In this document: piece by piece, positions 1-64,000 of the stretch | How the letters are laid out: each line of letters opens with the position of its first letter | Numbering within the stretch: position 1 is the first letter of the stretch | NCBI GenBank assembly: GCA_037969565.1 | Contig: JBBKXQ010000020.1 | Span: 19,180-83,179 of the forward strand | Source of the DNA: Acidimicrobiales bacterium | GTDB taxonomy: Bacteria > Actinomycetota > Acidimicrobiia > Acidimicrobiales > SZUA-35 | DNA: 64,000 nucleotides | Reading direction: 5' to 3' | The notes under the pieces: generated by a model | What the model was told of the DNA's origin: nothing | The model's database searches: none | The model's input: the letters and a program-made list of their open reading frames with translations, nothing else | Position numbers and translations under genes: made by a program

Positions 1-204
1 CTCGGCCCGCTCTCTCGCTGCGGTGTCGAGTTCGGTTCGAATACGTTCCGTGCGACCGGTGACCAGGCCCTTGATGGCAGGCCCGGCTTTCCAGGTGACC
101 AGGCCGAGCAGCACGAAGAATGCGAGCGAACCCCAGTAGACCTCGTTGATGTCGCCGGCCAGCTGGTAGCCGTTCGGTGCTTCGCTGGCGAAGATGGAGA
201 GCAT
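1..204 (-). CDS. ATP synthase b-like subunit, N-terminal part (second b or b-delta fusion); gene runs off the window start
   Basis: ATG at 204, 8 nt downstream of the atpF stop. The translation MLSIFASEAPNGYQLAGDINEVYWGSLAFFVLLGLVTWKAGPAIKGL... gives one TM helix then a b-stalk-like start. Position in the atp operon fits. Confidence 0.6.
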   Translation of the reverse strand, partial: MLSIFASEAPNGYQLAGDINEVYWGSLAFFVLLGLVTWKAGPAIKGLVTGRTERIRTELDTAARERAE

Positions 205-212
205 CTCAGGCC

Positions 213-740
213 TCAGTTCGGGTTCTGGAGGAAACGGTCGACAACGGGCTGAGCATCGCTCAGTGAAATCTGACGATTCATGACGCGAGACGCAGCGTCG
301 GCTGCGAGCTCTGCGACCTGAGGCCTCGCGCCTGCCAGTGCTGCTGCCCGGGCGTTGGCGAGTTCATCAGCGGCGGCGGCACGAATGGCGGCCGCCTCGG
401 CTTCGGCTCCGGCGATGATGGCAGCCCGCTCAGATTCAGCCTCGGTGCGGGCCGAGTCGACGATCTGCGCCGCTTCTGCTCTGACACCGACGAGTTGATC
501 CTGCACTTCGCTGGCCGCAGATCCCGCACGCGACCGAGCGACTTCTGCCGCATCGAGATCGCCACGAACCTGGGCCGCACGGGCGTCCATGGTTGCCTTG
601 ACCGGAGGAAGCAAGACGAACTTCACGAGAAGGAACAGTGACGCGAAGGCCACCACTCCCCAGAAGAACTCGTTGGCAACCGGAAGAATCGGGTTGCTTG
701 CCTCTTCGGCTTCTTCGGTAAATCGCAGTAACGCGAGCAC
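213..740 (-). CDS. atpF: F0F1 ATP synthase subunit b
   Basis: 175 aa. N-terminal TM helix (FFWGVVAFASLFLLVKFVLL) followed by a long Ala/Glu/Arg-rich helix. Lies directly after atpE. Confidence 0.9.
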   Translation of the reverse strand: MLALLRFTEEAEEASNPILPVANEFFWGVVAFASLFLLVKFVLLPPVKATMDARAAQVRGDLDAAEVARSRAGSAASEVQDQLVGVRAEAAQIVDSARTEAESERAAIIAGAEAEAAAIRAAAADELANARAAALAGARPQVAELAADAASRVMNRQISLSDAQPVVDRFLQNPN

Positions 741-744
741 GAAA

Positions 745-1134
<390 letters not shown>

Positions 1135-1189
1135 CTACAGGGTGATGCGATTACTTCAATGTGCTGCGATTACTGCGCTGATTCGAGAA

Positions 1190-1948
1190 TCAGTGATGGG
1201 GGTTCAACGAAAGTGAGATGTAGACGGCGGTGAGTAGGGCGAAGACGAACGCCTGGATCAACGACACCATGATCTCGAAACCGGTGAGGCCCACGAGGGT
1301 GGCAAAGCTCAACGGGAGCACGGCGATGAGCGCCGACTTCTGCCAGAGAGAGATGCAGAGCACACCAAAGGTCACCAGCAGAATGTGGCCGGCGAGCATG
1401 TTGGCGAAAAGACGAACGGCAAGCCCGAAGGGGCGCAGCAGGAACGTCGACAGGAACTCGATCGGAGTGACCAGGACGTAGAGCGCTGTGGGAACTCCGG
1501 GTGGGAAGAGCGACGACTTCATGAACCCGCCGAAGCCCTGCGACTTGATTCCGACACCGATGAACGTGGCCCACGCAATGAGCGCCAACATGATCGGGTT
1601 TGCCATTCGGGCATTCGCCGGCATCTGGAACGTTGGGATGACTTCGAAGATGTTGCCGAAGAAGACGAAGAGAAAGATGCTGAGAAGGAGCGGCAGGTAT
1701 TTCATGCCTTCGGGGCCGATGGCCGACATGATGACCTGCTTCTCGACGAACTCGACGACACTCTCGACGATGTTCTGAAGTCCCTTGGGTACGAGGTCCT
1801 TCTTGGCCAGGAGGAAGGCGATGGTCGGGATCAGCATGGCCAGCATGCTGATCAGGCCGATCTTGTTGAACCCAAAGATCGTGCCATCACCGAAGTAGTT
1901 CGGCCACTTCACGAGATTGTCGATTGGGGGGAACTCGAGCGCGAGCAC
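1190..1948 (-). CDS. atpB: F0F1 ATP synthase subunit a
   Basis: 252-aa polytopic protein with the a-subunit motif LAVRLFANMLAGH. GTG start with GAAGGAG 9 nt upstream. Confidence 0.92.
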   Translation of the reverse strand: MLALEFPPIDNLVKWPNYFGDGTIFGFNKIGLISMLAMLIPTIAFLLAKKDLVPKGLQNIVESVVEFVEKQVIMSAIGPEGMKYLPLLLSIFLFVFFGNIFEVIPTFQMPANARMANPIMLALIAWATFIGVGIKSQGFGGFMKSSLFPPGVPTALYVLVTPIEFLSTFLLRPFGLAVRLFANMLAGHILLVTFGVLCISLWQKSALIAVLPLSFATLVGLTGFEIMVSLIQAFVFALLTAVYISLSLNPHH

Positions 1949-2008
1949 TTGAGCGGACTCCTTCAGTCGGGTGGCGACGGACCGGAGTCCGCAACCGAAT
2001 GCCAGAAC

Positions 2009-2485
2009 TTAACGAGATGAGCGGCGGCCCGCAGCCACAGGGCGCGGGCCTTTCTTGGAAATTGCAGGTTTCAGACCAGGGTGGGCCATCGAAGCCGAGA
2101 CATGCCGCATCTCCCACAGCAGCAAGCCGAGGTGGGTGACGATGATGGTTATGCCCAGAGGGACCATAGCGACCCAAGACTGATCCTTCACCAGCCACAC
2201 GGCAAGGAAGATCAATCCGAGCCGCATCACATAGCCGCCGAGGGCAACCGAGGCCACCATCGCAAACGAAATCTTGGAGGCCCAACTGAGGAGAGCAGCC
2301 GACAACAGGAGGTTGGCCAGAACCAGCGTCATCCCGAAGGCGACCGACAACGCACCGTCCAATTCGGCGAAGATCGCGCCGACGACCATGGCCAAGGGCA
2401 GGACGGGGAGTCCCCGTTTCACCATGTCGATCGCAACTTCTGCGGCCGGCGATGGCCCGGCAAGCGCCTGGGGAGCCACGGTCAT
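2009..2485 (-). CDS. atpI: ATP synthase protein I-like membrane protein
   Basis: 158-aa hydrophobic protein immediately upstream of atpB. ATG 2485 forms an ATGA overlap with the upstream gene stop. The track ORF N-extension to 2674 was rejected. Confidence 0.6.
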   Translation of the reverse strand: MTVAPQALAGPSPAAEVAIDMVKRGLPVLPLAMVVGAIFAELDGALSVAFGMTLVLANLLLSAALLSWASKISFAMVASVALGGYVMRLGLIFLAVWLVKDQSWVAMVPLGITIIVTHLGLLLWEMRHVSASMAHPGLKPAISKKGPRPVAAGRRSSR

Positions 2486-2826
2486 GAGCCGGACACCGAC
2501 GATCGGCCCGAGATGCCGCGAGTTCGATTTTGCTCGGCCGCAACGCGCATGGCGTGCGCCTCGGCTTGGAGTTCGGCGATTTGGTTTCGATAGCGGTAAT
2601 AGATCGAGATGGCCGACCCGGCGACTCCGAGCAGGGTGAAGATCAACATGAACACGGGAGTCGTGCCGAGCCATCGGTCGATGAAGAATCCACCGAGTCC
2701 GAGAACGACGCCGCTGAGGACGAGGTCGTAGGAACCGGTGGTTTCACCGAGCTTCCGAGTGACTCCTGCAACGCCGGGAGACGAATCGTCGGTGTCCTCA
2801 GATGTCGTGGGGAACTCGGCGCTCAA
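2482..2826 (-). CDS. AtpZ/AtpR-type small membrane protein (putative F0F1-ATPase-associated subunit)
   Basis: Two TM helices with the LGLGGFFIDRWLGTTPVFMLIFTLLGVAGS pattern typical of the ATPase_gene1 family. First gene of the atp operon. TTG start is uncertain. Confidence 0.55.
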   Translation of the reverse strand: MSAEFPTTSEDTDDSSPGVAGVTRKLGETTGSYDLVLSGVVLGLGGFFIDRWLGTTPVFMLIFTLLGVAGSAISIYYRYRNQIAELQAEAHAMRVAAEQNRTRGISGRSSVSGS

Positions 2827-2944
2827 GTTTCAAGTCTTTCAGGCGAATTCCGGGCTGCCCTGCCCGGCGGCGCCAAACGATATTCAGGCTGCACCGCTGT
2901 CGCAACCCGCCAGACGACAAGGCGACAGATCGAGAGGCTGAAAA

Positions 2945-4204
2945 TCAGCGAGGAACCTCGCCTTGGGTCCGGACGCGGCGAGCCTCGATTTCGGAATTGC
3001 GGCGTTCGGCGGCGGCCGCTCGCGCCGAGTCGATGTGGGTGACGCCCTCGGCTGTGGGTCCGATGAATACTGCGTGATTCGACTCGCCGTCGGTGGGGCG
3101 GACCGGACGGAACGCCGAGAACAGGAGCAACCCCAGGGCCGCCACGCCGAAGGGAACGAATGCGTCGCCTTGTTGGTCGTTGTAGACGGGCCACAGCACG
3201 AATCCCGACAACAACGCGGTCCAAGCCCACAGGATCGCCACGCTGCGGCGGTGACCGTGGCCGAGCCTCATCAGATGGTGGTGGAGGTGGCCCTTGTCGG
3301 CGGTGGCCACACCTTGTCGTTTGAGGGTGCGGCGAATGATCGCAAAGGCGGTGTCGAAAATGGGCACGCCGAGAATGAAGATCGGAATGACCAGCGGGGC
3401 GTAGAAGAAGAAGGTCTGACCACTGAACGGGTCGTCGACTCGACCTCCGACCGACACGGTGCTCGCCGCCATCAGGGCGCCGAGCAACAACGCCCCGCCG
3501 TCGCCCATGAAGATCTTGGCGGGATTGAAATTCCACGGGAGGAAACCGGCGCAAATACCGACGACGATGGCGGCGACGAGGGGGCCGATGTTCGATGATT
3601 GCAGGAGGTCGAGTTCGGTGAGTTTCAGAACGTAGAAGAAAAATGCCAGAGCCGCGATTCCCATGATTCCCGCCGCCAGACCATCGAGACCATCGATGAA
3701 ATTCACCGCATTCGCCATCCCGAGAACCCAGATGACCGTGATCAGATAGCTCATGTCGAGCGGAAGAATGAAGACCGAAGAGAACGGCACTCGGAACTGG
3801 ATGATGCTGACACCGCCGATCACGAGCACGCTGGCGGCGAGCACGAGCCCGGCGATCTTCGCCGGCGCCGAGATCTCTTTCACGTCGTCGATCACACCCA
3901 CCAGGTAGGCCAGCGTGGCGCACAACACGATGCCGAGCGCCTCGGTCGAGCCGACGAACACCGACTCGAACCAACCCGAGATCCACGCCGTGCCCATCGC
4001 AACCATGAACCCGGCGTACATGGCGCCTCCACCGAGAGTGGGGGTGGGCCGCTCGTGGGCGCGACGCTCATCCGGCTCGACGACATGCCCGCCGGCCACG
4101 GCAAGCATCCGGAAGATCGGCACGGCAAGAATCGTGACGCCGAAGGCAATAGCCGAGATCGTCACATAGGACGAGAAAGACGGCACGAGGCCGAAGACGG
4201 TCAC
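2945..4204 (-). CDS. wecA: undecaprenyl-phosphate GlcNAc-1-phosphate transferase (MraY/WecA family, Rfe-like)
   Basis: 419-aa polytopic protein with NAVNFIDGLDGLAAG and FMGDGGALLLG motifs. Sits just upstream of the atp operon, as rfe does in mycobacteria. GTG start. Confidence 0.85.
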   Translation of the reverse strand: MTVFGLVPSFSSYVTISAIAFGVTILAVPIFRMLAVAGGHVVEPDERRAHERPTPTLGGGAMYAGFMVAMGTAWISGWFESVFVGSTEALGIVLCATLAYLVGVIDDVKEISAPAKIAGLVLAASVLVIGGVSIIQFRVPFSSVFILPLDMSYLITVIWVLGMANAVNFIDGLDGLAAGIMGIAALAFFFYVLKLTELDLLQSSNIGPLVAAIVVGICAGFLPWNFNPAKIFMGDGGALLLGALMAASTVSVGGRVDDPFSGQTFFFYAPLVIPIFILGVPIFDTAFAIIRRTLKRQGVATADKGHLHHHLMRLGHGHRRSVAILWAWTALLSGFVLWPVYNDQQGDAFVPFGVAALGLLLFSAFRPVRPTDGESNHAVFIGPTAEGVTHIDSARAAAAERRNSEIEARRVRTQGEVPR

Positions 4205-4308
4205 AGCATGACGCTAGCCGCTGGACGGGCCATGCCCGTAGCCGCTTTGGATCGACTACTGATTTTGGTCCGGGCCCGGGTTGCGGTTGGTGGCTCAGCC
4301 GTTCTGGA

Positions 4309-5556
4309 TCAGAGGTTTGGATACGGAGCGAACGGAGCGCAGAGCGCCCGGACTTCTTCTCTGATCGACTTGATGACGTCGGTGTCGGACCGGTCACGAA
4401 GGGTCCGGGCGATGAGTTGTCCGATGGTGGCCATCTCGGCTTCTTTCATGCCTTGGGTGGTGACGGCCGGTGTGCCGATGCGAATTCCCGAGGTGACGAA
4501 CGGCGAACGCGGGTCGCCCGGGATCGAGTTGCGGTTGAGCGTGATCCCCGCTTCGTCGAGAACCGTCTGTGCCTCCTTGCCGGTGAGTTCGGCGTCGAAC
4601 GACTGGAGGTCGACCAACAGGAGGTGGTTGTCGGTGCCGCCGGTGACCAATCGGAATCCTTCGGCCGCGAGCTGCTTGGCGAGGGCATGGCCGTTGGTGA
4701 CGATCTGGGCCGCATATTCTTTGAACTCGTCGGTGGCAGCCTCGGCGAAGGCAATCGCTTTCGCTGCAATCGCGTGTTCCTGTGGGCCTCCTTGCTGACC
4801 GGGGAACACGGCCTTGTCGACGGCTTTCGCCAGCGCTTCGGTGCTGAGAATGCAGCCACCGCGAGGACCCCGCAGGGTCTTGTGGGTGGTGAAGGTGACG
4901 ATGTCGCTCAACGGCATCGGATTGTCGTAGACACCGCCGGCGATGAGCCCGGCAACGTGGGCGGCGTCGAACATCAGCAACGCCCCGACCTGGTCGGCGA
5001 TCGCACGGAAGGGGGCGGCGTCGATGTTGCGGGGATACGCGGTGGCACCGGTGACGATCAGCTTCGGACGATGTTCCTTTGCCAACGACTCGACCTGGTC
5101 CATGTCGATTCGTTCGTCACTGCCACTCAATTCGTAGCCAATGAAGTTGTAGGTGAGCCCTGACGCATTCACGGGCGAGCCGTGAGTGAGATGGCCACCG
5201 TGGTCGAGGCTCAAACCGAGGACGGTGTCGCCTGGCTCGAGGAGGGCCTGGTAGACCGCCATGTTGGCGTTGGCGCCCGAATGAGGCTGCACGTTCGCAT
5301 GGTCGGCGCCAAAGAGCTCGCAGACGCGGTCGATGGCCAGTTGCTCGACGTGGTCGACGATTTGATTTCCGCCGTAGTAGCGGCGGCCGGGATATCCCTC
5401 GGAATACTTGTTGGTGAACACCGATCCCGTGGCCTTCATCACGGCAGGCGACGCAAAGTTCTCCGATGCGATCAACTGGAGGGAGGTGTTCTGTCGTTCC
5501 ACCTCTTGCGCCGTGAGGGCGTGAACTGCATCGTCTGCGATGACGGGCCAAGACAT
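4309..5556 (-). CDS. glyA: serine hydroxymethyltransferase
   Basis: [36 protein letters not shown] and the PLP-Lys motif [17 protein letters not shown] 5556 with GGAGG 7 nt upstream. Track extension to 5646 rejected. Confidence 0.95.
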
Positions 5557-5703
5557 TGAAAGACCTCCGAGAAGGGGAAGAGATGTCGCACCAGAACACC
5601 TGGGTACGAGCCGACCGCCGCACGATAACGGCCGGGCCGGTTCCATTCACTCGTTCGGGAACCGTGAAAAGGTGGAAACCTGGGGCGTGACCGCCTGGGT
5701 TCG

Positions 5704-6141
5704 CTACTGATCCAAGTCGTTGATCTTCTGCACCCGGCGGGCGTGTCGACCGCCCTCGAATTCGGTGGCGAGGAAGGCGTCAACGGCGTCGACGGCCACC
5801 TGCGGACCAGTGAAACGCTCACCGAGACAGACCACGTTGGCATCGTTGTGGAGTCGGGAGAGTCGAGCCGAGGTGACGTCGTGCACAGTTGCACCACGGA
5901 TGCCGGGAATCTTGTTGGCGGCGATACAGATGCCGATACCACTGCCGCAGATACCGATGCCACGCTCGGCATCACCGGAAGCGACCGACCGGCCGAGGGC
6001 AGCGCCGAAGTCGGGATAATCGACCGAGTCGGTGTTGTCGGTTCCGAGATCGATGACCTCGTGACCGGCAGATCGCAGATGCTCGGCCAGCGCGACCTTC
6101 ATGTGGAACCCGCCGTGATCGGAGGCGACCGCGATCTTCAT
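5704..6141 (-). CDS. rpiB: ribose-5-phosphate isomerase B
   Basis: MKIAVASDHGGF...GICGSGIGICIAANK...RpiB/LacAB family, 145 aa. The start overlaps the upstream stop by 1 nt. Confidence 0.92.
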   Translation of the reverse strand: MKIAVASDHGGFHMKVALAEHLRSAGHEVIDLGTDNTDSVDYPDFGAALGRSVASGDAERGIGICGSGIGICIAANKIPGIRGATVHDVTSARLSRLHNDANVVCLGERFTGPQVAVDAVDAFLATEFEGGRHARRVQKINDLDQ

Positions 6142-6572
6142 CAGGATTCTCGTCGGGCCTGATTGTCGGCGATGCGTTTGGTGAGCAATGCCATCACGCG
6201 CTCTTTCGCCGTTGGGTTCGCCTCGAGGAGAGACTGGAACTCTTTGACGTTGAAGGAGACGAGGGCCATGTCGGACTCGGCGATCACCGAAGCCGAGCGC
6301 GGACGATGCTCGAGAATCGACATCTCGCCGATCATCGAGCCACTGCCGACGGAGGTGATGTATTCACCGTTCATGATGACCTTGGCCGATCCCTCGACGA
6401 TCACATAACAGTGATCGCCGTAGCGTCCTTGATCGGTGAGTTCGGCCCCCGCCTCGGCGTCGACCCGATGACCGAGTTCAGCCACCTTCTCGAGCTGATC
6501 GTCGGAGAATCCCTCGAAGAGGGACACACCGGACAACCAACCGGTGTCGAGCTTGTTGTTACGACCGAACAT
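6141..6572 (-). CDS. stand-alone cyclic-nucleotide-binding (CNB) domain protein
   Basis: 143 aa, a single cNMP-binding fold (FEGFSDDQL...GSMIGEMSILEHRPRSASVIAESD) with no output domain. Confidence 0.8.
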   Translation of the reverse strand: MFGRNNKLDTGWLSGVSLFEGFSDDQLEKVAELGHRVDAEAGAELTDQGRYGDHCYVIVEGSAKVIMNGEYITSVGSGSMIGEMSILEHRPRSASVIAESDMALVSFNVKEFQSLLEANPTAKERVMALLTKRIADNQARRES

Positions 6573-6658
6573 TCTTGATTCTCCTCCGCCGTCCCGGTGA
6601 ACAGCGAAGGCGATGTTATCGGCCAGGAGCGCATCGGTCAGCCCGAACGGATCGGCGA

Positions 6659-7561
6659 TCAGGGCCGAAGGGGTTTGCGAGCGATCACCGACCGAGCTCG
6701 GCCCGAGAGATCAGCCTCGATTTCGACCTCAGCGAAGCGTCGGCGGGCGAGGTCGGCGATCGGTTCGGTCTGCCAGGGCGCCATCTCCAGCACGAGGGCG
6801 CCGTCATGTCGTAGCCAACGCCCGGATTCGATGACGAGATGTTCGAGGTCTTCGGTGCCCGTTGGACCGGAAAACAACGCGCCGGCCGGTTCCCAACGCT
6901 TCACGCCGTCGGCGAGCGGCTCGGAATCAGCGATGTACGGGGGGTTGCTGACGATGACCGCGATCGTTGTTTCCAAGTCTGACGGGACCGGTTGGAACCA
7001 CGCCCCGAGCGCGGTCCGAATCTTGGAGCCGGCCCGACCGAGTCCGGCGATGTTGGCGCGAGCAACGGTCAACGCATCATCGGACACATCCGTGAGCCAG
7101 ACCTCGACATTCGGAACTTCGACCGCAATCGACAGGCCGATCGCTCCGCTCCCGGTGCCGAGGTCGAGCACCGTGAGCGGAGAGGCGACCCCCTTCATCC
7201 TCCGGAGCTCGGCGATGGCGAGGCCGGCCACGATCTCGGTTTCGGGTCGGGGGATCAACACCCGCTGATCGATGAACAGATCCAGCGTTCGGAAACCCCA
7301 GCTACCGACGACATATTGAATCGGCTCGCCTCCGAGGCGTCGAGCGACTCGCTCGTCGAACGACGCCACACCCCGAATGGTTGCCAACTGACCGAGGCCC
7401 AACGCGAACTCGGCGCCCTCGTAGCCCGAACACTCCTCCACGATTCGACGTGCGCTGGTCTCGGGCTCGTCGACGCCGGCACCGGCGAATCGAGCCACTG
7501 CCTCGTCGTAGAGTTCCCGCCAACTCACCGTGCCATCGGTGTCGCTGCTCACGTCGTTCAA
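6659..7561 (-). CDS. prmC: release-factor glutamine N5-methyltransferase
   Basis: NPPY motif (VSNPPYI) and SAM motif LDLGTGSGAIG. Start is TTG 7561 (TTGA overlap with the prfA stop) or GTG 7552. The track ORF to 8218 is an artefactual extension over prfA. Confidence 0.88.
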   Translation of the reverse strand: MNDVSSDTDGTVSWRELYDEAVARFAGAGVDEPETSARRIVEECSGYEGAEFALGLGQLATIRGVASFDERVARRLGGEPIQYVVGSWGFRTLDLFIDQRVLIPRPETEIVAGLAIAELRRMKGVASPLTVLDLGTGSGAIGLSIAVEVPNVEVWLTDVSDDALTVARANIAGLGRAGSKIRTALGAWFQPVPSDLETTIAVIVSNPPYIADSEPLADGVKRWEPAGALFSGPTGTEDLEHLVIESGRWLRHDGALVLEMAPWQTEPIADLARRRFAEVEIEADLSGRARSVIARKPLRP

Positions 7562-8640
7562 TCGCCGTCGACGACTTCGATCGCCGCCTGGAGTTGCTTC
7601 GTGCGCTCGTCTTGTACCAACGCGTCGCTGATCTCGTCGAGCTCGCCTTGGAGAACCTTGTCGAGTTTGTAGACGGTGAAACCGATGCGATGGTCGGTCA
7701 CTCGGTTTTCCTTGAAGTTGTAGGTGCGAATCTTCTCGGACCGACCTCCGCCACCAACCTGGTCTTTGCGGGTGGCCGAGCCCTCGGCCCGCACTCGTTC
7801 CTGTTCGGCCTGGAGCAGCCGGGAACGAAGCACCACCATGGCCCGGGCTCGGTTTTGCAGCTGACTCTTCTCGTCTTGCATCGAAACCACGACTCCGGTC
7901 GGCCGATGGACGATGCGGACTGCGGAATCGGTGGTGTTGACGTGCTGACCACCGGCGCCGGATGATCGGAACGTGTCGATCTGAAGATCGTTGGGGTCGA
8001 TCTCGATGTCGACCTCCTCGGCTTCGGGCAGCACGGTGACAGTGGCCGACGACGTGTGGACTCGCCCCTGGGATTCGGTGACCGGCACTCGTTGAACTCG
8101 GTGTGGCCCCGCTTCGAACTTCATCCTCGTCCAAACGCGGTCGCCTTTGAGCATGAAGGTGACGTCGCTGAGCCCTCCGAGATCCGACGGCTGGGAAGCC
8201 ATGAGATCCATCTTCCATCCTTGTCGCTGAGCAAAACCCTGGAACATGTCGAACAGATCGCGAGCGAAGAGGTTCGCCTCTTCGCCCCCCTCGGCGCCCC
8301 GGATTTCGATGATGACGTTGCGATCGTCGTTCGGATCCTTCGGGAGGAGCAGGAGTCGCATCTCCTGTTCGGTCCGTTCGACGCCTGCTTCGGCCTCGGC
8401 GACGAGCGCTCGCAGCGGTTCCCGCTCGGAGCCATCAGCGTCGGCCAGAAGCATCTTGGAGAGTTCGACATCATCGATGTGACCCCGAAGTCGGGATCCG
8501 ACCTCGACGATCTCGCCGAGTTCGCTGTAGCGACGCATCGTCTCGACGTAGCGCTTGTTGTCGGCGACCAACTCGGGGTCGCCGAGACGAGACTCGATTT
8601 CCGCGTGTTCTCGCTCGAATGCGGTCAACCGATCCAACAT
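7558..8640 (-). CDS. prfA: peptide chain release factor 1
   Basis: 360 aa, GGQ motif (SGAGGQHVNTTDSAVR) and the RF1-type P-V-T tripeptide. Confidence 0.97.
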   Translation of the reverse strand: MLDRLTAFEREHAEIESRLGDPELVADNKRYVETMRRYSELGEIVEVGSRLRGHIDDVELSKMLLADADGSEREPLRALVAEAEAGVERTEQEMRLLLLPKDPNDDRNVIIEIRGAEGGEEANLFARDLFDMFQGFAQRQGWKMDLMASQPSDLGGLSDVTFMLKGDRVWTRMKFEAGPHRVQRVPVTESQGRVHTSSATVTVLPEAEEVDIEIDPNDLQIDTFRSSGAGGQHVNTTDSAVRIVHRPTGVVVSMQDEKSQLQNRARAMVVLRSRLLQAEQERVRAEGSATRKDQVGGGGRSEKIRTYNFKENRVTDHRIGFTVYKLDKVLQGELDEISDALVQDERTKQLQAAIEVVDGD

Positions 8641-8716
8641 CGAACCGAGGCTACTGCCCCCACCCGAGCTTCTCGGCCTTCCCCGGGTGTGTGGGTGTGA
8701 TGTTGAGGAGTCGCGC

Positions 8717-9697
8717 TCAAGCCCAGGGAACGGGGATGCTCCTCAGCGAACAGTTCGGCAGCTTCGCAGCCAGTTTCTCGGTGACCGCGTAACGATCCCG
8801 TTCGGGGACGATCACGACGAGCGTTGCCGCGGGGTCGTGTCGATCCCGATAGTCGGCGGCTTCGGGGATCAGGTCGGGATCCACACCAACCGAACACACG
8901 ACGACAATCGGCTCACCCTCGGGCGTTCTGCCTGCTGCCGCGCTCGGCACGTTGCCGAGAACCGTTTCTCGGGGCCGGAGCGGAGGAAGGGCAACGAGAT
9001 CTTCGGCCCCGACCAAACTCGGGGTGTCGAGAAGAAGACTCCGAAGCCACCGTTCCCGGGCCATTCGGTTCAGTGGATGCATCGGAGCCCCCGGTCGGCG
9101 ATGCTCGAGCACGGCCGTCCTCGCCCGCCGGATCGCCGTGTCGGGGTCCATTTGATAGTGAACGAGTCCGTGCAGTTCGCGATCGGCCTGACCGACCCCG
9201 ACATCGATATCCGCACCCTCGTCGCCCCGCGTGACCCTGGCGATCTCGAGGCCCGCAACTTCGGCGACAAGCCGACCGTGGTCGTCAACGGGTCGGGCGC
9301 CGGTGTCGGAAATGAGACCGCCGAATGCCCACTCATCGTCGCCGAGGGTCGGAAGGGCCAAATGCGGAGCTGGCTCCGCTGCGACCAGTTCGGTATCGAC
9401 CACCTGAAAGACATTGCACCGGAGTGGACCCTGAAACAGGCCTGCTCGTCGGGCGAGATGCCCGGCGTCGGTGTCGGCCAACAAGTTGAGCTCGGTGGCC
9501 TTCACCCGATCGGCCCAGATCATGGCCGGACCGAGCATTCGTATCGGCTCATCACCGGCGGCGTAGAAGTAGCCCGCACCCGACGCCAAAAGGCCCCCGG
9601 CAATACCGGGAGCCTGTTGTCCGATCAGTTCTTCTCCGGTGTGGACCCGAACCAGGCCCTGCAGTTTTGCCGCACGGAGACGGCCGACGTCAACCAC
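8717..9697 (-). CDS. hypothetical protein (326 aa) between rpmE and prfA
   Basis: Long ORF co-directional with its neighbours and tightly spaced (45 nt after rpmE, 76 nt before prfA). GTG start. I recognise no family motif. Confidence 0.6.
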   Translation of the reverse strand: MVDVGRLRAAKLQGLVRVHTGEELIGQQAPGIAGGLLASGAGYFYAAGDEPIRMLGPAMIWADRVKATELNLLADTDAGHLARRAGLFQGPLRCNVFQVVDTELVAAEPAPHLALPTLGDDEWAFGGLISDTGARPVDDHGRLVAEVAGLEIARVTRGDEGADIDVGVGQADRELHGLVHYQMDPDTAIRRARTAVLEHRRPGAPMHPLNRMARERWLRSLLLDTPSLVGAEDLVALPPLRPRETVLGNVPSAAAGRTPEGEPIVVVCSVGVDPDLIPEAADYRDRHDPAATLVVIVPERDRYAVTEKLAAKLPNCSLRSIPVPWA

Positions 9698-9742
9698 CAG
9701 AAATCAATCGGAGGTGGCAGTCAACGAGCCGGGCGCGAGCGA

Positions 9743-10021
9743 TCAGGCCTCGTCGGTCTCGGCTGACGCTGCGCCCTTGCGTCGACCGAAGCGACGTTCG
9801 AAGCGCTCGACACGACCTGCGGTGTCGATGATCTTCATTTGACCGGTGAAGAAGGGGTGGCTCTCCGCAGAGATTTCCACCTTGTAGAGGGGATAGGTGT
9901 TGCCATCCTCCCACTCGACAGTTTCGTTGGTCTGGATGGTGGACTTCGTCAGAAACGAGAAGTCGGCGCTCTGGTCGAGAAAGACCACAGGGCGGTAAGT
10001 CGGGTGGATGTCAGCCTTCAT
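9743..10021 (-). CDS. rpmE: 50S ribosomal protein L31, type B (Cys-less form)
   Basis: [28 protein letters not shown]...HPFFTG... lacks the CxxC...CxxC zinc ribbon of type A. Confidence 0.9.
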
Positions 10022-10061
10022 AGTTTCTCCAGTGTGGCGGTGTTGTCACGGGCCTGAAACC

Positions 10062-12185
10062 TCAGAGCGTGGTTGCGTTCGAGATTTCTTTGAGGAGGTC
10101 GGCATTCGATTTGCTTCCCTCGAGACGTTCGACCAGGCGACGGGCAGCGTCAACGGCCGGTCCGTCGGCCTCGTCGACGGCCTCGGCCATCAGCCGGCGA
10201 AGGACGTCCACGGCCTCGAGGTCGTCGGGATCAACCAGTAGATCGGCACTCCGCGTGTGGGACAACTCGAGGTCGAGGTTCGGGAACACGCCTTCATCGG
10301 CGAGCCACGCGTCGAGATGCAACTCGGACGTGGCCGTGCCGCGGAACTCGTCGAACAGCGCCTCGTCGAACACTGCGCCGGTGCCAACGGTGATCGTGGC
10401 GAGGATCGTGAGCGATCCCGCTTCTTCCAGCTTTCGGGCCGATCCGAAGAAACGTTTGGTCGGGTGGAGAGCGCTGGCATCCACGCCCGTGATCGTGCGG
10501 CCGGTTGCGGGTGTGCCGAGACCATACGCACGGGCAATGGCGGTGAGTCCGTCGGCGATGATCACCACATCTTCGCCTGCCTCGACCATCCGTTTCGCCC
10601 GCTCGATGGTGAAATCGGCGAGAGCCACCTGCTCCTCGGGCGGAGCATCGAAGGTTGCCGCCCCGACCTCACCGTGGGTGAGTGCCTGTTCGATGGTGAC
10701 GACCTCTTCGGGCCGCCCGTCGAACTGAAGGACCATCAGGTGGACTTCCGGGTTGTTGGTTTCGATCGCCACGGCAATCTGCTTGATCAGTTCGGCCGAA
10801 CCAGCTTCGGGCGGGGCAACGATGAGACAACGCTGACCTTTACCGATCGGGGCGATCAGATCGACCAGTCGGGCCGCCGACGCCGTCGGAACGTCGAGCA
10901 TTTCGAGGCTGAGCCGTTCGAATGGGTAGACAGGGGTGAGATCTTCGAACCGAACCCGGGCCTTGCTGTCCTCTGGATCGGCGCCGTTGACACTCGTGAT
11001 GGTCTGGAGAGCCGGATTCTTCTCGTTGCGGTTCGCGGGCCGGGCCGTGCCTTCGACCAGGTCGCCTTTGCGGAGACCATGTTGGCGCGCCATCTTCACC
11101 GGCACATACACGTCCTCGGCGGACTGCAGATAGCCGTTGACACGGAGAAAGCCATACCCGTCCTCGCGGAGATCGAGATACCCCGACGACCGGATCGGTT
11201 CGAGGGTCGGGAGCTGTTCCTCGTCCCGATCCCGGCCTCGGCCTCGACGACGACGACGACGGTTTGCCGACTCGGAATCTTCGCCCTGGTTGTTCTCGGC
11301 GTCGACGACAGAGGACTCATTCGAGCCGCCATCGGAACCGGAATCGGTGGACCCACTCTTGGCCGAACTGTCCGATTGAGAGCCACTGCTCTGCGAACCA
11401 CTGCTCTGCGAACCACCGGTCTGGCCGTTTCGGCCCTGATTGCTGCCCCGCTGACTGCTGCCGCCCTGACTGCTGCCGCCCTGACTGCTGCCACCCTGGT
11501 TACCGCCGCCCTGATTGCTGCGGCCTTGACCCGAACGTGGGCTGCCGGTCTCCGTGCCCCCACCGTTCTCGATCTCAGTCTCCCATTCGGCCGGCGGCTC
11601 GCCGCCTTTGCCCCGGCGACGACGCGACGAATTGCCGCCTCCCGGACTCGATTCGCCGCGCTGACCGCCGGCGGGGCTGTTCCGGCCCGACCCCGATCGG
11701 TCTCCACTCGTTCGATCAGCACTCGTTCGATCAGCACTCGTTCGGTCAGCACTCGTTCGGTCAGCACTCGTTCGGTCAGCACTGCTTTGATCAGTCGAGG
11801 TGCGATCCGCTGCGTGATCAGTAGAACCTCGGCCGCCGGCATCCTGAGACGATCCGGGTTGGGCCGTAGACGTCGCGGCCCGTTCGGTCCCGAGACGCTC
11901 GCCGGCAGATTCGGAGCCCTGATCGGCCTCGGGCCGCTCTCCGGAATCAGACTTGCCGGAATCAGACTTGCCGGAATCAGATCGTTCCGACGCGGCGCTA
12001 CTTCCTGCAGTCACACCGCTTCCGGCGGTGACACCCGAGAGTTCCAGAATGCTGTCGATCAGCGCCGCCTTTGTCGCACGGCTTGCGATCTTCCCACCGA
12101 GCGCGGTGATGATGGTCTGGAGTTCGGATTTGTCTTTTTTCTGCAGGTCGACGCGTTCGACGGTCAGGTTGTCGCTCACGGACAC
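10062..12185 (-). CDS. rho: transcription termination factor Rho homologue with a long low-complexity N-terminal insertion and substituted ATPase motifs
   Basis: 707 aa. RNA-binding domain (GYGFLRV, YVPVKMARQHGLRKGDLV) and Rho C-domain scaffold (PIGKGQR, RPEEV, ARAYG, HPTKRFFGSARKLEEAGSLTILAT, VFPNLD) are present. Syntenic position thrC-rho-rpmE. GTG start at 12185 or 12179. Confidence 0.93.
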   Translation of the reverse strand: MSVSDNLTVERVDLQKKDKSELQTIITALGGKIASRATKAALIDSILELSGVTAGSGVTAGSSAASERSDSGKSDSGKSDSGERPEADQGSESAGERLGTERAATSTAQPGSSQDAGGRGSTDHAADRTSTDQSSADRTSADRTSADRTSADRTSADRTSGDRSGSGRNSPAGGQRGESSPGGGNSSRRRRGKGGEPPAEWETEIENGGGTETGSPRSGQGRSNQGGGNQGGSSQGGSSQGGSSQRGSNQGRNGQTGGSQSSGSQSSGSQSDSSAKSGSTDSGSDGGSNESSVVDAENNQGEDSESANRRRRRRGRGRDRDEEQLPTLEPIRSSGYLDLREDGYGFLRVNGYLQSAEDVYVPVKMARQHGLRKGDLVEGTARPANRNEKNPALQTITSVNGADPEDSKARVRFEDLTPVYPFERLSLEMLDVPTASAARLVDLIAPIGKGQRCLIVAPPEAGSAELIKQIAVAIETNNPEVHLMVLQFDGRPEEVVTIEQALTHGEVGAATFDAPPEEQVALADFTIERAKRMVEAGEDVVIIADGLTAIARAYGLGTPATGRTITGVDASALHPTKRFFGSARKLEEAGSLTILATITVGTGAVFDEALFDEFRGTATSELHLDAWLADEGVFPNLDLELSHTRSADLLVDPDDLEAVDVLRRLMAEAVDEADGPAVDAARRLVERLEGSKSNADLLKEISNATTL
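11383..11530. repeat. 15-bp tandem repeats inside rho (encode GSQSS and GGSSQ/GGNQG pentapeptide units)
   Basis: ccactgctctgcgaa x2 plus one degenerate unit, then about six units of ccctgactgctgccg-type sequence. Several units are identical. Confidence 0.9.
11705..11794. repeat. 15-bp tandem repeat x6 inside rho (encodes SADRT pentapeptide units)
   Basis: cactcgttcgatcag x2, cactcgttcggtcag x3, plus one degenerate unit, read directly from the sequence. Confidence 0.95.
11941..11985. repeat. 15-bp tandem repeat x3 inside rho (encodes SGKSD units)
   Basis: ccggaatcagacttg x2 then ccggaatcagatcgt. Confidence 0.9.
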
Positions 12186-12452
12186 ACTCCTCAGAGGTGA
12201 CCTCCGCTCGCGGTGCGAGGGGGCCGGTATTTGCCAGGACGGCTATGGGTTCGGGTCGCACATCAGGCTGGATCAACGCTCAGAGCGCTTCTCAGGCCCA
12301 GACGGCGGAGCTCTGCGATCGTGTGCCTCAGTGAAGAGAAGGCTCCGAACAGCGCGGCTTGGGGGCGAGGGTAGCGACTAGGTGACGCGACTCCCACGTC
12401 TCGGATCGGCCGACATCGCCCCGAGATGAGCCGAATTGCGCTCGCAATGATC

Positions 12453-13841
12453 TCAGAGCCGAGCTTTCAGTTGACGAACGAGGTCGATGACGGAAAGCAG
12501 ATTGTTCGGTGATTCGACGAAGTGTTCGGGTCGATCGAACAACTCCGACAGGAACGATGGGAGCGGGGGGCGCACCCCGGTTGCCTCCTCGACAGCATCG
12601 GGGAACTTCGCCGGATCGGCGGTGGCCAGGGTGATCATCGGCACGCCGGCCACGCCCTGACCTCTCGCCACCCTCGTGCCGACGGCCGTGTGGGGATCGA
12701 TCAACAGCCCCAGACGATCGTGGACGAACGCCATTTCGGAGAGGGTCTCCGCGTCATCCACTCTGCCGGCGTCGAAGTCGGAGCGGAGCCGAACCGTCCA
12801 CTCCTCGGGAATTGCGGCCCGACCGGTTGCACGAAAGGTCGTGAGGATCTCGGTGACGGCGACCCCGTCGCGTCCGCTCGCTTCCCACAAGATCCTCTCG
12901 AAGTTCGAGGAAACCTGGATGTCCATGCTCGGGCTCAACGATGGCATCACCACGTTGGCCAGTAACTCGCCGGTCTCGAAGTATCGGGTGAGAACGTCGT
13001 TTTGATTGCTGGCCACGATCAACCGATCGATCGGGAGGCCCATTTGTTTGGCATACCAACCAGCGAGCACATTGCCGAAGTTGCCTGTCGGCACGCAGAA
13101 GCTCACCGGCCTCTCGCCTCCGGTGAGCCGAAGTGATGCGCTCACGTAATACACGATCTGGGCCATGACCCGGCCCCAGTTGATCGAGTTCACCGCAGCC
13201 AGGCGCAGTTCGGATCTGATCTCGGGGTTGTTGAATGCCTCTTTGACCAGGTCTTGGCAGTCATCGAATGTGCCGGTAACGGCGATGTTGAGGATGTTTG
13301 CAGCATCAACCGTGGTCATCTGGCGACGTTGCACATCACTCACCCGGCCCAGCGGATGGAGCACCGCAGCGGCAACATTCGACCGATGGGCGAGCGCTTC
13401 GATCGCGGCCGAACCCGTGTCGCCCGATGTAGCGGCGAAGACGATGGCGTGCTCGCCTCGGCCGCTCAACTCGTGATCGAGCATTCGTCCGACCAGCTGC
13501 AATGCCACGTCTTTGAATGCGAGCGTCGGACCTTGCGACAGATCGAGGAGAAACTGTTCGTCGCCGAGATCGATCAGCGGGCACACGTCGGCATGCCGGA
13601 ACGGCGCATACGCGTCGTCGACCATGACAACGAACACGTCATGGTCGATCGAGCCCTCGACAAACGGCCACATCACGCGTTTTGCCACCTCGGCGTAGGG
13701 CATGTCGGGGCTGAGTTCGGGCAGGGCCGGGACGGATTCCGGGCAGTACAGACCGCCGTCGGTGGCCAGACCGGCCAGAAGAGCATCGGCGAAGCTCAGC
13801 GTCGGGGCCTGGCCTCGGGTTGACGCGTAGGAGATCACCAT
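12453..13841 (-). CDS. thrC: threonine synthase
   Basis: 462 aa. PLP-Lys motif (GPTLAFKDVALQ) and overall ThrC similarity. Lies 3 nt after the hom stop. Confidence 0.95.
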   Translation of the reverse strand: MVISYASTRGQAPTLSFADALLAGLATDGGLYCPESVPALPELSPDMPYAEVAKRVMWPFVEGSIDHDVFVVMVDDAYAPFRHADVCPLIDLGDEQFLLDLSQGPTLAFKDVALQLVGRMLDHELSGRGEHAIVFAATSGDTGSAAIEALAHRSNVAAAVLHPLGRVSDVQRRQMTTVDAANILNIAVTGTFDDCQDLVKEAFNNPEIRSELRLAAVNSINWGRVMAQIVYYVSASLRLTGGERPVSFCVPTGNFGNVLAGWYAKQMGLPIDRLIVASNQNDVLTRYFETGELLANVVMPSLSPSMDIQVSSNFERILWEASGRDGVAVTEILTTFRATGRAAIPEEWTVRLRSDFDAGRVDDAETLSEMAFVHDRLGLLIDPHTAVGTRVARGQGVAGVPMITLATADPAKFPDAVEEATGVRPPLPSFLSELFDRPEHFVESPNNLLSVIDLVRQLKARL

Positions 13842-13844
13842 CGC

Positions 13845-15143
13845 TCAGTTGATCACGCGCATGACGCTGTGAATGCCGCTGACCACGTCCAGAGCACGAA
13901 GGTCGACAAGCGTGGCCTGCAATGCTCGCTCTTTGGCCTGATGGGTGATGAAGACCAGCCGAGCCTCGGCTTCGAGTCCTTCTTGCTCCATCGAACGGAT
14001 CGAAACACCGTGCTCGCCGAAGATCCCCGACACCCGAGACAGAACCCCCGGCGAATCACGGACTTCGAGATTCACGTAGTACGCACTCTCGAGATCATCG
14101 ATTGCTCGGATCTTGGCCGTGGCCTGAGCATGGCTGCCGGGCACGGTTCGGTGGCTCCCGCGGCGCAGATTGATCGCGGCGTCGACGAGATCACCCAGCA
14201 CAGCAGACGCCGTTGGGAGGCCACCGGCGCCCCGGCCGTAGAACATCAGTTCGCCGGCGGCCCGGCAGTCGACGAAGACGGCGTTGAAGCTGCCTCGAAC
14301 CGAGGCAAGGGGGTGAGCATTCGGAACCATCGAGGGGTGAACGCGAACTCCGACCTCACGACCGTTTTCGTCGTCGAAGACCTCGGCGATGGCCAGCAGC
14401 TTGATCTGGTAGCCCAGCCGGTTGGCGAAAGCGATGTCGGCCTGGGAGACGTTGGAGATGCCCTCGTGATAGACGTCGCCCGCGACCACCCGAGAACCGA
14501 ATGCGATCGACGCCATGATGGCCGCCTTGGCCCCGGCATCGAATCCCTCGACGTCGGCGGTCGGATCCCGTTCGGCGTATCCGAGTTCCTGCGCCTCCTT
14601 CAGAGCTACGGCGTAGTCGGCGCCGTCCTCACTCATCTTGGTGAGGATGAAGTTGGTGGTGCCGTTGACGATGCCCATGACCCGAAGGATGTCTTCTCCG
14701 AGGAGCGACTCTCGCAAGGGGCGAACGATCGGGATGGCGGCAGCAACCGCCGCCTCGAAGAGAATGTCGACTCCGGCCGCGTCGGCTGCGGCGTAGAGCT
14801 CGGAACCGCAATTGGCCAGCAGTTCCTTGTTGGCCGTGATCACCGGCTTGCCGTTGGCCAACGCGGTCAAGATCAGCTCGCGGGCAGGCTCGATTCCACC
14901 GATCACCTCGACGATCACGTCGATGTCGGGGTCGGCAACGAGGGCACGGGCATCGGTGGTGAGCAACTCGCGATCGACCGACCGGTTGCGATCCCTGCTG
15001 GTGCTGCGAACGGCGATGTCGGTGATGACGATGTCGAGTCCGGTGGCAATTCGGATCGCTTCATTCCGCATGTCGAGCAGTTCGACCAGGGAACCCCCAA
15101 CGATGCCGCAACCCAGAACGCCGACCTTCACCTGTTCATTCAC
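13845..15143 (-). CDS. hom: homoserine dehydrogenase
   Basis: NAD motif VGVLGCGIVGG, Hom catalytic domain and C-terminal ACT domain. Start GTG 15143 or 15131. The track ORF to 15500 overlaps lysA and was rejected. Confidence 0.9.
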   Translation of the reverse strand: MNEQVKVGVLGCGIVGGSLVELLDMRNEAIRIATGLDIVITDIAVRSTSRDRNRSVDRELLTTDARALVADPDIDVIVEVIGGIEPARELILTALANGKPVITANKELLANCGSELYAAADAAGVDILFEAAVAAAIPIVRPLRESLLGEDILRVMGIVNGTTNFILTKMSEDGADYAVALKEAQELGYAERDPTADVEGFDAGAKAAIMASIAFGSRVVAGDVYHEGISNVSQADIAFANRLGYQIKLLAIAEVFDDENGREVGVRVHPSMVPNAHPLASVRGSFNAVFVDCRAAGELMFYGRGAGGLPTASAVLGDLVDAAINLRRGSHRTVPGSHAQATAKIRAIDDLESAYYVNLEVRDSPGVLSRVSGIFGEHGVSIRSMEQEGLEAEARLVFITHQAKERALQATLVDLRALDVVSGIHSVMRVIN

Positions 15144-15198
15144 AGCCGAGAGCGTATTGCGCCGGATGGCGAGTCGACGGCGATTTGGTCGAGGTCGT

Positions 15199-16476
15199 TC
15201 AGCCAACGTCGGAGTTGAGGAGATCGGCGTACGTTTCGCGTCGTACCACGAGTCGGGCATTGCCCTTCGAGCAGAACACGACCGGCGGCCGCAGAACCTT
15301 GTTGTAGTTCGACCCCATCGAGTGGCCGTAGGCGCCCGTGACCGGCGTGGCGAGGATGTCACCGACTCGAAGGGAGCTCGGCAGATGGCCCTCGCGAACG
15401 AGCAGGTCGCCGGACTCGCAATGTTTCCCGACGACGCGGGCCGCCAGTGTTCGTTCGGCGGTGACGTCTCGTGGGAGGAACGTCTCGTAGCCAGAGCCAT
15501 AGAGCACCGGACGAGGGTTGTCGCTCATACCACCGTCGACTGCGACGTAGGTTCGGATGCCATCGAGGTGCTTGATGGTTCCGACGGTGTACAGCGTGAG
15601 CGCCGCCGCCGCCGCGATCGACCGCCCCGGTTCGATCCCGATCGAGGCGGTCACGCCGGCTGCGGCTGCGCCATCCAACAGAATCTTCCCCCACTGGCTG
15701 ATCGTGGGCGCTTCCTCACCCTCGACATAAGCAACACCGAGTCCACCACCAACGACGAGTTCGTCGAGGCCGAGCGGATTCGAGAACTCGGCGAGCACCT
15801 CGACGGCGTTGGCAAAGGATTCGGCCCGGAACACCTGAGAGCCGATGTGGGCATGGATCCCGACGAGTTTCATCCCGCTCGATCCGGTGGCCCGTTCCAC
15901 AGCTCGAGCGGCAAGTCCCGTGGAGACGGTGAAACCGAACTTGGAGTCGTCCTGTCCGGTGGAGATGAACTCGTGGGTGTGAGCTTCGACCCCGGGAGTG
16001 ATTCGGAGCAACACCGACGGCACACTCTTTCCGCCACTCACCAGACGTTCGATTCGGTCGATCTCCTCGAAGCTGTCGACAACAACACGGCCGACCCCGG
16101 CGTCGAGCGCCATCGACAACTCTTGCTCGGACTTGTTGTTGCCATGCATCACCAACCGATCGGCCGGAACGCCGGCGCTGAGGGCAATGTGAAGCTCGCC
16201 CCCAGTGGCGACGTCGAGGCTCATGCCTTCCTCGAAGGCGAGACGAGCCATGGCCTGGCAGAGAAAGGCCTTCGTCGCATAGGTGGCGTGTCGACCGAAC
16301 AGTTCGACGGCTTCCCGACACCGACTTCGCAGATGGTCTTCGTCGTAGATGAACGCAGGTGTTCCGAATTCGGCCGCGAGTTCGAGCGTGTCGCACCCAC
16401 CGATGAGCAGTTGGCCCGATGAGCCGACCGACGCGTTGTCAGAAAGGAGATGCCTCGGAACGGGATTGGAACTCAT
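15199..16476 (-). CDS. lysA: diaminopimelate decarboxylase
   Basis: 425 aa. Orn/DAP/Arg decarboxylase fold with the PLP-Lys region (YATKAF) and GGGLGV motif. Syntenic between argS and hom. Confidence 0.95.
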   Translation of the reverse strand: MSSNPVPRHLLSDNASVGSSGQLLIGGCDTLELAAEFGTPAFIYDEDHLRSRCREAVELFGRHATYATKAFLCQAMARLAFEEGMSLDVATGGELHIALSAGVPADRLVMHGNNKSEQELSMALDAGVGRVVVDSFEEIDRIERLVSGGKSVPSVLLRITPGVEAHTHEFISTGQDDSKFGFTVSTGLAARAVERATGSSGMKLVGIHAHIGSQVFRAESFANAVEVLAEFSNPLGLDELVVGGGLGVAYVEGEEAPTISQWGKILLDGAAAAGVTASIGIEPGRSIAAAAALTLYTVGTIKHLDGIRTYVAVDGGMSDNPRPVLYGSGYETFLPRDVTAERTLAARVVGKHCESGDLLVREGHLPSSLRVGDILATPVTGAYGHSMGSNYNKVLRPPVVFCSKGNARLVVRRETYADLLNSDVG

Positions 16477-16479
16477 GAT

Positions 16480-18084
16480 CTACATCTGCTCCGGAGCATC
16501 GACACCGAGCAGGTCGAGACCGATGGCGATGCCGATACGACTCGCTTCGGTGAGCCACAGTCGCGCCTGCTGAAGCTCAGCGGGAACGTCGTCCCGCAAG
16601 ACGGGGCAGTCGTGATAGAAGCCCTGAAACGCCGAAGCGAGCTCGCGAACCCATGTGGTGATCTTCTGTGGGGCCCGTTCCACACAGGCCGCTTCGATCA
16701 CCTCGGGAAGGGCGAAGAGGTCGCGCAGAAGCTGCAACTCCCGTTCGTGTACGAGCAGTGAGAGGTCGGCTTCGCCCAGCGGGGCGCGCACGATTCCCCG
16801 TTTCGCTGCTTCCCGGCCGATCGAATGGATTCGAGCGTGAGCGTACTGGACATAGAAGACCGGATTGTCGGAGGACTGCTTCTTGAGGAGGTCGATGTCG
16901 ATCGTCTGTGACGTGTCGATGGATTGCATCAGGTAGGCAAACCGGGTGACATCGGGGCCGAGGTCGTCAACGAGCTCTTCGAGCAGAACCATGTCGCCCG
17001 AACGCTTGGAGAGCTTGACCTCTTCGCCGTTCCGGAGCAGCTTCACGTTCTGTCCGATGATGGCTTCGTATGACTCGGCGGGGTGGCCCAAGGCCTGGAG
17101 AGCGGCCCGCATCCGGGGCACATACCCGTGGTGGTCGGCGCCGAGAATGTCGATGATCAGATCGCCGCGGTCGTACTTGCTCTCGTGGTATCCGATGTCG
17201 GGCAGCATGTAGGTCATGGCGCCGTCGGACTTGATGAGCACCCGATCCTTGTCGTCACCGAAGTCGGAGGTCCGGAGCCAGGTTGCCCCCTCCTCCTCGT
17301 AGACCGCTCCGGTTTCTCGGAGCCGCTCGAGGGCGCTCATCATGTACCCCGCGTCGATCGATTCACGCTCGCTCGACCACGTGTCGAACTCGACATGCAT
17401 GGCGGCGAGTGCAGCCTTCTGATCGTCGAGGGCATGACGGATCGCCCACTCGGTCGGGTCGACGTCATCGGGCATCTCGCGGGCCCAGTCCCGGATGTAT
17501 TCACCTTTGTAACCGTCGTCGGAGACCTCGACGCCGTTCTTCCGAGCGAGAAGCGAGTTCACGAAATTACTGATCTGAACACCACGATCGTTGACGTAAG
17601 TTTCCGCATGGGGCCGAAAGCCGCATCGGGCGAAGATCCGGCAGAGCGAATCGCCATAGGTGGCCCACCGCCCGTGCCCGGCATGGAGCGGCCCGGTCGG
17701 ATTCGCCGAAACGAACTCGAGGTTGACCCGTAGCCCGCCGCCGAGGTCGGGGCTGGCGTAAGCCTTCTCGCCTTGGGCGACGACCTCGTTCAGGACGTCG
17801 TGAAGCCAGGTGTTCGCCAGCCGAAAATTCACGAAGCCCGGACCAGCCACCTCGAGCGCCACGACGTGTTCGGGCCGATTGGCCTCGAGATGACCAGCCA
17901 GCGCCTGTCCCACCTCACGAGGGTTCTTGCCGAGTTGTTTCGCACAAACGAGCGCCGCGTTCGTGCTCCAGTCACCGTGTTCCTGACGAGCCGGACGTTC
18001 GATCACGACGGCGTCGGGAACCTCGGCGACGCCGAGATCCTTCAGGGCTTGATGCACGGCAGCGAGCAAGTCGTCACGAATCAC
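16480..18084 (-). CDS. argS: arginine--tRNA ligase
   Basis: 534 aa, class I HIGH region (SANPTGPLHAGHGR) and overall ArgRS similarity. GTG start. Confidence 0.96.
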   Translation of the reverse strand: MIRDDLLAAVHQALKDLGVAEVPDAVVIERPARQEHGDWSTNAALVCAKQLGKNPREVGQALAGHLEANRPEHVVALEVAGPGFVNFRLANTWLHDVLNEVVAQGEKAYASPDLGGGLRVNLEFVSANPTGPLHAGHGRWATYGDSLCRIFARCGFRPHAETYVNDRGVQISNFVNSLLARKNGVEVSDDGYKGEYIRDWAREMPDDVDPTEWAIRHALDDQKAALAAMHVEFDTWSSERESIDAGYMMSALERLRETGAVYEEEGATWLRTSDFGDDKDRVLIKSDGAMTYMLPDIGYHESKYDRGDLIIDILGADHHGYVPRMRAALQALGHPAESYEAIIGQNVKLLRNGEEVKLSKRSGDMVLLEELVDDLGPDVTRFAYLMQSIDTSQTIDIDLLKKQSSDNPVFYVQYAHARIHSIGREAAKRGIVRAPLGEADLSLLVHERELQLLRDLFALPEVIEAACVERAPQKITTWVRELASAFQGFYHDCPVLRDDVPAELQQARLWLTEASRIGIAIGLDLLGVDAPEQM

Positions 18085-18165
18085 CGCGAGAGCGTATCGG
18101 CCGACCTCGGACCGCCCCGGCGATTCTCACGTGCAAACGGCACTGATCCGAGACAACCTGGGTCG

Positions 18166-18546
18166 ATGGCAACCGATGAGAAGTTCTTCCCCTACGAAAT
18201 CGACAAGCGTTGGGCTCCCCTGCTGCTTCCGCTCGGCGTAGGCAAGAGCGACGGTGTCACGATCAGCGACGATCACCTGGTAGCAACATTTGGCTGGGTC
18301 AAGGTCCGGACGCCGCTGAGCAACGTCGACCACACCGAGGTCACCGGTCCGCATCGTTGGTACACCGCGGTCGGACTACGGATGAGCTTTGCCGATGACG
18401 GGATCACGTTCGGAACCAATCACCACAAGGCACTGTGCATCGGCTTCGTCGAGCCGATCCCGAGAGTCGTTGGTTTCCACACCCACTCCGCGTTGTCGGT
18501 GAGCGTCGCCGACCCGGCAGGACTTGCGGCCGCAATCCGACGCTGA
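18166..18546 (+). CDS. hypothetical protein (126 aa)
   Basis: ATG 18166 within the longer track ORF. High GC3. No family recognised. Confidence 0.5.
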   Translation: MATDEKFFPYEIDKRWAPLLLPLGVGKSDGVTISDDHLVATFGWVKVRTPLSNVDHTEVTGPHRWYTAVGLRMSFADDGITFGTNHHKALCIGFVEPIPRVVGFHTHSALSVSVADPAGLAAAIRR

Positions 18547-18570
18547 GCGCCGACGACCTACGCTCCGGTC

Positions 18571-19107
18571 ATGGCTCGAATTCCCGACGTCGACCCGCTG
18601 GACGTTCCGGCCCGAGTGAAAGCAACGCTCGACACCCAAGCCGCCCAGTGGGGTGAACCGTTGGCCAATCACCTGCTCTATGCCCATCGGCCGTCGATCT
18701 TCAAAGGCGTTCGAGGGATGTGGTCGGCCATCGAAGAGTCGTCGCTGTTGGACCCAGCACTCGTGTCATTGGTCAATCGTCGCGTGGCGGCTCGAGTCGG
18801 CTGCGTGTTCTGACAGGACATCAACGCTGCGGTCGGCAGCACCCAAGGGCTCAGTGAGACCAAACTCGATTCGGTTGTCGTCGTGCCTCTCGATCGAGAC
18901 CAGTTCGACAGCCGAGAACTGGCGGCGCTGGACTACGCCGACGCCATGACCGTGGCTGATGTGGATGACCCGCTGTTCGCTCGAGTCTCCTCGGAGTTCA
19001 GTACCGAAGAAATCGTCGAACTCACCGAAGTGATCGCCTGGGAGAACGCGTCCGCCCGATTCAATCGGGCCCTCAGAGTCCACTCGCAGCATCTCTGGCG
19101 ACGCTGA
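18571..19107 (+). CDS. carboxymuconolactone decarboxylase / AhpD-like family protein with an in-frame TGA at 18811-18813 (candidate selenocysteine, CxxU; alternatively a nonsense pseudogene)
   Basis: Track ORFs 18571-18813 and 18883-19107 share one frame, and no stop other than this TGA lies between them. Joined they read ...RVAARVGCVF[TGA]QDINAAVG...ELTEVIAWENASARFNRAL, typical of the CMD family. Confidence 0.7.
18826..18840 (+). other. candidate bacterial SECIS apical hairpin
   Basis: Perfect 5-bp stem GCUGC/GCAGC with loop GGUCG. The stem starts 12 nt after the TGA, so the loop begins 17 nt after it. Confidence 0.4.
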
Positions 19108-19149
19108 CCTGATCGGGCCAGGTCAATCACCTGCGCCCCGTGTGCGTCG

Positions 19150-19446
19150 CTACTTGCGTGGTAGCGCTGCCGCTTTGAGCGTGATCCCTGCGGCGTCGAT
19201 GATCCCGGCCTTCGATCCGATCGACAACGTGTTGGCGGCGAAGAGGTCCTCCTTGTTGATCATCGCCCAGCGAAATCCGTCGATCGACTTGAGTCGCTTG
19301 AAGCCCGCCTTCAGATCCTTGGTTTCCGCGATCACGACGATCGCCCCCTTGTCGAAGATCAGATCAGCCACGCCGGAAGCATCAGGCTGGGCTCCGAGCA
19401 CTGTCTGCGCCTGTGCTCTCAGGCCGGCGTCGTCAAAGCGAGCCAT
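19150..19446 (-). CDS. hypothetical 98-aa protein, last gene of the PTS operon
   Basis: The ATG is 1 nt after the EIIA-HPr stop. No family recognised. Confidence 0.55.
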   Translation of the reverse strand: MARFDDAGLRAQAQTVLGAQPDASGVADLIFDKGAIVVIAETKDLKAGFKRLKSIDGFRWAMINKEDLFAANTLSIGSKAGIIDAAGITLKAAALPRK

Positions 19447-19447
19447 G

Positions 19448-20203
19448 TCAGGCCTCCTCGTTGGTGGTGAGAATCGTGGTGATGCTCTCGATGGCTCGAG
19501 CGGCGTCAGACCCCTCGGCCGAAATCGTCACCACGTCACCAACAACCGCACCGAGGGCCAGCACACTCATGATGCTCGAGGCCTTGGCCTTCTTCTCGCC
19601 CTTGAGGATCGTGACCTCGGCCGACAACGACTTGGTCAGTTCGACGATCAGCGTGGCGGGGCGAGCGTGTAGTCCGGTCGAGTTCGAGATCGTCACGGTG
19701 GACGTGACTGCTTCATCGTCGTCGTCGTCGTCCGGGGGCGTCGAGAGAATGTGGTGCAGCATCGCGGCATCCGTGGAGACCCAGAGTTGCTCACACAACT
19801 CCTCTTCCTGAAGCACCTCGGCCATTTGGGCCAGCACATTCACGTGGTCGTTGCCTATGGCGGCCAGTCCGATCACGAGATGCGCCGTACCGGCCCCCCA
19901 GTCGACACCATCGGGATATTGGGCAACCACGATTCCGGTGCCCAAGACATCGGACTTGAATTCCAGCGTGCCGTGGGGCATGGCCACCCCGTTACCCAGA
20001 TAGGTCGAGACCGTTTCCTCTCGATTCTTCATCCCGGTGACGTAGTCGGCGAGGACGACACCGCGTTCGACGAGCTTTCCTCCGACGAACTCGATGGCTT
20101 CTTCCATCGAGGTGGAAGACAAACCGACGAAGACGTCTTCGAGACGAAGAACCTCGCCAGGGACCTCGGAGCTTGACACGGCCGTGCTGTTGGAGTGGGT
20201 CAT
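19448..20203 (-). CDS. PTS EIIA (mannitol/fructose type) fused to HPr
   Basis: EIIA-2 domain with the active-site region NGVAMPHG, a poly-Asp linker, then an HPr domain with GLHARPA (His15) and KASSIMSVLALG (Ser46 region). Confidence 0.88.
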   Translation of the reverse strand: MTHSNSTAVSSSEVPGEVLRLEDVFVGLSSTSMEEAIEFVGGKLVERGVVLADYVTGMKNREETVSTYLGNGVAMPHGTLEFKSDVLGTGIVVAQYPDGVDWGAGTAHLVIGLAAIGNDHVNVLAQMAEVLQEEELCEQLWVSTDAAMLHHILSTPPDDDDDDEAVTSTVTISNSTGLHARPATLIVELTKSLSAEVTILKGEKKAKASSIMSVLALGAVVGDVVTISAEGSDAARAIESITTILTTNEEA

Positions 20204-20205
20204 GG

Positions 20206-20535
20206 TTACAGCGCCGACTCGATGGGATCGCCGTTCTTCAGCTTCTCGACAACCGCCTTCACGGTCGGATCGTTGAAGAACATCATGAACGGGACCACGG
20301 CTGCGCCTGGGACCCGCTCCTTTGCGCTCGCTGCCAACTTCTGATGGGTCAGAACCACGTCGGCATCGGCCGGGATCTGCGACACCGGAGCGTGGACGAC
20401 CTTGATGTCGAGCTTGGCCTTCTTGATCATCTTCTTCAGCTGGTTGGCACCCATGAGGCTGCTGCCCATGCCGGCCTCGCAGGCGTACACGATGAGATGA
20501 ACCTCGTTCGCTGGTTTCACTACTCGGTCAGACAT
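20206..20535 (-). CDS. PTS EIIB, mannitol type
   Basis: IVYACEAGMGSSLMGANQLKKMI matches the MtlA EIIB Cys loop (ACDAGMGSS). ATG 20535 with GGGAG upstream. The track start at 20604 is less likely. Confidence 0.85.
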   Translation of the reverse strand: MSDRVVKPANEVHLIVYACEAGMGSSLMGANQLKKMIKKAKLDIKVVHAPVSQIPADADVVLTHQKLAASAKERVPGAAVVPFMMFFNDPTVKAVVEKLKNGDPIESAL

Positions 20536-20612
20536 TCGTTGGCTCCCGCCTCGTTGTACACCCATTTTGAGTTTCTGAACGTTCGCAAGGCCCGGCTGTT
20601 CCATGAATGGCC

Positions 20613-20657
20613 CTGCGCTTGATTACTCTGCGCTTGATTACTCTGCGCTTGATTTTT
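20613..20657. repeat. 15-bp tandem repeat x3 in the EIIC-EIIB intergenic region
   Basis: ctgcgcttgattact x2 then ctgcgcttgattttt. Confidence 0.9.
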
Positions 20658-20728
20658 GATCTGGAAACGATTCACGGACGATCCCGGGGGTGGCGATTCC
20701 GAACGCCACCCCCGAGTCGTCGGATTTC

Positions 20729-21874
20729 TCAGGCCGGCATACCGGGGATGACAGGCATGCCATCACCGAGATGGACCTCGTCGAGGAGTTCGTCGTCGGT
20801 CATGTCCTTCACGGGGAAGGCCTTCAACAGAACGGAGCCGGTCACGAGGGTGACGCCGGCGCCGACGAGAATTCCGAGCAGCACACCGACGACCGCTCCG
20901 CCGCTCGTCGGCATCAAGCTGAGATAGGCGAAGATGCTGCCAGGAGATGGCGGACCGACGAGGCCGGCATCGGTGGCGACGAAGACGAGGTCGGCGGAGA
21001 TGCCACCGGCCCACATCGACGCAATCATGACCGGGTTCATCAGCACGTATGGGAAGTAGACCTCGTGAATGCCACCGAGGAAGTGAACGATCATCGCTCC
21101 GGGAGCCGACAGCTTGGCGAGGCCCTTACCGGCAAACCAGTAGGCGCCGAGCAGGCCCAGACCTGGCCCGGGGTTCGACTCGAGCATGAAGTAGATCGAG
21201 CGTCCGCTCTCGGCCACGTCGGCGGTGCCCAGTGGTGTGAGCACGCCGTGGTTGATCGCGTTGTTGAGGAACAGCACCTTGCCGACTTCGATCGGAATGT
21301 CGGCCAGTGGCAGCAGCCCGGCGTCAGCGATACTCGACACCATGTTGCCGAACGCTTCGGCGATCGATCCCATGACCGGACCGATGATCACGTAGCCCAG
21401 CATGGCGAGGATCACGCCGGCGATGCCTTGTGAGAAGTTGTTGTAGAGCATCTCGAAACCGGCTGGTGTGCGATCTTCGAGGTACTCGTCGATCTTCAAC
21501 ATCACGTAACCGGCCAGTGGGCCAATGAGCATGGCGCCGAGGAACTGCGGTGGGTTACCGGAGGCTCCATTGGCCAGCTCGAATCCGGCGCCGCCGATGA
21601 CGCCGAAAACGGCGATGATGGCAAGCACGCCACCTCGGTGACCGTGGATCATCTTGCCGCCGGTGTAGGCAACGAGCGCCGGAAGCATGTAGGTGATCAT
21701 GGGACCGACGATGTTGCCGGTGATGGTGTCCCAGTCCCAGCCGAGGCTGGTCTTGGCCAACCAACCGGTTGGGATGAATAGTGCAGTGATCAATCCCCAG
21801 GCGATGAAGGCACCGATGTTCGGTACGACCATTGCTGCGAGATAACCACCGAATCGCTGAATGCGTTGTTGCAT
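20729..21874 (-). CDS. mtlA: PTS mannitol-family EIIC permease
   Basis: Near-identical blocks to E. coli MtlA EIIC as remembered: MVVPNIGAFIAWGLITALFIPTGW, LFLNNAINHGVLTPLG, HFLGGIHEVYFPYVLMNP. ATG 21874 with AGGGGAG upstream. Confidence 0.9.
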   Translation of the reverse strand: MQQRIQRFGGYLAAMVVPNIGAFIAWGLITALFIPTGWLAKTSLGWDWDTITGNIVGPMITYMLPALVAYTGGKMIHGHRGGVLAIIAVFGVIGGAGFELANGASGNPPQFLGAMLIGPLAGYVMLKIDEYLEDRTPAGFEMLYNNFSQGIAGVILAMLGYVIIGPVMGSIAEAFGNMVSSIADAGLLPLADIPIEVGKVLFLNNAINHGVLTPLGTADVAESGRSIYFMLESNPGPGLGLLGAYWFAGKGLAKLSAPGAMIVHFLGGIHEVYFPYVLMNPVMIASMWAGGISADLVFVATDAGLVGPPSPGSIFAYLSLMPTSGGAVVGVLLGILVGAGVTLVTGSVLLKAFPVKDMTDDELLDEVHLGDGMPVIPGMPA

Positions 21875-21976
21875 CGGTGTACTCCCCTTTGTGTTTGACT
21901 CAGCTTCCCCTGCGACTGTGACGGGCGCCACTGGCAATTGGGCGGTGGTGATCTCCGCCAATTCTGGTCGGGCCGA

Positions 21977-23488
21977 TCAATTCGATCCGATCAACGCTCG
22001 CACCCTGCGAACGTCGGCCGCCGGCAGCAACGGATTCACGACCACGACCGGTGCCAGCTCGCTCTCGAGCGGCACCGTCGAGATCACCAAATCGAAATCG
22101 GCACCGTGTTCCTGCTCGTAGCTGGAGGCCGACTTCACTTCGACGATGGACAGCTCGGGAAACTCGGCCTGGATGCGTGACACGAGGACCCATGCAGTGG
22201 CCATGCCACCGGGACACACGACCAGTGCTTTTCGACGCTGCCGCAGGTGACCTCGCTCCATTGCACCTGCCAGATACATGGTGATGAATCCGACCTCGTC
22301 CAAACCGATATCGACCCCGATGTGGGAGGAAATGAGTTCGCCGAGATCGAGCGACACCTTGTGGACGTCGGGATAGCGGGCCGTGATTTCTCCGAGGAGG
22401 GGGTTGTGTACGGGAAGGCCATGCCGGAGGCGGACGGCAAGACGCTGCAGGTGAAGCGAAAGTCCGCGCCGTAGTTCGACGTCTTCGGCGAGACTCGGGT
22501 GGAGCCGGTACCCCGACACGTCGAGAATCTGCTCGAGGAGTTCGCCGAGCTCGGGTTCTTCGCGCTGCACCCGCACCAGGGCGTCGAGCCCCAAGAGGTA
22601 CTCGGTGAGTCCGGCGATCTCGCCGTCGGAGAGCCGAGCGATTCCCGCATCGGCAATCGACTCGGCCAGATCACGCACCCCGTCCGACGCGGGATGATCG
22701 ATGAGGGAGACGAGCTGACCGGTTTCGAGCGCGATGGGTTTGTCGTCGAGGCAGCGGGCGACAGAGATGGCCAGATACAGCGAGAAGACGAGTTCACTGT
22801 TGCCTTCGGCGAGAGCACCACGAAGTGAACTGGCTCGCACCGCTTTCGAGCAGGCAACAACTGCCAACCCCGAGAAGCGTTCGCGGACCCCCGTCGGAAG
22901 TCGGGCCGCGGCCGACGCCTCCGCCACCTCGGTGTTCGCGAGCACGTCGAGCACGTCACCGGGAACGGCTTCGAGGAAAAGCTGCAGGAGCGCCCGCCGA
23001 ATACTCAGCTCGGTCCCCATCACGAGCAGCCCTTTCCCCGGCTTCCGGACGAGAGGCAGGCCCATGCGATCGAGCCACGGTTCACATCGATGCAGATCTC
23101 GGCGGGCCGAAGTCTTGGAGACGTGGAGCTCCTCGTTCAATCGATCGAGGGAAACGATCTCGGGGGCGGCCCAGAGAAGCGAAGCGAGTAGCTGGCGCTC
23201 ACGCTCCTCGGGGGAATAGACCAGCGGAGCCCCCGAACGCTCACTCAGGTCGACCCCGATGGCTTGTCGGAGCGCGTCGTCGGCGTTGACAAGGAGGCCT
23301 GAGCCACGCAGGCGAGACAGCGATGCGCCCATCGACTCGAGATAGTTCTCGGCAACCCCGAGCCGATAACGCACGACGCGCTCGCTCAGTCCGAGATCCA
23401 TCGCCAGGTCGGCGGTGCTGCGGGGACGGGACTGATCGAGCAGCCAACGCGTGATCCGAATCACTCGACTGTCGAGCGAAACGCTCAT
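21977..23488 (-). CDS. PRD-domain transcriptional regulator (MtlR/LicR-like: HTH, PRDs, EIIB-Gat-like domain)
   Basis: 503 aa. N-terminal winged-helix region, central PRD-like repeats, C-terminal KALVVCPGGMATAWVL EIIB-like domain. ATGA overlap with the ptsI stop. Confidence 0.75.
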   Translation of the reverse strand: MSVSLDSRVIRITRWLLDQSRPRSTADLAMDLGLSERVVRYRLGVAENYLESMGASLSRLRGSGLLVNADDALRQAIGVDLSERSGAPLVYSPEERERQLLASLLWAAPEIVSLDRLNEELHVSKTSARRDLHRCEPWLDRMGLPLVRKPGKGLLVMGTELSIRRALLQLFLEAVPGDVLDVLANTEVAEASAAARLPTGVRERFSGLAVVACSKAVRASSLRGALAEGNSELVFSLYLAISVARCLDDKPIALETGQLVSLIDHPASDGVRDLAESIADAGIARLSDGEIAGLTEYLLGLDALVRVQREEPELGELLEQILDVSGYRLHPSLAEDVELRRGLSLHLQRLAVRLRHGLPVHNPLLGEITARYPDVHKVSLDLGELISSHIGVDIGLDEVGFITMYLAGAMERGHLRQRRKALVVCPGGMATAWVLVSRIQAEFPELSIVEVKSASSYEQEHGADFDLVISTVPLESELAPVVVVNPLLPAADVRRVRALIGSN

Positions 23489-25176
23489 TCGTCGCGGACC
23501 ACCGAGACAAGCGCCCGGCGAGCGTCAGCACTCGAGGTCGCGCTGAGGGCCAACCGGGCGGCAGCGGCCACTTCCGTCGGATCGAGCCTGGAGAGAATCG
23601 ACTTGGTCAGATTGACCAGCGGTGGAGCGACCGACAACTTCGTGATTCCCATGCTCAAGAAGGCGGCCGCCGCTTCCGGCTCGGAAGCGGCCATCCCGCA
23701 GACCGACACGGGTTTACCGAATCGTCTGCCGGCCTCGGCCGTGAGTTCACACAGCCGTAGGACCGCGGGGTGGAGATGGTCACCCAGATGATCGAGTGAA
23801 GGGTTACCCCGATCGGCAGCCAACGTGTATTGCGTGAGGTCGTTGGTGCCGATCGAGAAGAAGTCGATGTGGGGGGCCAATCGGTCGGCGCACAGTGCGG
23901 CAGATGGAACTTCGACCATGGCCCCGAGTTTGATTTCACCGAAGGCAACGCCCCGGTTCTGCAACTCGGTCCGAGCCTGGTCGACCGCTTGGCGAACGGC
24001 GACCATCTCGGCGACGTTGGCGACCATCGGAACCATGACCCAGACATCTCCGTCGGTTGCGGCTCTCAGGATGGCTCGCATCTGTGTGCCGAACAGGTCT
24101 CCATGACTCTCGTACAACCGAACACCGCGGCGACCCAGAAACGGATTCTCCTCGGCGTCGAGATCGAGAAAGTCGGCCGGCTTGTCGCCACCGATGTCGA
24201 ACGTGCGAATCACGACTGGTTGGCTGAAGGATCGGGCGGCGCGGGAGTAGACCTCGTGCTGCTCGTCTTCGGTTGGAGCGGATGGGCGATCAAGAAACAG
24301 GAACTCGGTGCGAAAGAGACCGATGCCGTCGGCCTGTTCGGCCGCAGCTCGGTCGACGTCGTCGTTGTTTGCGACGTTGGCTGCGATCGATACGTCGTTC
24401 CCACCGAACGTCATGTGGAGGCCCCGGAAACGTTCGGCGGCAAGTCGAGTCGCGGCATGCAATTCGGCCCGCGCTCGAAAATCGGCCTCGCTCCGTTCAT
24501 CGGGATCGAGTACGAGTTCGCCGGTGTCGCCATCGAGCGCCACCCGTTTGCTGCCAACGGCCTTGGTGAGCAGACCGGACACCCCGACGACGGCCGGCAG
24601 CCCCATGGCGCGGGCGATGATGGCAACGTGACTCGTTGCTCCTCCCTCGGCGGTGGCGAATCCGATCACGAGGTCTGGATCGAGCCGGGCGGTTTCGGCT
24701 GCGGTGAGCACCGGGGCCAGAACAACACTCGGCACGGCGATGTCCAACGTGTCATCCAAATCGAGACCCGCGAGTCGACGCTTGACGCGGTCGGTCACTT
24801 CGACCACGTCCGAGGCCCGGGCTGCCAGATAGGGATCGGGTAGCGACGCAAGCATCGACCGGAGAGCCTCGGCAGCAACGTTCAGGGCGTCGTTCAAACT
24901 CAAACCCGCGCCGAGTTGCTCCTCGACTGCATCGAACAGCATTGGATCCTCGGCCATCAGCGATTGAGCCTGTAGAACGTCGGCCGCCTCGGCCCGATCG
25001 AGCTGACGCGCTTCTGCGCCGAGTTGAGCGAGGTGAGCACCCACAGCACGGATCGCATCGCCGAGCGCTTCGATCGGATTGGCGGTTTCGGGCACGATGA
25101 CGTCGGTTCGTTCAACCAAGACGATGGGGCCGATCGCCACACCACTTGAAGCTCCCAGCCCTTTGACGGTGATCAT
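23485..25176 (-). CDS. ptsI: phosphoenolpyruvate-protein phosphotransferase (PTS enzyme I)
   Basis: 563 aa. Phospho-His motif GGATSHVAIIARAMGLP and the PEP-utiliser motif SIGTNDLTQY. Confidence 0.95.
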   Translation of the reverse strand: MITVKGLGASSGVAIGPIVLVERTDVIVPETANPIEALGDAIRAVGAHLAQLGAEARQLDRAEAADVLQAQSLMAEDPMLFDAVEEQLGAGLSLNDALNVAAEALRSMLASLPDPYLAARASDVVEVTDRVKRRLAGLDLDDTLDIAVPSVVLAPVLTAAETARLDPDLVIGFATAEGGATSHVAIIARAMGLPAVVGVSGLLTKAVGSKRVALDGDTGELVLDPDERSEADFRARAELHAATRLAAERFRGLHMTFGGNDVSIAANVANNDDVDRAAAEQADGIGLFRTEFLFLDRPSAPTEDEQHEVYSRAARSFSQPVVIRTFDIGGDKPADFLDLDAEENPFLGRRGVRLYESHGDLFGTQMRAILRAATDGDVWVMVPMVANVAEMVAVRQAVDQARTELQNRGVAFGEIKLGAMVEVPSAALCADRLAPHIDFFSIGTNDLTQYTLAADRGNPSLDHLGDHLHPAVLRLCELTAEAGRRFGKPVSVCGMAASEPEAAAAFLSMGITKLSVAPPLVNLTKSILSRLDPTEVAAAARLALSATSSADARRALVSVVRDE

Positions 25177-25871
25177 GACTTCCTCCGTTGGTTGCTGGTC
25201 GGCTTCATCGATTTGTTCAGCGATCGGTACAAGACGGCCCCGGACACGAGCGTGATACTCGTGGTGATCACGAGGCCGACGACGGCGAGCGCATAGTGCA
25301 CATTGCGTTGGCCGTACCCGAGCGCAATCGCTCCGAGCAAGTTGAAGACCAGGAACAATCCCATCATGGCGAACAGGACCGTGCGTTTTCCTTGGCCCAG
25401 GCGAACGCTCGTACCGAGCGCTTTCAAGCCCGAGTCTTGCCCGTCGGCGATCACGAATCCGAAGAACGCGTAGAAAAGGATCGCCATGAGCGAGGGGATG
25501 CCGAAGAGGTACCGAAAGCCGAGGAGGACCGCGGCCCAGAACCAGAATGATCCGACCCCTTGTGCGAGAAAGCGTTTGGGAGTGGCGAACGGTTTACGGA
25601 GGTCGACGGGGCGACCATCGGCCGCGTCGAGCGCGTACGAATACCACGGATAGGCGAGGGTCCCGCCAACGATCAACCCGACGAGATCGACCGCGATCGA
25701 CAGGAGGATTCGATCGTCGCGGTAGAGCGACTGAGCCGGTATCCGGAAGGCGGCGTAACTCGCCAATGTGACGAGAGCGGCCGAACTCAGGGCGACGACA
25801 TTCCGAGAGTAACCCCGCACGCCCGAACCGAAGATCTCGCCGACCGAAACATCGAGCGGTGCGTTACTCAT
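25173..25871 (-). CDS. integral membrane protein of unknown function
   Basis: 232 aa, about 6 predicted TM segments. ATGA overlaps on both sides place it inside the PTS operon. Confidence 0.7.
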   Translation of the reverse strand: MSNAPLDVSVGEIFGSGVRGYSRNVVALSSAALVTLASYAAFRIPAQSLYRDDRILLSIAVDLVGLIVGGTLAYPWYSYALDAADGRPVDLRKPFATPKRFLAQGVGSFWFWAAVLLGFRYLFGIPSLMAILFYAFFGFVIADGQDSGLKALGTSVRLGQGKRTVLFAMMGLFLVFNLLGAIALGYGQRNVHYALAVVGLVITTSITLVSGAVLYRSLNKSMKPTSNQRRKS

Positions 25872-26869
25872 GCGTCGTCCTCCAACAACCGCTTGCCTTC
25901 GATCGAGGTCGTGACCGATACGGCTTGGTAGTCATGTTTGTCCGGTGGCGCGAGGGTGCTCATCGATCCAACGGTCGAGCGGCCCCATGCCAGAGCCGAT
26001 GCAAGTGCCTCTCGGCCCACGGCCCCACCAAGTAGAAAGCCGGCAAGAAGCGCGTCACCGGCTCCGACAGTGTTGACGATCCTGTCAGTTCGGGCCATTC
26101 CGTGAAAGACCCCGGTGTCGTCGACGAGCACCGCGCCATCGGAGCCGAGGCTGACGAGAACGGCACCGGCACCTCCGGCCCGCAATCGACCGGCGGCTTC
26201 GACCACATCACCGAGCGTCGAGATCGGCTGATCAACGATCGACGCGAGTTCCTGCCGATTTGGCTTCAAGAGAGAGCACGGCGTGCCCACCATGGCGAGC
26301 AACGCCGGACCACTCGTGTCGACGGCGATGTTCACGCCCTCGTTGCGAGCCGTTTCGGCGAGCCTGACATAGAAGCCGGAAGCAATTCCGGGCGGGAGGC
26401 TGCCACTGCCGACAATCCACGAGCTGTGAGCTGCCGCCTCACCGGCTTCGACCAGCAATGCTTCCTCGTCGTCGCCCGTGAGCGTCGGTCCGGGCTCGTT
26501 GAGCTTGGTGGTGACGCCCTGAGAATCGATGATGGTGATGTTCGTCCGAACCGCAGCCGAGGTATCGACAACGCGAATCTCGAGCGGGCCGCGCTCACCC
26601 TCGACCGTGCCCGCCGAACGCTGCTCGACCAAACTCTGCTCGACCAAACTCTGCTCGATCAGGCCGGTGAGGGCGAGACCACTGGCCGCTCCCGCCGGGA
26701 AGATGGCGCGGGTGTGAATTCCCTGGCTTGCAATCGACCGCGCAATGTTGATCCCCTTGCCCCCCGGTTCATCGGTGGTCGACTGGATTCGGATGACTTG
26801 GCCGGGTTCGAGTCGGTCGACCTCGATGGTGCGATCCACACTCGGGTTGGGTGTGACTGTGGTGATCAC
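25868..26869 (-). CDS. fruK: 1-phosphofructokinase-family sugar-phosphate kinase (FruK/LacC/PfkB)
   Basis: VTPNPSVDRT, GGKGINIA, LLKPNRQEL and TVGAGDALLAGF motifs. GTG 26869 forms a GTGA overlap with the upstream stop. Confidence 0.85.
   Translation of the reverse strand: MITTVTPNPSVDRTIEVDRLEPGQVIRIQSTTDEPGGKGINIARSIASQGIHTRAIFPAGAASGLALTGLIEQSLVEQSLVEQRSAGTVEGERGPLEIRVVDTSAAVRTNITIIDSQGVTTKLNEPGPTLTGDDEEALLVEAGEAAAHSSWIVGSGSLPPGIASGFYVRLAETARNEGVNIAVDTSGPALLAMVGTPCSLLKPNRQELASIVDQPISTLGDVVEAAGRLRAGGAGAVLVSLGSDGAVLVDDTGVFHGMARTDRIVNTVGAGDALLAGFLLGGAVGREALASALAWGRSTVGSMSTLAPPDKHDYQAVSVTTSIEGKRLLEDDA
26621..26665. repeat. 15-bp tandem repeat x3 inside fruK (encodes EQSLV-EQSLV-EQ)
   Basis: ctgctcgaccaaact x2 then ctgctcgatcaggcc. 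Confidence 0.9.
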
Positions 26870-28659
26870 CTGGCTCGGAAGGTTTCGATCAGCGCCGTCT
26901 CCGCCGCCTCGCTCCACAGATTGCCCGCCGCCAACTTGGCTCCGATGTCTGGGTACTTCTCGGCGAGTTCGTCGAGACCCATCAGTGGAAGCCCGCTCAA
27001 CTGGGGAAAGATCATGATCTTGCCGGCGAATCGACCTTCGAGCATCGCCTGCACGCCGTCGCGACCGGCCTCGATGCCGCCCACCGCAGCAAGGGAGCGA
27101 CTGGGCGAAAGGGTGCCTTCGTGGGCCTTCTGCAACACCATGGCTTGGTCTTCGATGCTCGAGCCGGAGGTGCCGGTGAATTGGGCGTTGTGTAGATATA
27201 CGTCGCTCATGTCGAGCGGTGCCATCGTGCCGTTCGCAACGCCGGCGAAGAGGACGAGCATCCCGTCGGGGCCCATCAGCTCGGCGGCGCCGGCCATGAC
27301 TCCCCCAACAGGAACGGTGACAACGACATCGTCGGCCCCTCTCCCGTCGGTGTGTTCGGCGACGATCTCGGCCTCGGTTCGTGAGTCGTTGCTCGGGTTC
27401 ACGAGGAGGAGCGTGCGGCCTCGCTCTTCGGCCAGGGCGGACAGCATCGTGCGGGCCACTTCGAGTCGGTCGTCGTCGAGATCAAACCCGATCACCGTGG
27501 CCGGTCCATCCGTCTTTTCCAGTGCTCGCTGCATGTGCATCTGCCCCATGGGACCGCCGGCCCCCACGAACACGGTGGTGCCGCCGGGGCGGAGGTCGGC
27601 CCGGTTACGAGCCTCGCCGTAGGCGGCCGCGATATCGGGGCCGGTGGTTCCCACGTACGCCGTGTAGTGGTAGTGCAAGCGGCCGACATCGATTGCCGGT
27701 AGCCCATCGAGCGGAGTCGCTCCGACGAGGTTGAGTGTCCCCCGAAAGGCAATCAGCTTCGCCACTTCTTCGACGACCAGAGCAGAGCGAGGGTCGAGCA
27801 CGACGATGTCGTCGAAACCGCCATCGGTGAGTTCGGCACCGAACTCGGCAAAATCTGCCGGGGCGAGCCCGTCTCGCTCGATGATGGTGGAATCTGGCCT
27901 GCGGCCGGACTCGACCAGCGAGCGAACGGCATCGGACACATCGGTCAACACAATGGTGGACGGCGCACCGAGTCCCCGAGAGAATTGGTAGTTCGCCTCG
28001 GCCTCGGCAGGCCCTTCCGCTCCGGTGCCGATGATCCACATCACGCCGCCGTCGAGCGGTTCGAGCCTGCGACGTTGGGTGTACGACGCAAGGACACAAG
28101 CCCACGGTTCGGACAGTGCGGCCGAGGCATAGCCGATGTCGTCGGCGACCGGGATCACGTACGCGCCGTCGTCGGCGTCGAGGACCTCGGGACCGATCAG
28201 ATGGTACTGGATCAGGCCACCGGGAATCGTGTAGCCGTATGCCGTGCTTCGACCATCGACGTAGATGTCGGGCTGGATGGCGAACCGTTGCCCGGCGCGG
28301 TAGGTGTCGACCAGATCCGACCCCACCTCGATGACGGTCACGGTGGCTTCGTGTCCCAACCGAGTCGGTTCGATCGAGAGATCACGACCGTAGAGCTTGG
28401 CGTGGTCGCCACCCTGGTTGATGAGTTTCACGTCGGAGAAGCACAGGCCAACCGCGTCGACTCGGATGAGCAGTTGGTTGGGCCCCGTTGGCGGGATCTC
28501 GACGGCTTCGGGTCGTCCTTCGACGCCGACGTTCTCGACGCCTTTCCCATAGGTGTTCCATGCGAGGTTCGGGCTGGGAAGGGTGGTGGTGCCGGCCCGG
28601 AAACGGTCGAAGCTCCAATCGTCGCCGCCAGCATGTTCCTGCCCGTTTTGCTCGACCAT
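26866..28659 (-). CDS. oversized MDR-superfamily (zinc-type) dehydrogenase, possibly a sugar-phosphate dehydrogenase
   Basis: About 597 aa. GroES-like domain with GLCFSD and LGHEA ligand motifs, one degenerate (IIGTGAEG) and one canonical (FVGAGGPMG) Rossmann motif. ATG 28659 with GGGGAG upstream; the track start is 28695. Confidence 0.75.
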   Translation of the reverse strand: MVEQNGQEHAGGDDWSFDRFRAGTTTLPSPNLAWNTYGKGVENVGVEGRPEAVEIPPTGPNQLLIRVDAVGLCFSDVKLINQGGDHAKLYGRDLSIEPTRLGHEATVTVIEVGSDLVDTYRAGQRFAIQPDIYVDGRSTAYGYTIPGGLIQYHLIGPEVLDADDGAYVIPVADDIGYASAALSEPWACVLASYTQRRRLEPLDGGVMWIIGTGAEGPAEAEANYQFSRGLGAPSTIVLTDVSDAVRSLVESGRRPDSTIIERDGLAPADFAEFGAELTDGGFDDIVVLDPRSALVVEEVAKLIAFRGTLNLVGATPLDGLPAIDVGRLHYHYTAYVGTTGPDIAAAYGEARNRADLRPGGTTVFVGAGGPMGQMHMQRALEKTDGPATVIGFDLDDDRLEVARTMLSALAEERGRTLLLVNPSNDSRTEAEIVAEHTDGRGADDVVVTVPVGGVMAGAAELMGPDGMLVLFAGVANGTMAPLDMSDVYLHNAQFTGTSGSSIEDQAMVLQKAHEGTLSPSRSLAAVGGIEAGRDGVQAMLEGRFAGKIMIFPQLSGLPLMGLDELAEKYPDIGAKLAAGNLWSEAAETALIETFRAR

Positions 28660-28907
28660 TTGATCTTCTCCCCTGATGACCTGGGTCTTGATCATCCGGC
28701 TTCAGGGGCCATTCGACAAGTCACAGATTGACCGAGAGCCGATGTGACAATTTTGGTTGCGGCGTCCAAGACGTCATTTCGGTCGACCTGCAGCGTTCAC
28801 GAGCGGCGGCCTTCGGGATCTACCACAATCAGGGTTTCCGCCGATCCACGAGGCGTCAATGCAATCCTTTCGACCGAACCGTCAGATTCAGAGAATGACC
28901 ACCGCCG

Positions 28908-31900
28908 GTGACTGACCGACCAATCAGCAGAATCGCGATCATCAACCGTGGTGAAGCCGCGGTCCGACTCATCCACGCCGTTGCCGAACTGAACCGTGAG
29001 ACCGACCATCAACTCACCACCATCGCCCTTCACACGTTCGCCGAACGCCGGGCGATGTTCGCCCGTATGGCTCATGAAACCCATCTGATCGCCTCGGATC
29101 GGATGAATCCCTACCTCGACTACGAGGTACTCGAACGGGCCCTGATCGCAACCGAGTCAGACGCGGCTTGGGTCGGATGGGGCTTCGTCGCCGAGCATCC
29201 CGAGTTCGTCGAGTTGTGCGACCGACTCGGCGTCACCTTCATCGGGCCTTCGGCCGACGTGATGCGATCGCTGGGCGACAAAATCGGGGCGAAAACGCTG
29301 GCCGAAACCGTCGGGGTACCGGTTGCTCCCTGGAGCGGAGGAAGTGTCGACTCCGTCGACGACGCCCGTCGCCATGCCGCCGACATCGGCTTTCCGTTGC
29401 TGATCAAGGCCACCGCCGGAGGCGGCGGTCGCGGTATTCGCCGAGTCGACCACGAGGACGAACTGGCCGGCGCCTTCGAACGGGCCAGCGACGAGGCCGA
29501 GAAGTCCTTTGGTGATCGAACGGTGTTCATGGAACATCTGGTCACCGGGGCGCGCCATGTCGAGGTCCAGATCGCGGCAGACGGCGTCGGCAACGCGTGG
29601 GCGCTCGGTGTGCGTGATTGCAGCATCCAACGACGCAACCAGAAGGTGCTCGAGGAATCATCGTCGCCGGTGTTGACGAGCGAGCAGAACGAAATGCTCG
29701 GCCGGGTGGCGATCGAACTCGTCGTTGCCGCCAACTATCAGAACGTCGGAACCGTCGAGTTCTTGTACGAGCCGAAGTCCCAGGCATTCTCGTTCCTCGA
29801 GGTGAACACTCGACTCCAGGTCGAACACCCGATCACCGAACTCACAACCGGGGTTGATCTGGTCAAGCTCCAGCTCCAGCTGGCCTCGGGCCTCCGCCTC
29901 GAAGGACCTCCCCCCGCAGTGAACGGTCACGCCATCGAGGCTCGACTCAACGCCGAAGACCCATCGTCGGGCTTTGCCCCAGCTTCCGGGGAAGTCATCG
30001 CCTTGAGATTTCCGTCCGGCCCCGGGGTCCGGGTCGATACCGGTATCAGCGAGGGTGATCGAATCCAGCCCGAGTACGACGCCATGGTGGCGAAGGTCAT
30101 GGCTTGGGGTCGCGACCGGGGCGAAGCTCGAGCTCGGCTGGTTCACGCACTCGAGGAAACGGTGGTTGCGATCGAAGGGGGCGCAACCAACAAGTCGTTC
30201 CTCCTGCACCTCCTCCACCGTCCCGAGGTGGTCGACGGAACAGCCGACACCGCATGGCTCGATCGACTCACCGCCGATGGATCCCATCTCGTCGAAGACC
30301 ATGCCGCGGTTGCCGTACTCGTTGCCGGAGCCGAGGCGTACCTCGAGGCCGCGGTGTACGCCCGAACCGCGTTCTTCGCCACCGCCGCTCGGGGTCGGCC
30401 GCGCTCGACCCATGAGCCAGTGACAACGGTCGACTGCCGGCTGAGGGGTGAGCAGTACCGACTCGCCATCCAGCGAGTGAGTCCTGACGTCTACCACTTC
30501 GAAGTCGACGGGAATCTGGTTTCGATGTCGATCGATCCGGTGAACGAGTGGGAGTCTCGGGTGCGGGTCGGCGGGCGTACGCACCGAATCATGTCGGTCA
30601 CCCAAGGCGGCGATCATCTCATCGAGGTCGACCACATCACCCACCGCGTGAGCCGCGACGACGCCGGACGAATTCGTTCGCCCTCGCCATCGCTGGTCAT
30701 CGCCGTGAACGTCGCTCCTGGGGACTCGGTCCGCAAGGGTGACACGCTCGTCGTCCTCGAGGCCATGAAGATGGAAACCGCAATCACGGCGCCGTTCGAC
30801 GGTGTGGTCGTGGAGGTCATGACCGGCCCCAGCATCCAGGTGGATGCCGGTGCGGTCCTCATCACCATCGAAGCGGGAGGTGACGAAGACGACCTACCGA
30901 CTCCGGGCAACCGGATCGGTTTCAGCACTCTGGTCGTCGATCAGCCGGCCGAACCGGTGCGGGAACAACACCTCAGGTTGCTCGAGGAGATTCGCTGGAC
31001 CGTCTTGGGTTTCGACACACAGCCGGGAGTGGTCAAGTCCTTGGCGGCACAGCTGCTGTCGGCCCAACAGGGCGGACAATCCGACGATCCCGAGATCATC
31101 GCCGCCCGTTTGCGTGTGCTCTCGGCCTTCAGCGACGTCAGTTCGTTGGCTCGTAACCGCCGCGTCGACCAATCAGGAGACGAGGAGGCCCACAATCCCA
31201 AGGAGTTCCTCCACAAATACCTTCGTTCGCTCGACATCGAGGCGGAAGGACTCCCCTCGTCATTCCGAACCAAGCTCGAGCGGGCGTTCGCCCACTATGG
31301 CGTCGACAGTCTGGATCACACCCTCGATCTCGAGAGGGCGGCGTTCCGGCTGTTCAACGCACAGCACGAGTCGGCCTCCCACGAACCGTTACTGGCCGCC
31401 GTTCTGCATGGCCTCCGTCTCGATCCGAACGATCTCAGCCCAGAAACCTCCACCGCAGTCCTGCGAACGCTCGACGAATTCGTTCCTACCACCGAGCTCC
31501 GCTTTCCGAATCTCGGCTCCGCCGCTCGCAACGTTCGTTACTTCACGTTCGAGCAACCGGCAGCCGCCGCTCGCAAGCGGGGGGTCCTCGATGAGATGCG
31601 TCGCCATCTCGAGTCGATGCGGTCGGGCGACGCAAACCCCGAGCACCTACGGGCGCTGGTCAATTGCCCCGAGGCGGTGGTCGAACTCCTGGCCGATGAC
31701 GGCGGATCGAGCGAGCGCCACGACCCCATCCTCGACGTGATGTTCGGCCGTCTCTACCGCGTGAAAACTCTTCACGACGTCGAGACCAGCAACATGCCGG
31801 CCAGTGACCTGCCGGCGAGCGACCGTGGGATCGACGGACGTTCGTTCATTGCCGCGGCCTACCGAACCGACGGGGAACTGCGTCACGTCGTCGCAACGAT

Positions 31901-34430
31901 TGCCGATCAATCCGACGCCGCAGAGCAACTCCGGCTGGCGCTGTCGCGAGGACACTCCCTCCCCGGCGACCATCCACTCTCGATCGACCTGTACTGCCGC
32001 TGGGATGGTTCGGTCACCGGATTCCATGCGGTCGGCGAGTGGTCGAAAGGCATCGTCGACGCCGCCGATACACCGGCGAACATTCGACGGATCACGTTCA
32101 CCGGCGCCGCGCCGAACGAAGGAGCCTTCCACTACACCTACCGACCCAGCCCCGAGCCGGCGGGCGGAACATTCGTCGAAGATCTGACCATTCGGCACTG
32201 CCACCCCATGATCGCCGCTCGATTGCAGCTCGACCGGTTCGAGAACTTCGAACTCTTCCGACTCCCGTCGCGCACGGGGGTCTATTCATTCAAAGCGGTC
32301 GGGCTCGACAATCCGCGAGACACTCGCCTCATCGCCGTCGCCGAGGTCCGAGATCTCACACCGAGTCGGGACGACGATGGAACCATCGTGAGCCTTCCCG
32401 CCACCGAGCGAGCGGTGTCGGCCTGCGCCAGTGCCATTCGCACGGCCCGGGTCGAACACGATCCGAATCAACGCCTCGCACTGAACCGAATCGTGCTGTA
32501 TGTCTGGCCTCCGTTCGACCTTCCCATCGAGGCGCTCGACACGGTTGCGGCCAGACTTTCATCCCTCACCGCAGGTCTCGGACTCGAGCAAGTCGAGGTG
32601 ATCGGCACCCTCGTCGAGAATGGGGTGACCCGTGAGGCCGTCGTGCGGTTCGGGTTCGACCCCGGAAACGGTCGCCGATTCGAGATCAACGAATGGTCGA
32701 GCGAACCGATTGCCGTACTCGACAGCTATCGGCAGAACATCATCGCCTCTCGCCAACGGGGTTCGATCTATCCGTACGAGTTGATCGACCGGCTGATCAG
32801 CGATGGCGGCTCATTCACCGAGTACGCGTTGACCGACGACAACTCGTTCGGGCCCATCGAACGCCCGAAGGGCTCCAACCAGGCGGGTTTCGTGTGTGGA
32901 GTCATCAACACGCCCACCGATCGGCACGACCACGGCATGACTCGCGTGCTGTTACTCGGCGACCCGACGAAAGGTTTGGCTTCGATCGCGGAAGCCGAGT
33001 GCCGCACCGTGGTCGGCGCCTGCGATCTGGCCGATGAACTCGACGTTCCGGTCGAGTGGTATGCCGTGTCGGCCGGCGCCCGCATCTCGATGGACACCGG
33101 CACCGAGAGCATGGACTGGATCTCGATCGCCCTCAGGCGAATCATCGAGTTCACCCAGAACGGCGGCGAGATGAACATCATCGTCACCGGCATCAACGTC
33201 GGGGCCCAGCCCTACTTCAATGCCGAAGCCACGATGCTCATGCACACGAAGGGGATCCTCATCATGACCCCCGACAGTGCCATGGTGCTCACGGGCAAAC
33301 AATCGCTCGACTATTCCGGTGGGGTCTCGGCCGAGGACAACTTCGGTCTCGGCGGCTACGACCGAATCATGGGGCCCAACGGGCAGGCTCAGTATTGGGC
33401 TCCCGACCTCGACGCCGCCTGCGAGATCATGCGACGCCATAACGAGCACGCCCACGTGCTTCCCGGCGAGCGATTTCCTCGGCGGGCCAAGACCACTGAT
33501 GATCCCGATCGCGATGTCAGCACCGCCATCCACGACGGCGATGAATTCCGGACGGTCGGCGAAGTCTTCTCCGAATCGACCAACCCCGGCCGCAAGAAGC
33601 CATTCGACATTCGTTCGATCATGCGGGCCGTCATCGACGCCGACCAGGAACCCATGGAGCGGTGGGCCGACATGCGTGATGCCGACACGGGTGTGGTCTT
33701 CGAAGCTCATCTCGGTGGCTACCCCGTCATGTTGCTCGGCATTTCGTCTCGCGCCATTCCCCGCACTGGCCTGTTGCCTGCTGACGGCCCGGATCAATGG
33801 ACGTCCGGCACCCTCTTCCCGATGTCGTCGAAGAAGATCGCCCGCGCCATCAACAGCGCAAGCGGGAGTCGACCAGTCGTGGTCCTCGCCAACCTCTCCG
33901 GCTTCGACGGCTCGCCCGAATCGCTGGCGAAATGGCAGTTGGAATACGGCGCCGAGATCGGTCGGGCCATCACCAACTTCGACGGACCAATCGTGTTCTG
34001 TGTGGTGTCGCGTTATCACGGAGGAGCCTTCGTCGTGTTCTCCAAGGTTCTCAACGACAACATGGAAGCGCTGGCCGTCGAGGGCACGTTTGCATCGGTC
34101 CTCGGGGGTGCCCCGGCTGCGGCCGTGGTGTTCACGCGTGAAGTCGATCAACGCACCGACGCCGACCCGCGAATCGTCGAATTGCGGGCCACGATTGCCG
34201 CCGCCCACGGATCCGAGCAGGCCGAGCTACGAGCCGAATTACACGAGCTCAGGATCTCGGTTCGGGCCGAGAAACTGGGCGAGAAGGCGGCCGAATTCGA
34301 CGCCGTTCACACCGTGCAGCGAGCCCGCGATCAAGGCTCGGTTGATGCCATCATTCCGTCGGCCCGGTTGCGTCCGGAACTCATCGCATCGCTCGAACGA
34401 GGAATCGCCCGAACGCTCGATCGAACGTGA
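28908..34430 (+). CDS. single-chain multidomain biotin-dependent acyl-CoA carboxylase (BC - BCCP - central region - CT)
   Basis: 1840 aa. N-terminal biotin carboxylase (ATP-grasp). Biotinyl motif VLEAMKMET (Lys codon 30768-30770). C-terminal about 700 aa is carboxyltransferase-like (eukaryote-ACC-like). GTG start. Confidence 0.9.
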   Translation: MTDRPISRIAIINRGEAAVRLIHAVAELNRETDHQLTTIALHTFAERRAMFARMAHETHLIASDRMNPYLDYEVLERALIATESDAAWVGWGFVAEHPEFVELCDRLGVTFIGPSADVMRSLGDKIGAKTLAETVGVPVAPWSGGSVDSVDDARRHAADIGFPLLIKATAGGGGRGIRRVDHEDELAGAFERASDEAEKSFGDRTVFMEHLVTGARHVEVQIAADGVGNAWALGVRDCSIQRRNQKVLEESSSPVLTSEQNEMLGRVAIELVVAANYQNVGTVEFLYEPKSQAFSFLEVNTRLQVEHPITELTTGVDLVKLQLQLASGLRLEGPPPAVNGHAIEARLNAEDPSSGFAPASGEVIALRFPSGPGVRVDTGISEGDRIQPEYDAMVAKVMAWGRDRGEARARLVHALEETVVAIEGGATNKSFLLHLLHRPEVVDGTADTAWLDRLTADGSHLVEDHAAVAVLVAGAEAYLEAAVYARTAFFATAARGRPRSTHEPVTTVDCRLRGEQYRLAIQRVSPDVYHFEVDGNLVSMSIDPVNEWESRVRVGGRTHRIMSVTQGGDHLIEVDHITHRVSRDDAGRIRSPSPSLVIAVNVAPGDSVRKGDTLVVLEAMKMETAITAPFDGVVVEVMTGPSIQVDAGAVLITIEAGGDEDDLPTPGNRIGFSTLVVDQPAEPVREQHLRLLEEIRWTVLGFDTQPGVVKSLAAQLLSAQQGGQSDDPEIIAARLRVLSAFSDVSSLARNRRVDQSGDEEAHNPKEFLHKYLRSLDIEAEGLPSSFRTKLERAFAHYGVDSLDHTLDLERAAFRLFNAQHESASHEPLLAAVLHGLRLDPNDLSPETSTAVLRTLDEFVPTTELRFPNLGSAARNVRYFTFEQPAAAARKRGVLDEMRRHLESMRSGDANPEHLRALVNCPEAVVELLADDGGSSERHDPILDVMFGRLYRVKTLHDVETSNMPASDLPASDRGIDGRSFIAAAYRTDGELRHVVATIADQSDAAEQLRLALSRGHSLPGDHPLSIDLYCRWDGSVTGFHAVGEWSKGIVDAADTPANIRRITFTGAAPNEGAFHYTYRPSPEPAGGTFVEDLTIRHCHPMIAARLQLDRFENFELFRLPSRTGVYSFKAVGLDNPRDTRLIAVAEVRDLTPSRDDDGTIVSLPATERAVSACASAIRTARVEHDPNQRLALNRIVLYVWPPFDLPIEALDTVAARLSSLTAGLGLEQVEVIGTLVENGVTREAVVRFGFDPGNGRRFEINEWSSEPIAVLDSYRQNIIASRQRGSIYPYELIDRLISDGGSFTEYALTDDNSFGPIERPKGSNQAGFVCGVINTPTDRHDHGMTRVLLLGDPTKGLASIAEAECRTVVGACDLADELDVPVEWYAVSAGARISMDTGTESMDWISIALRRIIEFTQNGGEMNIIVTGINVGAQPYFNAEATMLMHTKGILIMTPDSAMVLTGKQSLDYSGGVSAEDNFGLGGYDRIMGPNGQAQYWAPDLDAACEIMRRHNEHAHVLPGERFPRRAKTTDDPDRDVSTAIHDGDEFRTVGEVFSESTNPGRKKPFDIRSIMRAVIDADQEPMERWADMRDADTGVVFEAHLGGYPVMLLGISSRAIPRTGLLPADGPDQWTSGTLFPMSSKKIARAINSASGSRPVVVLANLSGFDGSPESLAKWQLEYGAEIGRAITNFDGPIVFCVVSRYHGGAFVVFSKVLNDNMEALAVEGTFASVLGGAPAAAVVFTREVDQRTDADPRIVELRATIAAAHGSEQAELRAELHELRISVRAEKLGEKAAEFDAVHTVQRARDQGSVDAIIPSARLRPELIASLERGIARTLDRT

Positions 34431-34446
34431 AGGCGCCAGGGGTCAC

Positions 34447-35217
34447 CTAGGCCATCGTCAGACCACCGGAAACCGACAACGTCTGACCGGTGACGAAGCC
34501 GGCCTGCTCCGAAGCGAAGTAGACGACCGCGGATGCAACTTCGTCCGGTTGGCCCAGACGTTTCATCGGGACGGCTCGGGCCATGGCACCGATGACTCGC
34601 TCTCCGTCGTCGCTGGCAGCCACGATCCCATCCAACAACGGCGTGTCGGTCGGGCCGGGGCAGACGACGTTGGCTGTGACCCCGTTGCGGGCCGCCTCCC
34701 GGGCAATCGTTTTGGTGAACGAGATCACGCCACCTTTGGCTCCCGAATAGACCGCCTCCATCGACGAACCGACGCGGGCGGCGTCGGAGCTGACATTGAC
34801 GACTCTCCCCCAGCCCGATTCGATCATCGAAGGTAGGCAGGCTTGGGTTGTGCGCAACATGCCCTTGAAGTTGATGTCGATCACGCGCTCCCAGAACTCC
34901 TCGTCGGTGTCGAGGAAGGGCTTGAGTTCATCCCAGCCGGCGCAATTCACCAGGATCTCGATCGGACCCAACTCATCGTTCACGAGGCGGCATCCGGCGG
35001 CGACCGAATGGGCGCTGGTGATGTCCATCGGCACCGAGATGGCCACGCCTCCGGCCGCAGTGATCTGATTCACGGTCTGCGCCGCGCCATCGACGTCGAT
35101 GTCGGCCGCGGCCACCGCCCGCCCGTCGGCGGCCAGAGCCAGACAAATCTGTCGACCGATTCCGCTGCCCCCACCCGTGACCAGGGCGACCCGCTTGCGT
35201 TTCGTGGTCTCGGTCAT
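34447..35217 (-). CDS. SDR-family oxidoreductase (FabG-like)
   Basis: TGGGSGIG cofactor motif and YSGAKGG catalytic motif. ATG 35217 forms an ATGA overlap with the upstream stop. Confidence 0.88.
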   Translation of the reverse strand: MTETTKRKRVALVTGGGSGIGRQICLALAADGRAVAAADIDVDGAAQTVNQITAAGGVAISVPMDITSAHSVAAGCRLVNDELGPIEILVNCAGWDELKPFLDTDEEFWERVIDINFKGMLRTTQACLPSMIESGWGRVVNVSSDAARVGSSMEAVYSGAKGGVISFTKTIAREAARNGVTANVVCPGPTDTPLLDGIVAASDDGERVIGAMARAVPMKRLGQPDEVASAVVYFASEQAGFVTGQTLSVSGGLTMA

Positions 35218-36245
35218 CGGACGGCCCTCACGGCTGTCGCGACCTCGCCCCATTTGGCCAGTTGAGCGGGATCGCTCCGCATCTGGGATTCACCCAAATA
35301 CATCACGACACGACTCGCCGTGCCCCGGTAACGATCATCGAGTTTCTCGGCCATGGTGTCCCACGGGGCAATGACGGCGAAGGAGTCGAGCATCTCATCG
35401 GTGATGAGTTCGGCCATTCCGGTGAGGTCGCCGGCCTTCATCTTTTCTCGAATTCTTCCGGTCGTTCCCTCGTAACCCAGATCGTCGAACTGGAAGGCGT
35501 AATTGGGTGTACTCCCATAGAACGCAATCTGCTGCTTGGCCCGAGCGATGTAGGGCGCCCGTTCTTCCGCCGTGTCTCCCGGGCAGGCGAAAACCGGCAC
35601 GATCAGTTCGATCTCGGCAACATCGCGGCCACCTCTCGCCGCCCCGACGGCAACGTCGGGGAGTAGGCGGTTTTGAATGTACGGCAGCGAGTGAAGCGGG
35701 TGGACGTGCACGCCGTCGGCAACCTCACCGGCAACGCGCGTCATCAACGGTCCGACCGCCGACATGTCGACCTTCATCTCGAAATCGTGCGGTCGGGGTG
35801 CCCACTCATCAGGAAGAAGATCGAGGCTGTAGAACTCCCCTTCGTAGCTCAGTTTCTCCTCCCGGCTGAACGCCCGAAAGCACGCCTTGACCGCAAGCAC
35901 GTAGTCGCGCATGCGAGCCGCAGGCCGGTCGTATTCGGCGCCGTATCGCCTGACGATGTGGGCCTTCACCTGGCTTCCGAGACCCAGCCGAAACCGTCCC
36001 TCGGTGTTGCCTGCGATCTCATGCGCAATCGCGGCCGACACCATCGGGCTCCGAGGAAACGCAACGGCGATCCCGGTGGTGAAGAACAGTTCGGGGGCAG
36101 CCAACGCGGCAGCAGTGATCTGCATCCAAGGCACCTGACTCGTCTCGGTGTAGAGCATTCCGGAGAATCCGGCGCTCTGGAGCTTCACCGCGAGATCTTC
36201 AGCTCCCTTCCAGGTCGATGACCCCGTCATCAGATCGATCTCCAT
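35214..36245 (-). CDS. luciferase-like (LLM class) oxidoreductase, probably F420-dependent
   Basis: 343-aa TIM-barrel LLM pattern (RFRLGLGSQVKAHIVRRYG...). ATG 36245 with GGAGG 5 nt upstream. Track starts at 36263 and 36278 are alternatives. Confidence 0.8.
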   Translation of the reverse strand: MEIDLMTGSSTWKGAEDLAVKLQSAGFSGMLYTETSQVPWMQITAAALAAPELFFTTGIAVAFPRSPMVSAAIAHEIAGNTEGRFRLGLGSQVKAHIVRRYGAEYDRPAARMRDYVLAVKACFRAFSREEKLSYEGEFYSLDLLPDEWAPRPHDFEMKVDMSAVGPLMTRVAGEVADGVHVHPLHSLPYIQNRLLPDVAVGAARGGRDVAEIELIVPVFACPGDTAEERAPYIARAKQQIAFYGSTPNYAFQFDDLGYEGTTGRIREKMKAGDLTGMAELITDEMLDSFAVIAPWDTMAEKLDDRYRGTASRVVMYLGESQMRSDPAQLAKWGEVATAVRAVR

Positions 36246-36696
36246 CGTGACCTCCGTGTTCATGTCCGGGTTGGACAATGCACCGATTCTGGTGTCTGGC
36301 GCAAAGCCAACGACATGTTGACCAGAGTCACACCCGTTGTGTCAGCGAACCCACAGATCGATCTCACAGATCGGAGCATGCTGACGACCGGCATCAACTC
36401 GTTCGAGGAGCAAGCGGCATGACAACGATCCGGGGACACCACCATTCGCTCACGGGCATCAGCATCGGTTCGGGGTTCGGAGCGAAATCTCGGGGCCGCT
36501 CCATTCGAGGAACCTGGCGAGCGCTCGGCGAGAAAGCGCACCTGCGCTGGCTGGCCGTTCGTGAAACGAGGAGGCAGAAGTCTGCGCTCCGCCACGACGT
36601 GTTCGCCGACTTCCATCGTGCGGGTCCGGGCGGGGTGATGAACGGCGGCCGGCCGGTCGGACGGATCGACGGATACCGACACACCAACCGTTGACC

Positions 36697-37476
36697 TCAG
36701 TCCGAGAAGCTCGCTCGGACGCTGCCGAGCCCGCTGATCGTGGCAATCACGGAATCGCCGGCCTTCACGCCGACCATGGGTCCGAGGGCACCCGTGAGGA
36801 CGATGTCACCCGCTCTGAGGGGGGTGCCGATCCGAACGAGTGTGTTGGCCAGCCAAACCGCAGCGTTCAACGGATTCTGCAGGCAAGCCGCTCCGTTGCC
36901 CCACGACGCTCGTTCGCCGTTGAGTTCCATCGTCATCGCCACCTCACGCAGATCGACATCACCAAGGGAAACCGGACGGCTTCCCACCACGTAGAGCGCC
37001 GAACTGCCGTTGTCGGCGATCGTGTCGGTGATCCTGATGTCCCAGTTGGCGATGCGAGAGTCGACGATCTCGAGCGCAGGCAAGACGTAACCGGTGGCAT
37101 TGATGATGTCGATGACGTTGAGTTCCGCCTCGTCGAGATCGTCGTCGAGGACGAGCGCAACTTCTGCTTCGACTCGGGGTTGGAGCAGCCGACTGAAGGG
37201 GACCTCCACGCCGTCCGCATAGGCCATATCGCTGAACAGTGTTCCGAAGTCGGGCTGATCGACACCGAGTTGTTGCTGGACCGCTGGATTGGTGAGACCG
37301 ACCTTTCGCCCGACGATGCGTCGTCCGCTTGCGACATCGGCTGCGACGTTCGTGCTCTGCACCGCATAGGCCGCTTCGAGATCTTCGACCGGAATCAGAT
37401 CGCGAATTGGTTCGCACGGAACGCGGTCGACAGAAGCCCGGCGGAGACGGTCGGCTGCATCTTGGATCGAGGTCAC
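36697..37476 (-). CDS. 2-keto-4-pentenoate hydratase family protein (MhpD/HpcG-like)
   Basis: 259 aa. GRKVGLTNPAVQQQLGVDQPDFG motif and C-terminal FAH-type fold. GTG start. Confidence 0.85.
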   Translation of the reverse strand: MTSIQDAADRLRRASVDRVPCEPIRDLIPVEDLEAAYAVQSTNVAADVASGRRIVGRKVGLTNPAVQQQLGVDQPDFGTLFSDMAYADGVEVPFSRLLQPRVEAEVALVLDDDLDEAELNVIDIINATGYVLPALEIVDSRIANWDIRITDTIADNGSSALYVVGSRPVSLGDVDLREVAMTMELNGERASWGNGAACLQNPLNAAVWLANTLVRIGTPLRAGDIVLTGALGPMVGVKAGDSVIATISGLGSVRASFSD

Positions 37477-37587
37477 GCGGGCACAGTAGCCATCATGGAA
37501 TCGGCCGGTGAACCAAGCGGGCGCGAACGCGGCTGGTCATCTAGTCTCCGGGCGTTCACGATCCGAATCTTCGAGGGACGACCAACC

Positions 37588-38010
37588 ATGCACCTGCACA
37601 AGAAAAATGACATTGCGGCAACGCTTCCGATCTTCGCCGACCTCTCGAAGGCCGACCTGCGCAAAGTCACCGCGTTGATGACACCGGTCGACCTGAAAGC
37701 CGGTCAGCAGTTCATCAAGGAGGGCACGCCAGGCCGCGAGGCGTTCTTCATCATCGATGGGAACGCCACCGTCCGCCGCGGGGGACGAGTGCTGGCCACG
37801 CTCGGCCCCGGTGACGTCATCGGCGAGATGTCGGTCCTTGCCGGCACGCCACGCTCGGCATCGGTCACAGCCGAAACCCCAATGCGGGTCGAAGTACTGA
37901 ACCGCCGCGAATTCTCGGCTCTCCTCGACGAGGTGCCCGGATTGGCAAAGAAGATCATGACGGCGGTCATCAAACGGCTGCACGAACTCGAACCGAACCT
38001 TGCCGGCTGA
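37588..38010 (+). CDS. stand-alone cyclic-nucleotide-binding (CNB) domain protein
   Basis: 140 aa. FADLSKADL...GDVIGEMSVLAGTPRSASVTAETP. Paralogous to 6141-6572. ATG 37588 with GAGGGA upstream. Confidence 0.8.
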   Translation: MHLHKKNDIAATLPIFADLSKADLRKVTALMTPVDLKAGQQFIKEGTPGREAFFIIDGNATVRRGGRVLATLGPGDVIGEMSVLAGTPRSASVTAETPMRVEVLNRREFSALLDEVPGLAKKIMTAVIKRLHELEPNLAG

Positions 38011-38023
38011 TTTCGCCGTTCCG

Positions 38024-39658
38024 ATGCCATCCGTCGCCCAGCTCATGATCGAGGCTCTCCGAGACCTCGGCATCGATCAACTCTTCTGCCTGCCCGGAAT
38101 CCAGAACGACGATTTCTTCAACGCGCTCGTCGACGCACGAGACATCACACCGATCGTGGCTCGACACGAGCAAGGCGCGGCCTACATGGCGTTGGGCGCC
38201 TCGCAGATCACCGGCAAACCGGCCGCCTTTGCCGTGGTGCCCGGCCCCGGGATGTTCAACACCGGGGCGGCTCTCACGAGCGCGTATTGGGCCGGCGGCA
38301 GGGTCCTGGCGATCATCGGGGCCATCCCCGACGAGTTCAAGGGCCGGGGAGTCGGCGTTCTCCACGAACTCCCGGATCAAACGGTTGTCCTCGAACAGGT
38401 GACCAAGCACGCGGCCTATCTCCCCACCGGCGACGGTGCCGTGGAAGGTCTGCAAGCGGCGCTCGCTGCGCTCATGGCGAATGAGGCTCGGCCGGTGAGT
38501 GTCGAGGTGCCCGTCAACACCTGGGCGGCTCCGGCCGATGGACAACTCGAAACGGCCCAGCGCACCGTTCCCACGATCAACGATCGGGCGATCGCCGAGG
38601 CTGCGAAGGCGATCGACGGCTCGGTCCGGCCGCTCATCGTCGTTGGCGGCGGCGCCTACGATGCAGCCGACGAGGTACGGGCGCTCGCCGAGCAACTGCA
38701 GGCCCCCGTGTTCACCCGCCGTCAGGGCCACGGAGTACTCGATGCTCGTCATCCCCTGTGGTGTCCGCTTCCGGTTGGCCGCGAATTCTGGGCCGACGCC
38801 GACGTGGTCATCGGCATCGGCACCCGCATGGAGTTTCCCTTGCTCCATTGGGGCACCGACGACGAGATGAAGGTCATCCAGATCAACATCGACGAAGCCG
38901 AACTCGACCGCCACAACATCGGAACCATCGGAGTCCACGGCGATGCGGCCGAGGTCTGCCACCTCTTGCGGCAGGCCCTCCAATCCGGCCCGAGAGCAGA
39001 CCGATCCGAAGAAGTGTCCGTGGCTCGGGCGACGTTCGACGACGCCACCGCGCACTTTCCTCAGCGCGAGACCCTGCGGGCCATACGCGAGATCCTGCCC
39101 GACGACGGCGTCATCGTCGAAGACGTGACGCAGATGGGGTTTGCCGCCCACCTCTTCTTCGAGTTCCGTCATCCCCGCACGTTCCTCACCACCGGCGCAG
39201 CAGGAACCCTGGGTGCCGGCGTGGCCCACGCCATCGGAGCCCAAGCGGCCGCCCCCGACCGCAGGGTTCTCGGTCTCATCGGAGACGGTGGTTTCCTTTT
39301 CACCGCAACCGAGCTCGCCACGGCAGCGCAGTTCAACATCCCGGTCACGTTGCTGGTCCACGACAATGGCGCCTATGGCAATGTCAAAAGGATCCAGGAA
39401 GAACGATTCGGCCCCGATCGAACCATCGCCTCGACGCTGCAAAATCCCGATTTCGTTGCCTTCGGGCGAAGCTTCGGCATTCACAGCGAACGAGCCGACG
39501 ACCCGGCAACGCTGCGGAAGGCGCTTGCCCGCGCCTTCGAGAGCGGCGCACCTTCGTTGATCGTTTCGACCATGGGCGACGTTGCCAATCCATGGCCCTA
39601 CCTGAGAATGGAACGAAACCGCCCGAGGCCGGAAGCCAAGCGCCCTCCGAGCGGCTGA
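38024..39658 (+). CDS. thiamine-diphosphate-dependent enzyme (acetolactate-synthase-like family)
   Basis: 544 aa. N-terminal PYR domain (VARHEQGAAYMALG) and TPP motif GDGGFLFTATELATAAQFNIPVTLLVHDNGAYGNV. Confidence 0.88.
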   Translation: MPSVAQLMIEALRDLGIDQLFCLPGIQNDDFFNALVDARDITPIVARHEQGAAYMALGASQITGKPAAFAVVPGPGMFNTGAALTSAYWAGGRVLAIIGAIPDEFKGRGVGVLHELPDQTVVLEQVTKHAAYLPTGDGAVEGLQAALAALMANEARPVSVEVPVNTWAAPADGQLETAQRTVPTINDRAIAEAAKAIDGSVRPLIVVGGGAYDAADEVRALAEQLQAPVFTRRQGHGVLDARHPLWCPLPVGREFWADADVVIGIGTRMEFPLLHWGTDDEMKVIQINIDEAELDRHNIGTIGVHGDAAEVCHLLRQALQSGPRADRSEEVSVARATFDDATAHFPQRETLRAIREILPDDGVIVEDVTQMGFAAHLFFEFRHPRTFLTTGAAGTLGAGVAHAIGAQAAAPDRRVLGLIGDGGFLFTATELATAAQFNIPVTLLVHDNGAYGNVKRIQEERFGPDRTIASTLQNPDFVAFGRSFGIHSERADDPATLRKALARAFESGAPSLIVSTMGDVANPWPYLRMERNRPRPEAKRPPSG

Positions 39659-40779
39659 TGAGCACGGAGCAGCCGTTCCGCTTCTACGACAACCGCCAGA
39701 AGTATCTGACCTTCGTCACCACCTGCGATGAGAAGTGGCGGGTTGCCGAACGGGCAAGCAAGGAGTTGAGCCGCCTCCAGCCCGAACCGCCCGCCCTTCG
39801 ACTCTTCGATGCCGGCGTCGGTGATGGCACCGTGCTGGCTCACCTGCTCCGGGCGATGCACTACCGCTATCCCACGATCCCCTTCTATGTCGTCGGGAAG
39901 GAGATCAGCCTCGAGGATGTGCGGCTCACGCTCGACAAGTTGCCCGATCGATTCGTCGAGCACCCCCAGTCGGTGATCGTGATCACGAATCTCCACTATG
40001 CCGAAGCTCCGTCGCTCACACCCAACACCGAATCCAAACGGCAGGCGATGGTCACCGAGTACGTCGAACTCGAAGGCGATGCGTCGCACAACTTCGGCGA
40101 ACAGCTACGAGACCTCGAGGTCTTTCTCACCCAACACTGGGAGGTCAAGCCGAGCGAGTCCAGTGGTAATCCGCTCTATGTCACTCCCACCGCCTTGGTC
40201 ATCTACCGCAAGGACCAACGGTTCGCCCTCGATGCGGTCATCCCCCGTCCCGACGAGCCTCGGGCCGACTACGACCTCATCATTGCGTCGCAGCCCTGGC
40301 GTTCGCGGACCGACGCCGCCTTCAAGGTGAAGCGAATTCTCGCTCCGCTCAGCCTCAGCCTTCGCAGTCATGGCGTCCTGCTCGGGATCCAATCCCAGGG
40401 CGGCGATCCGGGCCTGGAGATCGTGAGAACGATCTGGCCCGGCGAAGATCCTTTTCCGGTCAATCGTCAGGAGCTTTTGAGGGCCTTGCATCGCGAGCTC
40501 GGCGACGAAGCCATGACCTTCGACCTGGCCGCACTCCCCGAAGACGAGTCGCTCCTGCAGTACTCGATGCACACCCTGCCGACCGAGATCGGCAACAACA
40601 TCGGCACATCCACACTCTTTGCTGCTTGGAACGCAGCGATCTACGTGGCCCAGATCGAGGACCAGCGAGTCGAAGAGGTGGCCAAGATTGGCAGCTACAT
40701 CGATGCCACGTCCGACGTGCTCCATGCCCACGGCGGACTCTGGTTCAACGACGAGACCTTCGTCGTTCGACGGCACTGA
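39658..40779 (+). CDS. hypothetical protein with a methyltransferase-like motif (373 aa)
   Basis: The ATG overlaps the TPP-enzyme stop (TGATG). LRLFDAGVGDGTVL resembles SAM motif I. Family not recognised. Confidence 0.65.
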   Translation: MSTEQPFRFYDNRQKYLTFVTTCDEKWRVAERASKELSRLQPEPPALRLFDAGVGDGTVLAHLLRAMHYRYPTIPFYVVGKEISLEDVRLTLDKLPDRFVEHPQSVIVITNLHYAEAPSLTPNTESKRQAMVTEYVELEGDASHNFGEQLRDLEVFLTQHWEVKPSESSGNPLYVTPTALVIYRKDQRFALDAVIPRPDEPRADYDLIIASQPWRSRTDAAFKVKRILAPLSLSLRSHGVLLGIQSQGGDPGLEIVRTIWPGEDPFPVNRQELLRALHRELGDEAMTFDLAALPEDESLLQYSMHTLPTEIGNNIGTSTLFAAWNAAIYVAQIEDQRVEEVAKIGSYIDATSDVLHAHGGLWFNDETFVVRRH

Positions 40780-40827
40780 GCGGTAGAGCTAGCGTCCGAG
40801 TGAAGAACCCCTCGCCCGGAGCATCCC

Positions 40828-42051
40828 ATGCCTGAAGCCCTGATCATCGACGCTTGCCGCACCCCGAGGGGTATCGGAAAGCAGGGGAAGGGAGCCCTCT
40901 CTCATCTCCACCCTCAACACCTGGCGTCCACCGTGCTGCGGGCCCTCGTCGATCGCAACGGATTCGACACCGCCGACGTCGACGACATCATCTGGGGTAC
41001 GAGTGCCCAAGTGAGCGAACAAAGTGGCGATTTGGGCCGCATGGCAGCACTCGATGCCGGTTACGACACCAAGGCCAGCGGTGTCACGCTCGATCGCTTC
41101 TGTGGTTCGGGCATCACGAGCGTCAACTTCGCGGCCAACGCCGTGATGGCGGGAATGGAAGATCTCGTGATTGCCGGGGGCACAGAAATGATGTCGCTTC
41201 CCAAGCAGGGCACGCTCCCGCTCGGGGCCAACAACCTGCATCTCCAAGAACTGCACCCGCAACCGCACCAAGGGGTGGCCGCCGATGCCATCGCCACACT
41301 CGAAGGAATCTCGCGAGAAACCCTCGATGCCCATGCTGCGGAGTCGCAACGACGAGCTCAGGTCGCAATCGAACAAGGCCGATTCGACAAGAGTTTGATT
41401 CCGGTGTTCAACCTCGATGGTTCACTCGCTCTCGACCACGAAGAGTTTCCCCGGCCGGGCACGACGGTCGAGAAGCTCGCCAAATTGCCGGCCGTCTTCG
41501 GCCAGGTTGCCGACCACCGTCATGCCGAGGACGCCCCCACCTACCGTGAATTGATCGCCCAGAAGTACCCGGACCTCGGGATTCAACACGTCCATCACGC
41601 CGGCAATTCATCGGGGGTCGTCGACGGAGCAGCCGCCATTCTCCTGGCCAGCTCCAGCTACGCCGAGGCGCATGGTCTCCGCGCCCGGGGCCGCATCGTC
41701 GCCACGGCCAACATGGGCGACGATCCCACCTTGATGTTGAATGCTCCCGTGCCCGCCGCTCGCAAGGTGTTGAAGAAGGCCGGGCTCACCGTCGATGACA
41801 TCGACATTTTCGAGATCAACGAAGCGTTCGCTGTCGTATCGGAGAAGTTCATGCGAGACCTCGAGCTCGATCGCAGCAAGGTGAACGTCAACGGGGGGGC
41901 GATGGCGCTCGGCCATCCGATCGGTGCCACCGGCTCGATCCTGATCGGAACCGTGTTGGACGAACTCGAGCGGACCGGCGGCCGATACGGCCTGATCACC
42001 ATGTGTGCCGCCGGCGGTATGGCTCCGGCGATCATCATTGAACGCCTCTGA
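40828..42051 (+). CDS. acetyl-CoA C-acyltransferase (thiolase)
   Basis: 407 aa. Active-site Cys region LDRFCGSGITSV and C-terminal CAAGGMAPAIIIERL. Confidence 0.93.
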   Translation: MPEALIIDACRTPRGIGKQGKGALSHLHPQHLASTVLRALVDRNGFDTADVDDIIWGTSAQVSEQSGDLGRMAALDAGYDTKASGVTLDRFCGSGITSVNFAANAVMAGMEDLVIAGGTEMMSLPKQGTLPLGANNLHLQELHPQPHQGVAADAIATLEGISRETLDAHAAESQRRAQVAIEQGRFDKSLIPVFNLDGSLALDHEEFPRPGTTVEKLAKLPAVFGQVADHRHAEDAPTYRELIAQKYPDLGIQHVHHAGNSSGVVDGAAAILLASSSYAEAHGLRARGRIVATANMGDDPTLMLNAPVPAARKVLKKAGLTVDDIDIFEINEAFAVVSEKFMRDLELDRSKVNVNGGAMALGHPIGATGSILIGTVLDELERTGGRYGLITMCAAGGMAPAIIIERL

Positions 42052-42087
42052 CCGCTCGCTCCACCAGAACCACAAGGGAAACGCTCC

Positions 42088-42936
42088 ATGACCTTTCGCT
42101 TTGCCAACATCGGTGGTCGGAGCGCTCTCCTCGACGATGTCAACCAGTGGTACGACCTCGAACGTGTGACGCACGGCCGGATCGCCGCCGATCCGATGAC
42201 GGCGCTGATCGACGAAGCAGCCCTCCAACAGGCCAACAACGATCTCGTCGATGCCGAACCCGACGGAGCCTTCGTCGATGCTCGGGTTGGACCACCCATA
42301 CCAAGGCCACGAAACTCCTTCGCCGTCGGACTCAACTACCGGTCGCATGCGGCCGAAGCCGAAATGGAACTCCCGGACCAGCCGTTGGTCTTCACGAAAT
42401 TCCCGAGTTGCATCGTCGGCCCCACCGACGACATCGAACTCCGCTCGGATCACGCCGATTACGAAGCCGAACTGGTGGTCGTGATCGGACGTGGGGGTCG
42501 CGACATCAGCGCCGACGATGCCTGGGGCCATGTTCTCGGCCTCACCATCGGACAGGACATCTCGGATCGCCGGCTCCAGTTCGCAGCGAAACCTCCGCAT
42601 TTCGATCTCGGCAAGTCACGAGACACCTATGGTCCGATCGGGCCGGTACTCGTCTCCACCGACAGCTTCGATGACCCGACCGATCTCGAGATCCGCTGCG
42701 CATTGAACGGCAACGTGGTGCAGAACGACCGCACCTCGAATCTGATCTTTTCCGTTGCCCAGATCATCGCATACCTCTCGTCGATCTTGACGCTCGCCAC
42801 CGGCGACTTGATTTTCACCGGCACCCCGGAGGGGGTCGGCTTCGGCAAGAAACCACCTGTGACTCTGCGGCCAGGCGATGAGATCGTCACGACCATTCAC
42901 GGCATCGGTCGGATGACCAATCGGTGCGTCGCCTGA
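42088..42936 (+). CDS. fumarylacetoacetate hydrolase (FAH) family protein
   Basis: 282 aa. LVFTKFPSCIVGP...DYEAELVVVIGRGG...IFTGTPEGVG pattern. Confidence 0.88.
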   Translation: MTFRFANIGGRSALLDDVNQWYDLERVTHGRIAADPMTALIDEAALQQANNDLVDAEPDGAFVDARVGPPIPRPRNSFAVGLNYRSHAAEAEMELPDQPLVFTKFPSCIVGPTDDIELRSDHADYEAELVVVIGRGGRDISADDAWGHVLGLTIGQDISDRRLQFAAKPPHFDLGKSRDTYGPIGPVLVSTDSFDDPTDLEIRCALNGNVVQNDRTSNLIFSVAQIIAYLSSILTLATGDLIFTGTPEGVGFGKKPPVTLRPGDEIVTTIHGIGRMTNRCVA

Positions 42937-43748
42937 TGCCAGCCAGAGACAGCGCCGAGTCTCGTCATCGGGCGACGAATCAGGATCAGTTCGGAAGTAA
43001 CGCGGCAAATTATGCAACGAGCGAGGTACACGCCAAGGGAGCAAGTCTCGCCCGCATGGTCGAACTGGTTGCTCCGGAGCCGACGTGGCACGGACTCGAT
43101 CTCGCAAGTGCGGCCGGGCACACGGCCTTCGCCTTTGCCCCTCACATCCGTTTGATGGTGTCCTCCGATCTCACGCTCGAGATGGTGCGCCTCGCGGCAA
43201 CCCGCTCCGTCGAGCTGGGCCACCACAACGTCGTCACGGCTCAGGTCGATGCCGAACGGCTTCCTTTCTCGGCGAATTCCTTCGATCTCGTCACATCCCG
43301 GATCGCGCCCCACCACTTCCCCGAACCTGCCGCCTTCGTCGAGGAGTCGGCGCGGGTGCTCCGAACCGGCGGCGTCCTCGCGATCGTCGACAACATCGTT
43401 CCCGACGACCTCGATGCTGCTGCTTGGTACAACAGCTGGGAGAAGCGACGAGATCCCAGCCATGCCCGCTGCCTCGGCCTCACCGAATGGTGCGATTTGA
43501 TGGTTGCGTCCGGGCTCGAGGTGCAGACGGTCGAGTCGATGCCCAAACTCATGAGGTTCCAAGCCTGGGTCGACAACATGAGCGTGCCCGACGCCCAGCG
43601 GCCGCTACTGCTCGACGATTTGTTCGATGCCCCGCCGATGGTCAGCGAATTCTTGCTGCCAACGGGCTCGGTGGCGGCCGACGCCACGTTCACGCTCACC
43701 GAAGGGCTGATCATCGCTCGACGGGGACAAATTCTGGACCGAACATGA
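42936..43748 (+). CDS. class I SAM-dependent methyltransferase
   Basis: 270 aa. GLDLASAAGHTA motif I and FDLVTSRIAPHHF. The ATG overlaps the FAH stop (TGATG). Confidence 0.85.
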   Translation: MPARDSAESRHRATNQDQFGSNAANYATSEVHAKGASLARMVELVAPEPTWHGLDLASAAGHTAFAFAPHIRLMVSSDLTLEMVRLAATRSVELGHHNVVTAQVDAERLPFSANSFDLVTSRIAPHHFPEPAAFVEESARVLRTGGVLAIVDNIVPDDLDAAAWYNSWEKRRDPSHARCLGLTEWCDLMVASGLEVQTVESMPKLMRFQAWVDNMSVPDAQRPLLLDDLFDAPPMVSEFLLPTGSVAADATFTLTEGLIIARRGQILDRT

Positions 43749-43767
43749 GTTGTGGGAAGATCGAGCC

Positions 43768-43902
43768 ATGCCCAAGCCCGTGCCCGATAGCCAGCTCGAG
43801 ACGTTCGAACGGGGCTCCTTCGACGTGTCAGAGGCCGAACTCGACCAGGCCGCACACGATCCGGTGATCGACCCCTTCGGCACTCGCTTGCCGGCGGCCT
43901 GA
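43768..43902 (+). CDS. possible small acidic protein (44 aa)
   Basis: ATG with GGGAAGA 7 nt upstream, high GC3, and a stop 3 nt before the epimerase GTG. Not on the ORF track (<60 aa). No homology known to me. Confidence 0.3.
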   Translation: MPKPVPDSQLETFERGSFDVSEAELDQAAHDPVIDPFGTRLPAA

Positions 43903-43905
43903 CCG

Positions 43906-44793
43906 GTGCGAGTCTTCTTCACCGGTGGTAGCGGCAAGGCGGGTCGTCACGCGATCGCCCATCTCGTCGAACAAGGGCACCGAGTGGTCAACGGCGACCT
44001 CGTTCCCCTCGGACACCCAGGTGTCGCCGACCTCCGCATTGATCTGACCGACGCGGGCCAGGTCTTCAACGCGTTGTCGGCCTACGCCGGCTTCGATGAA
44101 CTCGAACCGGGCACCGGCGTCCCGACCTACGACGCCGTAGTTCACTTCGCCGCGATTCCGGCCATCCTCGTCCGACCGGACAACGAGACGTTCCGAGTCA
44201 ACACGCTCAGCACGTACAACGTGATCGACGCCGCGGTGAAGCTCGGAATCCGGAAGGTCATCTTCGCCAGCTCCGAAACGACCTACGGAATCTGCTTCGC
44301 TGACGGCGAGGTCCGGCCCGAGTACGTGCCGATCGACGAGGAGCATCCGACGATCCCCCAGGACAGCTACGCGATGTCGAAGGTCGTCAACGAGGCCACG
44401 GCCCGATCATTCCAGGCGCGTACCGGCATCGACATCTACGGCTTGCGGATCAACAACGTGATCGAACCCCACGAATACGAGACGAAGTTCCCTGCGTTCA
44501 TCGCCGATGCTGGCCTCCGTCGTCGCAACATCTTTGCGTACATCGACGCTGACGACCTCGGACACATGGTCGACCGCTGCCTCCACACCGACGGCCTCGG
44601 CTACGAGATCTTCAACGTCGCCAACGACGACACCTCGGTGAGTATCACGAGCGATGAGGTCTACGAACGTTTCTACGCCGGTGTGCCGCTCCGGCGCCCG
44701 ATGGGTCGGCATGAAACGTTCTACGCCAATGCCAAGGCCAAGCGGCTCGTCGGCTTCACGCCCCGCCGATCGTGGCGGGAACAGATCAGCTGA
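43906..44793 (+). CDS. NAD-dependent epimerase/dehydratase family protein
   Basis: 295 aa. N-terminal FFTGGSGKAG Rossmann motif and extended-SDR layout. GTG start. Confidence 0.85.
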   Translation: MRVFFTGGSGKAGRHAIAHLVEQGHRVVNGDLVPLGHPGVADLRIDLTDAGQVFNALSAYAGFDELEPGTGVPTYDAVVHFAAIPAILVRPDNETFRVNTLSTYNVIDAAVKLGIRKVIFASSETTYGICFADGEVRPEYVPIDEEHPTIPQDSYAMSKVVNEATARSFQARTGIDIYGLRINNVIEPHEYETKFPAFIADAGLRRRNIFAYIDADDLGHMVDRCLHTDGLGYEIFNVANDDTSVSITSDEVYERFYAGVPLRRPMGRHETFYANAKAKRLVGFTPRRSWREQIS

Positions 44794-44822
44794 AACTGGC
44801 TACCCGCGTTGCGGTCGCGGGG

Positions 44823-45576
44823 TCAGGGTTTGCGCCAGACGGACACGTGCGATCGCGAATCGGCGTCGAATGGTGAGCGGAGCCAATCAGCCCACCGCGA
44901 CTCGAGCCTCAAACCGGCCAGTTGGCCCATGAGGTCGAGCTCCGACGGCCAGACATACCGGAAGGCCCCCGACACACGGCGGACCCGGTCGCCGTCGATG
45001 AAGTAGTGGTGGGACACCGAGATCTGATCGACCGGATTCATGTACTCGTCGAACCCGAGATGATGGGGCGACACGTCGAACGGACGGATCGTCTCTCCCG
45101 GCGGTAGCTGTTGCAGCTGTGGGACGCCGTTCTCCACGAGGAAGCAGCCGCCCGACCGCAGGTGCCTCGCTGCGTTCCGGAAACACTCGACCTGCTGTGC
45201 CTGTGTCCGGAGATTGGTGATCGTGTTGAACACGAGGTAGACCAACGCAGCATCCGAGCAGACACTGGCCGAGGTCATGTCGCCGATGGTGACCGCAACG
45301 CGATCAGCGCCAGGCTTCTTCCGCAACTCGGACACCATCGGTTCGGAAAAGTCGATACCGAGCACCGTGACACCCCGCTCCGCGAGGGGTAGGGCGAGAC
45401 GGCCGGTACCGACGGCGAACTCCACCGCCTTCTCCCCTCCCGCCAGCGCGACGAAGATCCACGGCGGGTTGGACCTCCTCGTCGGCGAACTTCCCGACAC
45501 CGGCCTGGTCATAGGCGGACGCCACGCTGGGGTCGAGGTGTTGGTCCGGCGCTGACAGCTGATCAGGATTCTCCAC
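44823..45576 (-). pseudogene. class I SAM-dependent methyltransferase disrupted by a frameshift near 45455-45465
   Basis: The N-terminus (VENPDQ...SAYDQAGVGKFADEEVQPAVD) is in the frame of track ORF 45304-45576. The remainder (ALAGGEKAVEFAVGTGRLALPLAERG...) is in the frame of ORF 44823-45707. The two frames differ by +1. Confidence 0.65.
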
Positions 45577-45675
45577 GCCGACAACTCTGGCAGGAATGAG
45601 CGGCCATCTTCTCGAATTGCGATCGGGTCCTGGATGAAGGCGGGTCTGGTCAGAGCGACAGGCGACCCTTCGACC

Positions 45676-46800
45676 TCAGATTGCGTTGAGCAACTCCGGC
45701 GATGCACCTGTCGATGGTTCTGGCGTTGGTTTCCTCGGTCGGAGGCCCAGCGCGATTCGTCCGAGTCGGAAGCGAATGAGCACCAACTCGAAAACGATCG
45801 GGACCGACACGCCGAAGATCAGTTTCATCGCGAGCATCCCGGGAGTACCCAACGAGAGGATCTCGCTGACACTCTTTCCAACCGACAGTCCATAGAAGTG
45901 AAACAGGTAAATGGTCATGGAGAAGCCGCCCACACGGGCGATCCAGGCCTGCTGCTTGCCGAGTCGGAGCAGGAGGGTTGCGGTGGCGATTCCACCGACC
46001 GTTGCCAGGATGCCGTGCCGTCCCAACGGCAGATCCAGCAGACCATTGAGCGAAAGACTTTGCGCTCCGAGTGATACCACCGCAGCGGTCGTCGCGATCA
46101 TGAATGCGGTCGATGCCTGGTGCCAGCCGAATCGGCGGCATCCGAGACCGTAGAGGAAGTAGGGCAAAAGATAGGCCGAGTTGGCGATCGGTATCCAGGC
46201 GTTGACTGAACCGGGCACAACGAGGGCAACGGCGAACGAGACGGAGATTGCGACCACCAGGGCTGCTGCAACCCGGCCGCTCGTTCCCAACACACCTCGA
46301 GCGTCGATCACGCCAACAATTGCGAACACGACCATGATCGCCGGCAGGTACCACAGGTGCTGTGCCCCGACCAGGATGTGTCCGACCACATTCCAGCCCT
46401 CGACCGTCACTTCTCCCCTACCCACCGACCAGCTGAGGCCAAGGAGCAATGTCGTTGCTACGAGATATGGAACCAGCACCCGTCGCGCTTTGCCGACGGC
46501 AAAGGATCCGATTCGATCCGACGTCACGGGACGCATGGCGTAGACGAAGCCGGAGATCACGGTGAACAGCGGCATCCGCACGAACCGAAGCGACTCGGCC
46601 ATGTAGCCGTACACGTCGAGGTCTGCGGTGACGCTCGGCCCAGAGGGGAGGTCAGCGACGGCGTGATACGCGACGACGAGGACGATCGCGAGGCCGCGCA
46701 ACGTCTCGATGGACCCATCGCGCCCCGAGGGCGTCGTCGGGGCGGCTCCTGGCGCGGAACGGGCCGCAGAAGCCGTGAACGGTGGTCTCGTTTGCTTCAA
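45676..46800 (-). CDS. acyltransferase family 3 membrane protein
   Basis: 374-aa polytopic protein with the N-terminal IETLRGLAIVLVVAYH motif. TTG start is uncertain. Confidence 0.8.
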   Translation of the reverse strand: MKQTRPPFTASAARSAPGAAPTTPSGRDGSIETLRGLAIVLVVAYHAVADLPSGPSVTADLDVYGYMAESLRFVRMPLFTVISGFVYAMRPVTSDRIGSFAVGKARRVLVPYLVATTLLLGLSWSVGRGEVTVEGWNVVGHILVGAQHLWYLPAIMVVFAIVGVIDARGVLGTSGRVAAALVVAISVSFAVALVVPGSVNAWIPIANSAYLLPYFLYGLGCRRFGWHQASTAFMIATTAAVVSLGAQSLSLNGLLDLPLGRHGILATVGGIATATLLLRLGKQQAWIARVGGFSMTIYLFHFYGLSVGKSVSEILSLGTPGMLAMKLIFGVSVPIVFELVLIRFRLGRIALGLRPRKPTPEPSTGASPELLNAI

Positions 46801-47063
46801 TCGCTGCTGCTACTCATGAATGCGACACAGCGCCAGTCTCGCTCGTGCCGGGCCTCGGGCCGATGAGCAGATATGGAACCGGTCGGGCAAAAGGCCCACA
46901 AGAACGCAGTGGAAAGACCCTCTTGTCGATGCGTGCACTGATCCGAGATTTCGATCGTGTGAGAGTACCGCCGGTGCGAGGTCTACCCCCAACCGCGGCG
47001 ACCGAGCACGAGATGCCAGCACTCGGCCCCTGAGTCGCAAGGATTCGACGGTGCTCGCTTACG

Positions 47064-48044
47064 ATGTGGCGAACCTCCTTCATCCGTCTGGACCAAATCG
47101 TGATTGCTTTTCCTCTGACCGGGATCGTTCTCGGTGTCCTCGGCTACTTCGTCTTCCCCGGCCGCCTTTTCGACCTCCTGAGCATGGCCGCCCGGCGGGT
47201 TGTCGGCTTGGAGAAGAAGACGGTCGTCGTCGACGGCATCGCCTGGACCTATCTCGAGGGCGGGCGAGCCGACGGCGAGACCGTCGTGCTTTTGCACGGA
47301 TTCGGAGCGGACAAGGACAACTGGCTCCAATGGTCGTGGTACCTCAGAAAAACTCACCATCTGATCTGCCCCGACCTGCCCGGCTTCGGCGAGAGCGCCA
47401 CCGACCCGGCCGGCGACTACCACACATCCACGCAGGCCGAACGACTTCATCGATTCCTCGAAGCGTTGGCGGTCGAGCAATGCCATCTCGTTGGGAACTC
47501 GATGGGCGGGATGATCGCGTTGCGGTACGCGCTGGTCCATCCCGACTCGCTGTCGACGATGACGCTCATCGATGCCGCAGGGCTCAGCACCACACACGAG
47601 AATGCGTTCCAGCTCGCCACCCAAAGGGGTGAGAGGCAGTTGGTGATACGTCGACCCGAAGACATCGACCAACTTCTTGCGCTGGCGATGCACAAACCCC
47701 CTCCGGCCCCGGCTCGCTTCAAGCGAGTGATGTTCGAGCGGGCCAAGAAACAGGAGCAACACCTGGACGCCGTCTTCGATGGGTTGAACAACGAACGCCA
47801 GTCACCGTTGGACGACCAACTCGCCCAGATCGCCACGCCGACGCTGATCATCTGGGGCCGACAAGATCAGCTTCTCGACGTCTCGAGTGCCGAGGTTCTG
47901 GCCAACGGCCTGCCGAACAACCGCTGCGAGATCATGGAAGAAACCGGGCACGTGCCGATGATGGAGCGACCCAAGGCGTCCGCCCGGATGCAGCTCGATT
48001 TCATGCGCAACAGCCGAGCAAGCCTCGCCGGAGCGATCGACTGA
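47064..48044 (+). CDS. alpha/beta hydrolase
   Basis: 326 aa. HGFGADKDNW and nucleophile elbow GNSMGG. N-terminal TM segment. Confidence 0.88.
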   Translation: MWRTSFIRLDQIVIAFPLTGIVLGVLGYFVFPGRLFDLLSMAARRVVGLEKKTVVVDGIAWTYLEGGRADGETVVLLHGFGADKDNWLQWSWYLRKTHHLICPDLPGFGESATDPAGDYHTSTQAERLHRFLEALAVEQCHLVGNSMGGMIALRYALVHPDSLSTMTLIDAAGLSTTHENAFQLATQRGERQLVIRRPEDIDQLLALAMHKPPPAPARFKRVMFERAKKQEQHLDAVFDGLNNERQSPLDDQLAQIATPTLIIWGRQDQLLDVSSAEVLANGLPNNRCEIMEETGHVPMMERPKASARMQLDFMRNSRASLAGAID

Positions 48045-48098
48045 AAGCGATTCTTCCGACGGCATCCGGGAGCGGTCGAGACATTGGAACGAATTTTG

Positions 48099-48170
48099 TG
48101 CCCTCGGCAGGATTCGAACCTGCGCTCACGCCTCCGGAGGGCGATGCTCTATCCCCTGAGCTACGAGGGC
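48099..48170 (-). tRNA. tRNA-Arg (anticodon CCG)
   Basis: Hand-folded cloverleaf: acceptor GCCCTCG/CGAGGGC, D arm GCTC-AGGGGATA-GAGC, anticodon loop CT-CCG-GA, T arm GCAGG-TTCGAAT-CCTGC. One T-T mismatch closes the anticodon stem. No encoded CCA. Confidence 0.85.
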
Positions 48171-48322
48171 CTGGACCGTTGGACTCTAGCGCCGGATGGT
48201 GAATGGCCTACAAGCCTTTCCGAACTTGTGATCCGGCCCGCATCGTGGTGGGCGAGAGGTGAGCAACGGTTTTCCTTCCCGAACCTAAACTGATCTGCGA
48301 CTACTACCGACAAGAAGACGTG

Positions 48323-49228
48323 ATGACTTATCAACTCTCCGACGTGGGCGCCCTCGAGGCCGAGGCCATCCACATCATCCGGGAAGTGGCGGCGGAATTC
48401 GAACGTCCGGCACTCTTGTTCTCTGGCGGCAAGGATTCGATCCTGCTGCTCCACATGGCGATCAAGGCGTTCGCCCCGGCGAAGGTCCCCTTCCCGATCA
48501 TGCACGTCGACACGGGCCACAACTTCGATGAGGTGATCGAGTACCGCGATCGGCGCGTGGCCGAAACCGGAGTACGGCTGATCGTGGCCTCGGTTCAAGA
48601 GGCCATCGACAAGGGTCTCGTGGCCGAAGAAACCGGTCCCCGGGCCTCCCGCAATCTCCTCCAAACGGCCGCCCTCCTCGAAGGAATCGAATCAAACAAA
48701 TTCGATGCACTCTTCGGCGGTGCCCGGCGGGACGAAGAGAAAGCTCGGGCCAAGGAGCGGGTCTACAGTTTCCGCGATGAATTCGGACAGTGGGACCCCA
48801 AGGGTCAACGGCCCGAATTGTGGAATCTCTACAACGGGCGTCACAGCCAGGGTGAACACTTCCGCATCTTCCCCATTTCCAACTGGACCGAACTCGATGT
48901 GTGGCATTACATCGCCGAGCAAGAAATCGACGTACCCGACATCTACTTCGCCCACCAACGCGAGGTGTTCCAGCGCGATGGCATGTGGTTGGCCGACACG
49001 CCGTACATCACTCGTATGGAGGGGGAAGAACTCGAGACCAAGCAGGTTCGGTTCCGTACCATCGGTGACGCGAGTTGCACCGGCGCCGTGGAATCAGACG
49101 CCGACACGATCGAAAAGGTGATCGAAGAAGTGGGGGCGACTCGGGTGACGGAACGGGGCGCAACCCGCGCCGACGATCGACGCACCGAGGCAGCCATGGA
49201 GGATCGGAAGAAGGAGGGCTACTTCTGA
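48323..49228 (+). CDS. cysD: sulfate adenylyltransferase subunit 2
   Basis: 301 aa. PAPS-reductase-fold motif LFSGGKDS, and ends in the canonical ...KKEGYF. A GTG at 48320 is an alternative start. Confidence 0.95.
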   Translation: MTYQLSDVGALEAEAIHIIREVAAEFERPALLFSGGKDSILLLHMAIKAFAPAKVPFPIMHVDTGHNFDEVIEYRDRRVAETGVRLIVASVQEAIDKGLVAEETGPRASRNLLQTAALLEGIESNKFDALFGGARRDEEKARAKERVYSFRDEFGQWDPKGQRPELWNLYNGRHSQGEHFRIFPISNWTELDVWHYIAEQEIDVPDIYFAHQREVFQRDGMWLADTPYITRMEGEELETKQVRFRTIGDASCTGAVESDADTIEKVIEEVGATRVTERGATRADDRRTEAAMEDRKKEGYF

Positions 49229-49319
49229 TGCACCGCCCCACCAGCTCCTCCGTATCCGATCCGACCAGACGAACAACCGGATCGGAAGAAGGAGGGCTAC
49301 TTCTGATGCACCGCCCCAC
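49201..49319. repeat. 41-bp perfect direct repeat (49201-49241 and 49279-49319), a duplication of the cysD stop/restart junction
   Basis: ggatcggaagaaggagggctacttctgatgcaccgccccac occurs twice, 78 bp apart. Confidence 0.95.
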
Positions 49320-49376
49320 TGTTTCCTCGCCAGCGAAGCGTTCGATCGACCGACACAACGAATCAAGGATTTTCTG

Positions 49377-50630
49377 ATGGAGTTACTCCGACTTGCCACT
49401 GCCGGTTCGGTCGACGACGGCAAGAGCACCCTCATCGGGCGATTGCTGTTCGACTCGAAGTCGATCTTCGAGGATCAACTCGAAGCCATCGAGGCAACGA
49501 GCCTTGCCCGGGGCAGCGAAACCGTCGACCTCGCCTTGCTCACCGACGGCTTGCGAGCCGAACGCGAACAAGGCATCACGATCGACGTGGCCCACCGCTA
49601 CTTCGCCACACCAAGGCGCAAGTTCATCATCGGCGACACCCCAGGGCACATCCAATACACCCGCAACATGGTCACGGGGGCCTCGACGGCCGACCTCGCG
49701 ATCGTGTTGATCGATGCCCGAAAAGGCGTCCTCGAACAGTCCCGCCGTCACGCGTTCATCGCGTCGCTCCTCCGTATCCCCCACATCGTGCTTGCGGTGA
49801 ACAAGATGGACCTGGTCGATTACGACCAGGAGGTCTTCGAGGCCATTCGGGAAGACTTCACCGCCTTTGCGGCCAAGCTCGACGTCAGCGATCTCACGTT
49901 CATTCCGATGTCGGCCCTCGACGGCGACAACGTCGTCGACCGCTCGGCCAACATGCCCTGGTACGAAGGCTCGACCCTGCTGCACCATCTCGAGGAGGTG
50001 CACATCGCATCCGACCGCAACTTGGTCGACGCTCGATTCCCGGTGCAGTACGTCATCCGACCGCAGACGGCCGAACAGCCTGATTACCGCGGGTATGCCG
50101 GCACGGTTGCCGGTGGGGTTTTCAAGCCGGGAGACGAAGTCCTCGTGCTCCCGTCCGGTTTCACCAGCACGATCGAAGCCGTCGAAACGGCCGACGGACC
50201 TCTCAAAGAGGCATTCGCCCCGATGGCCGTCACGATCCGTCTGACCGACGAGATCGACATCAGCCGGGGCGACATGATCTGTCGCCCCAACAACAAGCCC
50301 GAGGTCGGCCAGGACATCGAGGCGATGATCTGTTGGATGTCCGAAGCCTCCGAGCTACGGCCCAATGCCAAGCTGGCGCTCAAGCACACCACCCACTCGG
50401 TTCGTGCGCTCGTCAAGAATCTGCACTACCGGCTCGACATCAACACGCTCCATCGTGACGAGACAGCCGGATCGTTGTCGTTGAACGAGATCGGCCGGGT
50501 GCGTCTGCGCACCACACAGCCGCTCTATTTCGACGAGTACCGACGCAATCGGGCCACCGGCAGCTTCATCCTCATCGATGAAGTCACCAACATCACCGTG
50601 GGTGCCGGCATGATCGTCGGAGCAGCGTGA
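49377..50630 (+). CDS. cysN: sulfate adenylyltransferase subunit 1 (GTPase)
   Basis: 417 aa. G1 motif GSVDDGKST, DTPGH and NKMD. Confidence 0.95.
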   Translation: MELLRLATAGSVDDGKSTLIGRLLFDSKSIFEDQLEAIEATSLARGSETVDLALLTDGLRAEREQGITIDVAHRYFATPRRKFIIGDTPGHIQYTRNMVTGASTADLAIVLIDARKGVLEQSRRHAFIASLLRIPHIVLAVNKMDLVDYDQEVFEAIREDFTAFAAKLDVSDLTFIPMSALDGDNVVDRSANMPWYEGSTLLHHLEEVHIASDRNLVDARFPVQYVIRPQTAEQPDYRGYAGTVAGGVFKPGDEVLVLPSGFTSTIEAVETADGPLKEAFAPMAVTIRLTDEIDISRGDMICRPNNKPEVGQDIEAMICWMSEASELRPNAKLALKHTTHSVRALVKNLHYRLDINTLHRDETAGSLSLNEIGRVRLRTTQPLYFDEYRRNRATGSFILIDEVTNITVGAGMIVGAA

Positions 50631-51235
50631 ACGCAGGCTCCTCCGAGCCAGTCGCAACGAACATCCAGTGGCATCCGAGCGCCGTGGATCGTTCCGTCCG
50701 GTCGGCCGCCACCGGAACCTCGGGAATGACCCTGTGGTTCACGGGTCTCTCGGGCTCGGGCAAGTCAACCGTTGCCGTCGAGCTGGAGAAGCAACTCATT
50801 GCCGCCAGCCGACCCGCCTACCTTCTCGATGGCGACAACCTACGGTTCGGTCTGAACGGCGATCTCGGCTTTTCGGCCGCCGACCGCGACGAGAACGTGC
50901 GACGGGTGGCCCATGTCGCCAGACTCTTTGCCGACTCGGGTTTGATCGCCCTCGTCCCATTGATCAGTCCCTACAGGGCAGCCCGTCAACTGGCTCGGGA
51001 TCTTCATGACGCCGCCGGGCTCCCGTTCGCCGAGGTCTTCGTCGATACCCCACTCGAGATCTGCGAAGCCCGAGATCCGAAGGGCCTCTACAAGAAGGCC
51101 AGAGCAGGAGAGATCACCGGTATGACCGGAATCGACGATCCCTACGAAGCGCCCCAACATCCGGAGTATCGGGTCACCCCCGACGACGGTTCGGCTTCGG
51201 AGATCGCTGCGCTCTTGCTTCGCCAACTCGCTTGA
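50627..51235 (+). CDS. cysC: adenylylsulfate (APS) kinase
   Basis: P-loop GLSGSGKST. GTG start forms a GTGA overlap with the cysN stop. Confidence 0.92.
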   Translation: MNAGSSEPVATNIQWHPSAVDRSVRSAATGTSGMTLWFTGLSGSGKSTVAVELEKQLIAASRPAYLLDGDNLRFGLNGDLGFSAADRDENVRRVAHVARLFADSGLIALVPLISPYRAARQLARDLHDAAGLPFAEVFVDTPLEICEARDPKGLYKKARAGEITGMTGIDDPYEAPQHPEYRVTPDDGSASEIAALLLRQLA

Positions 51236-51263
51236 GGCTGGTCGTCGAGAACCTCTGATGAGC

Positions 51264-52001
51264 TCAGATGGCCGCCACGAGCTGGTCCGACCGGGCGACG
51301 AGGGGCAAGCCGGCAGCAACCGAGCCGATCACCAGTACTGACGGCGCCGGCACCGGTTCGGTGCCCAGTTCGGCCAGCCGTCCTCGCCAGGTGGCCTGGT
51401 CGGGATGGGTGGCATTGGTGACCACCGCAGTTGGCGTCTCGGCCGACAGACCCGAACCGACGAGCAGATCGCGGATCGACCCGGCCCGTTTGGCTCCCAT
51501 CAGGACGACGAGCGTGAGTCCGCACCGGGCGAGCGCCGGCCAGTCGATCGGTTCTGAGTTCGGATCTTGGTGTGCGGTCACGATGCAGACACCGCTGGAG
51601 AGGCCCCGCTCGGTGACCGAGATACCGGCCGCCATCGGACCAGCCAGGGCCGAGGTGATACCAGGCACCACATCGACGTCGATACCGGCCGCGACGACAG
51701 CTGCGGCCTCCTCGATACCCCGGCCGAAGATGAACGGGTCGCCGCCCTTCACCCGAACCACCGTGTCGAGCCGTGTGCCCAGCTGAACCAACAGGACATT
51801 GATCTCATCCTGGGTGGGACTCGGACGACCGGGCGTTTTACCGACGGCGTATCGCTCGGCCGATGGAGACACGAAGTCGAGAATTTCAGCGCCGATGAGG
51901 CGGTCATAGACCACGGCATCGGCGCTCCCGAGAAGACGGGCCGCTTTGAGGGTCATGAGTTCGGCGTCACCAGGCCCGACGCCTACCAGATGAACGGTCA
52001 T
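51264..52001 (-). CDS. cobA: uroporphyrinogen-III C-methyltransferase
   Basis: VGVGPGDAELMTLKA and VRVKGGDPFIFGRG motifs. ATG 52001 forms an ATGA overlap. Confidence 0.92.
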   Translation of the reverse strand: MTVHLVGVGPGDAELMTLKAARLLGSADAVVYDRLIGAEILDFVSPSAERYAVGKTPGRPSPTQDEINVLLVQLGTRLDTVVRVKGGDPFIFGRGIEEAAAVVAAGIDVDVVPGITSALAGPMAAGISVTERGLSSGVCIVTAHQDPNSEPIDWPALARCGLTLVVLMGAKRAGSIRDLLVGSGLSAETPTAVVTNATHPDQATWRGRLAELGTEPVPAPSVLVIGSVAAGLPLVARSDQLVAAI

Positions 52002-52645
52002 GAGTTGACTCCACTCTTCGCCACGGCTTCGAGAAGCCTCCGGTGCAATTCTGCGGGTCGTCCGCTGCGTACGAGGTCGAGTGCCTCGCCATCCAAGACG
52101 TGGGCCCAACCCGACACCTCGGTCGGATGGCCCGCCTCGCGCACAATGGCTCGGACCTGCGTGGCGATCTCGGCGACGGCGACGGTGTCGTCATCGAGTA
52201 ACGAGTCGATCCGACGCCGAATCCAACTCGCAACCGCCGGGCTCGATCCTCCGGTGGCGATGCCAACCGTGATCGGACCTCGCCTACTGACGGCGGGAAG
52301 CACCACAGAACAATGGTCGGGATCGTCGGCGGCATTGCACCAGATCCGACGAGCTTCGGCCTCGGCGAACACCGTCCCATCGACGTGCGGGATCCCGGTG
52401 GCGGTGACCACGAGCCACATACCCTCGAGGTCGGAGGGGACGAACGACCGCCGATGCCGGGCGGCGACCTCGACCGCTGCCATGTCCGAGCTGTGCTTTG
52501 GGGCAACCACGGTGACCAAGGCCCCCTGGCCAACATAGGCCTGGGCCTTCCGAGCGGCAATCCGACCCGCGCCGACCACGAGAATCGAACGGCCCTCGAC
52601 GCGAAGACCCACGGGAACGAGCGCCAACGGAGTCGAAGCGCTCAT
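51998..52645 (-). CDS. precorrin-2 dehydrogenase / sirohydrochlorin ferrochelatase (CysG N-domain / SirC-like)
   Basis: LVVGAGRIAARKA Rossmann motif, 215 aa. ATGA overlaps on both sides. Confidence 0.8.
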   Translation of the reverse strand: MSASTPLALVPVGLRVEGRSILVVGAGRIAARKAQAYVGQGALVTVVAPKHSSDMAAVEVAARHRRSFVPSDLEGMWLVVTATGIPHVDGTVFAEAEARRIWCNAADDPDHCSVVLPAVSRRGPITVGIATGGSSPAVASWIRRRIDSLLDDDTVAVAEIATQVRAIVREAGHPTEVSGWAHVLDGEALDLVRSGRPAELHRRLLEAVAKSGVNS

Positions 52646-53271
52646 TGGTGGAGTCCGCATTCGGTCTTTTCCTCGCCCTGCCAACGACCGGCCCGGGCGT
52701 CGGAGCCCTCGGCCACGGGCGTCGTGCACGGCTTGCAACCGATGGACGGGTAGCCGCGGTCGCGAAGCGGGTTCACGATGATGTCGTTGTTGGTTTCGTA
52801 CTGGGTCACTTCGTCATCGGTCCAGGCCACGATCGGATTGATCTTCACCAGGCCGCGACGATCCGTCTCGATCTGGGGGGTGTCGGACCTCGACGGGCCA
52901 TCCGCTCGACGAAGGCCACTGAGCCATGCCCGCTTGCCCTTCAGGGCCACATCGAGTTGATCCACCTTGTGTTCGCTGCAGCAGAACCCAGGCTGCCCCA
53001 CGTCGGGGAGATGGCGCCACGGCACGACAACTCGAAGGTTGGGCCGGTACCGCTCAGCGATCCGCATCATCGTTTCGATGGTCTCGTTGAAGTGAAAGCC
53101 GGTGTCGATGAACGCGATCTCGATACCCGGGTCGACCCCGAGCGCGAGGTCGACGAGAACAGCGTCCTGCCCGGAACAGAGAAGGGTGAGGTCGGTTCCG
53201 AACTCGGCTACGGCCCACGCAATGGCCGCCTCGGCCGTCCGATCACCGACCCTCTCGCCCACGACCGTCAT
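52642..53271 (-). CDS. cysH: adenylylsulfate (APS) reductase, thioredoxin-dependent, Fe-S type
   Basis: CC pair (GFCCSEH) plus the CxxC pair (GCKPCT) and the catalytic ECGLH tail. Confidence 0.9.
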   Translation of the reverse strand: MTVVGERVGDRTAEAAIAWAVAEFGTDLTLLCSGQDAVLVDLALGVDPGIEIAFIDTGFHFNETIETMMRIAERYRPNLRVVVPWRHLPDVGQPGFCCSEHKVDQLDVALKGKRAWLSGLRRADGPSRSDTPQIETDRRGLVKINPIVAWTDDEVTQYETNNDIIVNPLRDRGYPSIGCKPCTTPVAEGSDARAGRWQGEEKTECGLHQ

Positions 53272-54983
53272 GACGCCACACTCGATCGTTGGAATGTGGG
53301 TAGTCCCACCGCCAGCGCAGCCACGCCGAGCCGGTCGGCCCAATCGCCGAACGCTTCGCCGTCGGTTCGACTCTGGCTGAACCGCTCCAAGAGTGGCGCC
53401 AACACGTCCTCGAGTTTGGAGAAGGGAACGGACTCGACGAGCAGGACGGCGAGCCGGGAGCCACCAGGACTGCCACCGACGAACAGGTCATAGGCCGTCT
53501 TGGTTCGTCCGACGATTCCCAGCTCGGCCACATAGGGGCGAGAACACCCATTGGGGCACCCCGTCATCCTCGTCTCGATCGACACATCGGCGAGACGTCG
53601 TTCGACGAGGAGCTGATCGAGAAGATCGGTCAGTTCGGGCAACACCCGTTCTGCTTCGCCCAATGCCTGCCCACAGGTCGGGAGTGCGGGGCAGGCCATC
53701 GACGATAGGACACTGAGCGAGAGGTGCTTGGCTTGTGGCACGCCGAGTTCGGTGAGCAAGGCCTCGACGGCAGCCTTGTCAGCCTCTTCGATTCCGCAGA
53801 GCAGCAGGTCTTGGTGTGGGGTGAGCCGGATCTCGTTGGCGTACCGCTCGAGGATCTGACGCACCGCAGTGCGGCGCTTCGTCTCTTTCGTATCGAGCAG
53901 GCGTCCGGACGGCACCGGTAGTCCCAGATACCACCGACCGTCGTCTTGATGATGCCACCCCAGGTGTTCGCGGGCCCGGCCCCACGCGGGCAGAGCAATC
54001 GGATCGTCGAAGGAACGGCCCAGCCGACGCTCCACCTCTTGTCGAAGCCAACCGATGCCACGCGCTTCGACGAGATACTTCAGACGGGCATGACTGCGAT
54101 CGTCCCGGTTGCCCTCGTCCCGAAAAACACCGACCATCGCTTCGACCACGTCCGCGATGTCTCGGTCCGGCACCCAGACCATCGGATCACCGAGCCTCGG
54201 GAAGGTCGTTGCGTCCTTGTGTGTACGGCCGAGGCCACCACCGGCGAGAACAACGGCGCCGAGTTCACCATCGGCGTTGGGTACGAGAACGAGGCCCACA
54301 TCCTGGCTGTAGACGTCGATCGAATTGTCACCGGGCCACGCAATGCCCACCTTGAACTTCCGGGGGAGATAGGAGTCACCGTAGATCGGCTCGGTCGTGT
54401 CGTCCGACTCGGCGATCGGACCAGCGGAAACCGCTCGTTCCCCATCCAGCCACAGCTCCCAATAGGCGGCCGACTGCGGACGGAATCGATTGGCCAAGGC
54501 ACGAGCCAACGAATCGAGGCGACCCAGATCACGTCCGGCATCGGGCGCCGAGGAGACCATGACATTGCGCACGACGTCGCCACAGGCGGCATAGGTCGTC
54601 ACGAGCCCACGATTCAGCGATCCGACCAGCTCTTTGAGATCCCCTTTGTGGACGAAGTGGTACTGAACGCCCTGGCGAGAGGTGAGTCGGAGCGAGCCGT
54701 CGCCAACGTCGGCCAGGCGGTCGATCTCGAACCACTGCGAGGGCCGCAGCAGGCCACCGGGTACCGAACACCGAACCATGCAGGAGTAGGCGAGTGTGCG
54801 TTTCGCACGGGCGAGCTCACCCCGATGATCACGGTCGTCCTGCTGGTAGATGCCGTGAAACTTGAGGAGGTGTCCGGACTCGAGTGGAAAGGTCGACATT
54901 CCGTCGGCCAACTCTTCGACCAACGAGCCTCGAAGGTGCCCGCTCGACGCTTTGATGCCTTCCACCGGGGTTGCCATGACCAT
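53268..54983 (-). CDS. sir: ferredoxin-dependent sulfite reductase (NirA/Sir hemoprotein)
   Basis: About 571 aa. Sirohaem/Fe-S Cys motifs CPALPTCGQA and TGCPNGCSRPY. Start ATG 54983 or 54977 (the track TTG is at 54992). Confidence 0.92.
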   Translation of the reverse strand: MVMATPVEGIKASSGHLRGSLVEELADGMSTFPLESGHLLKFHGIYQQDDRDHRGELARAKRTLAYSCMVRCSVPGGLLRPSQWFEIDRLADVGDGSLRLTSRQGVQYHFVHKGDLKELVGSLNRGLVTTYAACGDVVRNVMVSSAPDAGRDLGRLDSLARALANRFRPQSAAYWELWLDGERAVSAGPIAESDDTTEPIYGDSYLPRKFKVGIAWPGDNSIDVYSQDVGLVLVPNADGELGAVVLAGGGLGRTHKDATTFPRLGDPMVWVPDRDIADVVEAMVGVFRDEGNRDDRSHARLKYLVEARGIGWLRQEVERRLGRSFDDPIALPAWGRAREHLGWHHQDDGRWYLGLPVPSGRLLDTKETKRRTAVRQILERYANEIRLTPHQDLLLCGIEEADKAAVEALLTELGVPQAKHLSLSVLSSMACPALPTCGQALGEAERVLPELTDLLDQLLVERRLADVSIETRMTGCPNGCSRPYVAELGIVGRTKTAYDLFVGGSPGGSRLAVLLVESVPFSKLEDVLAPLLERFSQSRTDGEAFGDWADRLGVAALAVGLPTFQRSSVAS

Positions 54984-54991
54984 GCGCTCCA

Positions 54992-55047
54992 ATTCCCGAC
55001 CCGTTTAGTCGGAAATGAGAACCTAACTTGATTCCCGACAAAGTCAA
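54992..55047 (-). promoter_or_regulatory. putative promoter and operator upstream of sir
   Basis: Locally AT-rich. On the minus strand: TTGACT (55047-55042), 16 nt, TAGGTT (55025-55020). The 9-mer attcccgac occurs twice (54992-55000, 55031-55039), with an inverted near-copy gtcggaaat (55008-55016) between them. Confidence 0.35.
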
Positions 55048-55092
55048 TCAACTTTTGCGAGAATTGGTTTCAGACTGTGTGGGGCCCGATGA

Positions 55093-56577
55093 TCAGGCGC
55101 AGTCGGTGCCCTCGGGTGTGGCCTGAGGAACGACCCCGACCTGGGGCGGTTCGGTGGTCGCCGTGGCATCGACGGGCGGAACCGGAGTGCCGTCGAGTGG
55201 GGTGACCGCTCGCTGTGTGTCGGCCAGTCCGGCGAAATCGGAGCCAAGGGTCAGCACGACCGACTCGAGCCCGTCGTCGATTTCAACCACCGGATCAGCG
55301 GCGAGGCGGCTGATCAGTTCGGCCGCTCCGGCGGCCTGAGCTGACGGATAACGCACGATGGTGTCGCCTCGGGCCTCGGCGTTGCCCGGCACCTGCATCT
55401 CGAAACCGAGGTCGGCGAGACCCGTCGACACGGAACCGGCGGCACCGTCTACTCCGCTGGCGTTCAGCACCTGAGCCATGAGAACGATCGGTTCGGCAGG
55501 TGCTTCGGTGGTGGGGTCACGGACGACGAGCCCGCGGAAGATGTCGAGAATCGGCTGCGCCTCGTCGACCTGCATTCCGAGGACGGCCGCATTGTCGGCG
55601 GTGCGGAAGTCGAAGACGGGGAGCGAGTGTCCGACGATCTGGTCTCCGCCGAGGTCGGCGAAGGTCTTCGCCAGTTGGAGGAGGTCGCCCGGCTCGACAG
55701 CTTGATCGATCACGAGGTTCTGGCCACCGACGCTGACGATCGACTTGATCTTGCCGAGCGACGTGATGTCGACCTGGGCGGCCGTGGTGTCAACGACCCG
55801 GCGAAGGAAGTACTGCTGCCGAGTGGTCCGCCCGAGATCGCCGGTGGGATCGCTCTGCCATGAGCCGTCCTGGAAGTATTCGAGTTTCCGGCTCCTGGCG
55901 AAGGCCAGGGCTTCGAAACCCTGGAGACGTTGGCAGCCGGCGTTCTGGATGTTCAAACCGGAGTTGCCGTCTCGCATCGGTTTGTCGAACCACATGGACA
56001 CTCCGCCCAATTCGTTCACGATGTCTTGAAATCCGACGAAGTTGACTTCGGCGTAGTGGTTGATCTCGAAGCCCAGATAGCTCTCGATCGTGTCGACGAG
56101 ACGCTGCTCGCCGTTCTCGGCGTTGAACGCCGTGTTGATTCGACCTTCGCCGCCACCGGCGATCGGCACGTAGAGGTCACGCGGAATCGAGAGCAGATCA
56201 ATGGTCTGACCCTTTGGGTCCACTCGGGCGATCATCATCGTGTCGGTGCGTTTCCCCGACGGAAGTTCTGACGGATCGCCTCCGATGAAGGCTCCGGCAT
56301 TCGGGTCGTCGGGGTTGATGCCCTCCCGGCTGTCGGTGCCGACGAGGAGCCAGTTCGCCGGCTCACCGGATGCGGCCTTCTCGACCGAGGCGATGGCGAC
56401 GGTTTCGATGGCGTCGAACTGATCCAGACCCCACGCCAGAACACTGGCCGCCAGCACGCTGAGAACCGTGGCGACGACACCGAACATGAGCAAGAGACGC
56501 TCACCCCATGTGCGGTGAGATGGAGTTGACGGGCGTCCAGCGAGGTTGGACGGCTGTGGGGTCGAAGTGCCAGTCAT
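55093..56577 (-). CDS. LytR-CpsA-Psr (LCP) family cell-envelope phosphotransferase
   Basis: N-terminal TM helix, LCP core (RTDTMMIARVDP...LSIPRDLYV...INHYAEVNFVGF) and a LytR_C-like tail. ATG 56577; the track TTG is at 56628. Confidence 0.85.
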   Translation of the reverse strand: MTGTSTPQPSNLAGRPSTPSHRTWGERLLLMFGVVATVLSVLAASVLAWGLDQFDAIETVAIASVEKAASGEPANWLLVGTDSREGINPDDPNAGAFIGGDPSELPSGKRTDTMMIARVDPKGQTIDLLSIPRDLYVPIAGGGEGRINTAFNAENGEQRLVDTIESYLGFEINHYAEVNFVGFQDIVNELGGVSMWFDKPMRDGNSGLNIQNAGCQRLQGFEALAFARSRKLEYFQDGSWQSDPTGDLGRTTRQQYFLRRVVDTTAAQVDITSLGKIKSIVSVGGQNLVIDQAVEPGDLLQLAKTFADLGGDQIVGHSLPVFDFRTADNAAVLGMQVDEAQPILDIFRGLVVRDPTTEAPAEPIVLMAQVLNASGVDGAAGSVSTGLADLGFEMQVPGNAEARGDTIVRYPSAQAAGAAELISRLAADPVVEIDDGLESVVLTLGSDFAGLADTQRAVTPLDGTPVPPVDATATTEPPQVGVVPQATPEGTDCA

Positions 56578-56647
56578 AGCCCGCAAGACGCTAGCGCTCG
56601 GTTTGACCAGGCTCGTGGCAGGTGCCAACTGACCGGCCAGGATCAGT

Positions 56648-56716
56648 CTCCAAAATCAGGGCTCCAGAATCAAGGCTCCAGAATCAGGGCTCCAGAATCA
56701 GGGCTCCGAATCAGGG
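56648..56716. repeat. 14-bp tandem repeat, about 5 units
   Basis: ctcca(a/g)aatca(g/a)gg units. The last unit overlaps the stop of the acyl-CoA dehydrogenase gene. Confidence 0.9.
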
Positions 56717-57940
56717 ACGGGGTTCCTTGGGCAGACCGAGCACCCGTTCACCAACGATGTTGCGCTGGATCTCCGCCGTGCCACCCCAGATCGTTTCCGA
56801 TCGACTGAAGAAGAACGCGGCCTGCATGCCATTCACGGGATAACTGGCCTTGCCCCGACGACGGCTCGGATTGGAGCTGTTCTCCTCGAACACCCCGTCG
56901 AGTATCTGGCTCTGCATGCCGGCGATCTCGGTCCACAATTCCATCACACCCCGGTGGTACTCCGACCAGAACATCTTGTTGCCTGCGCTGAGCGCAGCAA
57001 CGCCGAAGTCCTTCTTCTTGTTGAGGGTGGCGCTGAGGCTTCGCAAACCGTTGATTCGCATGATCTGCACCTTCGTGTGTGCGGCGGCGAGGCGCTGCCG
57101 AACGACCGGATCATCGATCTTTCCGTTCGCACGAGCTTCTTCGATGATCGCATCGAGTTCGAGTTCGAAACGGCGGTGGGAGGTGGTGGCGCTCGTGCCA
57201 CGTTCGAACCCGAGGGTGGTCATCGCCACCTTCCAACCGTTGTTCAGACCACCGACGACATTCTCCTTCGGGCACTTGGCATCACTGAAAAACACCTCGT
57301 TGAACTCACCCGAACCATCGACCTGTTCGATCGGCCGAATCTCCACACCCGGCTGATCCATGGGAACGAGGAGGTACGAGATGCCCGCGTGTTTGGCCAC
57401 CGACTGATCGGTGCGGGCCAGCAGGAAGACATAATCGGCGTTCTGAGCCTGCGTGGTCCAGACCTTCTGGCCGTTGATGTTCCACTCATCGCCGTCGAGT
57501 TCGGCCTTGCACTGAAGGGCGGCGAGATCAGACCCTGCTTCTGGTTCGGAGAAGCCCTGACACCACTTGGTTTCACCTCGGAGAATCCCAGGCAAGAACT
57601 GCTTCTTCTGCTCTTCGCTGCCCCATTGCAGGATGGTGGGGCCAACCAGAGTGTCGCCGAAGAAGTCGCCGCGCATGGGAACGCCACGCCGAGAGAACTC
57701 CTCGTTGAGGACGACCGACTGCATCGTGGTGAGACCCTTGCCGCCGTACTCACCGGGCCAGGAGGCGCAGATCCAGCCGCCGGCGAAGAGCTTCTTCGGC
57801 CACTCGACATTGAACGCCTCACGTTCTTCATCGCTCATCTCGAGCGCTTCACTCCCCCATCCTTCGGGCAGGTTTTCATCGAGCCAGCCTCGGATCTCGG
57901 AACGAAACTCTTCAGCTGCAGCTGGGTAGACCAAATCCAT
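56711..57940 (-). CDS. acyl-CoA dehydrogenase family protein
   Basis: 409 aa. ACAD N/M/C layout (WCQGFSEPEAGSDLAAL...GGTAEIQRNIV). ATG 57940; the track extension to 58084 was rejected. Confidence 0.88.
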   Translation of the reverse strand: MDLVYPAAAEEFRSEIRGWLDENLPEGWGSEALEMSDEEREAFNVEWPKKLFAGGWICASWPGEYGGKGLTTMQSVVLNEEFSRRGVPMRGDFFGDTLVGPTILQWGSEEQKKQFLPGILRGETKWCQGFSEPEAGSDLAALQCKAELDGDEWNINGQKVWTTQAQNADYVFLLARTDQSVAKHAGISYLLVPMDQPGVEIRPIEQVDGSGEFNEVFFSDAKCPKENVVGGLNNGWKVAMTTLGFERGTSATTSHRRFELELDAIIEEARANGKIDDPVVRQRLAAAHTKVQIMRINGLRSLSATLNKKKDFGVAALSAGNKMFWSEYHRGVMELWTEIAGMQSQILDGVFEENSSNPSRRRGKASYPVNGMQAAFFFSRSETIWGGTAEIQRNIVGERVLGLPKEPRP

Positions 57941-58010
57941 GTGCGCAATCTTGACCGATCGGTCAAGTTTTCGCCAAAGCGGGTTTCGGAGATCCGCTAC
58001 CTTGACGGCC

Positions 58011-58631
58011 ATGGAGGACGCACAAGCATCGAATCTCGTCGTTGGTGACGACGGAAGGGCCCGTTGTCCGTGGGGAATTTCCACCGCCGACTACCTCCGT
58101 TATCACGACACCGAATGGGGCCGCCCCACAACCGACGAGGGAATCCTGTTCGAGAAAATCTGCCTGGAGGGCTTCCAGTCGGGGCTGAGTTGGCTCACGA
58201 TCCTCCGCAAACGGGAAAACTTCCGTGCCGCATTCGCTCACTTCGAACCCTCGATCGTGGCGGCATTCGACGAGACCGACGTCGAACGCCTGCTGACCGA
58301 CGCGGGGATCATTCGCCACCGGGGCAAGATCAACGCAACGATCAACAATGCTCGAGTTCTTGCTTCGATGCACTGCAACGGCGAGACACTCAGCGAAGTC
58401 ATCTGGAATCACTGTCCACCCCTCGGACCGGCACCGCAGTCAGGCGCTGATGTACCGGCGACCACCACCGAATCAGCTGCGTTGGCCAAAGATCTGAAAC
58501 ACCGAGGGTTCCAATTCATCGGCCCCACCACGGCCTATGCCGCGATGCAGGCGATGGGACTGGTGAACGACCACATCGAGGGTTGTTGGGTGCGAACCGC
58601 CTGCCTCGACGAGCGGCCCACTCCTGAGTGA
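58011..58631 (+). CDS. tag: DNA-3-methyladenine glycosylase I
   Basis: CPWG...YHDTEWGRP...EGFQSGLSW motifs, 206 aa. Confidence 0.9.
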   Translation: MEDAQASNLVVGDDGRARCPWGISTADYLRYHDTEWGRPTTDEGILFEKICLEGFQSGLSWLTILRKRENFRAAFAHFEPSIVAAFDETDVERLLTDAGIIRHRGKINATINNARVLASMHCNGETLSEVIWNHCPPLGPAPQSGADVPATTTESAALAKDLKHRGFQFIGPTTAYAAMQAMGLVNDHIEGCWVRTACLDERPTPE

Positions 58632-58721
58632 AGTCGCCCAGCTCGATTGGCCGATCCTGGATCCTTCGAATCAAGCGATATGGGCAGAAACACTAAAGAT
58701 TTTGCCGGTTTTGACCGACGG

Positions 58722-60050
58722 ATGGACATGAACGAGTCCACAGCGCTCGCCCGCCGTCTCGCCCTCCAACTCGGCGGTGAACTCGACACGCTCCTCGGGG
58801 CGGAGCTCAGCGATTCTGCTCCCGCGGTCGAGGTTCGGGCCAGCCGCGGACTGGAGATCCGACAGATCGCCGGCCTCACGGCGGGCGCGGCCATGCCGCT
58901 GTCCGACGGCGCCTTCCAATTCGGTCAGTCGGACGCGCAGCAGCGCGGCCTGCGAGAGGGCCAACCCGACGACGTCGGATTCATCCTCACGGTGAAGGGC
59001 GACGAGGCCTGGGTCGAGTCCGGCGATGCGGAAGTCACGCTGAACGGGGAGGCGATCGATCGTCCGACCAAGGTCGGCGACGCCGTCATCGAAGTGGGTT
59101 CGGCCCGTTTCGCGGTGTTGGCTCCCCGCCGGGCAACACGGCGCAGTGGCGCCGATCGAACGAACATCGAACACGTCGAACTCCCGATTGCAGTTCCCGA
59201 CTTCACCGAGATCACGAGCAAACCCGCTTCTCGCAGTCGGCCCTCGCTGCTCGGAGCCTTCCGCAACGACACCGCCCCCGATCCTGTGGGCGAACACCTC
59301 ACCACACTCGTACGCGAGCACCGCGATCATGCACTGGCCCGGCGCCGGGCCGCGCATCCCCATCCGGAAGAAATCGTCTACCAGGCGCGTGACTCACGAT
59401 CGCACGCCTGGGAGCGCAGGAGCAACCATCCTCACTTCGCCCAGGTCGCCATCGCCTACGGAGACCTGCCCTGGCGTCCCCAGTTCGATCGACCCGACCG
59501 GATCCCCACCAGTGCGACCCAAGCGTTCCAGCATCTCTTGATCGCTCCGTCGGTTCCGATCACAGCCGACCTCCAGCGGGGCCCTCTCGGCATCATCGGC
59601 GATCGAGCCTCGGCCCTCGCGGTGGCCCGTCACGTGATCGTCGCCCTCTCCACGCTCAGCCCGCCGAACGATCTGACCGTCGCCGTCCTCGCCGACGATG
59701 ACCGCGCCACCGATTGGACCTGGGCCGATCATCTTCCCCACAACACCCCGGAGAATGACACGGCGTTTCCCGTGCTCATCGTCGACGGGCTCCATCATGT
59801 CGCCAATCCGGCTCTCGACGGTGCCCTGCTGGGTGCCGGCAATTTCGGAGCGGTGTTGCTGGGCAGCAACATCAACGAACTGCCGCCGATCTGTAGCTGC
59901 GTCCTACTCATCGATGATGGCGGGACCGCAACCGTGATCGACAATCGCGACGGCACCACGACAATGCGGACCACCCCGCTCGGCCTCACCCCCGACCTCG
60001 CAACCGTGGCCGTCAACTCGCTGAATTCATTGGCCTTCGCCGCCAGCTGA
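58722..60050 (+). CDS. hypothetical protein with an FHA-like N-terminal region and an FtsK/EccC-like but P-loop-less C-terminal region
   Basis: About 442 aa. TLNGEAIDRPTKVGDAVIEVGSARFAVL resembles an FHA C-terminal strand pattern. GPLGIIGDRASALAVARHVIVAL resembles FtsK-type domain starts without GxxGxGKS. Start uncertain (58680, 58722 or 58728). Confidence 0.5.
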   Translation: MDMNESTALARRLALQLGGELDTLLGAELSDSAPAVEVRASRGLEIRQIAGLTAGAAMPLSDGAFQFGQSDAQQRGLREGQPDDVGFILTVKGDEAWVESGDAEVTLNGEAIDRPTKVGDAVIEVGSARFAVLAPRRATRRSGADRTNIEHVELPIAVPDFTEITSKPASRSRPSLLGAFRNDTAPDPVGEHLTTLVREHRDHALARRRAAHPHPEEIVYQARDSRSHAWERRSNHPHFAQVAIAYGDLPWRPQFDRPDRIPTSATQAFQHLLIAPSVPITADLQRGPLGIIGDRASALAVARHVIVALSTLSPPNDLTVAVLADDDRATDWTWADHLPHNTPENDTAFPVLIVDGLHHVANPALDGALLGAGNFGAVLLGSNINELPPICSCVLLIDDGGTATVIDNRDGTTTMRTTPLGLTPDLATVAVNSLNSLAFAAS

Positions 60051-60071
60051 CGTTCAGGAAACGAGCACGTC

Positions 60072-61247
60072 TCAGGACTTCTTCGTCGTCGGGTTCGGTA
60101 GGCCGACGACGCTGGCCTCGGCGTTTGCCCACGCCGGCCAACGAGCTCGGCTCTTCTCGGCCAGTTTGTGCATGAGGGCAATCGCTGCGGGGTCATCGTC
60201 GCCGGGTCGTATCTCGATGACGTCGTCTTTGATCATGGCGTCGATCACGGCTCGACCGAGATCGGTGCGCACGATCGTGAGCGTCCAGTCGGTTTCGTTG
60301 CCGATTCCGCCCGTGGAGATGTCGGCGTGCTCGGCCGCGAAATCAGGGCAGAAGTTGCAGCCCTCACGCGTCCAGGCGTGGACTTCCTTGAGGTTGATCT
60401 CGTGGTAGTCGCCGTTCTTCATCCAGACCTGGAAGACGCCTTTGATGTTCATCTTGACGATCTCTTCTTTGGCCAATCCGTACTTCAGGAAGAACAGCTC
60501 GTCGAACAACGAATCATCGAAGCTCTTCGAACAGAGAAGGCCGATGTTCAATTTGATGGGTTTGCTGACCTTGCCGACCTTGCGATGCCACATGACCGGC
60601 GCAATAGAGCTCTGACAGCTCATGCCCACAAGGGCCAGGTTCTCGAGGCCACGCTCGATGGCCTCGTCATAGGCCATGGTGTTGGCCGAGTAGGTGTAAC
60701 GACTTCCGGCGCCGGCAAGAACCTCCGCCGCGTTCGTTGCGACTCCTGGCTTGGCCTTCCAACCGCCACTGCCACCCTCGAGCATGGACACCAACGCACC
60801 ATCGATGATGTTGTTCTCGAGACACCAGATGAGAATGGCCGAGACCAGACCACCGTCTTGGCCGGTTTCGTAGACCTGATCATCTTTGGCTCGGACGAGG
60901 AGAATGTCCTTGAAGACCCCACTCATCTCGTCGGGCCGGCGGGTTCGCCCGAACAGGTGCTCGTCGGCTTCGGTTTCCCACGCCCGGAATCGGGGGCAAG
61001 CCCTCGTGCACGAGGTGCAACCCTTTTCGCCGTGAATGCAGTTGTCGGGTCCGAGTTCGTCTTCCAGATGGAACGGTTTGTATTGACCGGGCTCGTGTTT
61101 GTAGCCGATCACGTCATGGGGGCAGGCGATGACGCAACCCGCACACCCGGTGCACAGACCCGAGGTGATGACCTCCGCGAAGAGCTCTTTCCACTGGTAG
61201 GTCCAGCGTTCTTTTTTCGCGGGCGGAGCAGACGCAGTGTCGGTCAT
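60072..61247 (-). CDS. FrhB/FdhB-family (coenzyme F420 hydrogenase/dehydrogenase beta-like) iron-sulfur flavoprotein
   Basis: 391 aa. N-terminal 2x[4Fe-4S] motifs CTGCAGCVIACP and CTSCTRACP, followed by FrhB-like N and C domains. Confidence 0.75.
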   Translation of the reverse strand: MTDTASAPPAKKERWTYQWKELFAEVITSGLCTGCAGCVIACPHDVIGYKHEPGQYKPFHLEDELGPDNCIHGEKGCTSCTRACPRFRAWETEADEHLFGRTRRPDEMSGVFKDILLVRAKDDQVYETGQDGGLVSAILIWCLENNIIDGALVSMLEGGSGGWKAKPGVATNAAEVLAGAGSRYTYSANTMAYDEAIERGLENLALVGMSCQSSIAPVMWHRKVGKVSKPIKLNIGLLCSKSFDDSLFDELFFLKYGLAKEEIVKMNIKGVFQVWMKNGDYHEINLKEVHAWTREGCNFCPDFAAEHADISTGGIGNETDWTLTIVRTDLGRAVIDAMIKDDVIEIRPGDDDPAAIALMHKLAEKSRARWPAWANAEASVVGLPNPTTKKS

Positions 61248-61294
61248 CTCCAGAAGGTATCCCAGGGTTGAGCACCCGGGTCAAGGTGGCGAAC

Positions 61295-61639
61295 CTAGAG
61301 GTCGCCTTCTTCAACGACGCAGGCACCGACGATGCCCAGGAGATCAGCGGGCAGCGCGGCTTCCGGATCCGCTTCCATCAGGTCGTTGATTTCGGTGAAA
61401 CGTTCGAATGACATGTTGGCGCGGGCTTCGTCGTAGACGCACTGGCAGACCCGTTGTTGTAAGAGTTCGTCGGTTTCGCCATTGGTACAGGCGGCGAAGA
61501 AGGCTTCTTCGTTGTCCACAGCAAACGTGGTCGGTGCATCGTCTCCGCACGCGGCCGCAAGAAGTACGAACCCGACGAGAAGCGTGAAGAGTTTGAAGGG
61601 CGAAACGAGATTATGGGAGACAGGATTTGATGACCGCAC
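61295..61639 (-). CDS. putative lipoprotein, Cys-containing
   Basis: Signal peptide plus lipobox LLAAAC. The mature part carries 4 further Cys. GTG start. Confidence 0.6.
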   Translation of the reverse strand: MRSSNPVSHNLVSPFKLFTLLVGFVLLAAACGDDAPTTFAVDNEEAFFAACTNGETDELLQQRVCQCVYDEARANMSFERFTEINDLMEADPEAALPADLLGIVGACVVEEGDL

Positions 61640-61675
61640 GGCGCCGACCGTAGTCGGCCGGCACGGACGACGGAA

Positions 61676-61999
61676 TCAGGTGCGTCGGCGACGGGCGTTG
61701 ATGTCGATCACGTCGGCGAGCGTCCGCCCCTCAGCCATCGATTCCTCGATTTCGTCGAAGGCCTGCTCGGCCATCACGGCCGCCGCCAGCGTGGTCCACA
61801 GATCCCGAGATGGTGCACTCTCCAGACCCGTGTCGCCGTTCATCAACCCGGCCAAGGTCGGGAGTAGGACGACCTGACCATCAATGACGGCTGGTCTGGC
61901 GTTTGTAGACGTCTCAGGTGCTCCGAACATGCATGAGGTGTCGGCATTCTCCGCTGCAAACCTGAAGCGCGGCGGACCGAATGATCCATTCGTACCCAT
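61676..61999 (-). CDS. hypothetical protein (107 aa)
   Basis: ATG start, co-directional with its neighbours. No family recognised. Confidence 0.45.
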   Translation of the reverse strand: MGTNGSFGPPRFRFAAENADTSCMFGAPETSTNARPAVIDGQVVLLPTLAGLMNGDTGLESAPSRDLWTTLAAAVMAEQAFDEIEESMAEGRTLADVIDINARRRRT

Positions 62000-62029
62000 T
62001 TGATCAAGTACCCCTTCTGACCAGGAGGA

Positions 62030-62713
62030 TCAGCGTCGGGCCAACTCCCGGGCCCGTTCGAAGACTTCGTCGAGCATGGGCTCGGTCAACCGCCCCGTGA
62101 ACGTGTTCTGCTGGCTCACGTGATAGCTGCAGAGAATGGTCCGGGCCGGACCATCGGACGCCGGAATCTCCACCTCGACTCCATGCCCGAATTTCGGACG
62201 GGGGCGAATCGAGAAGTAGCTACACAACGCCTGATAGGCAAATCCGCCGAGGGCCACGAACACCCGTCCATCGACGATCTCCAACTCGCGATCGAGGAAC
62301 GGCCGGCACGTGTCTCGTTCGACCGTGGTCGGCTTGTTCGCCGGCGGTGCGCACTTCACCGGCGAGGTGACGATTGCACCCGTGAGGGTGAGACCGTCGT
62401 CGATCGACGTGGACTCCGCCTGGTTGGCGAACCCGGCCCTGAACATGGCTCGATACAACCATTCTCCTGATCGATCGCCGGTGAACATCCGGCCGGTTCG
62501 ATTGGCGCCGTGGGCCGCAGGGGCGAGACCGACGACGATCACCCTGGCGTTGGGATCGCCGAACGCCGGCACGCCGCGGCCCCAGTAGGCATCGTTGCGG
62601 AACGACGCCCGCTTCTCGAGCGCCACCTGCTCGCGCCACTCGACCAGCCGAGGACACAAACGGCAGTTGCTCACATCCTCGGCTACGACGGCCAGTGCCC
62701 GGTGCGCGCTCAT
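62030..62713 (-). CDS. uracil-DNA glycosylase, family 5 (UdgB-like)
   Basis: GLAPAAHGANRTGRMFTGD motif. ATG 62713; the track extension to 62947 was rejected. Confidence 0.85.
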   Translation of the reverse strand: MSAHRALAVVAEDVSNCRLCPRLVEWREQVALEKRASFRNDAYWGRGVPAFGDPNARVIVVGLAPAAHGANRTGRMFTGDRSGEWLYRAMFRAGFANQAESTSIDDGLTLTGAIVTSPVKCAPPANKPTTVERDTCRPFLDRELEIVDGRVFVALGGFAYQALCSYFSIRPRPKFGHGVEVEIPASDGPARTILCSYHVSQQNTFTGRLTEPMLDEVFERARELARR

Positions 62714-62741
62714 GGCAGCACGGTAGGTAGCGTGATCGGCA

Positions 62742-63425
62742 ATGGCACCGCAGAAAAAGGCCCCCACCCGCAACTCCAAGAAGAGCGAAGGACCCAAACC
62801 CACACTCGTGCTCCTCGTCCGGCACGGCAAAACGCCCACCACGGGCAAAGTCCTGCCCGGACGTGCTCCGGGGCTGCACCTCGGCGACGAGGGGATTGCC
62901 CAGGCGAATCGCGCCGCGCAGCGCATCGCCGCGCTCGGCCCGGGCAAGGTGGCCGCGGTCTACGCGTCACCGATGGAGCGGACGAAAGAAACCGCAGCAC
63001 CCATTGCCAAGGCCACCGGACTCCGGGTTCGTACCCACAAAGATCTTGTCGAGGCCGACTTCGGACAGTGGACCGGGCGGAAGCTCACCGACCTCTACAA
63101 GCTGCCCGAATGGTCACAGGTGCAGCGCTATCCGAGCGGTTTCCGCTTTCCTGGAGGCGAGTCGTTCCCCGAGATGCAGACTCGTATGGTCGGGGCCATC
63201 CAAGACCTCGTCGCCAAGCATCCGGGTGAAACCATCGTTGCCACCTCCCACGCCGACACGATCAAGGCGGCCGTTGCCCATGCCCTGGGCACCCACCTCG
63301 ACCTCTTCCAGCGGATTGTGGTCGGCCCCTGCTCCATCACCGCCATCCTCTACACCACGGGTGGCCCCGTCGTCCTCGCCGTGAACTCGATGGGCGACGA
63401 TCTCACTTCCCTGGTCCCGAGCTGA
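62742..63425 (+). CDS. histidine phosphatase (phosphoglycerate-mutase-like) family protein
   Basis: LVRHGKT catalytic motif and SHADTIKA. Adjacent to a DUF3090 gene, as in the actinobacterial putative phosphomutase family. The start may be later (a GTG just before LLVRHG). Confidence 0.85.
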   Translation: MAPQKKAPTRNSKKSEGPKPTLVLLVRHGKTPTTGKVLPGRAPGLHLGDEGIAQANRAAQRIAALGPGKVAAVYASPMERTKETAAPIAKATGLRVRTHKDLVEADFGQWTGRKLTDLYKLPEWSQVQRYPSGFRFPGGESFPEMQTRMVGAIQDLVAKHPGETIVATSHADTIKAAVAHALGTHLDLFQRIVVGPCSITAILYTTGGPVVLAVNSMGDDLTSLVPS

Positions 63426-63439
63426 GGCCCGAGCGAACC

Positions 63440-63964
63440 ATGAGCGAATCTTTCGAATTTCGAGCGGTCACACACTTCACCGCAGGAGCCATCGGCAATC
63501 CGGGGTCCCGCGTCTTCTATCTCCAAGCCGGCGACGAGAGTCGCTACGTCACGGTGAAGCTCGAGAAGCAGCAGGTCGAAGCACTGGCCACCTTTCTCCG
63601 ATCCGTGATGGACGATCTGCCATCACCCACGGAGAAGGCAGCGGAGTCGCTTCCGATCATCGAACCGGCCCTCCCGGAATGGGTCGTCGGCCAGATCGCG
63701 GTCGGGATCGACGAGGCCGAGGCCGAGGTCGTTCTCGTCGTCGAAGAACTCGTGATCGATGACGACGATGATGATGATCAGGACGACGACCTCTTCCTGA
63801 CCGAGGTGAGCGACACGGCCAAGCTCCGGGTTCACCTGTCGGTGGATCAAGCAGCAGCCTTCATTGTCACCTCCGAAGCCTTGATGGAGAAAGGCCGGCC
63901 GCCTTGCCGATTGTGTGGCCAACCCGAAGATCCCGGTGGCCACGCCTGTCCCCGCCTGAATTGA
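63440..63964 (+). CDS. DUF3090-family conserved actinobacterial protein
   Basis: 174 aa. FTAGAIGNPGSRVFYLQA start, poly-Asp linker and C-terminal CRLCGQP...GHACPRLN motif. Confidence 0.8.
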   Translation: MSESFEFRAVTHFTAGAIGNPGSRVFYLQAGDESRYVTVKLEKQQVEALATFLRSVMDDLPSPTEKAAESLPIIEPALPEWVVGQIAVGIDEAEAEVVLVVEELVIDDDDDDDQDDDLFLTEVSDTAKLRVHLSVDQAAAFIVTSEALMEKGRPPCRLCGQPEDPGGHACPRLN

Positions 63965-64000
63965 TCTCGGCGTGTGCGCGATGACGAAGGACGACGACTC

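What the first reader, a model, noticed from the sequence alone, without database searches (positions are those of the whole stretch)
10290..10817. The syntenic Rho homologue has substitutions at every ATPase catalytic motif while the fold is conserved
The gene at 10062-12185 is clearly Rho. It sits in the thrC-rho-rpmE-prfA position. It has the RNA-binding domain (GYGFLRV, YVPVKMARQHGLRKGDLV) and the C-domain scaffold (PIGKGQR, RPEEV, ARAYG, HPTKRFFGSARKLEEAGSLTILAT, DEALFDEFRGT, VFPNLD, SHTR).

The residues I recall as catalytic in E. coli and M. tuberculosis Rho are all replaced:
- Walker A: APPKAGKT becomes APPEAGSA (aa 457-464, nt 10794-10817).
- Catalytic Glu: (I/V)DERPEEV becomes FDGRPEEV (G490, nt 10716-10718).
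- LDSITR becomes ADGLTA.
- Arginine valve/finger stretch: L(S/D)RKIAE(K/R)RVFPA becomes LDAWLADEGVFPN (nt 10290-10310).

Substitutions concentrated in the active site with intact flanks suggest a pseudo-ATPase Rho (an RNA-binding or scaffold role) rather than decay or sequencing error.
Basis: partly seen in the sequence, partly recalled or inferred. Interest (0 to 1): 0.72.

Follow-up and report, generated by a model that had tools for sequence, protein, structure and literature searches.

The report
Conserved Rho orthologue lacking ATPase residues
The gene in the usual rho position of this Acidimicrobiia genome encodes a well-folded Rho protein that keeps its RNA-binding half but has lost the residues needed to burn ATP, and selection preserves this "dead motor" across a whole clade, so Rho probably does something here other than act as a motor.

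Summary
ORF 10062-12185 (-) is the positional orthologue of rho (hom-thrC-rho-rpmE-orf-prfA-prmC). Against E. coli numbering it carries K181E, K184S, T185A, E211G and R269A. It also has a one-residue Q-loop deletion, K326V, and R347A/K348W/K352E/R353G.

This is not error or decay. Twenty-four other cluster representatives (79-88% identical) and five GTDB species carry the same changes, while 96 nearest relatives are canonical. Omega is 0.04-0.12. The dead ATPase domain is as conserved within the clade as live ones are among relatives. The predicted fold matches E. coli Rho (TM 0.91).

The OB-fold RNA-binding site, Arg-rich linker and N-terminus are unchanged. 28% of conserved C-terminal-domain columns were replaced on the clade's stem.

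Other degenerate catalytic sites occur at the same locus in Acidimicrobiia, apparently independently. One is a second clade of more than 100 clusters (K184A, E211Q).

Best reading: a motor-less, RNA-binding Rho derivative. I could not test whether a second, catalytic rho exists elsewhere in these genomes. I found no published description.

The parts
10062..12185 (-). Complete ORF (GTG start, 707 aa): ATPase-site-degenerate orthologue of transcription termination factor Rho
   Evidence: NF006886 400 bits (cutoff 315); TIGR00767 397 bits (below its cutoff of 509).
12036..12185 (-). N-terminal helix-bundle region (aa 1-50), conserved with canonical Acidimicrobiia Rho
   Evidence: tblastn gives 58-82% identity to the N-termini at syntenic loci. 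The TIGR00767 alignment starts at aa 13. See also the consensus.
11211..12035 (-). Low-complexity Ser/Gly/Asp/Arg-rich insertion (aa 51-325) between the N-terminal bundle and the OB fold. It contains 15-nt (pentapeptide) tandem arrays at 11383-11530, 11705-11794 and 11941-11981, a conserved EPPAEWETE motif (11574-11600), and an Arg-rich RRRRRRGRGRDRD motif (11223-11261).
   Evidence: Length, charge and composition are like those of canonical relatives. The Arg-rich and EP.A.WE motifs are also conserved in canonical relatives.
10971..11186 (-). OB-fold primary RNA-binding domain (PF07497, aa 334-405) with intact GYGF, DVYV and RNEKNP motifs
   Evidence: PF07497 E 1.3e-23. 34 of 37 columns conserved in canonical relatives are kept. 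The motifs are the same as in canonical Acidimicrobiia Rho.
10260..10871 (-). RecA-type ATPase-fold domain (PF00006, aa 439-642), fold retained
   Evidence: PF00006 E 1.6e-15. AlphaFold2 pLDDT 92.4, pTM 0.90. Foldseek top hits are E. coli Rho, TM 0.91.
10794..10817 (-). Degenerate Walker A / P-loop APPEAGSA (K181E, K184S, T185A)
   Evidence: E at position 181 in 25/25 members; S or A at 184 in 25/25.
10701..10724 (-). FDGRPEEV: catalytic Glu E211 replaced by Gly (G490, nt 10716-10718); Arg valve R212 retained
   Evidence: G and R invariant in the clade
10539..10556 (-). Walker B region ADGLTA: D265 retained; L264A; R269 replaced by A here (S or T in the rest of the clade)
10467..10514 (-). Q-loop (secondary RNA-binding site) with a one-residue deletion (GG to G) and P279Q in most of the clade
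10362..10382 (-). R-loop TGAVFDE: S325A, K326V, M327F (the RNA-contacting Lys of the pore loop is lost)
10278..10316 (-). LDAWLADEGVFPN: R347A, K348W, K352E, R353G; F355 retained. Invariant in the clade.
10251..10262 (-). SHTR: Arg finger R366 retained (R645)
12453..13841 (-). thrC (threonine synthase), upstream syntenic neighbour
9743..10021 (-). rpmE (ribosomal protein L31), downstream syntenic neighbour
7558..8640 (-). prfA (release factor 1), syntenic neighbour

Best explanation
This is the vertically inherited, positional orthologue of rho in a clade of uncultured Acidimicrobiia. It has become an ATPase-dead, non-translocating protein and is kept by purifying selection for a motor-independent role.

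Shown here:
- The N-terminal bundle, the Arg-rich disordered linker and the OB-fold primary RNA-binding site are unchanged relative to catalytic relatives.
- The RecA-type domain still folds like Rho.
- The P-loop Lys/Thr, the catalytic Glu, R269 and the RNA-contacting pore-loop residues (Q-loop, K326) are replaced by residues that are themselves fixed in the clade.
- A burst of change on the clade's stem was followed by constraint as strong as in live Rho.

Inferred:
- The protein can neither hydrolyse ATP nor thread RNA through a ring.
- It still binds C-rich single-stranded RNA through the primary site and still oligomerises. It therefore acts as a passive RNA-binding, possibly RNAP-associated, ring or scaffold. 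Candidate roles are an RNA chaperone or occluder, or a roadblock or 'stand-by' type factor.

Speculative:
- The invariant Glu at P-loop position 181, together with the retained R212 and R366, may form salt bridges that stand in for the nucleotide phosphates. That would lock subunit interfaces in one state.
For: Homology, motifs and coordinates.

Clade-wide fixation: 25/25 members carry the changes against 0 of the 96 nearest relatives. Five GTDB species carry them.

Positional orthology: hom-thrC-rho-rpmE-orf326-prfA-prmC is identical at clade loci and at canonical loci.

Selection: NG86 omega is 0.04-0.12 for the rho core, against prfA 0.10-0.12, thrC 0.08-0.21 and hom 0.13-0.17. Within the clade, OB identity is 0.87 and C-terminal-domain identity 0.81. 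Canonical pairs at the same thrC divergence give 0.75 and 0.79.

Stem acceleration: clade-versus-canonical Rho identity is 0.53-0.56 where canonical pairs give about 0.70-0.72.

Domain asymmetry: 34/37 conserved columns are kept in the OB domain against 107/175 in the C-terminal domain. 35 of 50 replaced positions are fixed to a single new residue.

Fold: pLDDT 92.4; TM 0.91 to E. coli Rho.

Published experiments: E211A in E. coli Rho and E386A in M. tuberculosis Rho abolish ATP hydrolysis without affecting oligomerisation or ATP/RNA binding. The catalytic site is needed to disrupt elongation complexes (PMC4499133).

Recurrence: other degenerate catalytic sites at the same locus, including a clade of more than 100 clusters with K184A/E211Q, argue for a retained non-motor function.
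Against: No biochemistry: ATPase loss, RNA binding and oligomeric state are all inferred from sequence.

The specific cellular role is unknown.

Retention of the trans-acting Arg finger R366, Arg valve R212, Walker B D265 and the adenine-stacking F355 is not explained by a simple 'dead pocket'. It fits a partnership with a catalytic subunit at least as well.

I could not search the rest of any of these genomes for a second rho.

dS is saturated (1.1-2.6), so the omega values are approximate.
Confidence: 0.6

Rival explanations
1. It is the non-catalytic subunit of a hetero-hexamer. These genomes would also encode a second, catalytically competent Rho paralogue elsewhere. The dead syntenic copy would assemble with it, as the alpha/B subunits do with the beta/A subunits in F1/V1 ATPases, supplying RNA-loading domains and the trans-acting Arg finger.
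For: The Arg finger R366 acts in trans on the neighbouring subunit's site. It is invariant in the clade although the cis catalytic residues are lost. This is the pattern seen in F1 alpha (my knowledge).

Genomes with two rho genes are found mainly in Actinomycetota (62 of 116 such genomes), and hetero-hexamers have been suggested (PMC11347177).

Strong constraint on the whole C-terminal domain fits a conserved interface.
Against: No second Rho-like gene in the 64-kb window or in the +/-10 kb flanks of the clade loci.

The five clade genomes each gave one locus among the 80 kept in the GTDB scan.

In three top-120 protein lists, no canonical Rho shares a contig length with a contig that carries a dead Rho, including about 30 Mb-scale contigs of the second clade. 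These are all weak negatives.

Both pore loops are altered. That would break the RNA-binding staircase of a mixed ring.

The cis residues R212 and D265 are also retained, which this model does not predict.
Confidence: 0.25
2. It is still an NTPase or translocase that uses non-canonical or relocated catalytic residues. On this reading it is an atypical active Rho, not a pseudo-enzyme.
For: D265, R212, R366 and F355 are kept. New invariant basic residues appear in the domain: N306K in 25/25, L320R in 20/25. Some proteins classed as pseudoenzymes turn out to have relocated catalytic residues (abstract of PMC10211241).
Against: The P-loop Lys, the Mg-coordinating Thr and the water-activating Glu are all missing. 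P-loop position 181 is an invariant acidic Glu. E211A alone abolishes hydrolysis in two Rho proteins (PMC4499133). The RNA pore loops are also changed.
Confidence: 0.06
3. It is a decaying pseudogene, or a sequencing or assembly artefact.
For: None beyond the loss of the catalytic residues. One unrelated genome (L043) has a singleton degenerate Rho that could be in decay.
Against: The ORF is intact at 707 aa. The same substitutions are seen in 24 other clusters from four independent data sources. Omega is 0.04-0.12. The replaced positions are themselves fixed. The fold prediction is confident.
Confidence: 0.02

Closest known systems
Canonical transcription termination factor Rho (E. coli P0AG30; M. 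tuberculosis Rho, PDB 7oqh; canonical Acidimicrobiia Rho)
   Same: Same gene by descent and position. Same architecture: N-terminal bundle, long insertion as in Actinomycetota, OB-fold primary RNA site, RecA-type domain. 42-43% identity to E. coli and 55% to canonical Acidimicrobiia Rho. Predicted fold TM 0.91. Walker B Asp, Arg valve and Arg finger are present.
   Different: Lacks the Walker A Lys/Thr, the catalytic Glu, R269 and the pore-loop K326. One-residue Q-loop deletion. 28% of otherwise conserved C-terminal-domain columns replaced. Scores below the TIGR00767 trusted cutoff.
Engineered ATPase-dead Rho mutants (E. coli E211A, M. tuberculosis E386A)
   Same: Loss of the same catalytic Glu. 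The mutants still oligomerise and bind ATP and RNA, but cannot hydrolyse ATP or release elongation complexes (PMC4499133). This is the best available proxy for what this protein can and cannot do.
   Different: Those are single laboratory substitutions. Here the loss is natural and fixed, and comes with loss of the P-loop and pore-loop residues. ATP binding is therefore probably lost as well.
Second Rho paralogues of Actinomycetota and the PVC group ('Group B'; NCBIfam NF041509 Rho short form)
   Same: They are Rho-derived variants found in the same phylum.
   Different: Group B paralogues lack the N-terminal domain but keep the catalytic and bicyclomycin-pocket residues (PMC11347177). This protein is the opposite: full N-terminus, dead catalytic site, ancestral locus. 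NF041509 scores 368 bits against a cutoff of 628.
Non-catalytic subunits of F1/V1 rotary ATPases (F1 alpha, V1 B; same PF00006 superfamily)
   Same: A RecA-type hexamer subunit with a degenerate ('pseudo-active') nucleotide site that keeps its fold and interface. The trans Arg finger is retained (PF00006 hit; pseudo-active sites in V1: PMC10624635 abstract).
   Different: Those subunits work only beside a catalytic paralogue. No such partner has been found here. Rho is normally a homo-hexamer.
Second ATPase-degenerate Rho clade in 'Acidimicrobiaceae' MAGs
   Same: Same locus (argS-lysA-hom-thrC-rho-rpmE). Loss of K184 and E211, R269 to S or A, K348W, R353G, pore loops altered, R366 mostly kept. 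27 replaced positions are shared with this clade (odds ratio 3.4, p = 5e-4).
   Different: Different replacement residues (K181R, K184A, E211Q). It sits at a different place in the hom+thrC tree, so it probably arose independently. Only about 44% identical to the window protein.

Membership tests
Rho termination factor (homology family: TIGR00767 / NF006886 / PF07497 + PF00006) | Significant full-length match to curated Rho models | tested here: inconclusive
   NF006886 scores 400 bits, above its cutoff of 315. TIGR00767 scores 397 bits, below its cutoff of 509. Canonical relatives score 515-696 bits on TIGR00767.
Rho termination factor | OB-fold primary RNA-binding domain with RNP1/2/3-type motifs | tested here: met
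   PF07497 E 1.3e-23. GYGF, DVYV and RNEKNP are the same as in canonical Acidimicrobiia Rho; 34/37 conserved columns kept.
Rho termination factor | RecA-type C-terminal domain with the Rho fold | tested here: met
   PF00006 hit. AlphaFold2 pLDDT 92.4; Foldseek TM 0.91 and rmsd 2.0 A to E. coli Rho.
Rho termination factor | Ancestral gene position (thrC-rho-rpmE-prfA in Actinomycetota) | tested here: met
   Identical synteny at clade loci and canonical loci
Rho as an ATP-dependent RNA translocase (functional definition) | Walker A GK[T/S] (K184, T185; also K181) | tested here: not met
   APPEAGSA: K181E, K184S, T185A. Replaced in 25/25 clade members, except that one member keeps T185.
Rho as an ATP-dependent RNA translocase | Catalytic Glu (E211) | tested here: not met
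   G490, invariant Gly in the clade
Rho as an ATP-dependent RNA translocase | Walker B Asp (D265), Arg valve (R212), Arg finger (R366) | tested here: met
   D545, R491 and R645 are invariant in the clade
Rho as an ATP-dependent RNA translocase | Secondary RNA-binding site: Q-loop and R-loop (K326) | tested here: not met
   One-residue Q-loop deletion, P279Q, S325A, K326 to V/I/L, M327F
Rho as an ATP-dependent RNA translocase | RNA-stimulated ATP hydrolysis, helicase activity and termination activity | not testable with these tools
   Needs purified protein. Loss is predicted from the E211A/E386A data (PMC4499133).
Rho short-form paralogue (NF041509, 'Group B') | Score above the model cutoff; no N-terminal domain; a second locus | tested here: not met
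   368 bits against a cutoff of 628. The full N-terminus is present and the gene is at the ancestral locus.
Non-catalytic partner subunit of a hetero-hexameric RecA-type ring (F1 alpha / V1 B logic) | A catalytic paralogue encoded in the same genome | not testable with these tools
   None in the window or the flanks.

The most novel reading that the evidence does not exclude
Several lineages of Acidimicrobiia, including this clade, carry only one rho gene, and it encodes a motor-less protein. If so, Rho has repeatedly been turned from an ATP-driven translocase into a passive RNA-binding ring. That would show a selectable, ATP-independent function of Rho. It would also imply that these bacteria end transcription and suppress pervasive transcription by some other means.
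Probability: 0.4. Interest if true: 0.88.

Novelty: new variant of a known kind. Interest (0 to 1): 0.76.

Why it matters
Rho is the textbook ring-shaped RNA translocase. All accepted termination models end with ATP-driven action. A claim that M. tuberculosis Rho works uncoupled from its motor was refuted experimentally (PMC4499133).

Large surveys call any protein with the RNA-binding and ATPase domains a 'functional Rho'. They describe the ATPase domain as highly conserved, and the only K184 variant reported is K184R (PMC11347177; PMC13613805 uses the same definition).

A naturally ATPase-dead Rho that is conserved, sits at the ancestral locus and has arisen more than once in one class matters for three reasons:
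1. Such surveys overcount Rho-dependent termination.
2. It offers a natural separation-of-function allele for asking what Rho does without its motor: RNA binding, RNAP association, scaffolding.
3. It adds a bacterial transcription factor to the short list of RecA-type ring pseudo-ATPases.

It can be tested directly with recombinant protein.

Tried and rejected
1. Second rho. tblastn of canonical Rho against the whole window found only this gene. Flanks of the clade loci have none. Matching contig lengths across the three top-120 protein lists gave no canonical Rho on a contig that carries a dead Rho. This is only a weak negative.

2. I looked for a 'Rho2 short-form' sequence to use as a probe. 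Ten short representatives scanned against NCBIfam were all ordinary Rho, none above the NF041509 cutoff.

3. Compensation by intrinsic terminators. A simple hairpin-plus-T-run count gave 3 in 176 kb of clade loci and 8 in 434 kb of canonical loci of similar GC. Both are at or below the shuffle expectation, so the result is uninformative.

4. Insertion-domain differences. Length, charge and composition do not differ between the clade and canonical relatives.

5. L043 as a second conserved clade. Its nearest database relatives (77% identity) are canonical, so it is a singleton.

6. Two dead-Rho clusters on one 6.44-Mb contig looked like paralogues. The whole argS-to-atp region is duplicated there, so this is most likely two genomes concatenated in assembly.

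7. Supplementary tables of PMC11347177 (species with two rho genes) are not held. D'Heygere 2013 (Microbiology 159:1423) is not in the library.

8. Pseudogene and sequencing-error readings were rejected.
Full report
**What is there.** The ORF at 10062-12185 on the minus strand (GTG start, 707 aa) is the only long ORF in the region with protein-family support. It matches the Rho RNA-binding domain (PF07497, aa 334-405, E 1.3e-23) and the RecA-type ATPase domain (PF00006, aa 439-642, E 1.6e-15). It matches the NCBIfam Rho model NF006886 at 400 bits (cutoff 315). It falls below the TIGR00767 cutoff (397 against 509), and it is not the short-form paralogue NF041509 (368 against 628). Canonical relatives score 515-696 bits on TIGR00767. 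The best solved relatives are M. tuberculosis Rho (7oqh, E 9e-97) and E. coli Rho (E about 1e-87). The neighbours are hom, thrC, rpmE (PF01197), an unknown 326-aa ORF, prfA (PCRF/RF-1) and prmC.

**Checking the observation.** In E. coli numbering the changes are as follows:
- Walker A: K181E, K184S, T185A.
- Catalytic Glu: E211G.
- Walker B region: L264A, R269A.
- Q-loop: a one-residue deletion.
- R-loop: S325A, K326V, M327F.
- E. coli 345-357 stretch: R347A, K348W, K352E, R353G.

Three catalytic elements are not lost. Walker B D265, Arg valve R212 and Arg finger R366 (the R of SHTR) are present, as is F355.

**Is it error, decay or a real state?** A search of the 5.8-billion-protein collection with the core (aa 326-707) gave 24 cluster representatives at 79-88% identity. 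After a sharp gap came canonical Acidimicrobiia Rho at 58% identity or less.
- All 24 carry the same replacements: APPE[AS]G[SA].., FDGRPE, ADGLT.I, TG.[VIL]FD, LDAWLADEG[VI]FP.
- All 96 following sequences have GKT, DERPEE and ITRL, apart from a few single-residue variants.
- In a library clustered at 50% identity, the clade is a single representative at 649 bits, and the next hit scores 430 bits.
- A scan of one genome per GTDB species found five species with this form. All are uncultured Acidimicrobiia/Acidimicrobiales MAGs (L001-L005). The window's own genome is not among them; the best match is 88%.

**Orthology.** At every clade locus and at dozens of canonical Acidimicrobiia loci the order is hom-thrC-rho-rpmE-orf326-prfA-prmC. 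Longer flanks show argS-lysA upstream and rpiB-glyA-atp downstream. The gene is therefore the positional orthologue of the catalytic rho of its relatives, not an extra copy at a new site.

**Selection.**
- Nei-Gojobori estimates among the six clade loci give dN 0.06-0.16 and dS 1.1-2.6 (saturated). Omega is 0.04-0.12 for the rho core. In the same genomes prfA gives 0.10-0.12, thrC 0.08-0.21 and hom 0.13-0.17.
- At equal thrC divergence (0.68-0.74 identity), clade pairs are 0.87 identical in the OB domain and 0.81 in the C-terminal domain. Canonical pairs give 0.75 +/- 0.07 and 0.79 +/- 0.09.
- Clade-versus-canonical identity is only 0.53-0.56, where canonical pairs at the same neighbour-gene divergence give about 0.70-0.72.
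- The pattern is a burst of change on the clade's stem followed by normal or stronger constraint. That is the signature of a change of function, not of decay.

**Where the change fell.**
- Among columns at least 90% conserved in canonical relatives, the OB domain keeps 34 of 37. The C-terminal domain keeps 107 of 175 and has 49 fully replaced (Fisher p = 4e-4).
- 35 of the 50 replaced positions are fixed to one new residue.
- The primary RNA-binding motifs (GYGF, DVYV, RNEKNP), the Arg-rich RRRRRRGRGRDRD segment and the N-terminal bundle match those of catalytic relatives. The long insertion has the same length, charge and composition.
- The catalytic residues are over-represented among replaced positions only modestly (5 of 8 against a 28% background, p about 0.04). 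The accurate description is a broad remodelling of the motor domain that includes the ATP site and both RNA pore loops.
- The fold is kept: AlphaFold2 pLDDT 92.4, pTM 0.90. The top Foldseek matches are E. coli Rho chains at TM 0.91 and rmsd 2.0 A.

**Mechanism.**
- Published mutants give the functional baseline. E211A in E. coli Rho and E386A in M. tuberculosis Rho abolish ATP hydrolysis but leave oligomerisation and ATP/RNA binding intact. The catalytic site is required to disrupt duplexes and elongation complexes (PMC4499133).
- This protein lacks that Glu. It also lacks the P-loop Lys and Thr, has an acidic residue at 181, and lacks the pore-loop Lys. I infer that it cannot hydrolyse ATP, probably cannot bind it, and cannot translocate RNA.
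- What it can still do, by conservation, is bind RNA at the primary site and assemble through a conserved C-terminal domain.
- I therefore commit to a motor-less RNA-binding Rho ring or scaffold (confidence about 0.6).
- The retained R212, D265 and R366, next to an invariant E at 181, suggest an internal salt-bridge network that replaces the nucleotide. This is speculation.

**The main rival.** The main rival (about 0.25) is that this is the non-catalytic subunit of a mixed ring with a second, catalytic Rho.
- Retention of the trans-acting Arg finger fits this.
- Genomes with two rho genes are mainly Actinomycetota (62 of 116, PMC11347177).
- I found no second rho in the window or in the flanks, and none on the same contigs in the protein lists. 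Whole genomes could not be searched.

**Wider context found on the way.** Degenerate catalytic sites at this same locus recur in the class.
- L043 has K181G/K184Q/E211A and is a singleton whose 77%-identical relatives are canonical.
- P0130 (= L083) has APPETGAST, E211D and R269A.
- P0151 (= L085) has E211G and R366S.
- A clade of more than 100 clusters around P0240 (= L086) is the largest case. About 30 of its members lie on Mb-scale contigs, and some are labelled 'Acidimicrobiaceae bacterium'. Its motifs are GPRRSGAS (K184A, T185S), FLDQRPED (E211Q), R269S/A, altered pore loops and LDRWAAQLGLFP, with R366 mostly kept. A subgroup has only K184A with E211 intact.
- In a hom+thrC neighbour-joining tree these lineages fall in different places among canonical ones. 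This suggests at least four independent losses. The tree is crude.
- The window's clade and the large clade share 27 replaced positions (odds ratio 3.4, p = 5e-4), including K348W, R353G, A319I and G339A.
- Among the 150 nearest 50%-identity representatives, 22 lack at least one canonical catalytic residue.

**Comparison with what is known.**
- Two large surveys define 'functional Rho' by the presence of the RNA-binding and ATPase domains. One describes the ATPase domain as highly conserved, with K184R as the only reported K184 variant. It also reports that second 'Group B' copies keep the catalytic residues (PMC11347177; PMC13613805).
- A 2025 review uses 'catalytically inactive' only for the open-ring conformation of Rho, not for a naturally ATPase-dead Rho (PMC12360218).
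- A paper on molecular markers of Acidimicrobiia reports a class-specific 4-6 aa insertion in Rho but says nothing about the ATP site (PMC5962788).
- Searches for pseudo-ATPase or ATPase-dead Rho found nothing.
- D'Heygere et al. 2013 is not in the library, so I cannot exclude a brief mention there.

**Verdict.** This is a real, conserved, naturally ATPase-site-degenerate orthologue of Rho, and one of several such lineages in Acidimicrobiia. It belongs to the Rho family by descent but fails the functional definition at the Walker A motif, the catalytic Glu and the pore loops. I rate it a new variant of a known kind, interest 0.76. The decisive unknown is whether a catalytic rho exists elsewhere in these genomes.

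Noticed in passing
L086 (ERZ25068043 ctg12675_28x_c, 3.47 Mb), gene at 8001-9587; proteins P0240 and P0349-P0459: A second and much larger clade of Rho orthologues at the same locus has a degenerate ATP site: GPRRSGAS (K184A), FLDQRPED (E211Q), R269S/A, altered pore loops, LDRWAAQLGLFP. It has more than 100 clusters at 90% identity, and about 30 lie on Mb-scale contigs. A subgroup (P0449, P0451-P0454) has lost only K184.
   Followed up: partly
L043:10001-11128 (CALAJV010000011.1): Singleton Acidimicrobiales MAG whose syntenic Rho has K181G, K184Q, E211A and an altered R-loop. Its closest database relatives (77% identity) are canonical. It may be a recent loss or a gene in decay.
   Followed up: partly
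L083:8001-9668 (GCA_013003535.1, P0130) and L085:2061-3548 (SRR23261226, P0151): Two more syntenic Rho genes with partial catalytic loss. P0130 has APPETGAST, E211D and R269A. P0151 has E211G and R366S. In all, 22 of the 150 nearest 50%-identity representatives lack at least one canonical catalytic residue.
   Followed up: partly
clade I (window and P0001-P0024) against clade II (P0240 group): The two dead-Rho clades share 27 replaced positions among 212 conserved columns (odds ratio 3.4, p = 5e-4). Some replacements are identical: K348W, R353G, A319I, G339A, Y295H. Whether this is convergence or shared ancestry is unresolved.
   Followed up: partly
window 8717-9697 (-): A 326-aa ORF between rpmE and prfA has no Pfam match. 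It is present at the same position in nearly all Acidimicrobiia loci examined (31-58% identity). It is a conserved gene of unknown function inside the rho-rpmE-prfA cluster.
   Followed up: partly
window 11383-11530, 11705-11794, 11941-11981: The Rho insertion domain is built partly from 15-nt tandem arrays that encode pentapeptide repeats: (SADRT)x6, (GGSSQ)x6, (SGSQS) and (KSDSG). This suggests the disordered linker grows and shrinks by repeat slippage.
   Followed up: no
window 11574-11600 (EPPAEWETE): A short acidic/aromatic motif (EP.A.WE) inside the otherwise variable insertion is conserved in both dead and canonical Acidimicrobiia Rho. It could be a binding motif.
   Followed up: no
L088 and L089 (ERZ24894577 ctg522469l, 6.44 Mb, positions 5.79 Mb and 1.78 Mb): The whole argS-lysA-hom-thrC-rho-rpmE-atp region occurs twice on one contig, with diverged copies (P0381 and P0370). 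This is most likely two related genomes concatenated during assembly, not a real rho duplication.
   Followed up: yes
window and 82 related loci: Canonical hairpin-plus-T-run terminators are almost absent in both dead-Rho and canonical-Rho Acidimicrobiia loci (3 per 176 kb and 8 per 434 kb, at or below the shuffle expectation).
   Followed up: partly
window 12186-12452 and 13841-13845: thrC is followed directly by rho, with no thrB between them. hom and thrC are almost contiguous. From memory, M. tuberculosis has thrB between thrC and rho. The thrB-less order is shared by all Acidimicrobiia loci examined.
   Followed up: no
window 48098-48170 (-): tRNA-Arg(CCG) is the only tRNA and the only Rfam match above gathering score in the 64-kb window.
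   Followed up: no

Follow-up and report, generated by a model that had tools for sequence, protein, structure and literature searches.

The window analysed here, a 64-kb stretch of DNA from an uncultured Acidimicrobiales lineage, contains a gene for an AhpD/CMD-like protein with an in-frame TGA codon, and the question is whether this codon ends the protein or is decoded as selenocysteine (Sec). The gene is very probably intact and encodes a 178-aa, YciW-related oxidoreductase of the AhpD/CMD fold, in which the UGA at codon 81 is decoded as Sec by means of a hairpin directly downstream.

Gene structure and genetic code

A sequence-only reading of the window had noted that the open reading frames at 18571-18813 and 18883-19107 lie in one frame with a single TGA between them, and the frame check agrees. 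The complete gene, a predicted selenoprotein gene, occupies positions 18571 to 19107 of the forward strand and comprises 178 sense codons, as delimited by the list of open reading frames, the family model NF053654, the Pfam CMD domain and an AlphaFold2 model. It starts with ATG at 18571, runs for 80 codons to the in-frame UGA, predicted to be the codon of Sec81 (18811-18813, forward strand), continues for 97 codons, and closes with a genuine TGA stop codon in the same frame (19105-19107, forward strand). The local reading is GGC TGC GTG TTC TGA CAG GAC ATC AAC GCT GCG GTC GGC AGC, i.e., G-C-V-F-(TGA)-Q-D-I-N-A-A-V-G-S.

Comparisons below refer to 81 sequences, namely the window gene and the best 80 of 541 relatives, 541 being the number of genomes that encode a relative when each GTDB species is represented by one genome. 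The TGC at 18802-18804 (forward strand) encodes Cys78, the first residue of the CxxU motif, which is Cys in 81/81 sequences and is placed there by alignment with structures in the PDB.

TGA stops eight of ten other confident window genes that were checked, and none of them has an internal TGA. Since the genes of the window usually end in TGA, the genetic code is standard, and a code 4/25 reassignment was rejected on this ground. A scan for in-frame TGA junctions with coding-like sequence on both sides returned 15 junctions, including the selenoprotein gene. Of the other junctions, those looked at fall either between neighbouring genes (such as hom|thrC and thiolase|FAA hydrolase) or in frames antisense to prfA, and they yielded no second selenoprotein candidate.

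Protein family, fold and active site

The joined product had been described as AhpD/CMD-like, and both family searches and structure prediction agree with that description. The Pfam CMD family (PF02627) matches with an E-value of 2.4e-7 and 31.1 bits, against a gathering cutoff of 23. The only full-length family match is to NCBIfam NF053654 ("GroundWater_YciW", YciW-related (seleno)protein), which aligns residues 1-178 to model positions 1-179 of 179 with an E-value of 1.1e-66. TIGR01926, the model given for "AhpD-like protein" in a 2026 review (PMC13188914), matches at an E-value of 0.0018 only.

With Cys substituted for Sec, the window protein obtains 224 bits against NF053654, short of the equivalog cutoff of 310. 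Scores among translated relatives form a continuous series (206, 247, 255, 279, 304, 345 and 360 bits). Core members such as the loci L026 (345) and L070 (360) and the Cys-form homologue P0010 (329) lie above the cutoff, and those scoring above it include Acidobacteriota and Ktedonobacteraceae. Besides the window protein, the Acidimicrobiales locus L002 (255), the planctomycete L003 (206), and L018 (304), L020 (247) and L031 (279) from other phyla lie below it. Given its score of 224 against 310, the window gene represents a divergent Acidimicrobiales branch of NF053654, and the model would miss this branch at its current cutoff.

The AlphaFold2 model of the window protein has a pLDDT of 90.4, and Foldseek aligned it to AhpD-like structures 2gmy, 7xw1, 2prr, 6k40 and Bmp8 with TM scores between 0.72 and 0.86. 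The Cys-form structures compared were Atu0492 (2gmy), PA0269 (7xw1, 2o4d and 2ijc), 2prr, a Deinococcus radiodurans protein (6k40) and the debrominase Bmp8 (6ohi). The all-helical fold is common to these solved proteins and the window protein, mostly at an rmsd of 1.5-2.3 Å and up to 3.8 Å, with a sequence identity of 16-26%. Their redox motif lies at the matching place, with Cys where the window protein has the predicted Sec.

In a PDB sequence search, the TGA column aligns with the second Cys of the CxxC motif, both in Atu0492 (2gmy, NGCAFCVDMH) and in Pseudomonas aeruginosa AhpD/PA0269 (2o4d/7xw1, NGCAYCVNMH). The earlier placement of the TGA exactly at the second redox Cys is hence borne out by 2gmy, 2o4d and 7xw1, and also by P0007 and P0010, the two homologues with Cys in this column that are described below. 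The CxxCxxxH signature, on the other hand, is not reproduced: the window protein reads C-V-F-U-Q-D-I-N, and the His found four residues past the second Cys in 2gmy, 2o4d and 7xw1 (CVDMH, CVNMH) is replaced by Asn in 81/81 sequences. Speculatively, this invariant Asn might reflect a selenol that needs no general base.

The family-invariant residues lie mostly 3' of the TGA (W157, E158, N159, R166, R169 and others). The 97 codons that follow the TGA in the window gene are intact and keep every one of these residues. The part after the TGA is therefore translated, as it contains the residues that the family conserves most strongly.

Conservation of the TGA among relatives

TGA stands at the aligned codon, with an open and conserved frame after it, in every one of the 80 fetched relatives. 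They include Acidimicrobiales/Acidimicrobiia, Acidobacteriota/Thermoanaerobaculia, Chloroflexota/Thermomicrobiales, Rubrobacteraceae, Methylomirabilota, Planctomycetota (including the complete genome of Saltatorellus ferox) and gammaproteobacterial Azotimanducaceae, among others. The nearest relatives are 56-64% identical to the window protein. The sequence-only reading had pointed to relatives as the place where retention of both TGA and hairpin should be visible, and all 80 fetched relatives keep both, with 96% of hairpin pairs formed.

Gene callers split such genes. Among 105 protein-database matches, 91 comprise only the C-terminal part, with the gene call beginning after the stop; the column is translated as Trp ("W") in 10 and is Cys in two. 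One of the "W" entries, a JGI protein, was checked on its contig (L086), and its codon is TGA, i.e., a mistranslation. The two Cys entries are the metagenomic homologues P0007 and P0010, whose codon is TGC.

The loci of these Cys-form homologues (L084:1501-2115 and L085:258-800) still have a SECIS-type hairpin. P0007 keeps GCUGCCGUGAGCAGC, while the hairpin of P0010 is GCUGCCAUGGGCAGC, its loop G-U having become A-U through a Val-to-Met change. These hairpins resemble "fossil" SECIS elements that have outlasted a recent conversion of Sec to Cys.

The alternative offered in the sequence-only reading was a recent TGC-to-TGA nonsense mutation, to which a sequencing error may be added, either of which would make the gene a pseudogene. 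The two codons do differ by a single base, and P0007 and P0010 show that Cys-form homologues exist. However, TGA is found in 81/81 sequences across many phyla, the database matches are distributed as given above, and synonymous sites within the hairpin are under selection, as described in the next section. The universal TGA, the intact frame after it and the normal use of TGA as a stop exclude a recent nonsense mutation as well as a reassigned code, and the probability we leave to a pseudogene of this origin is negligible.

The database entries also raise the possibility that two polypeptides are made, an 80-aa N-terminal product and an independently initiated C-terminal one, as most gene callers annotate. 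The 91 C-terminal entries, of about 100 aa, and an in-frame GTG 3' of the internal TGA, at 18883, accord with this. Yet the codons of the QDINAAVGS... segment, which precede the first possible start, are the most conserved of the family and show the synonymous variation typical of translation; no start codon 3' of the TGA is conserved, and a single CMD fold spans the junction. Separate initiation is, in our judgment, extremely improbable, and translation through the UGA is the reading carried forward.

Structure and selection of the downstream hairpin

The predicted SECIS hairpin, GCUGC-GGUCG-GCAGC, lies at 18826-18840 of the forward strand and is supported by its pairing, covariation, spacing and energy. 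Its 5-bp stem is formed by 18826-18830 and 18836-18840. Within the loop, positions 18831 and 18834 pair with each other, enclosing the G-U at 18832-18833, and the G at 18835 is unpaired. The stem begins 12 nt after the TGA (11 nt in most relatives) and the loop begins 17 nt after it, so that the perfect hairpin claimed at this spacing is present as described. The 21-nt element has a free energy of -9.2 kcal/mol, and a 40-nt stretch one of -10.3 kcal/mol.

Taken as a single sequence, the evidence for this hairpin is weak. In the window, which has 63% G+C, 6.5% of TGA trinucleotides are followed by a perfectly paired hairpin with 5 bp or more that starts 10-15 nt downstream, and 1.9% by one with GT in its loop. 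Against shuffled sequences, the 21-nt element has a folding z-score of -2.0, which rises to about 0 (+0.1) when 66 nt are folded. The significance of the hairpin therefore comes from the comparison with relatives and not from single-sequence statistics.

RNAalifold, whose energy model is unsuited to so short a stem, returned no consensus pairs for the alignment of 81 sequences over 48 nt. Pairs were counted on the stated structure instead, with columns numbered from the U of the UGA. Over the 81 sequences, standard pairs occupy 96.1% of the pair positions (columns 16-20/26-30 plus 21/24), and shifting the 3' partner by one to three columns as a control reduces pairing to 25-67%. G22 and U23 are invariant. 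Columns 21 and 24, where an Ala and a Val codon have their third positions, covary (C-G in 46 sequences, G-C in 26, A-U in four, and no pair in five), with 30 double-sided changes. The pair 18/28 is U-A in 72 sequences, U-G in five and C-G in two, the latter being compensatory.

Synonymous sites show the same constraint. The Ala codon at +5 is GCU in 77/81 sequences, although in the rest of these genes only 9.6% of Ala codons are GCU. The third positions of codons +4, +5, +8 and +9, in or beside the stem, have an entropy of 0.23-0.31 bit, compared with about 1.2-1.9 bits for similar four-fold sites away from the stem. In three Acidimicrobiales loci (L001, L005 and L010) the peptide V-G-S has changed to V-A-A, yet the RNA still reads GCUGC-GGUC-GCAGC. 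The covariation, the synonymous constraint and the V-A-A loci together demonstrate selection on the RNA structure and not on the peptide alone. The hairpin of the window is a minimal version, with 5 bp and without the C15-G31 pair common to most relatives (column 31 is A).

The consensus for bacterial SECIS elements (bSECISearch; PMC13188914, Fig. 2A) consists of an apical loop of 3-9 nt on an upper stem of 4-16 bp; a G among the first two nucleotides of the loop, typically as G[G/U] between a pairing N1 and N2; 16-37 nt between UGA and loop; and a free energy of at most -7.5 kcal/mol. The window element agrees on all four points, with a 5-bp stem that carries the 5-nt loop G-G-U-C-G, a distance of 17 nt (18814-18830) and -9.2 kcal/mol. 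An Rfam scan of 18760-18920 found no matching model, only a chance miRNA match with an E-value of 8.1; the Rfam SECIS models represent bacterial SECIS elements poorly (Actinomarina preprint, bioRxiv 10.64898/2026.04.03.716425). Recognition of the hairpin by a SECIS model, which the sequence-only reading had raised as a check, held for the published consensus and not for Rfam.

UGA followed by C is a leaky stop context, and C follows the UGA in 71 of the 79 sequences tallied. Together with the "W" translations produced by JGI gene callers, this would suit a UGA read through without Sec, either by near-cognate Trp or Cys or under a reassigned code, with the hairpin acting as a pause or read-through stimulator. 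However, TGA ends the window gene itself as well as the eight genes counted above and is internal nowhere else, as expected of the standard code; the residue aligned to this column is a catalytic Cys rather than Trp; and the invariant loop G-U and its spacing fit the model of a SelB-dependent SECIS (PMC13188914, PMC8659212). Read-through of this kind is considered very unlikely, and Sec insertion directed by the hairpin remains the preferred reading.

Selenocysteine machinery and genomic context

No selA, selB, selD or tRNA-Sec was found in the 64-kb window by ARAGORN, Rfam or tblastn. ARAGORN and Rfam returned only a tRNA-Arg, tRNA-Arg(CCG) at 48098-48170, and tblastn of Escherichia coli SelA, SelB and SelD against the window and the 80 homologue loci matched only the GTPase domain of CysN. 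A search for Acidimicrobiia SelA with the E. coli SelA query gave Enterobacteriaceae matches only.

These results have to be weighed against the possibility that the gene is a relic, i.e., that the family is a true selenoprotein family whose host here has recently lost the Sec machinery, so that only the 80-aa fragment is made and the gene is decaying. The lack of Sec-machinery genes and tRNA-Sec in the window would fit such a history, as would the window hairpin, the weakest variant with its 5 bp and A at column 31, and the fact that the Sec trait is frequently lost in bacteria (PMC1794560). On the other side, the frame is intact for all 97 codons beyond the TGA, with the family-invariant residues retained, and G22-U23 and the G-C intraloop pair are intact as well. 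At 56-64% identity to the nearest relatives, the TGA, hairpin and frame have been kept over a long independent history. Moreover, a 64-kb window would be expected to miss four unlinked genes. A relic is hence an improbable explanation.

The nearest relative of the window's ArgS, with 75% identity, is found in the Acidimicrobiales MAG CALLIQ01, which also has a gene with TGA and hairpin (L017). In at least one order of the Acidimicrobiia, the Actinomarinales, selA, selC and selD are reported from 84/84 complete genomes, with a divergent selB below threshold (bioRxiv 10.64898/2026.04.03.716425). Sec use in the lineage is indirectly supported by CALLIQ01 and its L017 gene, by the sel genes of the Actinomarinales, and by the retention of TGA, hairpin and 97 codons at the identity given above. 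The gene itself would imply that this uncultured Acidimicrobiales lineage uses selenocysteine.

The selenoprotein gene is flanked by argS (16480-18084, reverse strand) and, directly, by a 126-aa ORF (18170-18546, forward strand) and a 98-aa ORF (19150-19446, reverse strand), neither of which has a Pfam match at E <= 0.001. No neighbour is conserved across the 80 loci, and the 126-aa and 98-aa ORFs stand beside the gene in 0/80 relatives. Given these unconserved neighbours, the gene seemingly stands alone, and its context offers no clue to the substrate. Nearby are phosphotransferase system (PTS) genes, of which an EIIA-HPr fusion was assigned by Pfam, and EIIB and EIIC from sequence only.

The tandem repeat at 20613-20654 sits between the EIIB and EIIC genes. 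It is one of several, the others being at 26617-26658, 31786-31824 and 56637-56716, with periods of 14-15 nt and 2.6-5.9 copies. Arrays of a 15-nt tandem repeat (2.3-6.5 copies) also occur at 11383-11981, encoding the pentapeptides SADRT, GGSSQ, SGSQS and similar ones. They belong to an N-terminal insertion, of low complexity and about 300 aa long, within a 707-aa Rho homologue (10062-12185, reverse strand), which matches NF006886 with 400 bits against a cutoff of 315. Relative to E. coli Rho, the Walker A segment APPKAGKT reads APPEAGSA, LLIDERPEEV reads LQFDGRPEEV, and TGSKMDE reads TGAVFDE. The protein appears to lack the catalytic residues of the ATPase, and may be an ATPase-dead Rho or a paralogue.

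A sulfate-assimilation cluster with cysD, cysN and cysC lies at 48320-51235 (forward strand) and 52642-53343 (reverse strand). The CysN and APS-kinase genes overlap by 4 nt, and nearby ORFs are likely to encode siroheme synthesis and a PAPS/APS-reductase-like protein, to judge by their sequences.

Proposed mechanism and implications

By analogy with known SECIS elements, the exposed G-U of the hairpin loop would recruit SelB-GTP-Sec-tRNA(Sec) while the UGA is in the ribosomal A site, and the Sec so delivered would outcompete RF2 at UGA 81. Should selenium or SelB be limiting, RF2 would terminate translation and leave the 80-aa fragment. In the protein, the resulting Cys78-x-x-Sec81 motif lies at the start of a helix and would cycle between the selenolate/thiol and selenenylsulfide states. 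From the chemistry of the AhpD family, Sec81 would be the attacking selenolate and Cys78 the resolving thiol, and the substrate reduced would be a peroxide, a disulfide or a similar oxidised compound.

A wider reading starts from the observation that the 15-nt element, contained in the N-A-A-V-G-S codons, is near-identical in the 80 fetched species, which belong to many phyla. We consider it possible, if doubtful, that GCUGC-N-GU-N'-G-GCAGC is a naturally minimal, host-independent SelB-binding module and that, with the His-to-Asn replacement, the chemistry of the protein is distinct from that of classical AhpD. The only variable features of such a mini-SECIS may be the intraloop N-N' pair, clamping a flipped-out G-U, and the optional bulged G on the 3' side. 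If this were true, horizontal transfer of the gene would carry along a "universal mini-SECIS", which might serve as a portable tag for Sec insertion.

Because the AhpD-like selenoprotein family has already been described, the window gene is a routine missed annotation of a divergent Acidimicrobiales-branch member, and leaves the general knowledge of selenoproteins unchanged. As a modest bonus, a minimal bacterial SECIS can be studied in these 81 sequences, an unusually clean natural dataset with covariation at synonymous sites.

Comparison with known SECIS elements and selenoproteins

The window protein shares with NF053654 the CxxU column, the ...QDINAAVGS... segment and the C-terminal AWENAS-x-FNRALR motif. 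The core members L026, L070 and P0010 likewise have the hairpin, with the altered loop already mentioned for P0010.

The E. coli SECIS begins 11 nt from the UGA and has conserved U17, G23 and U24, of which U17 and G23 contact SelB (PMC8659212). The sequence-only reading had likened the loop and spacing of the window hairpin to those of E. coli fdhF, and the actual fdhF sequence confirms this resemblance. Its UGA is codon 140, and its loop GGUC occupies nt 22-25, within 1 nt of the GGUC at nt 21-24 in the window, the hairpins starting after 11 and 12 nt, respectively. In both cases the hairpin is directly 3' of the UGA, and the loop G-U that the window shares with fdhF is invariant in the window family. 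In contrast, the bulged U of the fdhF 5' arm (U17) is absent from the window element, in which GCUGC pairs without a bulge. Unlike fdhF, the window element lacks a lower stem reaching the UGA, the stem being only 5-7 bp, and an extra unpaired G is found 3' of the loop, except in L001, L005 and L010. These comparisons suggest that the window element works in the manner of the fdhF SECIS, without being a copy of it.

At the protein level, the sequence-only reading had taken AhpD-like proteins to be a described selenoprotein family, and the literature bears this out. CxxU selenoproteins of the AhpD-like (COG2128/YciW) type were described in 2005 from the Sargasso Sea (Zhang, Fomenko and Gladyshev; PMC1088965) and were also found in the GOS metagenomes (Zhang and Gladyshev 2008, PMC2398784). 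In the sea, few selenoprotein families are more abundant (PMC1088965, PMC2398784, PMC9312934). The window branch can be likened to this marine family, whose sequences are marine reads and whose role is presumed to be redox, by description: both have the AhpD/CMD fold, a CxxU motif with Sec as its second redox residue, and a bacterial SECIS element with a small G-containing loop directly downstream.
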